A DNA stretch of 6,869 nt from a virus. Both the position numbers and the translations under genes were made by a program. The notes under the pieces are model-generated. The model did no database searches, was not told the origin of the DNA, and saw only the letters and a list, made by a program, of their open reading frames with translations. The DNA is taken from IMG/VR virus record IMGVR_UViG_3300028591_002019, positions 1 to 6,869 of that record. One strand, 5' to 3'. Shown here piece by piece: positions 1-6,869 of this stretch. Numbering within the stretch: the stretch's first letter is position 1; the number at the start of each line of letters is the position of its first letter.

Positions 1-213
1 ATCAAGAATTTCTTTTTCTCCTTTATATTTACTAAAAATATCAATTGTGATGGTAATTGCGTCCGTGCGGGTATCAAAAGCATCTGCTCTATTATGTCCG
101 CTTAAACGAGCCATCAGCCAAGGAAAATTCTCTACATAAGCCCCGTTATCAGTAATATTATAGCCTAATCCTCTAACCAGGCTACATAAATCAGTTTTTA
201 TTTTCTAAACCAT
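1..213 (-). CDS. Tail-completion / neck protein, DUF3168-like (N-terminal 71 codons; C-terminus lies beyond the window start). Carries an in-frame TAG at codon 3.
   Basis: ATG at 211..213 is preceded by SD GGAGGA (219..224) with a 5-nt spacer. The frame is open down to base 1 except for TAG at 205..207. Translation: MV[TAG]KIKTDLCSLVRGLGYNITDNGAYVENFPWLMARLSGHNRADAFDTRTDAITITIDIFSKYKGEKEILD. From memory, the pattern and the position after a gp10-like gene fit DUF3168/SPP1 gp17-type tail-completion proteins. The start overlaps the preceding ORF by 23 nt. Confidence 0.6.
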
Positions 214-367
214 AAGGGTCCTCCACTAATACATAATTATCTATATTATCAAAACGAGAAAGATACAAATACTTTGCGTATAAGTGTTCTCCTTCTTTTG
301 GAGTAGCATAATCATAAACAAACCCATTTGGGGCAATATAGGTTGTCATTTTTTTATTTAAAGCCAT
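191..367 (-). CDS. Hypothetical small protein, 58 aa
   Basis: ATG at 365..367 is preceded by SD GGAGG (375..379) with a 7-nt spacer. The stop is TGA at 191..193. Translation: MALNKKMTTYIAPNGFVYDYATPKEGEHLYAKYLYLSRFDNIDNYVLVEDPYGLENKN. It is below the length cutoff of the ORF track. I recognise no family. Confidence 0.5.
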   Translation of the reverse strand: MALNKKMTTYIAPNGFVYDYATPKEGEHLYAKYLYLSRFDNIDNYVLVEDPYGLENKN

Positions 368-380
368 TATACAACCTCCA

Positions 381-986
381 TTATGTTATTATAACCTAAA
401 TAGAATTACCGCCACCATAATCTCCTGAATAATTTGGAGTAGTATTAATATTAAACAAAGTATCAAAAATGCCATACAACATTACTAAAAGAGGAAATAA
501 TACCAAAAGGGCTAACATTCCTGCTGTCATTCCCAACAAGTCTTCCATAAATCCCCCTTCTTCACCTCCACCCAACGCTAATTGGGCTTCCGCAATAATT
601 GTTTCGCACATTTCTTCTAAAATTTCCTATGCTTCATTTACTGCTTCCTATGCTTCATCTATGAAGGCTTCCAGCCCTTCATTTAGGGCTGGTTCAAAAT
701 AAGGCTACGCAATCATCTTCCAAGTCCCATATTCAACATATTGCGCGTATTCTGCGGTAGCCTCTGCTTCACATTGAAATCCATCATTATCGGCCGAAAT
801 GGTGCTTTGTAAATATCCTGTATCTACTGGAACAAGAGAAGTGGCTATATCTTCAAAAACTTCGCAGAAAGCGTCGCACGCAGAAGAATAATCTACTTCT
901 ACTTCTGCGTGCTCGCCCATTACATCTGCGTCAAGATAAGTAGGTAATCCTAAATCACTTGGGGTGAATGAAACATATAGTCCCAT
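381..986 (-). CDS. HK97-gp10-family neck/tail-component protein with a hydrophobic C-terminal extension, 201 aa when four in-frame TAGs are read through
   Basis: ATG at 984..986 is preceded by AAGAGGTGA and a 6-nt spacer. Track ORFs 705..986 and 396..611 lie in the same frame and are joined by TAG codons at 705..707, 648..650 and 627..629. A fourth TAG at 396..398 is followed five codons later by TAA at 381..383. The motifs VPVDTGYLQSTI and YAQYVEYGTWKMIA[TAG]PYFEPAL match the HK97 gp10-like family signature as I recall it (vPvdTG.L..si ... YA.yVEfGT.kM.AQPf..PA). The C-terminal part contains one TM-like stretch, LLGMTAGMLALLVLFPLLVMLYGIF. Confidence 0.75.
624..658 (-). repeat. 14-nt direct repeat at 21-nt spacing (ttcctatgcttcat at 624..637 and 645..658); each copy carries an in-frame TAG
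   Basis: The two copies are exact matches read directly from the sequence. On the coding strand each copy reads ATGAAGCATAGGAA, so both encode the in-frame core EA[TAG]E (copy at 624..637 within NEA[TAG]EI, copy at 645..658 within DEA[TAG]EA). Confidence 0.7.
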
Positions 987-992
987 AGGATT

Positions 993-1223
993 TCACCTCT
1001 TTATTTCTTTTTTTAAATCATCTAAATCATTTTGTAATAAACTGGTTTGTTTTTCCAATTCAAAAGTGCGCTCAATTACTTGGTTATGTAAATTAACCTT
1101 TTTTTCTAACTGTTCTAATCTATATGCTATTAGTGCTTGATTTTTGTTATTAGAAAGAAAATTGCCAATTAATGAACCTATAAAGGTTATAATTGCTACA
1201 ATAATTGTTTCTGTTATCGCCAT
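993..1223 (-). CDS. Small membrane-anchored coiled-coil protein, 76 aa (BhlA/XhlA-like architecture; function uncertain)
   Basis: The preferred start is ATG 1221..1223 (MAITET...), preceded by GAGGT about 9 nt upstream. The track start at 1241 has no SD and overlaps the previous gene. The stop is TGA at 993..995. The N-terminal hydrophobic helix is TIIVAIITFIGSLIGNFL. It is followed by a charged heptad-like region, LEQLEKKVNLHNQVIERTFELEKQTSLLQNDLDDLKKEIKR. Confidence 0.65.
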   Translation of the reverse strand: MAITETIIVAIITFIGSLIGNFLSNNKNQALIAYRLEQLEKKVNLHNQVIERTFELEKQTSLLQNDLDDLKKEIKR

Positions 1224-1230
1224 ATCTTTA

Positions 1231-1767
1231 TTACCTCGCATTAAAACAATTTACATAATAACCAGCGGGGTCCAAAGATGTCCCCGTATTAGGCCCAATT
1301 ATATACCCACTAACATCACTTGTTAAAACAACAGAAAATTTTCCTGCGTCTTTTTTTGTAATACTAACAGTAATAGCAGGAGCATCAGAACTATTGCCGC
1401 CACGCTTTACCGTAGTAGTTCCATTGTCATAGGTAACAAAATAATATTTTATACTGCTGCTATTAGAAGGAATAGAAGTCAAGCAAGACATAAAAGTTAA
1501 ATAAAACTTTTCGGTAGGAGCATTATTAAGTGTCAAAGTAAGTGTTCTATTAATTTGTTTATAAATATAACCACCAGAAGCACCAACACCAGTGCCTCCA
1601 TAGCCCCAACCAGTCCAATAAGTATCTCTTTCAGTTCCTCCAACTGAAATACTATCTACCGCAGTAGCCATTTCTGCTACAGTCATTGTTCCACTTCCGC
1701 CGGTCTTTGTGCGGATAGCATTACCAAGAGCAGTTAAATCAGCAGTGTTTTCTAAACTATACGCCAT
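1231..1767 (-). CDS. Fibre-associated / putative distal receptor-binding protein, 178 aa
   Basis: ATG at 1765..1767 overlaps the upstream TAA (TAATG junction) and is preceded by AGGGGGGAG. The stop is TAA at 1231..1233. The track start at 1800 is a TTG lying inside the upstream fibre gene. The N-terminal motif LTALGNAIRTKTGGSGTMTVAEMATAV is one I recall from fibre-module proteins of Firmicutes phages. The remainder is Gly/Thr/Ser-rich and looks beta-type. Confidence 0.75.
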   Translation of the reverse strand: MAYSLENTADLTALGNAIRTKTGGSGTMTVAEMATAVDSISVGGTERDTYWTGWGYGGTGVGASGGYIYKQINRTLTLTLNNAPTEKFYLTFMSCLTSIPSNSSSIKYYFVTYDNGTTTVKRGGNSSDAPAITVSITKKDAGKFSVVLTSDVSGYIIGPNTGTSLDPAGYYVNCFNAR

Positions 1768-3347
1768 TAATAACTCCCCCCTACTGTAATTTCTTCCCAA
1801 GTGTAAGTAGCGTTATTTACGCCTTTAACACATTTTAGCATATAAGTGCCCGCAGTTTCAGGAGCAGCGGGTAATCCTGTAAGAGTAGAACTAATTTCAT
1901 TATTGGCATCAATATTAATACCTGCGCCCGCAGTATAAGTTGCGCCTCCGCCAGAGCCACTAATAACTCCATTGCTATCAATAGTAATCGTGCTACCATC
2001 TACCTTAACTCCGCCAAGAGTTGAAGTAGAAGCAACTGGAAGTTTATCTGGGGTTAAAATTGAACTATATTGAATTTGTCCTCGGGTTTGTGTGCCGTCT
2101 TCTTCTTCGTGGAAATAACGGATACTATTGCTGGAAAATTCAACCTAATCTCCCATATAATCTTCAAATAAGGGGTCTTCGCTCTCTTCCTCTTCGGTAG
2201 AAATCTGTCTTGTCTTATATTCTGTTAGTTGTAATCCATAAGTAGATAAAGTTGTATTACTGGGAGGACTTATAAAATTTTCAATAGTAATACCCTGACT
2301 TGAACTTATAGATACCTAATCAGCCTTATTATCTGGGTCTTCTGGATGAGTAGTATCAAATCCAAATAATTCTAAACTTCCTGCGGATAAAGAAGTGCCC
2401 GTTACTTCTGCGCCACTTTCAAACAAATCAATTGTTAAACTACCATCAGTAAGCATTGTTTGTCCCTATAACTAAAAAGTTTCTGGCATAGAAGAAGTAA
2501 GAGTAATACTATCAGGCTCTAAACCAGTATGGAGTGTTTCAGTATCAAAATTAACTCCACTACTTGCGACACTAATTTCATTATTCTAATCAATAGTAAT
2601 TCCACTACCAGCGGTATAGGTTGCTCCCCCAGAGGGAAGATTAGCCAAAGCAGTATCTACATAGTTTTCAGTAGCAACCTTACTACCTCCTGCGTTAGCA
2701 GTCGTTAAGCCATTTGCGTCGGTGCTATAACTATTACATCCTACATATAAATTACCGCGTAAATATTCATTACCATCCCAGTCTCTTGTAAAAATATTTT
2801 TACGCTAATTCGCCGCCGTGCCATTACCTACAATGTTCTAAAAAATCATATTGCTATCAATCTCATTACAAAATCCTTCTGCGTGCTAATACGCACTTTT
2901 TGCTACGGTTTTATAACCTTCGGCGTGAGAATAATTTCCTTCGGCATCTCCTGAACCCTCTGCGTGTGAATATTGTCCGTCTGCCGTAGAATTATTTGAA
3001 GCAAAAGAAAACATACCAATCGCACGGCCCTAATTAGTTCCTACTGCGTAATTTCCAATGTTAGATAAATTAAAATCAGTTGCGTAACCTAACATTACTG
3101 ATTTAGTGCCTGCGCCGGCTAACACTCTATCATTTAAATCCCAAGAAACAGTTCTATTATTTTCAGTTAATCCATTAGTAAAAGTATAAGAAGCATTGCT
3201 ACTTAATATACCATCATTATCAACTGTAATTGTTGAGTTATCAGGTTTTACTAAACCAAGAGTTGAAGAGGTAGCCTTGCCAGGAAGGCTACCTTTAATT
3301 AACTCAACTAATTTAGTAAGCCCGACATTATCTAAAAATTTTGCCAT
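1767..3347 (-). CDS. Large tail/neck fibre protein, 526 aa, containing nine in-frame TAG codons
   Basis: ATG at 3345..3347 is preceded by SD GGAGG (3357..3361). I translated the single frame by hand through to TAA at 1767..1769. It has no TAA or TGA in 527 codons. In-frame TAGs are at 3030, 2886, 2838, 2805, 2586, 2472, 2466, 2316 and 2145 (first base of the plus-strand cta). Fibre motifs occur on both sides of the TAGs: LGLVKPDNSTITVDNDGILS; YSHAEG-type repeats; NIVGNGTAAN[TAG]RKNIFTRDWDGNEYLRGNLYVG; GGATYTAGSGITID[TAG]NNEISV and GGGATYTAGAGINIDANNEISS; LGGVKVDGSTITIDSNGVISG; and the C-terminal PAAPETAGTYMLKCVKGVNNATYTWEEI. Confidence 0.85.
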
Positions 3348-3361
3348 ATGGGCTTACCTCC

Positions 3362-4060
3362 TTAAACAGCGCTTGCGTCATTCCAAATTGATGCGACTTC
3401 ACTATTGCTTAACGCAGAAATTGACATTTCTGTATCGCCAATAATCTCCCAAGCGTTATTTACATAAACATATTCAGTATAAACCTAATTAGTTCCTGTG
3501 GTTGCTTTTTCAACTAAATAAATCTTTGAAGAATTACCAGTTTGAGGCAATTCTCTAACAACCTCAAAACTGAATGAACTAATACCACTTAATGCGGTAG
3601 TAATATCTGCCATTGTAGCCACTTTATTACTGGAAGCATCATAAGCAGTATTAAATACTAATGCGTCTTGCTTACCAGCAATAGAAGGATTAATATAATC
3701 ATCAAAATATGTGTCTAAACCTATCGTTTCTCCAGGTTCAGCACTTGGAGATGGGTCGCCTAATTGTATTGACCAGAGTGGGACATACTCAACCCTTAAA
3801 TGGGGAGTAGTTCCCTCTTCACCATAGAAAATAATAGTGGTGTCATCCACAGGGATTTCGCTCCAATCAACAGTAGGGATATCAGCCATTGTTGCTACTT
3901 TATTAGTGCTTGCGTTATATGCGGTATTAAACACTAATGCGTCTTGTTTATCTCTTACATCAGAGGCGTTCGCTTTTTCTGCTAACGCAGTTTTTATAAG
4001 CCCACTATAATATAATAATTGTTCTCCGGTTAAAACTTTACTATAATCTAATTGTGCCAT
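3362..4060 (-). CDS. Fibre protein, 232 aa, with one in-frame TAG at codon 192
   Basis: ATG at 4058..4060 is preceded by SD AAGGAG (4071..4076). Track ORF 3485..4060 ends at TAG 3485..3487. The same frame continues for 40 more codons to TAA at 3362..3364, which sits just upstream of the SD of the next gene. The readthrough sequence is KIYLVEKATTGTN[TAG]VYTEYVYVNNAWEIIGDTEMSISALSNSEVASIWNDASAV. It contains an internal duplicated module, KQDALVFNTAY.AS.NKVATMADI. Confidence 0.85.
3602..3673 (-). repeat. Copy 2 of the diverged 72-nt intragenic repeat encoding KQDALVFNTAYDASSNKVATMADI
   Basis: It matches 3878..3949 at 22 of 24 amino acids, 276 nt apart in the same frame. This looks like module duplication within a fibre shaft. 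Confidence 0.8.
3878..3949 (-). repeat. Copy 1 of the diverged 72-nt intragenic repeat encoding KQDALVFNTAYNASTNKVATMADI
   Basis: See the partner copy at 3602..3673. Confidence 0.8.
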
Positions 4061-4080
4061 ATATTAAAATCTCCTTTTAT

Positions 4081-4485
4081 TTAAGAATTCCAAATAGCGA
4101 GAATATCACTATTTGTTAGATATTGAATATTAGATGAAATCGTTGAACCAACTAAACTAATCCCGTTTCCCGCAGTTAAAGTTTCTTGCTTTTCAGCCAA
4201 TCCTTCATCTACATATTCAATTGTGGCATATTCGCTTAAATCAATATCTCCCGCGCTAATATTCGTCGCAATCTCTTTAATATCTTCGGGAGTAAAATAA
4301 TCTACTCCTTTTTCAGGAGTTTTTCCTTTTAAAGAAGCCAACCATTCAGCCTGCGTTCCAGAGAAGCCATTATCAACAGCAATCTCATAAGCGGTTTTAC
4401 CGGCGGGACCACGGTAAGTAATATTACCTAATGAGAGTTGAACTTCTACGGGATTAATAGCATTTAAAACTTCAATACTTGCCAT
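4081..4485 (-). CDS. Fibre protein, 134 aa
   Basis: ATG at 4483..4485 overlaps the upstream TAA (TAATG junction) and is preceded by GGGGGGAG. The stop is TAA at 4081..4083. It contains GPAGKTAYEIAVDNGFSGTQAEWLASLKG, a motif I recall as very common in phage tail-fibre proteins (sAYEiAv.nGF.Gte.eWL.SLkG). Its C-terminus LTNSDILAIWNS resembles the C-terminus of the next fibre gene. Confidence 0.85.
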   Translation of the reverse strand: MASIEVLNAINPVEVQLSLGNITYRGPAGKTAYEIAVDNGFSGTQAEWLASLKGKTPEKGVDYFTPEDIKEIATNISAGDIDLSEYATIEYVDEGLAEKQETLTAGNGISLVGSTISSNIQYLTNSDILAIWNS

Positions 4486-4814
4486 TAGAATTTCACTCCC
4501 CCCAGAACTTTAAATTTCGCAGGACCTAATACAGTATCTACTCGGCCATCTGCCGTATCAACTTCTACATCATAATAATAATTTCCAACGGGAATATTAG
4601 TATCATTTGTAGTAAGTCTAATGACAGCCTTATTATTTACAAATTCATTAATAACCTTTTGGATACGAGGATTTGTTTTCTCTAATTCATCATTAACAGT
4701 AAAATAAACAGTATCTCCTTCGTCCAATAGGTAATCATCAAAAGAAATAACAAAATCTCCTGTGTCCTTCGCGATAATAGAAATTATTTGAGTGTCGTTA
4801 TCAAATGTTATCAT
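4485..4814 (-). CDS. Beta-rich structural protein, 109 aa (possible Ig-like/BppU_N-like fibre anchor; tentative)
   Basis: ATG at 4812..4814 is preceded by SD GAGGAGG. The stop is TAA at 4485..4487. The pattern GNYYYDVEVDTADGRVDTVLGPAKFKV resembles Ig-like decoration or baseplate-upper-protein N-domains. The function call is weak. Confidence 0.75.
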   Translation of the reverse strand: MITFDNDTQIISIIAKDTGDFVISFDDYLLDEGDTVYFTVNDELEKTNPRIQKVINEFVNNKAVIRLTTNDTNIPVGNYYYDVEVDTADGRVDTVLGPAKFKVLGGVKF

Positions 4815-5130
4815 TTAATTCAACCTCCTCAACAACCTCCATTAAAACGCTGAACCATTCCCTGCCTCTCTTTACCTGGGTCATAAGTTTATATACATCG
4901 CCATTAAAGATGTAGCGGGTATTCACATATTCATCTAATTTAATATCAGTAATAACATTAATTAATTTTTGAGTTGTAACGCCAAATTGCGTAATTTGTT
5001 CGCCCGTTGCGGTAATAGAGCAATGGGCCTTTATTTTTTCGTGAGGTTCTACTTGAACGCCAGAAGAACCTCCTTGTGTATCATCGGTAGGGATGACACG
5101 AATACGCTAAATTAAATCTCGTTTAATCAT
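4801..5130 (-). CDS. Head-closure / head-tail adaptor protein (Phage_H_T_join, SPP1 gp16-like), 109 aa, with an in-frame TAG at codon 8
   Basis: This gene is absent from the ORF track. ATG at 5128..5130 overlaps the upstream TGA (ATGA junction). TAG is at 5107..5109, and the frame then stays open to TGA at 4801..4803. Translation: MIKRDLI[TAG]RIRVIPTDDTQGGSSGVQVEPHEKIKAHCSITATGEQITQFGVTTQKLINVITDIKLDEYVNTRYIFNGDVYKLMTQVKRGREWFSVLMEVVEEVELNDNI. The pattern (RI.vI, DD..GG, a.i.p.sG.E, RI.fnG..Y.i) and the position after the gp6-like gene fit the family. No ATG downstream of the TAG could give a comparable product. Confidence 0.8.
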
Positions 5131-5420
5131 ATCATCTTCACCTTTCTATTCTTATTTAACATCCATCTAACTCTATCGCTGTAAAAACTATCATAAGTCA
5201 TTGAAACGCCAGAAGAAGATTGCTGTGTAGTGCCTTCACTCCCAATGCGGTTGTAGCGCTCAACCACCATACTGATAACCACAGCATCTAACTTTTTATC
5301 GTATTCAGGCAAATTACAATAAGTGTAAGCCTCTTCTTTACACAGAGAAATCAATGTATATAATAATTCATCTTCGGTGTCGTCTTGAATGTTTAGCAAA
5401 AGTTTTAATTTATTTAACAT
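5127..5420 (-). CDS. Head-tail connector protein (gp6-like, DNA-packaging/connector family), 97 aa
   Basis: ATG at 5418..5420 is preceded by SD AAGGAGAG (5426..5433). The stop is TGA at 5127..5129. The N-terminal pattern LKLLLNIQDDTEDELLYTLISLCKEEAYTYCN is typical of gp6-like connectors. The gene lies immediately downstream of the capsid gene. Confidence 0.8.
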   Translation of the reverse strand: MLNKLKLLLNIQDDTEDELLYTLISLCKEEAYTYCNLPEYDKKLDAVVISMVVERYNRIGSEGTTQQSSSGVSMTYDSFYSDRVRWMLNKNRKVKMI

Positions 5421-5437
5421 AATTTCTCTCCTTCGCT

Positions 5438-5478
5438 AAAAAAAATAAGGGCCTACCCACCGAAGTAGGCAGGCCCTT
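5438..5478 (-). terminator. Rho-independent terminator downstream of the major capsid gene
   Basis: The minus-strand RNA would be AAGGGCCUGCCUAC-UUCG-GUGGGUAGGCCCUU followed by A-UUUUUUUU. The stem arms are 5449..5460 and 5465..5476, extendable by two A-U pairs. The stem is 12 bp including two G-U wobbles, with a UUCG tetraloop. The wobbles would be C-A mismatches on the plus-strand transcript, so the hairpin is oriented for the minus strand. Confidence 0.8.
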
Positions 5479-5498
5479 TTATATTAAAACATTATCAA

Positions 5499-6299
5499 TT
5501 AGGGAGTTTCAGGCTCGTCGTCTTCAAGCATCTTAACAACACGGGTAGCGTCGGTAAGAGCAACAAGCATAACTTTACGAGCATAAACGGTATTCTTTCT
5601 ATGGTCGGCGTCTCTCTCTTGCTCGGTTTCTGCGCCTTTCTTTGTAAAGATAGTAACAGCCTCTTTGGTAGCAAGATAAGCAGTGCCCTTTGGAACAGCC
5701 TTACTTACATAAACAGGAACACCGCAAATGGAGCCAATATAACCAGTGCGTGCGAAATCTTCAACATACTTTAAGTCGTCGGCAAGTGCCTTACGAATAG
5801 TAGCCTTGATTTCAGGATTAATAAGAATGAATAAGCCCTTCTCGTCCTCATAAGGATACATAGCAATAGCATCAACGAAATCGCTGAAAGTCCAATCAAC
5901 GCCATATTTAACAATAGAAGCGCTATTCATTTCAGCAACAACCTTTTCAGTAAGGTCATTAGTCATACGCTGTGCTAAACCAGCAAGACCAGCATCAACA
6001 ACCATTGGGTCAGTCATTTCTTGCTCGTCGTAGTAAGCAAAACGACCCTGGGTAACACCAACTTCATAATCTTTATCACTGAAAGAAACAAGGATTTCAT
6101 CGGTATTACCTTCGCCCATTTTAAGGTCTTCTACATCGCCAGTAGAAGTATAAGTGTGGATAACCTTCTTCATACCAGGGTTCTCAACGAGGCTATCGTC
6201 GTGAGTAGCAAACTGGCTCATATCAAGATTAGTAATAAGTAAATCTTCAAGTTTGTTTTCTAAAACAAAATTTTCATAAATAGTATGATTTTGTGCCAT
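5499..6299 (-). CDS. Major capsid protein (HK97-fold, short approx. 270-aa type), 266 aa, with no in-frame TAG
   Basis: ATG at 6297..6299 is preceded by SD AAGGAG (6310..6315). The stop is TAA at 5499..5501. The gene lies between the scaffold and connector genes and is followed by a strong terminator. Size and sequence character fit small HK97-like capsid proteins; the family assignment is from memory only. Confidence 0.85.
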   Translation of the reverse strand: MAQNHTIYENFVLENKLEDLLITNLDMSQFATHDDSLVENPGMKKVIHTYTSTGDVEDLKMGEGNTDEILVSFSDKDYEVGVTQGRFAYYDEQEMTDPMVVDAGLAGLAQRMTNDLTEKVVAEMNSASIVKYGVDWTFSDFVDAIAMYPYEDEKGLFILINPEIKATIRKALADDLKYVEDFARTGYIGSICGVPVYVSKAVPKGTAYLATKEAVTIFTKKGAETEQERDADHRKNTVYARKVMLVALTDATRVVKMLEDDEPETP

Positions 6300-6328
6300 A
6301 ATAGCATTTCTCCTTTATAATAAAATTT

Positions 6329-6869
6329 TTAATTGTGAGAGAGTTGCTTATATAGTTCAGGATTAGTTCTATAAATTTCTGCCTGCTGTTGGATATTCAA
6401 CTTTTTAAACTCCTCACGCGTTAGGCCGGTTTGTCTTGCTGACCCGGTCTTGGGAGCAGGAGACGCAATGCGTTTTGCCACGGCATCTGCCACGGCTCCG
6501 TTAAACATCTTCTCAAAAGTGTTAATATTATTCATCATAGTTTCAGCGTCTTCTGCGACAATATAATCAATAAATTCAACGGGTAAATTACGATTTGATA
6601 AAACCTTCATCGCTTCAATTTTATTTTGAGCGATAGCGAAATCTCTTTCCCTCTATTCAAGTTCTTGTAATTTCTGCGTATATTCGTATTCTTTACGCTG
6701 GCTTTCGTCCATATTCCGCAGTTTCTCGGCTTCTGCCATTTTGTTCTCTAAATCTTTTTCCCATTTCTTCTACGCACTACTAACTCTGCGGTCGCCCTCT
6801 TTTTGAAGTAAGGCCTGGACTTCTTCTTCCGTATAAGTTTTCGGTGCGTTATCCCCTGTGGTTTCCACA
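6329..6869 (-). CDS. Capsid scaffolding protein (DUF4355-like), C-terminal 180 codons; the N-terminus lies beyond the window end. Carries two in-frame TAGs.
   Basis: Track ORF 6329..6610 extends upstream in the same frame to the window edge, with only TAG codons at 6653..6655 and 6770..6772 and no TAA or TGA. Translation: ...KTYTEEEVQALLQKEGDRRVSSA[TAG]KKWEKDLENKMAEAEKLRNMDESQRKEYEYTQKLQELE[TAG]RERDFAIAQNKIEAMKVLSNRNLP... It is a charged coiled-coil region typical of DUF4355 scaffolds (TqEevn.iv..RlaRe.kKwe). The stop is TAA at 6329..6331. Confidence 0.85.

Follow-up and report, generated by a model that had tools for sequence, protein, structure and literature searches.

TAG is a sense codon, most probably for glutamine, in the structural operon of a small siphovirus

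Introduction

The recoding of TAG from stop to glutamine is an already known kind of phage code change. The closest published match to the DNA analysed here is found in the Topaz and Garnet phages, which are likened to it here by their published descriptions. These are TAG-recoded temperate phages of 22-34 kb with TAG-free integrases (Borges et al., bioRxiv 10.1101/2021.08.26.457843; Nat Microbiol 2022). The Topaz and Garnet genomes average 22+/-3 and 34+/-5 kb, respectively, the curated prophages have 23.7 and 24.4 kb, and suppressor tRNAs were detected in only 40% of the TAG-recoded genomes of that study (Borges et al., bioRxiv 10.1101/2021.08.26.457843), the corresponding figure of Cook et al. 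(PMC11210395) being 52%.

The stretch of DNA described here (the window: 6,869 nt, positions 1-6,869 of IMGVR_UViG_3300028591_002019) carries 13 minus-strand genes, which make up the head, neck and fibre section of a small siphovirus structural operon. The genomes of its relatives measure about 25-27 kb, which is also the length of many contigs of the clade, and the clade is found in abundance in metagenomes from ruminant and other guts. The hosts are most likely Clostridia of the Oscillospiraceae type.

Results

Genes of the window

The genes are listed below; TAG codons are given by the first position of the plus-strand CTA triplet.

g1, 6329..6868, minus strand: head scaffolding protein, N-terminus outside the window (194 aa at full length in contig L001); TAG 6770, 6653.
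g2, 5499..6299, minus strand: major capsid protein (MCP), 266 aa; no TAG, 6 Gln codons.
g3, 5127..5420, minus strand: gp6-like head-tail connector, 97 aa; no TAG.
g4, 4801..5130, minus strand: putative head-closure protein, by position only, 109 aa; TAG 5107 (codon 8).
g5, 4485..4814, minus strand: weakly similar to fibre-tail adaptor, 109 aa; no TAG.
g6, 4081..4485, minus strand: fibre-like protein, 134 aa; no TAG.
g7, 3362..4060, minus strand: fibre-like protein, 232 aa, internal 78-nt repeat (D2); TAG 3485 (codon 192).
g8, 1767..3347, minus strand: modular fibre, 526 aa; TAG 3030, 2886, 2838, 2805, 2586, 2472, 2466, 2316, 2145.
g9, 1231..1767, minus strand: 178 aa; no TAG, 1 Gln codon; database gene call L082 2703-3239.
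g10, 993..1241, minus strand: holin-like, 76-82 aa, predicted membrane segment and coiled coil; no TAG; alternative start 1223.
g11, 381..986, minus strand: HK97-gp10-like neck or tail-completion protein, 201 aa, hydrophobic C-terminal extension; TAG 705, 648, 627, 396.
g12, 191..367, minus strand: 58 aa; 0 Gln codons.
g13, 1..213, minus strand: weak match to tail-completion gp17, N-terminal 71 aa of 135; TAG 205 (codon 3).

The g2 protein matched phrog_544 (major head protein, E=5.7e-21), g3 matched Pfam Phage_connect_1 (E=6.9e-16) and g5 matched phrog_1084 (E=1.3e-5), Pfam Gp77 remaining below threshold. Residues 17-62 of g6 match tail-fibre and tail-assembly PHROGs, and relatives of g8 contain YadA-head and head-fibre-type domains. 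The label of g4 as a head-closure (Phage_H_T_join) protein, given in a first-pass annotation of this DNA, was not reproduced, since no HMM match was obtained in Pfam or PHROGs; the position of the gene is its sole basis. Under the standard code a remnant of 41 aa with a GTG start is left of g4.

TAG is read as a sense codon

The first-pass annotation had proposed that TAG is a sense codon throughout the operon. The 18 CTA triplets it had listed are all present at their positions in the frame of a minus-strand open reading frame, and they are spread over six of the 13 genes (g1, g4, g7, g8, g11 and g13). The 12 visible termini are TAA (eight) or TGA (four) and never TAG. No internal TAA or TGA occurs in the 2254 codons of the 13 genes, where the off-frame density predicts about 170. 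The share of TAG among the off-frame stop triplets is 25%; computed from this share, the probability of 18 TAGs in 18 interruptions is 0.25^18 = 1.4e-11. Shine-Dalgarno sequences, said to stand beside the starts, were seen as GGAG- or AGGAG-like motifs before most of the starts shown, but none was evident upstream of the g9 and g10 starts tried.

Under the standard code, the coding fraction of the window is 0.70. It reaches 0.975 when TAG is read as sense, as against 0.71 for TGA and 0.85 for TAA; thus standard-code gene calling does fragment the operon, as had been predicted. Of the 15 other recoded relatives that were scored, 12 show a rise of the coding fraction from 0.50-0.66 to 0.85-0.96 when TAG is read as sense, as do L001 and L082; in L004, L006 and L027 the gain begins at 0.72-0.78. 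A T follows 16% of the in-frame TAGs, as compared with 18% of sense codons and 52-53% of true stops.

Profile and homologue alignments cross the TAG sites, as the annotation had supposed. Pfam DUF4355 (E=2.8e-26, residues 10-134) and phrog_172 (residues 11-177) both span TAG codons 33 and 72 of g1, phrog_24103 runs over residues 150-228 of g7 across codon 192, and homologues of g8 align through all nine of its TAGs (e.g. P0258 over residues 25-517). Pfam HK97-gp10_like was found in g11 (E=3.3e-5), where phrog_5, over residues 36-119, spans TAG codons 94 and 113, and the C-terminal VIIT downstream of TAG 197 is conserved. With just 0-6 Gln codons in each of the seven genes that lack TAG, and with TAG at 24% of the Gln-type codons (TAG, CAA and CAG), the absence of TAG from these genes is the chance expectation. 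TAG is a sense codon and not a terminator in the window, and the recoding is uniform over the operon, not restricted to certain genes.

Two public contigs (L001 and L082, ENA ERZ27256846) overlap the window, with identities of 100% and 99.87%, respectively; the six SNPs of L082 leave every TAG site unchanged. The stored gene calls of both contigs have exactly the same boundaries as here with TAG read through, g1 being identical to the call at 2776-3360 of L001; public database translations of these genes had already used TAG=Q. That the TAGs are nonsense mutations in a prophage undergoing decay, or errors of sequencing or assembly, has practically no likelihood left. The bare presence of stop codons speaks for it and nothing more, whereas the interruptions are all of one stop type (p ~1e-11), identical TAG sites occur in the overlapping contigs of another assembly, 10-11 of about 40 TAGs are conserved in relatives whose amino-acid identity is 68-69%, and the clade has many contigs of ~25-27 kb, one with a terminal repeat.

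The amino acid encoded by TAG

Codon 94 of g11 (AQPYF motif) corresponds to Q in 120 of 120 homologues, and in the DNA of relatives it is TAG three times, CAA three times, CAG twice and CGG once, i.e. TAG, CAA or CAG in 8 of 9. At codon 154 of g8 (YQHxxG motif) Q was found in 70 of 118 homologues, among them 8 of the 13 that lie on contigs of 60-269 kb; at codon 170 the value is 68 of 118. Codon 8 of g4 is CAA (four), CAG (three), ACA (two) or ACT (one) in relatives, and codon 3 of g13 is TAG, CAA, CAG, TCT or ACT; the g13 homologue in L002 starts MVQKIKTELCSL, with Gln at the window's TAG codon 3. Conversely, the g10 homologue of L002 has TAG at the site of a window Gln (RLEQLEKK). From the window sites alone, the Gln call depends on a handful of conserved columns.

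In comparison with the two closest relatives, TAG was aligned to a Gln-type codon in 56% of the cases, CAA in 56% and CAG in 64%. Since TAG pairs with such codons as often as CAA does, this argues that TAG means Gln, and since CAA, the exchange partner, differs from TAG by two nucleotides, it also argues for equivalence at the amino-acid level. The TAGs of relatives align mainly with window Gln or window TAG. When 135 TAG columns were scored in a Codetta-like way, with standard-code relatives only, Q came first with -33 bits, K reaching -119; per column the score was -0.24 bits for TAG columns vs +1.6 for true Gln columns. Many TAG columns fall at variable positions.

Another residue, e.g. Lys, or pyrrolysine supplied by a Pyl-decoding host, could be imagined, as some Clostridia decode Pyl, and K is second in a crude likelihood, 3.5 log units behind Q, in which two portal columns dominate the score. 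However, the conserved columns are Gln rather than Lys, the weighted column score and the two-nucleotide distance of CAA oppose it, and the TAGs of relatives match a window Q 25 times and a K 7 times, though K is about twice as common. This alternative is therefore very improbable. The conserved Q columns, the codon exchange and the column score all favour the code-15-like reading proposed in the first-pass annotation, and judged from these comparisons TAG most probably encodes Gln here.

Distribution of TAG and search for a decoder

The closest relative with a complete genome (L083+L002) is a 25,535-nt contig including a 145-nt terminal repeat, which indicates a circular genome. TAG occurs in 25 of its 28 genes, among them the terminase subunits, the HNH endonuclease and small putative regulators. 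In the recoded relatives, too, nearly every gene has TAG, so that it is not confined to late genes, and there is no standard-code "early" module which could make a decoder. TAG accounts for about one quarter of the Gln-type codons, but its usage differs between families clade-wide: it is depleted in MCP (5/121), scaffold (25/234) and integrase (1/62), and enriched in TerL (121/241), HNH (38/84) and MuF-like proteins (61/153). The clade-level P values ignore the kinship of the sequences.

ARAGORN with default settings found no tRNA in the window, in the complete circular relative or in about 20 other recoded relatives, and under relaxed conditions (85% thresholds, intron and mitochondrial modes) it gave scattered, non-syntenic matches only. 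Rfam yielded no family at the gathering threshold in ten sources (134 kb) and nothing tRNA-like at E<=10 in seven relatives (L083, L002, L004-L007, L026). The scanned recoded genomes together span every genome region. L001, the window and L082 (~15.3 kb) cover about 60% of the window phage's own genome; a tRNA in the missing ~10 kb is improbable, syntenic relatives having none. Candidate sites between genes proved to be the portal N-terminus (TTG start), attP and a long inverted repeat that lies upstream of terS, and the lone call of a "tRNA(cta)", made in L006, corresponds to the 3' half of a tRNA-Lys(CUU) acting as attP. Neither a release factor nor an aminoacyl-tRNA synthetase is encoded in the clade genomes, which are 91-97% coding.

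A suppressor tRNA made by the phage and timing late translation, as suggested at first, is not borne out by these data, and the lack of such a tRNA, which the annotation itself had named as speaking against its reading, is what was found for the phage. An amber-suppressor tRNA, perhaps a non-canonical one, encoded by the phage and made after infection so that TAG-containing late genes are translated only late, would follow the model accepted for the crAss-like and Lak phages; Borges et al. argue that non-canonical tRNAs may have escaped detection, and ~10 kb of the window phage's genome lies outside the coverage. Nevertheless, we consider it unlikely, because ARAGORN and Rfam gave no tRNA in the recoded genomes, the candidates are explained otherwise, and TAG in terminase, HNH and regulator-like genes leaves no early/late split.

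If little release factor 1 (RF1) were available, or if it were inhibited, e.g. by a small phage or host factor, a near-cognate tRNA-Gln could read TAG and no dedicated tRNA would be needed. In RF1-deficient E. coli, Gln is a major product of near-cognate UAG reading. The lack of a detected tRNA and the TAG depletion in the most abundant proteins, which fits inefficient decoding, agree with this possibility. On the other hand, the 9 TAGs of g8, at least 19 in the partial tape measure protein (TMP) of L082 and ~31 in the ~3000-aa tape measure of L002 would demand a per-codon efficiency above 90%, the +4 base distribution is like that of ordinary sense codons with no context promoting read-through, and no candidate RF1 inhibitor was found. 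It is accordingly a doubtful explanation.

Alternatively, the host, belonging to an undescribed lineage, may itself read TAG as Gln and share its code with the phage, the TAG-free integrase being a recently acquired mobile cassette and not a means of regulation. We know of no bacterium with TAG=Gln, despite genome-wide screens (e.g. Shulgina and Eddy 2021). The recoding of nearly all genes, a pattern noted in phages that match the code of their host (Borges et al.), would be in line with such a host, as would the phage being without a detectable decoder and the integrase cassette being variably present, at differing sites: in L002, L111 and L112 it lies between g10 and g11, in L006 between MuF and scaffold, and the window lineage (window, L082, L108) is without it at the syntenic site. 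Against this stand the Topaz and Garnet prophages, which reside in standard-code hosts, the TAG depletion of capsid and scaffold, suggestive of costly decoding, and relatives at 57-66% MCP identity which use the standard code and include a prophage on a contig of a Ruminococcaceae MAG. A recoded host thus has a low probability. The same relatives indicate that the code was changed recently within this family of phages.

Discussion

A clade-wide reassignment of TAG from stop to Gln, with the decoder supplied from outside the phage, is in our judgement highly likely. TAG is reassigned over essentially the whole genome, with genes ending only in TAA or TGA, and evolves interchangeably with CAA and CAG. 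Since no tRNA, release factor or synthetase is encoded and nearly every gene needs read-through, the decoder would not be made by the phage after infection, and we infer that it comes from elsewhere. Most plausibly it is a Gln-charged amber-suppressor tRNA with the anticodon CUA, which would already be in the cell before infection and stem from the host or else from a co-resident element or phage. Avoidance of TAG in the two proteins presumed most highly expressed (capsid and scaffold) and in the integrase, and its over-use in the large terminase, the HNH endonuclease and the MuF-like protein, would fit a limiting or conditional decoder. The integrase-bearing members may fit the published idea that the standard-code state leads to lysogeny and the suppressing state to lytic growth; this may not apply to the window phage, whose lineage is without the cassette.

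Phages of Mycoplasma and Spiroplasma (code 4) and of Absconditabacteria (code 25) likewise carry the reassigned codon in nearly all genes and a phage decoder is unnecessary for them, but there the codon is TGA, not TAG, and the host code is known. The crAss-like and Lak phages of code 15 (Ivanova 2014; Yutin 2021; Peters 2022, PMC9523058) also have TAG as Gln in structural genes and never as a terminator. However, they are 100-660 kb in size with Bacteroidota hosts, as against ~25 kb and probably Clostridia here, and usually encode a suppressor tRNA(CUA), sometimes release factors, while no tRNA was found here. They also retain an early region compatible with the standard code, so that a temporal switch is plausible there; no such module is seen here.

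The Topaz and Garnet phages differ from the present clade in their att tRNA, which is Thr (Topaz) or Met (Garnet) and Lys in the relative examined here, and the window lineage differs from them in being without the integrase cassette at the syntenic site. They are alike in several respects: the genomes are small and of siphovirus type (25-27 kb in the relatives here), TAG stands for Gln in almost all genes with extreme fragmentation under the standard code, and the integrase is TAG-free there and has 1 TAG among 62 Gln-type codons here. Both come from animal guts. Topaz and Garnet phages integrate at a tRNA gene, and the relative here has an attP that equals the 3' half of tRNA-Lys(CUU). Topaz phages have Oscillospiraceae hosts, and the only PLSDB match of the relative's attP is in Vescimonas, an Oscillospiraceae.

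Reading of TAG in the structural operon

When only TAA and TGA were taken as stops, the window (6869 nt, GC 37%), whose genes lie exclusively on the minus strand, resolved into 13 closely spaced genes (g1-g13) with GGAG-type ribosome-binding sites upstream of most starts; such a site was not evident upstream of the g9 and g10 starts considered. The 18 plus-strand CTA triplets listed in the first-pass annotation were all confirmed, each of them in frame with a long ORF on the minus strand, and they fall into six genes.

In-frame TAG codons per gene of the window (minus strand)
g1, scaffold (DUF4355): 2
g4, head-closure protein by position: 1
g7, member of the fibre-like block: 1
g8, modular fibre: 9
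g11, HK97-gp10-like neck protein: 4
g13, N-terminal part of a protein weakly similar to tail-completion gp17: 1

The gene ends were also as described there, with TAA at eight, TGA at four and TAG at none of the 12 termini, the 13th gene leaving the window. The 18 TAG codons stand against zero internal TAA or TGA in 2254 codons, about 170 being expected from the off-frame density, and since TAG makes up 25% of the off-frame stop triplets, the probability that 18 of 18 interruptions are TAG is about 1.4e-11. The coding fraction obtained by greedy ORF calling was 0.70 with the standard code and rose to 0.975 once TAG was read as sense, compared with 0.71 for TGA and 0.85 for TAA as sense codons, which bears out the recoding proposed before. 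The seven TAG-free genes contain only 0-6 Gln codons each, and with TAG being 24% of the Gln-type codons its absence from them is not significant; thus the recoding can be regarded as uniform along the operon. The sequence context of the in-frame TAGs is sense-like: T occupies the +4 position after 16% of 667 dereplicated sites, 18% of CAA/CAG codons and 52-53% of the true TAA/TGA stops.

The suggestion that known protein profiles should extend across the TAG codons was confirmed by scans of the window proteins carrying X at each TAG. Pfam DUF4355 matched scaffold residues 10-134, across TAG codons 33 and 72, and phrog_172 matched residues 11-177 of the same protein; phrog_5 (Neck1 / tail completion) covered g11 residues 36-119, across TAG codons 94 and 113, and phrog_24103 covered g7 residues 150-228, across TAG codon 192. 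In the case of g11, 445 homologues of about 200 aa were found and the conserved C-terminal VIIT lies downstream of TAG 197, while the homologues of g8 align through all nine of its TAGs. The Phage_H_T_join label given earlier to g4 was not reproduced in the profile scans.

Two public contigs of the same sample (ENA ERZ27256846) overlap the window. The first (L001, k141_775398) encodes an identical capsid protein, is 100% identical over 2392 nt and reaches 2.8 kb further upstream into a MuF-like gene (5 TAG), a 129-aa gene (2 TAG) and the portal gene (2 TAG). The second (L082) covers the remaining 4469 nt at 99.87% identity, with six SNPs and none of them at a TAG site, and further encodes the major tail protein (2 TAG) and no less than 1532 aa of a tape-measure protein (19 TAG). 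The gene calls stored for both contigs have exactly the boundaries derived here, and the database protein corresponding to g11 (P0001) carries Q at every TAG; the public pipeline therefore already treats this phage as code 15, and the genes stand in a public protein collection with TAG read through. Standard-code annotation would break 6 of the 13 window genes, so that table 15 or prodigal-gv-style gene calling is needed.

The amino acid at TAG

Codon 94 of g11 belongs to the invariant AQPYF motif, where Q was present in 120 of 120 homologues and the DNA of relatives has TAG (three times), CAA (three), CAG (two) or CGG (one). Codon 154 of g8 is the Q of a YQHxxG motif and is Q in 70 of 118 homologues, among them 8 of the 13 located on contigs of 60-269 kb. 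Since these contigs are probably bacterial chromosomes, the Q found there is probably not a translated TAG. At codon 8 of g4, 7 of 10 relatives have CAA or CAG, and codon 3 of g13 is Gln in L002, which together with L083 represents the closest relative with a complete genome. Several other TAG columns are variable among the homologues.

TAG-spanning sequences of window proteins, translated with table 15
g11, neck protein: KMIA-Q-PYFEPALNEGLEAFIDEA-Q-EAVNEA-Q-EILEEM
g8, modular fibre: SAY-Q-HAEGF

The in-frame TAGs of relatives (n=86) stood opposite a window Gln 25 times and opposite a window TAG 14 times. As a control of codon exchange, the window lineage was compared with the two relatives nearest to it, with which it shares 68-69% amino-acid identity. 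A Gln-type codon (TAG, CAA or CAG) matched TAG in 44 of 78 cases (56%), CAA in 80 of 144 (56%) and CAG in 28 of 44 (64%). The commonest non-TAG partner of TAG was CAA although it is two mutations away, which indicates equivalence at the amino-acid level. A Codetta-like column score, of the kind recommended in the first-pass annotation, was calculated for 135 TAG columns from standard-code relatives only and placed Q first (-33 bits; K -119, E -139); the negative absolute value means that the TAGs tend toward variable positions. In a first likelihood calculation K had come close to Q, an effect driven by two portal columns and superseded by the per-column scoring and the CAA/CAG control. Decoding as pyrrolysine was also considered; tRNA-Pyl was not found and the conserved TAG columns are Gln, not Lys-like. 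Reading frames, profiles and Gln columns together support the core of the earlier proposal, namely a TAG to Gln recoding of the code-15 type in this phage.

Features of the neck and fibre genes

The g11 neck protein, at about 200 aa, is longer than the usual 110-130 aa of HK97-gp10-like proteins. Its C-terminal third (window 381-600) comprises a conserved linker rich in Gly and Glu, a membrane-like hydrophobic segment (LLGMTAGMLALLVLFPLLVMLYGIF) and the VIIT end, all common to hundreds of homologues. The fibre-like block g5-g9 (window 1231-4814) is situated between the head-closure and neck genes and not after the tail genes. Internal repeats were observed in g7 (3597-3674 and 3873-3950) and g8 (1890-1949 and 2571-2630), and the C-terminal ends of g6 and g7 are alike (...ILAIWNS and ...VASIWNDASAV). 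The corresponding place in relatives is occupied by collagen, YadA-head, head-fibre and Peptidase_G2 modules, and the g5-g9 products may be head or neck fibres.

Phage family, genome and hosts

A scan of IMG/VR based on the major capsid protein (MCP) gave 80 loci. By the gain in coding density, the closest relatives (L002-L007 and L026-L028, MCP identity 52-81%) are TAG-recoded. Other relatives at 57-66% MCP identity, as well as all more distant ones, use the standard code, hence the reassignment is recent within one phage family. More than 100 database clusters share at least 78% identity with the large terminase (TerL) of L002; many of them lie on contigs of 25-27 kb, and some originate from cattle and ruminant assemblies (STEW19, XIEF21). 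Eight further relatives retrieved with TerL were all recoded, their coding fraction rising from 0.50-0.65 to 0.90-0.96.

The L002 contig (IMGVR_UViG_3300001517_000005), rebuilt from L083 and L002, is 25,535 nt long and has a direct terminal repeat of 145 nt, which indicates a complete, circular genome. TAG occurs in 25 of its 28 genes, every gene ends with TAA or TGA, and the codon counts are 96 TAG, 179 CAA and 31 CAG. The gene order of the clade is tape measure (about 3000 aa), Dit, Tal, small genes, NUMOD4/HNH, TerS, TerL, portal, MuF, scaffold, MCP, connector and fibres, a holin-like gene, in some members only an integrase on the opposite strand, and the gp10-like gene with tail genes. The tape-measure-like ORF of about 3000 aa with about 30 TAGs, found in the relative L109 (1-5150) and across the circular ends of L083+L002, takes up over a third of the 25-kb genome; in L109 it was called as 3035 aa, with a weak SH3_3 match.

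No match of the window to INPHARED phages was obtained by megablast, and tblastn with the MCP found cultured relatives only among Firmicutes phages, at about 25% identity. One of the standard-code relatives was located as a prophage on a Ruminococcaceae MAG contig of 62.8 kb. GTDB matches of the recoded relatives were unusable as host clues, being short contigs binned into three different phyla, and an integrase-based metagenome scan for host-flanked integrated copies recovered nothing but the L002 contig. The host hints point to Clostridia/Oscillospiraceae only.

In four other members of the family, L015, L016, L030 (about 61% MCP identity) and L078 (46%), the coding fraction increased when TGA was read as sense (in L015 from 0.76 to 0.96), which hints at TGA recoding. 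The in-frame TGAs stood opposite a mixture of residues (W, S, L, G, R, C), so that no TGA recoding is claimed.

TAG usage among gene families and the integrase

TAG usage was pooled from 382 proteins of 23 recoded sequences, in which 845 of 3282 Gln-type codons (25.7%) are TAG; all pooled P values ignore relatedness. With this reservation, TAG was depleted in the MCP (5/121, p=3e-10), the scaffold (25/234, p=8e-9) and the integrase (1/62, p=2e-7, from six integrases of relatives; P=0.006 for L002 alone), and enriched in TerL (121/241, p=4e-16), HNH (38/84) and MuF-like proteins (61/153). In the large terminase TAG is about half of the Gln-type codons clade-wide. Two depleted families are represented in the window.

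5499-6299, minus strand, g2, major capsid protein
6329-6868, minus strand, g1, scaffold

The codon counts suggest that TAG density follows the required protein dose, TAG use falling in this clade as expected protein abundance rises. The direction of the depletion matches a costly or limiting decoding, the most abundant proteins avoiding TAG. It also matches the proposal of Borges et al., according to which a TAG-free integrase would be expressed in the standard-code state. As a caveat, recent acquisition alone could explain the TAG-free integrase, as both the presence and the placement of its cassette are variable. At the site between the holin-like and gp10-like genes the cassette was found in three relatives.

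Tyrosine-integrase cassettes with repeat-rich attP (opposite strand)
L002:14311-15362
L111:19542-20855
L112:13706-14913

In L006 the cassette is placed between MuF and scaffold. No integrase is present at the syntenic site in the window (g10/g11 junction, 986-993), L082 or L108. Judging from these arrangements, the cassette seems to move between members of the clade. The spacer adjoining the integrase, another of the intergenic candidates in the search for the decoder, contains repeated arm-type motifs.

Search for the decoder

The first-pass annotation proposed that a phage suppressor tRNA times the late genes. This was not supported for this lineage. No tRNA was detected in the window, 22 relatives, the rest of the L002 genome or 8 further relatives; about 60% of the window's own genome was covered, and beyond this the absence rests on relatives. 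Rfam models at the gathering threshold gave nothing in 134 kb from ten sources, and at E<=10 nothing tRNA-like in the complete relative (L083+L002) or five other relatives. ARAGORN run with relaxed settings (thresholds of 85%, intron and mitochondrial modes) returned scattered, non-syntenic calls only, which were read as noise. Release-factor and synthetase genes are absent from the clade genomes. Moreover, TAG occurs in the terminase, HNH and regulator-like genes of the clade alike, so there is no standard-code early module. Taking these absences together, we infer that the decoder would act in trans, its source being the host or another element resident in the same cell.

The following tRNA candidates were rejected. 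The first was a 'tRNA-Pyl(cta)' of relaxed ARAGORN in L006, for which Infernal gave no tRNA at E<=10. This 88-nt tRNA-like sequence (L006:1711-1798, also L102:8640-8760) is flanked by the MuF gene and a TAG-free integrase. The last 46 nt at its 3' end, which a terminator follows, are identical to the 3' half of bacterial tRNA-Lys(CUU), and this identifies the element as an attP core rather than a suppressor. The tRNA-Lys(CUU) is intact in L100 and was also seen at provirus ends in several IMG isolates. In the 5' part, pairing with the acceptor 3' strand is kept and the anticodon arm is degenerate; the element is interpreted as an attP or a decayed captured tRNA. Its sole PLSDB match was tRNA-Lys(CUU) of Vescimonas fastidiosa (Oscillospiraceae), and no CUA tRNA was found in a tRNA cluster of this bacterium. 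The second candidate, a 155-nt TerL-portal 'gap', proved to be portal coding sequence, namely the N-terminal part read from a TTG start. The third, a conserved spacer of 200-230 nt 3' of the HNH gene, contains a long inverted repeat instead.

Spacers between NUMOD4/HNH and the genes upstream of terS
L111:8250-8477
L109:8240-8467
L112:1378-1610
L002:3632-3830

These spacers carry a promoter-like TGnTATAAT and an inverted repeat of about 25 bp, whose arms are wholly different among relatives yet complementary (compensatory changes), with common TCTTTT, GCCAT and TTCCTTTC motifs in the loops. Such a structure could be a cos site or a regulatory element in a 5'-UTR.

TAG counts per gene run from 0-1 in the capsid through 9 in the fibre and 11 in the terminase to about 30 in the tape measure. 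We consider it rather unlikely that the whole lytic programme is gated by an amber suppressor, supplied by the host under particular conditions or by a co-infecting or resident recoded phage, with TAG number serving as a dosage rheostat. If it were true, this clade of phages of about 25 kb, which has neither decoding machinery nor standard-code early genes of its own, would be a 'genetic-code-dependent' element.

Comparison with known recoded phages

The TAG to Gln recoding of uncultivated gut phages is established, proteomics included (Peters et al., PMC9523058). Among code-15 phages, the share with a detected suppressor tRNA was only 40% according to Borges et al. (bioRxiv 10.1101/2021.08.26.457843) or 52% according to Cook et al. 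(PMC11210395); the decoding mechanism is described as not fully understood. A suppressor tRNA(CUA) is thus frequent and not obligatory, and its absence from the window and its relatives is consistent with these values. With tiny complete genomes, about 95% coding, abundance in rumen data and no tRNA, the clade is a clean test case for how TAG is decoded in those 48-60% of code-15 phages that lack a detectable suppressor tRNA. The closest published description is that of the Topaz and Garnet phages (Borges et al.), temperate phages of 22-34 kb with TAG in nearly every gene and a standard-code integrase, which integrate at a tRNA gene and whose hosts are Oscillospiraceae or Prevotella. The present family fits this description in size, gene content, tRNA att site and host hints, and in integrase behaviour as far as the relatives that carry an integrase are concerned, and would be a candidate member of these clades. 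Compared with the nearly all recoded genes of Topaz/Garnet at about 20-35 kb, the circular 25.5-kb relative has TAG in 25 of 28 genes; the small genome is shown in the relatives (many 25-27 kb contigs) and would extend to the phage of the window. The recoding itself is established biology, of which this phage adds another case, and the one aspect worth follow-up is what supplies the decoding of TAG to a fully recoded 25-kb phage that has no tRNA.

Follow-up and report, generated by a model that had tools for sequence, protein, structure and literature searches.

The amber codon TAG is read as glutamine (genetic code 15) in a group of phages from the gut and rumen, and in the part of their report available, Borges et al. 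(bioRxiv 10.1101/2021.08.26.457843) put forward the hypothesis that this recoding regulates late or lytic genes. The TAG-to-Gln change has been proved by proteomics (Peters et al., PMC9523058). Among the TAG-recoded prophages presented in the same part of the first report are 'Topaz' (23.7 kb, Oscillospiraceae) and 'Garnet' (24.4 kb, Prevotella). The published code 15 phages, like the phage studied here, carry TAG in structural genes at positions facing Gln, have no TAG terminator and are low in GC.

The window, that is, the whole stretch of 6,869 nucleotides that was analysed, is a piece of such a TAG-to-Gln phage with a genome of about 25 kb and adds one more member to an already published phage type (Borges et al.). 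The source phage was probably temperate. Comparison of the whole window with the INPHARED phages by megablast gave no match. TAG is a sense codon in this phage, since the window has 18 in-frame TAGs in 2,254 codons, read-through of TAG raises the ORF coverage from 0.63 to 0.96, and the 12 complete genes of the window end only in TAA (8) or TGA (4) and never in TAG, a terminator test that is weak because the ORFs of the relatives were defined by TAA and TGA. It is read as Gln: the residues facing TAG codons within conserved flanks in the relatives were Gln (119), TAG (70), Glu (34) and Lys (28). The Pfam and PHROG matches of the gp10-like gene run across its TAG codons.

The complete relatives have genomes of 23.7-26 kb. 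They resemble Topaz and Garnet, as far as these are described in the available part of the report, in size, in nearly all genes being recoded and in a TAG-free tyrosine integrase (in relative G001), a likeness that concerns size, code and integrase and was drawn from descriptions; strong Shine-Dalgarno sequences and Clostridia-linked standard-code relatives are also alike. That part of Borges et al. makes no mention of the giant ORF (about 3,000 codons) found in most relatives. A block of TAG-ending ORFs in G001, considered as a standard-code 'early region', was rejected, as all of them lie in the same frame and are segments of one giant recoded ORF running across the circular junction. Scanning metagenomes for closer relatives yielded only L001, L002 and one fragment. 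Standard-code relatives were found in GTDB genomes (MAGs of Ruminococcaceae, Lachnospiraceae and other Clostridia). The recoded relatives occurred in the GTDB genomes only on short, free-standing MAG contigs, which gave no reliable host.

The features of the window considered here, all on the minus strand, are the following:

1..213, minus strand: tail-terminator / tail-completion gene (gp17-like, PF11367, formerly DUF3168); 5' part of 71 codons, running off the window
205..207, minus strand: in-frame TAG, codon 3 of the gp17-like gene (ATG GTT TAG); CAG in L001, CAA in L002
220..224, minus strand: Shine-Dalgarno GGAGG of the gp17-like gene, 6 nt upstream of the ATG at 213..211, an arrangement shared by L001 and L002
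191..367, minus strand: orf58, 58 aa, free of TAG; shares its final 23 nt with the beginning of the gp17-like gene
381..986, minus strand: HK97 gp10-like tail-completion gene; TAG at codons 94, 113, 120 and 197
1767..3347, minus strand: fibre gene of 526 codons; nine in-frame TAGs, codons 106-401
3362..4060, minus strand: orf232, fibre-like gene; TAG at codon 192 (3485-3487)
4801..5130, minus strand: predicted head-closure / stopper gene, SPP1 gp16-like fold, 109 aa; one in-frame TAG
5107..5109, minus strand: in-frame TAG, codon 8 of the head-closure gene; CAA in L001 and L002, CAG in L027, ACA/ACT in L004, L005 and L025
5127..5130, minus strand: ATGA overlap of the gp6-like adaptor stop and the head-closure start, seen in the sequence
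5127..5420, minus strand: gp6-like adaptor gene (PF05135, E=6.9e-16), directly followed by the head-closure gene
5138..5145, minus strand: Shine-Dalgarno AAAGGTGA of the head-closure gene
5499..6299, minus strand: major capsid gene, 266 codons, no TAG
6329..6868, minus strand: scaffold gene (DUF4355); TAG at codons 33 (6770-6772) and 72 (6653-6655)

The 71-aa fragment of the gp17-like protein matched PF11367 (Tail_completion_gp17) below the cut-off (E=0.028, 15 bits; cut-off 24.5), whereas its full-length L001 orthologue, which is 86% identical, exceeded it (25.8 bits), and the L002 orthologue matched phrog_176 'tail terminator' (1.4e-10). The head-closure protein had no match in Pfam or PHROG even at E = 10, and a profile search of PDB sequences returned chance matches only, e.g. 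EspP and TIGIT. Its identity thus needed a fold search. The AlphaFold model (pLDDT 76.9) was compared by Foldseek and matched neck chains of SaPI1, Pam3, GTA and SPP1 with E=3e-5 to 5.5e-4 and TM 0.58-0.63, at the two ends of this range the SaPI1 neck (9mu3_C, E=3e-5) and the SPP1 connector gp6/gp15/gp16 (7z4w_1, E=5.5e-4), with further matches to the Pam3 neck (8hdr_A), GTA (6tba) and GP16 (2kca). On the strength of the modelled fold and of its place directly after the adaptor gene, the gene at 4801..5130 is assigned as the head-closure stopper.

The preliminary description of this DNA had placed amber codons at codon 3 of the gp17-like gene and codon 8 of the head-closure gene. Both are present. 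The plus strand reads cta at 205-207 and cat at 211-213, which gives ATG GTT TAG on the minus strand, and likewise cta at 5107-5109 and cat at 5128-5130; letters and codon numbering agree in both genes. It had also held that no start beyond the TAG could be used, and the frames bear this out: the next canonical start is codon 34 in the gp17-like frame and codon 69 in the head-closure frame, where the longest standard-code product past the TAG is 41 aa, from GTG 4926. As no start further down yields a usable protein, expression of either gene requires its TAG to be decoded. In a cell that does not decode amber codons, translation would halt after 2 (gp17-like) or 7 (head-closure) residues and both genes would presumably be silent. 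The TAGs lie so early that standard-code gene callers would miss both neck genes entirely. The gp17-like codon-3 TAG also falls within Leu and Glu codons of the overlapping orf58.

Two early TAGs among the 13 genes of the window are within chance. There are only four Gln-type codons in codons 2-8 across the window; the probability that at least two genes carry TAG there is 0.25 with TAG permuted among the Gln-type codons and 0.16 with TAG placed uniformly over all codons. The enrichment of TAG near 5' ends that the preliminary description proposed to look for went in the opposite direction in the family: TAG density was 0.30% in codons 2-8 vs 0.93% elsewhere (OR 0.32, p = 0.012; 193 genes of 8 recoded genomes, called with our own simple gene caller). 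Similarly, TAG made up 12.8% of the Gln-type codons in codons 2-15 vs 24.4% further on (p = 0.02); the CAG/CAA ratio did not change. When only starts backed by a ribosome-binding site were taken, an early TAG was seen once in 1,092 codons and belonged to the window itself; early TAGs in the relatives were found in 3 of about 180 genes, all three with doubtful starts. The replicate loci contained few TAGs (3 vs 55) and no early enrichment, and an unrelated recoded prophage did not reproduce the 5' depletion but showed no enrichment either (7/854 vs 113/17,817). For these two reasons, the robust claim is limited to the lack of TAG enrichment at 5' ends. Two early TAGs in 13 genes is a highish number against the depleted 5' rate of the family, and a lineage-specific function of these codons keeps some small likelihood. 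No effect of position in the gene is claimed in the available parts of Borges et al. and of Peters et al., whereas the family studied here uses TAG sparingly at the starts of genes and in its capsid and scaffold genes. A 5' 'translational ramp' of rare codons has reportedly been described by Tuller and colleagues in 2010. The ramp shares the idea that the first codons are special but predicts that slow codons are concentrated at the gene start, where TAG is depleted in this family.

The early TAGs are not shared by the orthologues. TAG within the first 10 codons was found in none of the 5 other head-closure and none of the 6 other gp17-like orthologues; TAG stands at codons 44/53, 54 or 29 in head-closure orthologues and at codon 95 in gp17-like orthologues, or is absent. 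L001, L002 and L027, which have CAA or CAG at the focal positions, are themselves TAG-recoded. The nearest relatives are 76-86% identical in both neck proteins, a distance at which synonymous sites are saturated, so that the non-conservation of one codon is weak evidence alone. Fast synonymous gain and loss of in-frame TAG has been described in structural genes (bioRxiv 10.1101/2023.08.07.552389). Codon 94 of the gp10-like gene faces Gln five times and TAG twice in the relatives. Both focal codons lie at Gln positions of their proteins, Q3 of the tail terminator in MxQKIKT and Q8 of the stopper in the motif RDxLIQ.

A tRNA search found none in the window, which belongs to an incomplete genome, and no suppressor tRNA was detected in four relatives that are bounded by direct terminal repeats (DTR) and rated 100% complete. 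The family is not exceptional in this respect, since a suppressor tRNA is detectable in only about 40% of the published TAG-recoded genomes (Borges et al., bioRxiv 10.1101/2021.08.26.457843). Complete genomes with no detectable suppressor tRNA sharpen the question of how phages this small have their TAGs decoded. All Infernal tRNA matches in three MAGs holding relatives were inspected, and none in the host DNA was a suppressor; the single tRNA(CUA) lies inside another recoded prophage. MAG G006, if its binning is right, contains relative L094 together with a TAG-recoded prophage of about 70 kb carrying a tRNA(CUA). It is conceivable, though doubtful, that the small (about 25 kb) recoded phages carry no amber-decoding gene and obtain the UAG-reading tRNA from the host or from a co-resident, suppressor-carrying recoded prophage, their TAG-bearing virion genes, the two neck genes among them, being translated only then. 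With the tRNA supplied in trans in this way, the TAGs would amount to sensors of a helper or of a certain state of the host. Laboratory phages offer a parallel to the reasoning of the preliminary description: their conditional-lethal amber mutants, propagated on suppressor (supE-type) hosts, likewise depend on a UAG-reading tRNA for the product of a virion gene with an early TAG. The TAGs here differ in being natural, in occurring by the hundreds per genome at Gln positions and in being synonymous in the phage code.

The two early TAGs are probably ordinary Gln codons of a code 15 phage whose nearness to the start is coincidental and not selected. Their most likely origin is a recent synonymous change of a CAG or CAA codon. 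Each in-frame TAG would make its product depend on efficient amber decoding, and such dependence would be a property of the whole recoded genome, as in the published late-gene model, rather than of these two codons. The preliminary description had instead suggested that they may act as translational gates. On such a reading, placement at the very start would keep both neck proteins fully silent, and hardly any peptide would be wasted, until amber decoding appears late in infection or upon induction. That both genes are unusable without TAG decoding fits this idea, as does the ATGA overlap at the head-closure start, a layout typical of translational coupling, since an early stop could also loosen the coupling with the genes downstream; coupling is, however, not obligatory, since the next gene, orf109, has its own Shine-Dalgarno GAGGAGG. 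Selected gates are nevertheless distinctly improbable, as TAG is depleted and not enriched at 5' ends, an early TAG is missing from every orthologue, some of which lack TAG altogether, and the four complete relatives encode no detectable suppressor tRNA to serve as a key. Gates selected in this way would have made codon position a new level of phage gene regulation; the data speak against them. The broader, already published idea of late-gene regulation by recoding stands: TAG-bearing late genes depend on amber decoding, and the integrase of G001 (PF00589, E=2.5e-29) has no TAG in 312 codons while virion genes of the same phage carry TAG, which agrees with the published model. Against the gates it also counts that 7 of the 13 late genes in the window, the major capsid gene among them, have no TAG and are thus not gated. 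No early genes lie within the window. That the neck genes start downstream of the TAG or are broken, as pseudogenes or by sequencing errors, is extremely improbable. What speaks for it is the bare stop codon under the standard code; the position of the next canonical starts given above, the N-terminal residues leading up to and surrounding the TAG, which are conserved from the same SD-ATG onwards in the relatives, standard-code ones included, the place of residue 8 within the first beta strand of the modelled stopper and the sixteen other in-frame TAGs in intact conserved genes all speak against it.

The TAGs could also be attenuators which, being decoded less efficiently than CAA or CAG, reduce, compared with capsid and scaffold, the yield of the low-copy neck proteins (12 and 6 copies per virion). 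The use of TAG by gene family is in part as this would predict: against a family average of 0.24, there is strong avoidance of TAG in the proteins made in largest amount, the major capsid (1 TAG vs 52 CAA/CAG in 8 orthologues, p = 1e-5) and the scaffold (5 vs 103, p = 1e-7), and over-use in two low-copy enzymes, the large terminase (41 vs 56) and the HNH endonuclease (19 vs 12). A slight excess of A directly after TAG (0.38 vs 0.30, p = 0.018) points the same way. The head-closure (5 vs 29, 0.15) and gp17-like (1 vs 14, 0.07) families themselves, however, are not TAG-rich but lie below the average, several of their orthologues have no TAG, so that tuning of these genes, if there is any, is not conserved, and highly expressed genes can avoid TAG without TAGs elsewhere being adaptive. 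Attenuation of the two neck genes is therefore improbable, and ordinary Gln codons remain the preferred reading. The HNH endonuclease had been considered as a standard-code gene, which its TAG-rich family rules out. Across the family, TAG use climbs along genes in the 5' to 3' direction. This rise, the avoidance in capsid and scaffold and the excess in terminase and HNH endonuclease suggest that TAG stays a costly codon after its reassignment. Small HTH/RepL-like genes are mostly TAG-poor.

The genes of the window, a 6,869-base contig that is all of the phage genome covered here, lie on the minus strand throughout and, with TAG read as a sense codon, make up a virion module:

6329-6868, minus strand: scaffold (DUF4355, E=4e-27)
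5499-6299, minus strand: major capsid protein (phrog_544)
5127-5420, minus strand: gp6-like head-tail adaptor (PF05135, E=6.9e-16)
4801-5130, minus strand: 109-aa head-closure gene (structural matches to neck/stopper proteins)
after the 109-aa gene, minus strand: two small genes (orf109, orf134)
after the two small genes, minus strand: fibre-like genes of 232 aa and 526 aa
after the fibre-like genes, minus strand: 178-aa gene, then 82-aa gene
381-986, minus strand: HK97 gp10-like tail-completion gene
between the gp10-like and gp17-like genes, minus strand: 58-aa gene (orf58)
1-213, minus strand: gp17-like gene, first 71 codons

Head-closure and gp10-like genes are normally neighbours in siphovirus neck modules. 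In the window, they are separated by a fibre-like block of ~3.8 kb (993-4814; orf109, orf134, orf232, the 526-aa fibre, orf178 and orf82), and a fibre-like block likewise lies between the two genes in the relatives.

The TAG codons described at codon 3 of the gp17-like gene (213..205, ATG GTT TAG) and at codon 8 of the head-closure gene (ATG at 5130..5128) were confirmed, and a Shine-Dalgarno sequence is present at the ATG of both genes. The preliminary description was also right that no useful start lies downstream, the first canonical in-frame starts being codon 69 of the head-closure gene (GTG at 4926, product of 41 aa) and codon 34 of the gp17-like gene. Initiation downstream of the TAG was ruled out because relatives, standard-code ones included, conserve the N-terminal residues flanking both TAGs and begin at the same start codon. 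The last 23 nt of orf58 (191-213) overlap the gp17-like gene and include the codon-3 TAG, so the TAG/CAG difference changes an orf58 residue as well (Leu in the window, Thr in the related locus L001).

Both gene labels proved correct by fold matches and by the PF11367 and tail-terminator PHROG matches of orthologues. The 109-aa head-closure protein has no sequence-family match. Its AlphaFold model (17-sequence alignment, pLDDT 76.9) is structurally closest to neck and stopper proteins, namely SaPI1 neck 9mu3_C (E=3e-5), the Pam3 neck, the GTA particle, the SPP1 gp6/gp15/gp16 connector 7z4w_1 (E=5.5e-4) and GP16 2kca. The 71-codon gp17-like fragment scores under the Pfam threshold, its full-length L001 orthologue (86% identical) passes PF11367, and the orthologue in the related locus L002 matches a tail-terminator PHROG.

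Of the 2,254 codons of the window, 18 are in-frame TAGs, and none of its genes ends in TAG. A capsid-protein scan of IMG/VR found 80 related loci, of which about ten are clearly TAG-recoded and the remainder use the standard code. At positions with conserved flanks in eight recoded genomes, the residue opposite TAG was Gln in 119 cases, TAG in 70, Glu in 34 and Lys in 28. Gln prevails, and TAG is therefore read as Gln in this phage family, which is also its meaning in published code-15 phages (Borges et al., bioRxiv 10.1101/2021.08.26.457843; Peters et al., PMC9523058).

The preliminary description had proposed that TAGs so close to the start gate the neck genes, keeping them silent until amber decoding becomes available. 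Codons 2-8 of the window genes include just four Gln-type codons (TAG, CAA or CAG), two of which are TAG. Shuffling TAG among the 74 Gln-type codons of the window put an early TAG into two or more genes in 25% of trials, and uniform placement over all window codons did so in 16%. Five whole relatives were also taken, four of them with terminal repeats and rated 100% complete (23.7-26.1 kb). The 193 genes of the eight recoded genomes, predicted with our own gene caller and TAG as sense, showed the opposite of the expected 5' enrichment: TAG density was 0.30% in codons 2-8 vs 0.93% elsewhere (OR 0.32, p = 0.012) and 0.44% in codons 9-15. Among RBS-backed starts, codons 2-8 held 1 TAG in 1,092 codons, that of the window's own head-closure gene, vs 364 in 40,139 (0.91%) in the rest (p = 0.0014). 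The TAG share of Gln-type codons was 12.8% in codons 2-15 vs 24.4% later (p = 0.02), and as the CAG/CAA ratio is the same in early and later codons, the depletion is not an effect of base composition. Miscalled starts would weaken or invert the depletion and could not produce it. Weakly recoded loci, taken as a replicate set, contain too few TAGs for this comparison, and one unrelated recoded prophage showed no 5' depletion; therefore, only the absence of 5' enrichment is robust, and the depletion is a modest, family-level effect.

The last 15 codons of genes over-use TAG (36% vs 23% of Gln-type codons, p = 0.004), so that over the 193 genes the TAG share climbs from 0.13 (codons 2-15) through ~0.24 (body) to 0.36 (last 15). 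The 3' excess may stem from former TAG stops, with translation now continuing to the following TAA or TGA. An example of such a 3' TAG is that at 396-398 in the gp10-like gene of the window, four codons ahead of the TAA.

The two positions themselves are occupied differently in the relatives, the nearest of which are 76-86% identical in the two neck proteins. Codon 8 of the head-closure gene is CAA in L001 and L002, CAG in a third related locus, L027, and a Thr codon in three more distant orthologues; at codon 3 of the gp17-like gene, L001 has CAG and L002 has CAA. As these three loci are recoded, TAG would have been usable there. Among the orthologues of the two genes, none carries a TAG within codons 1-10, and the head-closure genes of L001 and L027 and the gp17-like gene of L002 are TAG-free throughout.

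Across the family (TAG vs CAA/CAG), the major capsid (1 vs 52) and scaffold (5 vs 103) genes nearly exclude TAG, whereas the large terminase (41 vs 56) and HNH homing endonuclease (19 vs 12) genes are TAG-rich. With counts of 5 vs 29 and 1 vs 14, respectively, the head-closure and gp17-like families are not TAG-rich. Moreover, 7 of the 13 late genes of the window lack TAG, as does the tyrosine integrase gene on the opposite strand of the whole relative L001/G001; the integrase of the prophages Garnet and Topaz is likewise reported as TAG-free by Borges et al. (bioRxiv 10.1101/2021.08.26.457843). Thus, the published general pattern, in which recoding concerns which genes have TAG and not its position within the gene, holds for this family. 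The G001 integrase gene (PF00589; 19051-19989 of oriented G001) is inserted inside the structural module between orf82-like and gp10-like genes; the matching spot of the window (987-992) has no gene.

No tRNA was found in the complete relatives by Infernal, an E-value scan of Rfam or ARAGORN (default, intron and relaxed settings), and tRNA(CUA) is absent from all 80 related loci, so the proposed gate is without a known phage-encoded "key". This absence is not unusual, as Borges et al. (bioRxiv 10.1101/2021.08.26.457843) detected suppressor tRNAs in only 40% of TAG-recoded genomes. The MAGs with standard-code relatives are those of Ruminococcaceae, Lachnospiraceae and Clostridia. G006, a MAG with the title Ca. 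Gastranaerophilaceae, holds both the relative L094 and a TAG-recoded prophage with tRNA(CUA), a co-occurrence that is a lead to the decoding source, not evidence. This apparently integrated prophage (contig C37, L194-L198; about 10-80 kb, ~70 kb) has 131 in-frame TAGs in 61 ORFs and the tRNA(CUA) at 72869-72942 (-), and adjoins a tmRNA gene and host tRNAs.

TAG is avoided near starts and in the most abundant proteins, which suggests that its decoding is slower or leakier than that of CAA/CAG. To judge from E. coli work on minigenes and peptidyl-tRNA drop-off, a slow codon among the first few would promote the loss of short peptidyl-tRNAs; in that case, selection would act mildly against early TAGs rather than for them. 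Both early TAGs are Gln codons that probably arose by synonymous change; time series have directly shown in-frame TAGs of structural genes to turn over in this way (bioRxiv 10.1101/2023.08.07.552389). They make both neck proteins dependent on amber decoding, as do ~400 further TAGs across the eight recoded genomes. The gate interpretation stands only where it restates the published recoding hypothesis; the data lend no support to a special role for placement near the start, as there is neither 5' enrichment nor an early TAG in orthologues, and the phage is another example of the known TAG-recoded class.

The whole relatives G001, G002, G003 and G005 each have one giant ORF of 2,900-3,257 codons (e.g. 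L083/L084, G002 12617-21688), ~35% of the 25-kb genome, with 5-33 in-frame TAGs but neither TAA nor TGA. These four genomes lack a tape-measure gene of normal length, and G004 has an 895-aa gene in place of the giant ORF. The giant ORF is flanked by tail-chaperone-like genes on one side and a Dit-like gene on the other, resembles Dit at its N-terminus and has an SH3_3 domain as its sole family match.

What the first reader, a model, noticed from the sequence alone, without database searches (positions are those of the whole stretch)
381..986. gp10-like neck protein joined through three closely spaced TAGs to a TM-containing tail, ending in a TAG-then-TAA arrangement
Under the standard code this locus appears as two ORFs, 705..986 and 396..611. 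The first would be cut in the middle of the conserved GT.kM.A-Q-Pf..PA motif. Both ORFs share one frame and are linked by 27 codons containing three TAGs (codons 94, 113, 120) with a plausible helical sequence: PYFEPALNEGLEAFIDEA-EAVNEA-EILEE. The resulting 201-aa protein has an unusual C-terminal half for a neck protein: a Gly/Glu-rich linker, one strongly hydrophobic TM-like helix and a GDYGGGNSI tail. The last TAG (396..398) is followed only five codons later by TAA (381..383). That could be a fossil of an ancestral TAG terminator with a backstop, or it could allow two C-terminal isoforms. A separate internal start at ATG 609..611 cannot be excluded, although only a weak AGGAA lies upstream.
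Basis: partly seen in the sequence, partly recalled or inferred. Interest (0 to 1): 0.6.

Follow-up and report, generated by a model that had tools for sequence, protein, structure and literature searches.

The report
Tail completion protein with membrane-helix tail
This is one 201-residue phage tail completion protein, written with four TAG codons that are read as glutamine. It carries a conserved extra C-terminal piece with a membrane-type helix, in a group of small uncultured phages that have no normal tape measure protein.

Summary
On the minus strand, 381..986 is one frame of 201 codons with TAG at codons 94, 113, 120 and 197, and it ends in TAA.

It is a single protein. Three relatives that use the standard code (L007, L015/G005, L010) encode the same 190-220 aa architecture as one uninterrupted ORF. 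TAG and CAA/CAG alternate at an invariant glutamine (AQPYF). Of 349 TAG positions in recoded relatives, 122 align to Gln in standard-code relatives.

The N-terminal half is an HK97 gp10 / SPP1 gp16.1-type tail completion protein (TCP). The C-terminal half is conserved across at least 128 sequence clusters. It consists of a long helix, a Gly-rich linker, a strongly hydrophobic helix, and an end of ..[VI]x-I-T.

The last TAG lies inside that conserved end. The "fossil terminator / two isoforms" idea and the internal-start idea are therefore not supported.

The clade consists of complete 25-27 kb siphophage genomes. They have a tiny hydrophilic ORF where the tape measure protein should be, and no hydrophobic tape measure.

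My inference, not shown: the TCP tail supplies the membrane-inserting, tape-measure-like part during DNA delivery.

TAG recoding in small gut phages is already known. The TCP architecture appears undescribed, so I class it as a new variant of a known kind with moderate interest.

The parts
381..986 (-). Complete gene for the 201-aa tail completion protein (TCP), read with TAG=Gln. Start ATG at 984-986, stop TAA at 381-383.
   Evidence: An identical protein (P0001) is called on a 10.1-kb ENA contig, L001.
994..1000 (-). Ribosome-binding site AGAGGTG, overlapping the TGA stop (993-995) of the upstream gene.
   Evidence: Read directly.
705..707 (-). TAG codon 94. It falls on the invariant Gln of the family motif GTWKMIA-Q-PYFEPA.
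   Evidence: Q in 119/119 homologues. The same column is CAA/CAG in standard-code relatives L007, L015 and L010 and in recoded L006, L011-13 and L016, and TAG in L001, L002, L005, L008, L014, L017, L019 and L022.
648..650 (-). TAG codon 113, in the long helix.
   Evidence: The aligned column is Q in 37, G in 34 and E in 20 of 119 homologues. It lies inside the phrog_5 match, residues 36-119.
627..629 (-). TAG codon 120, in the long helix, after the invariant A119.
   Evidence: The aligned column is Q in 79/119 homologues.
396..398 (-). TAG codon 197. It is a sense codon inside the conserved C-terminal end ..I-Q-V-I-I-T.
   Evidence: The aligned column is E in 59, D in 37 and Q in 2 of 119 homologues. 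The next four residues are conserved family-wide.
630..905 (-). HK97 gp10 / SPP1 gp16.1-like TCP core, residues 28-119.
   Evidence: Pfam PF04883 matches residues 28-87 at 27.1 bits. phrog_5 'tail completion or Neck1 protein' matches residues 36-119, E 7e-13. tblastn hits TP901-1 ORF40 at 2e-7 and SPP1 gene 16.1 at 6e-5. PDB 9mu2_P, 'HK97 gp10 family', E 0.008. BFVD fold matches to 110-136 aa 'putative tail component' proteins, probability about 1.0.
897..983 (-). Clade-specific N-terminal beta extension, residues 2-30. It starts with the nearly invariant MGLY.
   Evidence: AF2 strands E2-7, E17-22 and E25-30. M1, G2, L3 and Y4 are conserved in at least 108/119 homologues. It lies outside the Pfam and PHROG matches.
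570..698 (-). Long alpha-helix, residues 97-139. This is the first arm of the predicted helical hairpin.
   Evidence: AF2 H97-139, pLDDT 94-96. The standard-code relative gives H93-150.
552..572 (-). Gly/Glu-rich linker GGGEEGG, residues 139-145.
   Evidence: Read. It is the low-pLDDT turn between the two helices.
453..539 (-). Hydrophobic, TM-like helix, residues 150-178 (LLGMTAGMLALLVLFPLLVMLYGIFDTLF), containing GxxxG (GMTAG).
   Evidence: KD19 of 2.47. All 120 close homologues score at least 1.93, and nearly all full-length cluster representatives also have such a helix. AF2 H146-178. GxxxG occurs in or near the helix in 155 of 231 members.
384..452 (-). Variable Gly-rich tail, ending in the conserved beta-strand V-I-I-T (384-395).
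   Evidence: AF2 E198-200 and E217-219 in the relative. The end is ..IT in 107/120 homologues.
191..367 (-). Conserved 58-aa ORF between the TCP and tail terminator genes. Function unknown.
   Evidence: Orthologues at the same place in 13 relatives, 35-64% identity. It is almost TAG-free.
1..213 (-). 5' part of the tail terminator (head-joining) gene. It runs off the window.
   Evidence: It is the orthologue of L001 4257-4664 and G005 14685-15104. phrog_176 'tail terminator'; PF11367 weak.
993..1241 (-). Upstream 82-aa protein with an N-terminal TM helix and a coiled coil. It is a neighbour, not shown to belong to the TCP function.
   Evidence: phrog_1863 E 4e-14. KD19 of 2.16. Absent from the standard-code relative G005.

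Best explanation
Shown: 381..986(-) encodes one 201-aa virion protein, translated with TAG as glutamine.
- Residues about 28-119 are a tail completion protein (TCP) of the HK97 gp10 / SPP1 gp16.1 / TP901-1 ORF40 kind.
- The protein also has clade-specific additions: an N-terminal beta piece (MGLY..) and an 80-residue C-terminal module. The module is a long helix, a Gly-rich turn, a strongly hydrophobic helix with a GxxxG motif, and an end of [VI]-x-I-T.
- All four TAGs, including the last, are ordinary sense codons. The protein ends at TAA.

Inferred: by analogy with 80alpha gp51, the TCP core sits inside the top of the tail tube at the DNA end. In this phage group the tape measure position holds only a 56-139 aa hydrophilic ORF, and no other tail protein has a hydrophobic helix. 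I propose that the TCP's helical hairpin hangs into the lumen of a presumably short tail and does the job of the hydrophobic tape-measure segment. It would leave the tail ahead of the DNA and insert into the host cytoplasmic membrane to help form or dock the DNA conduit. The conserved C-terminal strand would hold the hairpin in place until ejection.
For: One protein, TAG=Gln:
- Standard-code relatives carry uninterrupted ORFs of 201 aa (L007) and 220 aa (L015/G005). L010 ends with a genuine TAG stop after ..LEITD.
- TAG and CAR alternate at the invariant Gln.
- 122 of 349 TAG positions align to Q in standard-code relatives; the next most common is E with 42.
- No gene in the window ends in TAG.

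TCP identity.

Conservation of the tail:
- 449 homologues of 186-221 aa.
- 128 clusters at E<1e-30, nearly all with a helix of KD19>1.6 and an ..I[T/I] end.
- The two AF2 models agree on the hairpin plus terminal strand, with pLDDT 80.7 and 81.7.

Context:
- The synteny TCP - p65 - terminator - major tail protein - chaperone - tiny ORF ending ..QRxGGN[YS] - giant Dit-N-like protein - DitC - Tal is conserved.
- In all 10 clade loci the long downstream ORF has no TM-like segment. In 13 of 14 loci with classical short TCPs, a 640-1250 aa ORF with 2-11 TM-like segments follows (example).
- In the complete standard-code genome G005 the TCP has the most hydrophobic segment of all 28 proteins.

Literature:
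- The 80alpha TCP lies in the tail lumen, contacts the DNA end and the N-termini of three tape measure copies, and presumably exits with them (PMC11661146).
- SPP1 particles without gp16.1 eject their DNA outside the cell (PMC11099176).
- Tape measure proteins carry glycine-zipper TM segments and are thought to form channels (PMC10240207).
Against: - No experiment and no structure of this protein in a virion exists.
- The link between the TM tail and the missing long tape measure rests on one clade, so it is effectively one evolutionary event.
- Calling the small ORF a mini tape measure rests only on its position and a conserved C-terminal motif. It has no family match.
- Tail length is unknown.
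- A very hydrophobic helix could equally be buried in a lumen bundle and never meet a membrane.
- GxxxG is expected fairly often next to a Gly-rich linker, and I ran no control for this.
- Foldseek found no solved structure resembling the full protein.
Confidence: 0.5

Rival explanations
1. The hydrophobic hairpin is purely structural. It fills and measures the lumen of a short tail, standing in for a tape measure as ruler and plug. It holds back the DNA but never inserts into a membrane.
For: - No long tape measure in the clade.
- The two predicted helices of 43+33 residues (58+41 in G005) would span about 6-9 nm.
- Hydrophobic tape-measure segments are also buried in the tube before ejection (general knowledge).
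- One of the models proposed for SPP1 gp16.1 is a clamp that retains the tape measure and DNA.
Against: - A mean hydrophobicity of 1.9-3.2 over 19 residues in every member is more than a soluble bundle needs.
- The length of the extension varies little while the giant tail-tip protein varies from about 2000 to 3000 aa, so it gives no obvious ruler signal.
- This reading and the membrane reading are not mutually exclusive.
Confidence: 0.25
2. The C-terminal helix acts in the producing cell. It could be a tail-anchor that brings tail or neck assembly to the membrane, or a holin-like lysis function, because these small genomes show no obvious holin or endolysin.
For: - In the complete standard-code genome G005 the TCP is the only protein with a clearly TM-like helix (KD19 1.93; two others only just pass the 1.6 cut-off), and no holin or lysin family was found among the proteins scanned.
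- The topology (one C-terminal hydrophobic helix followed by a short tail) resembles tail-anchored proteins.
Against: - The helix is fused to a virion core protein.
- It is followed by a sequence-specific, nearly invariant C-terminal strand, which holins lack.
- Not all ORFs of the genomes were scanned, and small ORFs could have been missed.
- The window has its own separate small TM protein at 993..1241.
Confidence: 0.1
3. The last TAG (396..398) works as a leaky or regulated terminator. Two C-terminal isoforms (196 aa and 201 aa) would then be made on purpose, or it is a relic terminator with TAA as a backstop.
For: - No suppressor tRNA was found in complete recoded relatives, so TAG decoding may be incomplete and truncated by-products are plausible.
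- TAG is rare in the most abundant proteins and common in low-copy ones.
Against: - The residues after the TAG (V-I-I-T) are the best conserved of the whole tail. They are also present in standard-code relatives, where the aligned codon encodes E, D or N.
- Only this member, of those examined, has TAG at that column.
- Any leakiness would apply equally to the three upstream TAGs.
Confidence: 0.05
4. There are two separate genes under the standard code (705..986 and 396..611), or an independent product starts at ATG 609..611.
For: Table 11 lists both ORFs. A weak AGGAA lies upstream of 609..611.
Against: - The first ORF would end inside the invariant family motif.
- Homology runs across the TAGs.
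- Standard-code relatives have one ORF.
- Met126 is not conserved, at 18/119.
- 60% of the window is covered by ORFs under table 11, against 92% with TAG=Q.
Confidence: 0.02

Closest known systems
Tail completion proteins (TCP / Ne1; Pfam PF04883): HK97 gp10, SPP1 gp16.1, TP901-1 ORF40, 80alpha gp51
   Same: - Significant sequence matches.
- The motif GT..M.AQPF..PA.
- The same secondary-structure order: helix, beta-hairpin, loop with the motif, C-terminal helix.
- The gene lies just upstream of the terminator and major tail protein genes.
   Different: - Classical members are 103-150 aa and end soon after the C-terminal helix.
- This one adds about 30 N-terminal residues and about 80 C-terminal residues with a TM-like helix and a conserved ..VIIT end.
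- A 58-aa ORF separates it from the terminator gene, and a block of fibre-like genes precedes it.
Hydrophobic / glycine-zipper segments of siphophage tape measure proteins (e.g. HK97, lambda gpH, T5 pb2)
   Same: - A helical, strongly hydrophobic segment, often with GxxxG.
- Presumably carried inside the tail lumen and released before the DNA.
- Proposed to form or dock the membrane channel (PMC11099176 discussion).
   Different: - It is not a tape measure by sequence, size or gene position.
- It has a single helix rather than several.
- It is fused to the protein that normally binds the tape measure N-termini.
Small TAG-recoded gut phages 'Topaz' and 'Garnet' (Borges et al., bioRxiv 10.1101/2021.08.26.457843)
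   Same: - Genomes of about 22-25 kb.
- TAG read as Gln in structural genes.
- Code 11 and code 15 members mixed within one clade.
- Integrase present in some members.
- The Topaz prophage is bounded by a tRNA-Thr, and relative G003 carries a tRNA-Thr gene.
- A suppressor tRNA was detected in only 40% of recoded genomes.
   Different: Membership could not be tested because no Topaz or Garnet sequence was at hand. That paper does not describe the TCP architecture. The figure legends use the abbreviation TMP (tape measure protein); which gene it marks cannot be checked, because figures are not held.
Internal ejection proteins of short-tailed phages (P22 gp7/gp16/gp20, T7 gp14-16)
   Same: Virion-internal proteins with hydrophobic segments that leave the particle first and build a passage through the envelope (PMC8954989 listed; otherwise my own knowledge).
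   Different: No sequence or fold relationship. Those proteins are stored in the head, not in a tail tube. This is an analogy of function only.

Membership tests
HK97 gp10-like tail completion protein (PF04883 / PHROG 5 / Ne1) | Match to the family model above the curated cut-off. | tested here: met
   PF04883 at 27.1 bits against a cut-off of 21.4, residues 28-87. phrog_5 E 6.9e-13, residues 36-119.
HK97 gp10-like tail completion protein (PF04883 / PHROG 5 / Ne1) | Conserved motif G-T-x-x-M-x-A-x-P-[FY] after the beta-hairpin. | tested here: met
   GTWKMIAQPYF at residues 87-97. G87, T88, Q94 and F97 are invariant in 120 sequences. The motif aligns to 9mu2_P 'EFGTRYMEAEPF'.
HK97 gp10-like tail completion protein (PF04883 / PHROG 5 / Ne1) | Homology to experimentally studied TCPs. 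| tested here: met
   tblastn: TP901-1 ORF40 at 2e-7 and SPP1 gene 16.1 at 6e-5.
HK97 gp10-like tail completion protein (PF04883 / PHROG 5 / Ne1) | Gene sits directly before the tail-to-head joining/terminator gene and two genes before the major tail protein gene. | tested here: inconclusive
   The order is TCP - 58-aa ORF - terminator - major tail protein. The neighbourhood is right, but one extra small gene intervenes.
HK97 gp10-like tail completion protein (PF04883 / PHROG 5 / Ne1) | Location inside the tail at the neck of the virion. | not testable with these tools
   Needs virion proteomics or cryo-EM. Known for 80alpha gp51.
Stop-codon-recoded phage, TAG = Gln (code 15) | In-frame TAGs inside conserved genes, and TAG not used as a terminator. 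| tested here: met
   17 in-frame TAGs in 6 of 12 genes. Stops are TAA in 8 genes and TGA in 4. ORF coverage is 0.60 under table 11 and 0.92 with TAG=Q.
Stop-codon-recoded phage, TAG = Gln (code 15) | TAG positions correspond to Gln in relatives that use the standard code. | tested here: met
   122 of 349 align to Q, against E 42 and K 24. TAG and CAR interchange at the invariant Gln94.
Stop-codon-recoded phage, TAG = Gln (code 15) | Phage-encoded suppressor tRNA(CUA). | tested here: not met
   No tRNA in the window, in 20 related loci, or in complete recoded genomes G001 and G004. G003 has only tRNA-Thr(CGT). This feature is not obligatory: it was found in only 40% of recoded genomes.
Tape measure protein | Long helical protein encoded between the tail chaperone genes and Dit. 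| tested here: not met
   The TCP gene lies upstream of the terminator gene. The tape measure slot holds a 56-139 aa hydrophilic ORF. There were no tape-measure family hits.
Tape measure protein | Hydrophobic/TM segment, often a glycine zipper. | tested here: met
   KD19 of 2.47; GMTAG in this protein; GxxxG in 155 of 231 members. This is a resemblance of function, not membership.
Holin | Small membrane protein encoded next to an endolysin, with a charged C-terminus. | tested here: not met
   It is fused to a 140-aa virion domain. No lysin neighbour is present, and the C-terminus is hydrophobic..VIIT.

The most novel reading that the evidence does not exclude
In this uncultured lineage of 25-27 kb siphophages, the tape measure protein has shrunk to a 56-139 aa hydrophilic remnant. 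The tail completion protein has taken over its hydrophobic, channel-forming part. A single lumen-resident protein would then both cap the DNA end and insert into the host membrane. If true, this directly shows what tail completion proteins do during DNA delivery, and it implies a very short siphovirus-type tail.
Probability: 0.35. Interest if true: 0.7.

Novelty: new variant of a known kind. Interest (0 to 1): 0.5.

Why it matters
How tail completion proteins steer phage DNA into the cytoplasm is an open question (Auzat et al. 2024, PMC11099176). Their position inside the tail was seen for the first time only recently (80alpha, PMC11661146).

Here is a large natural family in which this protein carries its own membrane-type helix, in phages that lack a hydrophobic tape measure. 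That family offers a simple test of the idea that the TCP leaves with the DNA and acts at the membrane.

Practically, the case also shows that table-11 annotation cuts this gene inside its signature motif. Recoded and standard-code sister genomes can be used to settle such calls.

Tried and rejected
- **Foldseek against PDB.** The full model gave nothing significant; the best hit was E 0.06, to FepE.
- **Foldseek against BFVD.** It found only short classical gp10-like proteins covering the N-terminal half.
- **Single-protein scan of IMG/VR.** It found no relatives. The alignment-based scan was needed.
- **Scan of GTDB genomes.** It returned only distant classical TCPs and no prophage of this clade.
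- **INPHARED search.** No cultured phage has the full architecture. The 25.5-kb human-gut record MT835606 turned out to be an unrelated phage with a classical TCP and a 1125-aa tape measure.
- **Suppressor tRNA.** ARAGORN and Rfam RF00005 found none.
- **First ORF-coverage script.** It ignored open-ended ORFs and gave misleading numbers for some loci. I rely on it only for the window and L007.
- **The giant downstream ORF.** I first took it for the tape measure. Its N-terminus is Dit-like (phrog_33, weak, E 0.0046). The following 116-aa ORF matches the Dit C-domain.
- **Literature.** Searches found no description of a TM-bearing TCP or of tape-measure-less siphophages.
Full report
**1. The observation**

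All genes in the 6869-bp window (37% GC) lie on the minus strand. Under table 11 the locus gives two ORFs, 705..986 (93 aa) and 396..611 (71 aa). With TAG read as a residue, the same frame is open from ATG 984-986 to TAA 381-383, giving 201 codons.

TAG occurs at codons 94 (705-707), 113 (648-650), 120 (627-629) and 197 (396-398). AGAGGTG lies 7 nt upstream of the start and overlaps the TGA of the preceding gene.

The window holds 17 in-frame TAGs in 6 of its 12 genes. No gene ends in TAG: 8 end in TAA and 4 in TGA.

**2. One protein, TAG = glutamine**

An identical 201-aa protein is on record from a 10.1-kb ENA contig (L001), and 449 homologues of about 186-221 aa were found. The homologues examined at DNA level are mostly TAG-recoded themselves. 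Their database translations are therefore not independent evidence.

Independent evidence comes from relatives that use the standard code:
- L007 has a 201-aa ORF with no TAG, and all neighbouring genes are intact under table 11.
- L015 (= G005) is a complete 26.8-kb genome that is open throughout under table 11, including a 2953-aa gene. Its TCP is 220 aa.
- In L010, TAG is the real stop after ..LEITD.

All three encode the gp10-like part, the hydrophobic helix and the conserved end as one ORF.

At the invariant glutamine of the motif A-Q-P-Y-F, the codon is TAG in eight loci and CAA/CAG in the three standard-code loci plus six recoded ones. I also aligned every TAG of ten recoded relatives to the standard-code genomes. 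Of 349 positions, 122 fell on Q, 42 on E and 24 on K.

The internal Met126 (ATG 609-611) is Met in only 18 of 119 homologues. I regard the two-gene and internal-start readings as excluded.

**3. The last TAG**

The residues after codon 197 are V-I-I-T. In 119 homologues:
- position 198 is V or I in 117;
- position 200 is I in 118;
- position 201 is T in 106.

The wider family ends in [VI]-x-I-[T/I] in most clusters. Standard-code relatives end ..DIIIT and ..NVIIT. The column aligned with the TAG is mostly E or D.

So the TAG sits inside a conserved terminal beta-strand (AF2 E198-200; E217-219 in the relative). The protein ends at TAA because that is where the family ends. There is no sign of a relic terminator or of designed isoforms.

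Truncated by-products from incomplete TAG decoding cannot be excluded. They would arise at all four TAGs alike.

**4. What the protein is**

The evidence that residues 28-119 are a tail completion protein (TCP) is:
- Residues 28-87 match Pfam HK97-gp10_like above its cut-off.
- Residues 36-119 match PHROG 5, 'tail completion or Neck1 protein', E 7e-13.
- tblastn reaches TP901-1 ORF40 (2e-7) and SPP1 gene 16.1 (6e-5), two experimentally studied TCPs.
- A profile search hits PDB 9mu2 chain P, 'HK97 gp10 family phage protein'.
- The predicted fold matches 110-136 aa 'putative tail component' models in BFVD over the N-terminal half only.

Downstream lie a conserved 58-aa ORF, the tail terminator and the major tail protein.

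Classical family members found in other loci are 103-125 aa and have no hydrophobic helix.

**5. The extension**

All 120 close homologues have a 19-residue window with Kyte-Doolittle mean of at least 1.93; this protein scores 2.47 at 156-174.

A profile search of 1.84 billion cluster representatives found 128 clusters at E<1e-30. Nearly all full-length ones (180-260 aa) have the helix near the C-terminus and the ..I-T type end. The short entries look like truncated calls.

Two independent AF2 runs gave the same plan, one for this protein and one for the standard-code relative. The plan is an N-terminal strand, the TCP core, a 43-58 residue helix, a Gly-rich turn, a 33-41 residue second helix containing the hydrophobic stretch, a disordered Gly-rich piece and a terminal strand. 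Mean pLDDT was 80.7 and 81.7.

GxxxG occurs in or next to the helix in 155 of 231 members. I treat this as suggestive only, because the linker is Gly-rich and I ran no control.

No cultured phage in INPHARED has this architecture.

**6. Genome context**

Relatives in IMG/VR are complete genomes of 25.2-27.2 kb with direct terminal repeats and 100% estimated completeness.

The gene order is conserved:
1. small and large terminase, portal, MuF-like protein, scaffold, capsid protein;
2. gp6-like adaptor, then a conserved 100-109 aa ORF in the head-closure position (no family match);
3. a variable block of fibre-like genes;
4. TCP, small ORF, terminator, major tail protein, a 100-190 aa chaperone-like protein;
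5. a 56-139 aa hydrophilic ORF ending ..Q-R-x-G-G-N-[YS];
6. a 2000-3000 aa protein whose N-terminus is Dit-like, a separate Dit C-domain and a short Tal.

There is no long tape measure. In all ten clade loci the long downstream ORF has no TM-like segment. In 13 of 14 loci with classical short TCPs, a 640-1250 aa ORF with 2-11 TM-like segments follows.

In G005 the TCP holds the most hydrophobic segment of all 28 proteins.

**7. Mechanism (inferred)**

Three published results bear on the mechanism:
- In 80alpha the TCP sits in the tail lumen at the neck. It touches the DNA end and pairs its beta-hairpin with the N-termini of three tape measure copies. It is thought to leave with them (PMC11661146).
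- SPP1 particles lacking gp16.1 look normal but eject DNA outside the cell (PMC11099176).
- Tape measure proteins carry glycine-zipper TM segments and are credited with channel formation (PMC10240207).

Taken together with the context above, I think the most likely role of the extension is a built-in tape-measure-like piece. It would be a helical hairpin stored in the lumen of a presumably short tail and held by the conserved terminal strand. On ejection it would be released and inserted into the cytoplasmic membrane.

I put about 0.5 on this. The main rival (0.25) is a purely structural ruler or plug. A role in the producing cell, as a membrane anchor or holin-like protein, gets 0.1. The association with tape measure loss is a single-clade observation.

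**8. What is known and what is new**

TAG-to-Gln recoding in small gut phages, with code 11 and code 15 members in one clade, is published. So is the detection of suppressor tRNAs in only 40% of recoded genomes. Both are in Borges et al. ('Topaz', 22 +/- 3 kb, Oscillospiraceae, prophage bounded by tRNA-Thr; and 'Garnet').

This clade resembles Topaz in four ways: genome size, mixed codes, an integrase in G005 and a tRNA-Thr gene in G003. I could not test membership.

Three literature searches and the phage record collection gave no description of a TCP with a membrane-type C-terminal module, or of its pairing with a vestigial tape measure. I file it as a new variant of a known kind.

I confirmed that independently.

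**9. Limits**

- Model coordinates are not returned, so contacts between the terminal strand and the N-terminal sheet are conjecture.
- Contexts of the most distant TM-tailed clusters could not be fetched.

Noticed in passing
L001 5323-5508 and 5508-10103; G005 (L015) 15976-16218 and 16218-25079 in gene orientation: The clade has no long tape measure protein. Its slot holds a 56-139 aa hydrophilic ORF with a conserved end ..QRxGGN[YS]. This is followed by a 2000-3000 aa protein with a Dit-like N-terminus, a separate 116-aa Dit C-domain and a 346-aa Tal. This suggests a very short siphovirus-type tail with a huge tip protein.
   Followed up: partly
G001 (L006+L066), G004 (L069+L017): complete recoded genomes: These are complete 25.5-25.8 kb genomes with terminal repeats and many in-frame TAGs, even in terminase and portal genes. 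They contain no detectable tRNA, by ARAGORN or Rfam. How TAG is decoded is unexplained; host or co-infecting phage suppressors are possible.
   Followed up: partly
orthologous genes across window, G001, G004, L002-L022: TAG density follows expected protein abundance inversely. Capsid protein has 0.4 and scaffold 1.9 per 1000 codons. Large terminase has 17.8, TCP 17.1, MuF-like 15.2 and Tal 13.5.
   Followed up: partly
L007, L010, L015/G005 versus G001, G004, L005: Standard-code and TAG-recoded genomes sit side by side in one clade. Their large terminases are 76-93% identical, so the code has switched recently and probably repeatedly.
   Followed up: partly
window 1231-4485 (-): A block of fibre-like genes lies between the head-completion genes and the TCP gene, an unusual place. 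It includes collagen-like and tail-fibre repeat motifs and a 526-aa protein with 9 TAGs. These may be head or neck fibres. The block varies between relatives.
   Followed up: no
window 993-1241 (-): An 82-aa protein with an N-terminal TM helix and a coiled coil (phrog_1863, weak DUF7365) lies directly upstream of the TCP. It is present in L001-L003 but absent from G005. It may be lysis-related.
   Followed up: no
window 191-367 (-): A conserved, almost TAG-free 58-71 aa ORF is always inserted between the TCP and terminator genes. It has no family match and may be a partner of the TCP extension.
   Followed up: no
G005 98-994 (gene orientation); L064 1498-1573: G005 encodes a tyrosine integrase plus HNH and GIY-YIG endonucleases. 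G003 carries a tRNA-Thr(CGT) gene. G001 and G004 lack an integrase match but have a putative replication-organizer gene. This is reminiscent of the published Topaz prophages, which are bounded by a host tRNA-Thr.
   Followed up: no
L056 (JAUVHR010000008.1, 25,872 bp): A contig binned in a Candidatus Thorarchaeota MAG carries a classical 125-aa gp10-like TCP. It is probably a phage contig rather than archaeal chromosome.
   Followed up: no

Follow-up and report, generated by a model that had tools for sequence, protein, structure and literature searches.

An apparent gene desert in a small tailed phage reads as one intact fibre gene with nine TAG codons translated as glutamine

We analyzed a window of 6,869 nucleotides of viral DNA, positions 1 to 6,869 of IMG/VR record IMGVR_UViG_3300028591_002019; the source sample is ENA ERZ27256846. 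The results support the view that an apparent gene desert in this window is one intact phage fibre gene of 526 residues in which nine TAG codons are read as glutamine. The minus-strand segment 1767-3347 very probably forms one functional gene of a small tailed phage whose virion genes follow genetic code 15 (TAG = glutamine). The gene product would be a fibre or adhesin of modular build, with a mass of about 56 kDa. Gene callers applying the standard code see a 1.2-kb hole here and would miss or fragment the main adhesin of the phage, which of all its proteins bears most on host range. Reading with code 15 restores a complete head-neck-fibre operon, which would add a further example of TAG-to-Gln recoding among small temperate-type gut/rumen phages.

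A long frame interrupted by TAG

Translation of 3347..1767 on the minus strand gave 527 codons from ATG to TAA (1767-1769), with in-frame TAG at codons 106, 154, 170, 181, 254, 292, 294, 344 and 401 (TAG#1 to TAG#9) and no TAA or TGA within the frame. This matched exactly the frame and the nine TAG codons reported in a preliminary description of this DNA. From the base composition of the gene, 27.5 TAA and TGA codons were expected per 526 codons (P of none = 5e-13), and each of the other five frames of the stretch contained 16-81 stops. When 1000 windows were simulated with a Markov-1 model, the longest run free of TAA and TGA was 279 codons, compared with 528 observed. Base composition and simulation thus excluded a chance origin of the open frame, as the preliminary description had argued. 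The ORF desert of 1.2 kb that it noted was likewise evident: under the standard code, no ORF of at least 60 aa was found on either strand between 1800 and 3030, and only six ORFs of 40-59 aa were present. Its statement that this gene carries the highest TAG load in the window held by count (nine) but not by density, which was 1.71 per 100 codons in the fibre gene and 1.99 per 100 in the HK97 gp10-like gene (4 TAG per 201 codons).

With TAG counted as Gln, the Gln content of the fibre was 3.2%, similar to that of proteins of neighbouring genes; SAYQHAEGFCNEIDSNMIFQNIVGNGTAANQR is an example peptide of the code-15 translation. The stop codon of the fibre gene overlaps the start codon of the next gene as TAATG, which suggests that translation of the two genes may be coupled. 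The base at position -1 was T for 8 of the 9 fibre TAG codons and for 16 of 26 in the phage. We rejected this as a signal, because the frequency was near the third-position T content of 43% and the pattern was not reproduced in relatives.

Table 1. Features of the fibre gene and its operon, with positions in the window.
Feature	Position	Strand	In-frame TAG	Remarks
Fibre gene	1767..3347	-	9	526 sense codons + TAA; TAG supported as Gln; from translation, stop counts and coding potential
TAG#1, codon 106	3030..3032	-		CAA (Gln) in closest relative L002; NYAVGTNxGRA vs NYAVGANQGRA
TAG#2, codon 154	2886..2888	-		Y-x-HAEG, last beta-roll repeat; CAA/CAG in L003, L004-L008, L127; TAG in L002
TAG#3, codon 170	2838..2840	-		IFxNIVGNG; CAA in L003, L103; TAG in L002; Ala/Val in distant homologues
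TAG#4, codon 181	2805..2807	-		Variable column: Asn, Ala or His in homologues; uninformative on amino acid
TAG#5, codon 254	2586..2588	-		YTAGSGITIDxNNEIS; CAA in L098; Q in L129 (GITIDQNNEIS, ORF without TAG)
TAG#6 and TAG#7, codons 292 and 294	2466..2474 (2472-2474, 2466-2468)	-		ETFxLxGQT; inside orphan insert
TAG#8, codon 344	2316..2318	-		DNKADxVSISS; inside orphan insert
TAG#9, codon 401	2145..2147	-		YMGDxVEF; inside orphan insert
N-terminal module, residues 1-52	3192..3347	-		MAKFLDNVGLTKLVELIKGSLPGKATSSTLGLVKPDNSTITVD...; matches phrog_27494 (virion structural protein)
Predicted YadA-like head / left-handed beta-roll domain, about residues 100-240	2628..3050	-		xSHAEG repeats, VGNG, RDWDGNEYL, GGSKVATENYVD neck
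Central acidic insert, about residues 260-440	2028..2570	-	4	TAG#6-9; no detectable homologue
C-terminal module LGGVKVDGSTITID	1977-2018	-		Within C-terminal modules 1770..2018
C-terminal module YTAGAGINIDANNEIS	1890-1937	-
Conserved C-terminal tip PAAPETAGTYMLKCVKGVNNATYTWEEITVGGSY	1770-1874	-		Common to P0002/3/5/6, L098, L099
Shine-Dalgarno AAGGAGG	3357..3363	-		9 nt upstream of fibre ATG; overlaps TAA (3362-3364) of upstream 232-aa gene
TAATG overlap	1765..1769	-		Fibre stop (1767-1769) with ATG (1765-1767) of next gene, 178 aa
Scaffold	6329-6868	-	2
Major capsid	5499-6299	-	0
gp6-like connector	5127-5420	-	0
Gene	4801-5130	-	1
Gene	4485-4814	-	0
Gene	4081-4485	-	0
232-aa gene upstream of fibre	3362-4060	-	1
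178-aa gene downstream of fibre	1231-1767	-	0
Gene	993-1223	-	0
HK97 gp10-like	381-986	-	4
Partial gene	1-213	-	1

Recoding of the operon and its relatives, and the decoding of TAG

When TAG was read as sense, the minus strand of the window (1..6869) tiled into one co-directional head-neck-fibre operon of 12 genes (Table 1). These contained 18 TAG, distributed over six to seven of the 12 genes, and no in-frame TAA or TGA; the 11 complete genes ended with TAA (8) or TGA (3), and none with TAG. In the gp10-like gene, a TAG near the end is followed by a conserved VIIT/IIIT. An ENA contig (L001), 100% identical to window 4478-6869, extended the operon upstream with genes for the portal (2 TAG) and MuF (5) and a 129-aa gene (2), adding nine TAG in all; the known genome of the phage (L001 and the window) amounts to 9.7 kb only. 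Upstream of the scaffold gene lies a conserved intergenic region of 140 nt, which we considered and rejected as a tRNA, as it looks like hairpins and a promoter.

Two relatives have complete genomes with terminal repeats (L009+L089, 25.5 kb; L010+L090, 26.1 kb), in which most genes were recoded, including TerL and putative early genes. Small TAG-free genes are also present in relatives, for example at 23337-24373 of L010+L090 and near the integrase of L131. TerL carried 10-12 TAG, and the TAG-only pattern also extended to the portal, MuF and scaffold genes of the phage and its relatives. In a third relative (L131, 22 kb), 21 of 22 other genes carried TAG, and the integrase and two divergent genes had none; the L009 integrase was also free of TAG. 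The contrast between TAG-free lysogeny genes and TAG-carrying lytic genes points to expression in a cell that uses the standard code. It fits the published model, by which recoding may prevent expression of lytic genes before the code switch.

By description, the lineage appears to match published small TAG-recoded temperate phages of the gut and rumen, of the Topaz and Garnet type. The layout of such genomes (about 20-35 kb, TAG-free integrase, recoded lytic block) was present here in relatives only. Topaz genomes measure 22 +/- 3 kb (Borges et al., bioRxiv 10.1101/2021.08.26.457843), the relatives found here 22-26 kb, and both are low in GC. Further common traits are TAG = Gln in structural and lysis genes forming one contiguous block, an integrase without in-frame TAG, a clade that includes relatives without in-frame TAG, and a suppressor tRNA that often goes undetected; one was found in only 40% of the TAG-recoded genomes surveyed (bioRxiv 10.1101/2021.08.26.457843). 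The same code 15 reassignment, concentrated in late and structural genes, occurs in crAss-like and Lak gut phages, where TAG-to-Gln was validated by metaproteomics (PMC9523058). In contrast to the siphovirus-like phage described here, of about 25 kb and with no tRNA gene detected in its relatives, those phages belong to unrelated lineages of 100-650 kb with Bacteroidota hosts and usually encode suppressor tRNAs, sometimes also RF2.

No GenBank phage matched the whole window in a megablast search, the nearest GenBank capsid proteins were 24-27% identical, and no record corresponded exactly to the downstream 178-aa protein. As a hint to the host, one relative was binned with a Gastranaerophilaceae MAG, and the more distant standard-code relatives are Clostridia prophages.

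The fibre would be made only under efficient Gln suppression of TAG. With nine sites, suppression of 90% at each would yield less than 40% of full-length fibre, and a cell with TAG as a terminator would make no more than a stub of 105 residues. The expected decoding agent is a tRNA that accepts Gln and has a CUA anticodon. ARAGORN at default settings found no suppressor tRNA in the window, L001-L003, L009+L089, L010+L090 or L131-L134. At thresholds of 90% and 80% and in the intron and mitochondrial modes, it found no CUA anticodon in L009+L089 and L010+L090; scattered calls at 80% had other anticodons and were rejected as false positives. Rfam cmscan detected no suppressor tRNA in L009+L089 and L010+L090 at E <= 1, or in the window, L001-L003, L131 and L134 at the gathering score. 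We infer the decoding step, as no suppressor tRNA was detected. Its source may be the host, a co-resident element or a non-canonical RNA, or release factor 1 may be inhibited so that a near-cognate tRNA-Gln reads the codon.

We tentatively raise the idea, which we rate as unlikely, that the 22-26 kb lineage recodes TAG to Gln with no tRNA gene of its own, by a code switch of an undescribed kind. For example, a phage protein might disable release factor 1, upon which host tRNA-Gln(CUG) would read UAG by wobble at the first position; alternatively, a non-canonical suppressor RNA, or an amber suppressor borne by the host or a helper, might act. If this were true, the fibre gene, with nine TAG, would serve in nature as a sensitive reporter of the switching activity. 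The relatives have tiny genomes of about 30 genes, which would make them a tractable system for identifying what switches the code.

Still less probable, in our estimation, is that the phage does not switch the code and simply matches that of the cell in which it grows, where the host or a co-resident element would read TAG as Gln at all times; the gene structure would be the same. In favour of this explanation, tRNA genes were undetectable in the genomes of relatives (22-26 kb), of which two were complete and two partly read, and TAG is present in most L009 and L010 genes, TerL and putative early genes among them. However, the integrase and divergent lysogeny genes of L131 and L009 are free of TAG, whereas the lytic genes are not, and the published Topaz and Garnet prophages reside in standard-code Oscillospiraceae and Prevotella genomes (bioRxiv 10.1101/2021.08.26.457843). 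Avoidance of TAG in the major capsid gene also speaks against constitutive decoding, weakly, as that gene has only 6 Gln codons. We know of no bacterium in which TAG has been described as a Gln codon.

Amino acid read at TAG

Database proteins translate TAG as Q, and we therefore compared homologues at the codon level in DNA. A 'Q' in a database homologue was rejected as evidence for Gln because the argument is circular; for example, Q156, Q172 and Q377 of the homologue P0001 are TAG in the DNA. The preliminary description had proposed recording which residues of homologues align with the TAG positions. In the fibre, TAG#1, 2, 3 and 5 aligned with genuine CAA or CAG in relatives (Table 1). The second copy of the YTAGxGIxID module within the fibre has Ala at the column of TAG#5. 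A tblastn search of GenBank phages with the fibre core, in which X replaced each TAG, gave no match, and annotated fibres of standard-code phages were therefore unusable as references.

In comparison with L002 (79% identical), 21 pairs had TAG on one side only, and CAA or CAG stood opposite in 9 of them. In-frame TAG is absent from the TerL, portal, MuF, scaffold, capsid, fibre and gp10 genes of L099, a close relative that documents how recently recoding arose. Of the 15 coding TAG sites of the phage's genes that aligned with L099, 7 had CAA in this relative (P = 4e-6), as did 6 of the 8 sites in well-conserved context (P = 4e-7). At a few TAG sites of other genes, L099 had Leu, Ala, Glu, Thr, Asp, Pro or Val, as expected for variable columns, and the assignment of Gln is accordingly statistical. 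When BLOSUM62 scores were summed over sites for all relatives, Q ranked first under all filters, with about twice the score of E, which ranked second. Distant standard-code relatives alone (45-65% capsid identity) ranked Asn, Glu and Gln alike and are too divergent to inform. Taken together, these codon alignments support Gln as the amino acid read at TAG in the phage genes.

Gln at TAG#4 is extrapolated, as this column is variable, and so is Gln at TAG#6-9, which lie in a segment without homologues. Because that insert has no detectable homologue, TAG#6-9 are assigned by frame continuity, coding potential and conserved flanks. A motif similar to that of TAG#8, also with TAG, was seen in P0018 of L003 (ETGDxETKSILITGEGITFD), a resemblance judged by eye.

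It is very unlikely that TAG is a sense codon for another amino acid, such as Glu, Lys, Tyr, Leu, Ser or pyrrolysine. Glu came next after Q in the BLOSUM ranking, some sites are occupied by Glu, Lys, Leu or Asn in relatives, and an alignment in repeat register can lay the Y-x-HAEG site over the Ser of the xSHAEG repeats. However, the score of Q was about double that of E under every filter with all relatives used, CAA was by far the commonest partner in L099, and the column in the last repeat, Q-H-[AV]-x-G, is Gln in relatives of both codes. Further, gene lists and tRNA scans of the relative genomes contained no pyl genes or tRNA for pyrrolysine. Separately, TGA may be recoded in L037 and L022.

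Integrity and modular architecture of the fibre

With TAG read as Gln, the fibre would comprise, in order, a conserved module for attachment at the N-terminus, a YadA-like head (beta-roll) with its neck, an acidic insert specific to the lineage, repeats ('STLGGVKVDGSTITID' and 'YTAGxGIxID' modules) and a conserved C-terminal tip. All of the fibre motifs listed in the preliminary description were found: YSHAEG at residues 126 and 139, Y-TAG-HAEG at 153, VGNG at 173 and RDWDGN at 188, together with both duplicated modules, YTAG.GI.ID.NNEIS at residues 244 and 471, and LGLVKPDNSTITVD at residue 30 with its counterpart LGGVKVDGSTITID at residue 444. The N-terminal module is nearly identical in P0001 and P0007-P0012 and is presumed to be the virion-attachment end.

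Homologues of 350-920 aa were continuous across the equivalents of TAG#1-5, and the same homologues share the N-terminal module and the C-terminal '...TYxWExxTVGGSY' end. Homologous N- and C-terminal modules thus flank the fibre TAGs in one frame. No homologue of the central insert (residues 255-440) was found at E <= 0.01; the probability of meeting no TAA or TGA over codons 255-400 was 4e-4. The codon-usage log-odds of the fibre frame were positive in all nine TAG-delimited segments (+0.18 to +0.50 bits per codon) and in every 60-codon window, and those of both other frames were negative in every segment and window.

We consider it extremely improbable that the gene is decaying, as a pseudogene or defective prophage remnant with nonsense mutations. 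Points in favour are the nine in-frame stops under the standard code and the central 186 residues, which lack a homologue. On the other hand, the interruptions are TAG only, against 27 TAA and TGA expected by chance, and no segment has lost coding potential. The preliminary description had named frameshifts and mixed stop types as signs of a pseudogene and had asked whether the segments might be independent genes or decayed fragments. Neither frameshifts nor mixed stop types nor loss of coding signal were observed, and homologues ran uninterrupted across the positions equivalent to TAG#1-5. Further, the TAG-only pattern recurs in essential genes (portal, MuF, scaffold, TerL) of the phage and its relatives, in which TAG is never a terminator.

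Several independent small genes, or a gene of the first 105 residues only, are the least credible reading of all: standard-code calling does give an ORF at 3030-3347 (105 aa) and a few of 40-54 aa, but among the in-frame starts only codon 1 has a Shine-Dalgarno sequence, so that the TAG-delimited pieces are not separate genes, and besides, in-frame fragments are as short as 1, 10 and 15 codons, homologues are continuous proteins, one confident beta domain spans TAG#1-4, and the conserved C-terminal tip would have no start.

For the structure of the single fibre protein, an AlphaFold2 monomer model was made of P0001, the closest homologue (77% identical), standing in for the window protein. Residues of about 100-240 formed one beta domain with pLDDT >90, which includes the positions of TAG#1-4; the TAG-encoded Gln 156 and 172 of P0001 lie at or in its beta strands. 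A profile of the family alignment matched YadA-like heads (BpaC, 7o23, E = 4e-12; CbpF; UspA1). The top Foldseek matches of the P0001 model were CbpF, phi29 gp12 and YadA, with E = 4e-3 at best; these E-values are weak, as confident prediction covers only about a third of the model. The TAG-free C-terminal fragment was modelled with moderate confidence only. PF05658 is recorded on several fibre homologues, and the Pfam YadA_head model gave no match to the window fibre protein at E <= 0.01. The core domain is thus predicted to be a YadA-like beta-roll, as in trimeric adhesins, and the product is presumably trimeric. It appears to resemble the YadA-like heads (BpaC 7o23, CbpF 9u93, UspA1, YadA 1p9h; PF05658) in its 14-residue xSHAEGxxxxAxGx repeats, which would form a left-handed parallel beta-roll. 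Unlike these adhesins, it is a phage virion protein without an autotransporter membrane anchor.

The head fibre gp8.5 and the pre-neck appendage gp12 of phi29 offer a second comparison. PF11133 and PF11962 occur on more distant homologues of the fibre, whereas they were not detected in the window protein, which also has no C-terminal Peptidase_G2 chaperone domain. As well as the Foldseek match to gp12, a fibre gene among head and neck genes is common to both systems. Given that the neighbouring genes serve head completion and the neck, the fibre would be as likely to belong to the head or neck as to the tail.

The fibre frame within its operon

When the minus strand was translated from the ATG at 3347, the frame ran for 527 codons to a TAA at 1767-1769, with TAG at codons 106, 154, 170, 181, 254, 292, 294, 344 and 401 (hereafter the first to ninth TAG) and neither TAA nor TGA in between. 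No standard-code ORF of at least 60 aa was present on either strand between 1800 and 3030. These observations agree with the preliminary description in the frame, its TAA, the nine TAG positions and the ORF gap, and every fibre-like motif listed there was found in its place. The frame is also unexpected by chance, as had been proposed: the base composition of the gene predicts 27.5 TAA plus TGA per 526 codons (P of none = 5e-13), the five other frames across the stretch held 16-81 stops each, and the longest TAA/TGA-free run was 528 codons, against a maximum of 279 in 1000 simulated Markov-1 windows. The fibre gene was further said to carry the highest TAG load in the window, which holds by count (nine) but not by density, since the gp10-like gene is the densest in the window (4 per 201 codons vs 9 per 526).

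With TAG taken as a sense codon, twelve genes in one direction tile the complete minus strand, their gaps or overlaps being short. HMM searches named several of the products: a scaffolding protein (DUF4355), the major capsid protein, a gp6-like head-tail connector and an HK97 gp10-like protein. In-frame TAG occurred in seven of the twelve genes (18 in total), and the eleven complete genes terminated in TAA (8) or TGA (3) and never in TAG. An ENA metagenome contig (L001; ERZ27256846 k141_775398), 100% identical to window 4478-6869, carries the operon further upstream with a portal gene (2 TAGs), a 129-aa gene (2) and MuF (5).

Features of the fibre locus and neighbouring elements in the window
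Feature	Position	Strand	Description
Fibre-like gene cluster	4081-4485, 3362-4060, 526-residue gene, 1231-1767	-	between connector and gp10-like gene
Fibre Shine-Dalgarno	9 nt upstream of ATG	-	canonical AAGGAGG
Fibre stop / next gene start		-	TAATG: fibre TAA overlaps following ATG
Fibre module 1 (N to C)			N-terminal attachment module
Fibre module 2			YadA-like beta-roll and neck
Fibre module 3			YTAGxGIxID module
Fibre module 4			orphan acidic insert
Fibre module 5			STLGGVKVDGSTITID module
Fibre module 6			second YTAG module
Fibre module 7			conserved C-terminal beta-hairpin tip
Hairpin and T-run	5447-5478	-	20 nt downstream of major capsid stop
76-residue protein	993-1223	-	within structural block
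HK97 gp10-like protein	381-986	-	transmembrane-like C-terminal segment

A codon-usage log-odds model trained on the other window genes was scored for the nine inter-TAG segments and for each 60-codon window; in all of them frame 0 was positive (0.18-0.50 bits per codon) and both other frames were negative. Among the in-frame start codons of the fibre frame, a Shine-Dalgarno sequence was found at codon 1 and at no other. A search of 5.8 billion proteins returned 585 homologues, and lengths of 350-920 residues were common among them. The N-terminal 50 residues were near-identical to those of the closest homologue (P0001, 77% identical) and of P0007-P0012, and the last 35 residues (…GTYMLKCVKGVNNATYTWEEITVGGSY) matched the C-termini of P0002, P0003, P0005 and P0006 and of the fibres of two relative contigs, L098 and L099. 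The two conserved ends thus share one frame and lie at opposite sides of the nine TAGs. The central 186 residues (255-440, sixth to ninth TAG) had no detectable homologues, and the continuity of the frame across them had by itself P = 4e-4; this region is the weak point, where the single-gene reading rests on frame continuity, coding potential and the flanks. One-frame coding potential, the lone Shine-Dalgarno start and both conserved ends in frame thus support the original interpretation of 1767-3347 (minus strand) as one gene, neither a set of fragments nor a wreck.

The amino acid read at TAG

In the protein database, TAG in recoded contigs is rendered as Q, and residues Q156, Q172 and Q377 of P0001 are TAG at the DNA level. 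The Q residues opposite the second and third TAGs in the protein alignment are therefore partly circular as evidence for glutamine, and the comparison was accordingly done on codons. CAA or CAG was found opposite the first TAG (CAA in L002, the closest relative), the second, which lies in the last xxHAEG repeat (CAA/CAG in the relative contigs L003, L004-L008 and L127), the third (CAA in L003 and L103) and the fifth (CAA in L098; Q in L129, whose ORF is TAG-free), and the column of the fourth was variable. The L008 gene aligned at the second TAG spans 1407 codons and contains no TAG.

Between the window phage and L002 (79% identical), 9 of 21 one-sided TAG pairs had CAA/CAG, and no other amino acid accounted for more than 3. 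The best control for TAG identity was L099, a contig of 25 kb that has the same gene order and whose TerL, portal, MuF, scaffold, capsid, fibre and gp10 genes all lack in-frame TAG. Its codons opposite coding TAGs were CAA at 7 of 15 sites (P = 4e-6 vs a 5% background), and at 6 of 8 when only well-conserved context was considered (P = 4e-7 vs the same background). When BLOSUM62 scores were summed over sites for all relatives, Gln ranked first under every filter, about twofold above Glu; the ranking was uninformative with distant standard-code relatives only. With TAG as Gln, the fibre contains 3.2% Gln, within the range of neighbour genes. TAG provides 26 of 100 Gln codons in the window phage, exceeding CAG, and 9 of 17 in the fibre, a share significantly above that of the remaining window (Fisher P = 0.0035). 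In crAss-like phages, TAG-to-Gln recoding has been confirmed by metaproteomics (PMC9523058).

Fold and position of the fibre

The family alignment profile matched the YadA-like heads of the trimeric autotransporter adhesins BpaC (7o23, E = 4e-12), CbpF and UspA1. An AlphaFold2 model, made for the homologue P0001 in place of the window fibre, showed a continuous beta domain with pLDDT >90 over residues ~100-240, in which two TAG-encoded Gln (156, 172) lay at or in strands. The best Foldseek matches of this model in the PDB were CbpF, phi29 gp12 and YadA, with weak E-values.

In relatives, single proteins of 700-900 residues fuse modules of the fibre and of the two upstream window genes. These 134-aa and 232-aa genes (3362-4485, minus strand) correspond to N-terminal modules, fused in L009 at 11821-14079 and in L010 at 7450-9576 (L009 with L089 and L010 with L090 are the two complete relative genomes). 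The number and content of genes at the fibre locus vary among the window, L002, L009, L010 and L099; the locus is a shuffling hot-spot. In L003 and in L131, a 22-kb relative contig, the fibre gene lies between MuF and the scaffold gene. With head and neck genes around it, the gene could as plausibly encode a fibre of the head or neck as one of the tail.

The recoded lineage and its proposed code switch

Many relatives came from searches based on the capsid. Two of them, IMG/VR contigs sharing 81% capsid identity with the window phage, were complete genomes (25.5 kb with a terminal repeat of 145 nt, and 26.1 kb with one of 127 nt), in which most genes were TAG-recoded and TerL carried 10-11 TAGs. 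Both also encode a giant tail protein, a single frame of ~2,800-2,900 codons with >30 TAGs that occupies a third of the 25-kb genome. In L131, TAG was absent from the integrase and from two genes with divergent transcription, and 21 of the 22 other genes contained it; the L009 integrase was likewise free of TAG. The structural operon of L009 is interrupted at 14311-15249 (opposite strand), between the TM-protein and gp10-like genes, by a TAG-free tyrosine recombinase gene; this insertion is missing from the same position in the window and L010. More distant capsid relatives (45-65% identity) had no in-frame TAG, and several were part of large contigs from Clostridia, Dorea for example. The nearest GenBank capsids (24-27% identity) were from Staphylococcus and Enterococcus siphoviruses.

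L099 (Ga0326512_10000871; GC 0.33), a close relative whose homologous virion genes lack in-frame TAG, resembles a TAG-depleted sister of the recoded phages that is not yet recoded (or has reverted) and can help to date the recoding. In relative contig L037, long-ORF coverage rose from 0.52 to 0.81 with TGA as sense; L037 and L022 gain more from TGA than from TAG, and the capsid family may include them as TGA-recoded members. Among the recoded relatives, L091 (JAZNBJ010000071.1; 68% capsid identity) is a 20.8-kb contig in a Candidatus Gastranaerophilaceae MAG; this weakly hints at a host, as the contig is phage-sized and may be binned by composition alone.

A fibre with nine TAGs would depend wholly on efficient amber suppression, and a cell terminating at TAG would make only a 105-residue stub, which fits the published idea that recoding silences lytic genes up to the time of a code switch. 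ARAGORN at default settings (on the complete relatives also with relaxed thresholds and intron and mitochondrial modes) and Rfam covariance models (E <= 1 on the complete relatives; gathering score on the window, L001-L003, L131 and L134) detected no tRNA in the window, in L001-L003, in either complete relative, in L131-L134 or in any other recoded locus. The suppressor may be supplied by the host or a co-resident element, or may be a non-canonical RNA. More speculatively, it could be replaced by RF1 inhibition and near-cognate reading by tRNA-Gln, an idea based on the insertion of Gln at UAG when cells lack RF1.

Topaz (22 +/- 3 kb) and Garnet (34 +/- 5 kb) are TAG-recoded, temperate phages with TAG-free integrases and relatives on other codes, and Topaz prophages reside in standard-code Oscillospiraceae (bioRxiv 10.1101/2021.08.26.457843). 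Compared by this published description, the window lineage gives the same picture, and the fibre gene is a further case of known TAG-recoded phages. As in the window lineage, a suppressor often went undetected in that survey, being found in only 40% of TAG-recoded genomes (bioRxiv 10.1101/2021.08.26.457843). The main value of the result is practical, in the correct annotation of a phage adhesin; it also adds a small, tractable lineage in which the code-switch agent is missing.

Several other elements were observed in the operon. Between the capsid and connector genes, a GC-rich, 14-bp hairpin with a T-run after it resembles an intrinsic terminator or attenuator. The hydrophobic, transmembrane-like C-terminal segment of the gp10-like protein (GMTAGMLALLVLFPLLVMLYGIF), not a usual feature of tail-completion or neck proteins, is conserved in TAG-free L099. 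The 76-residue protein, which combines a transmembrane helix at its N-terminus with a coiled coil, is conserved in L009 (14099-14314) and may act in lysis as a holin or XhlA-like protein. A ~140-nt intergenic region preceding the scaffold gene (L001 2640-2775, upstream of the window), conserved in L002, L009 and L010 and largely missing from L099, is not tRNA-like. Two hairpins (GGACAAT...ATTGTCC and TGGAC...GTCCA) lie within this region, which may act as a late promoter or a regulatory RNA.
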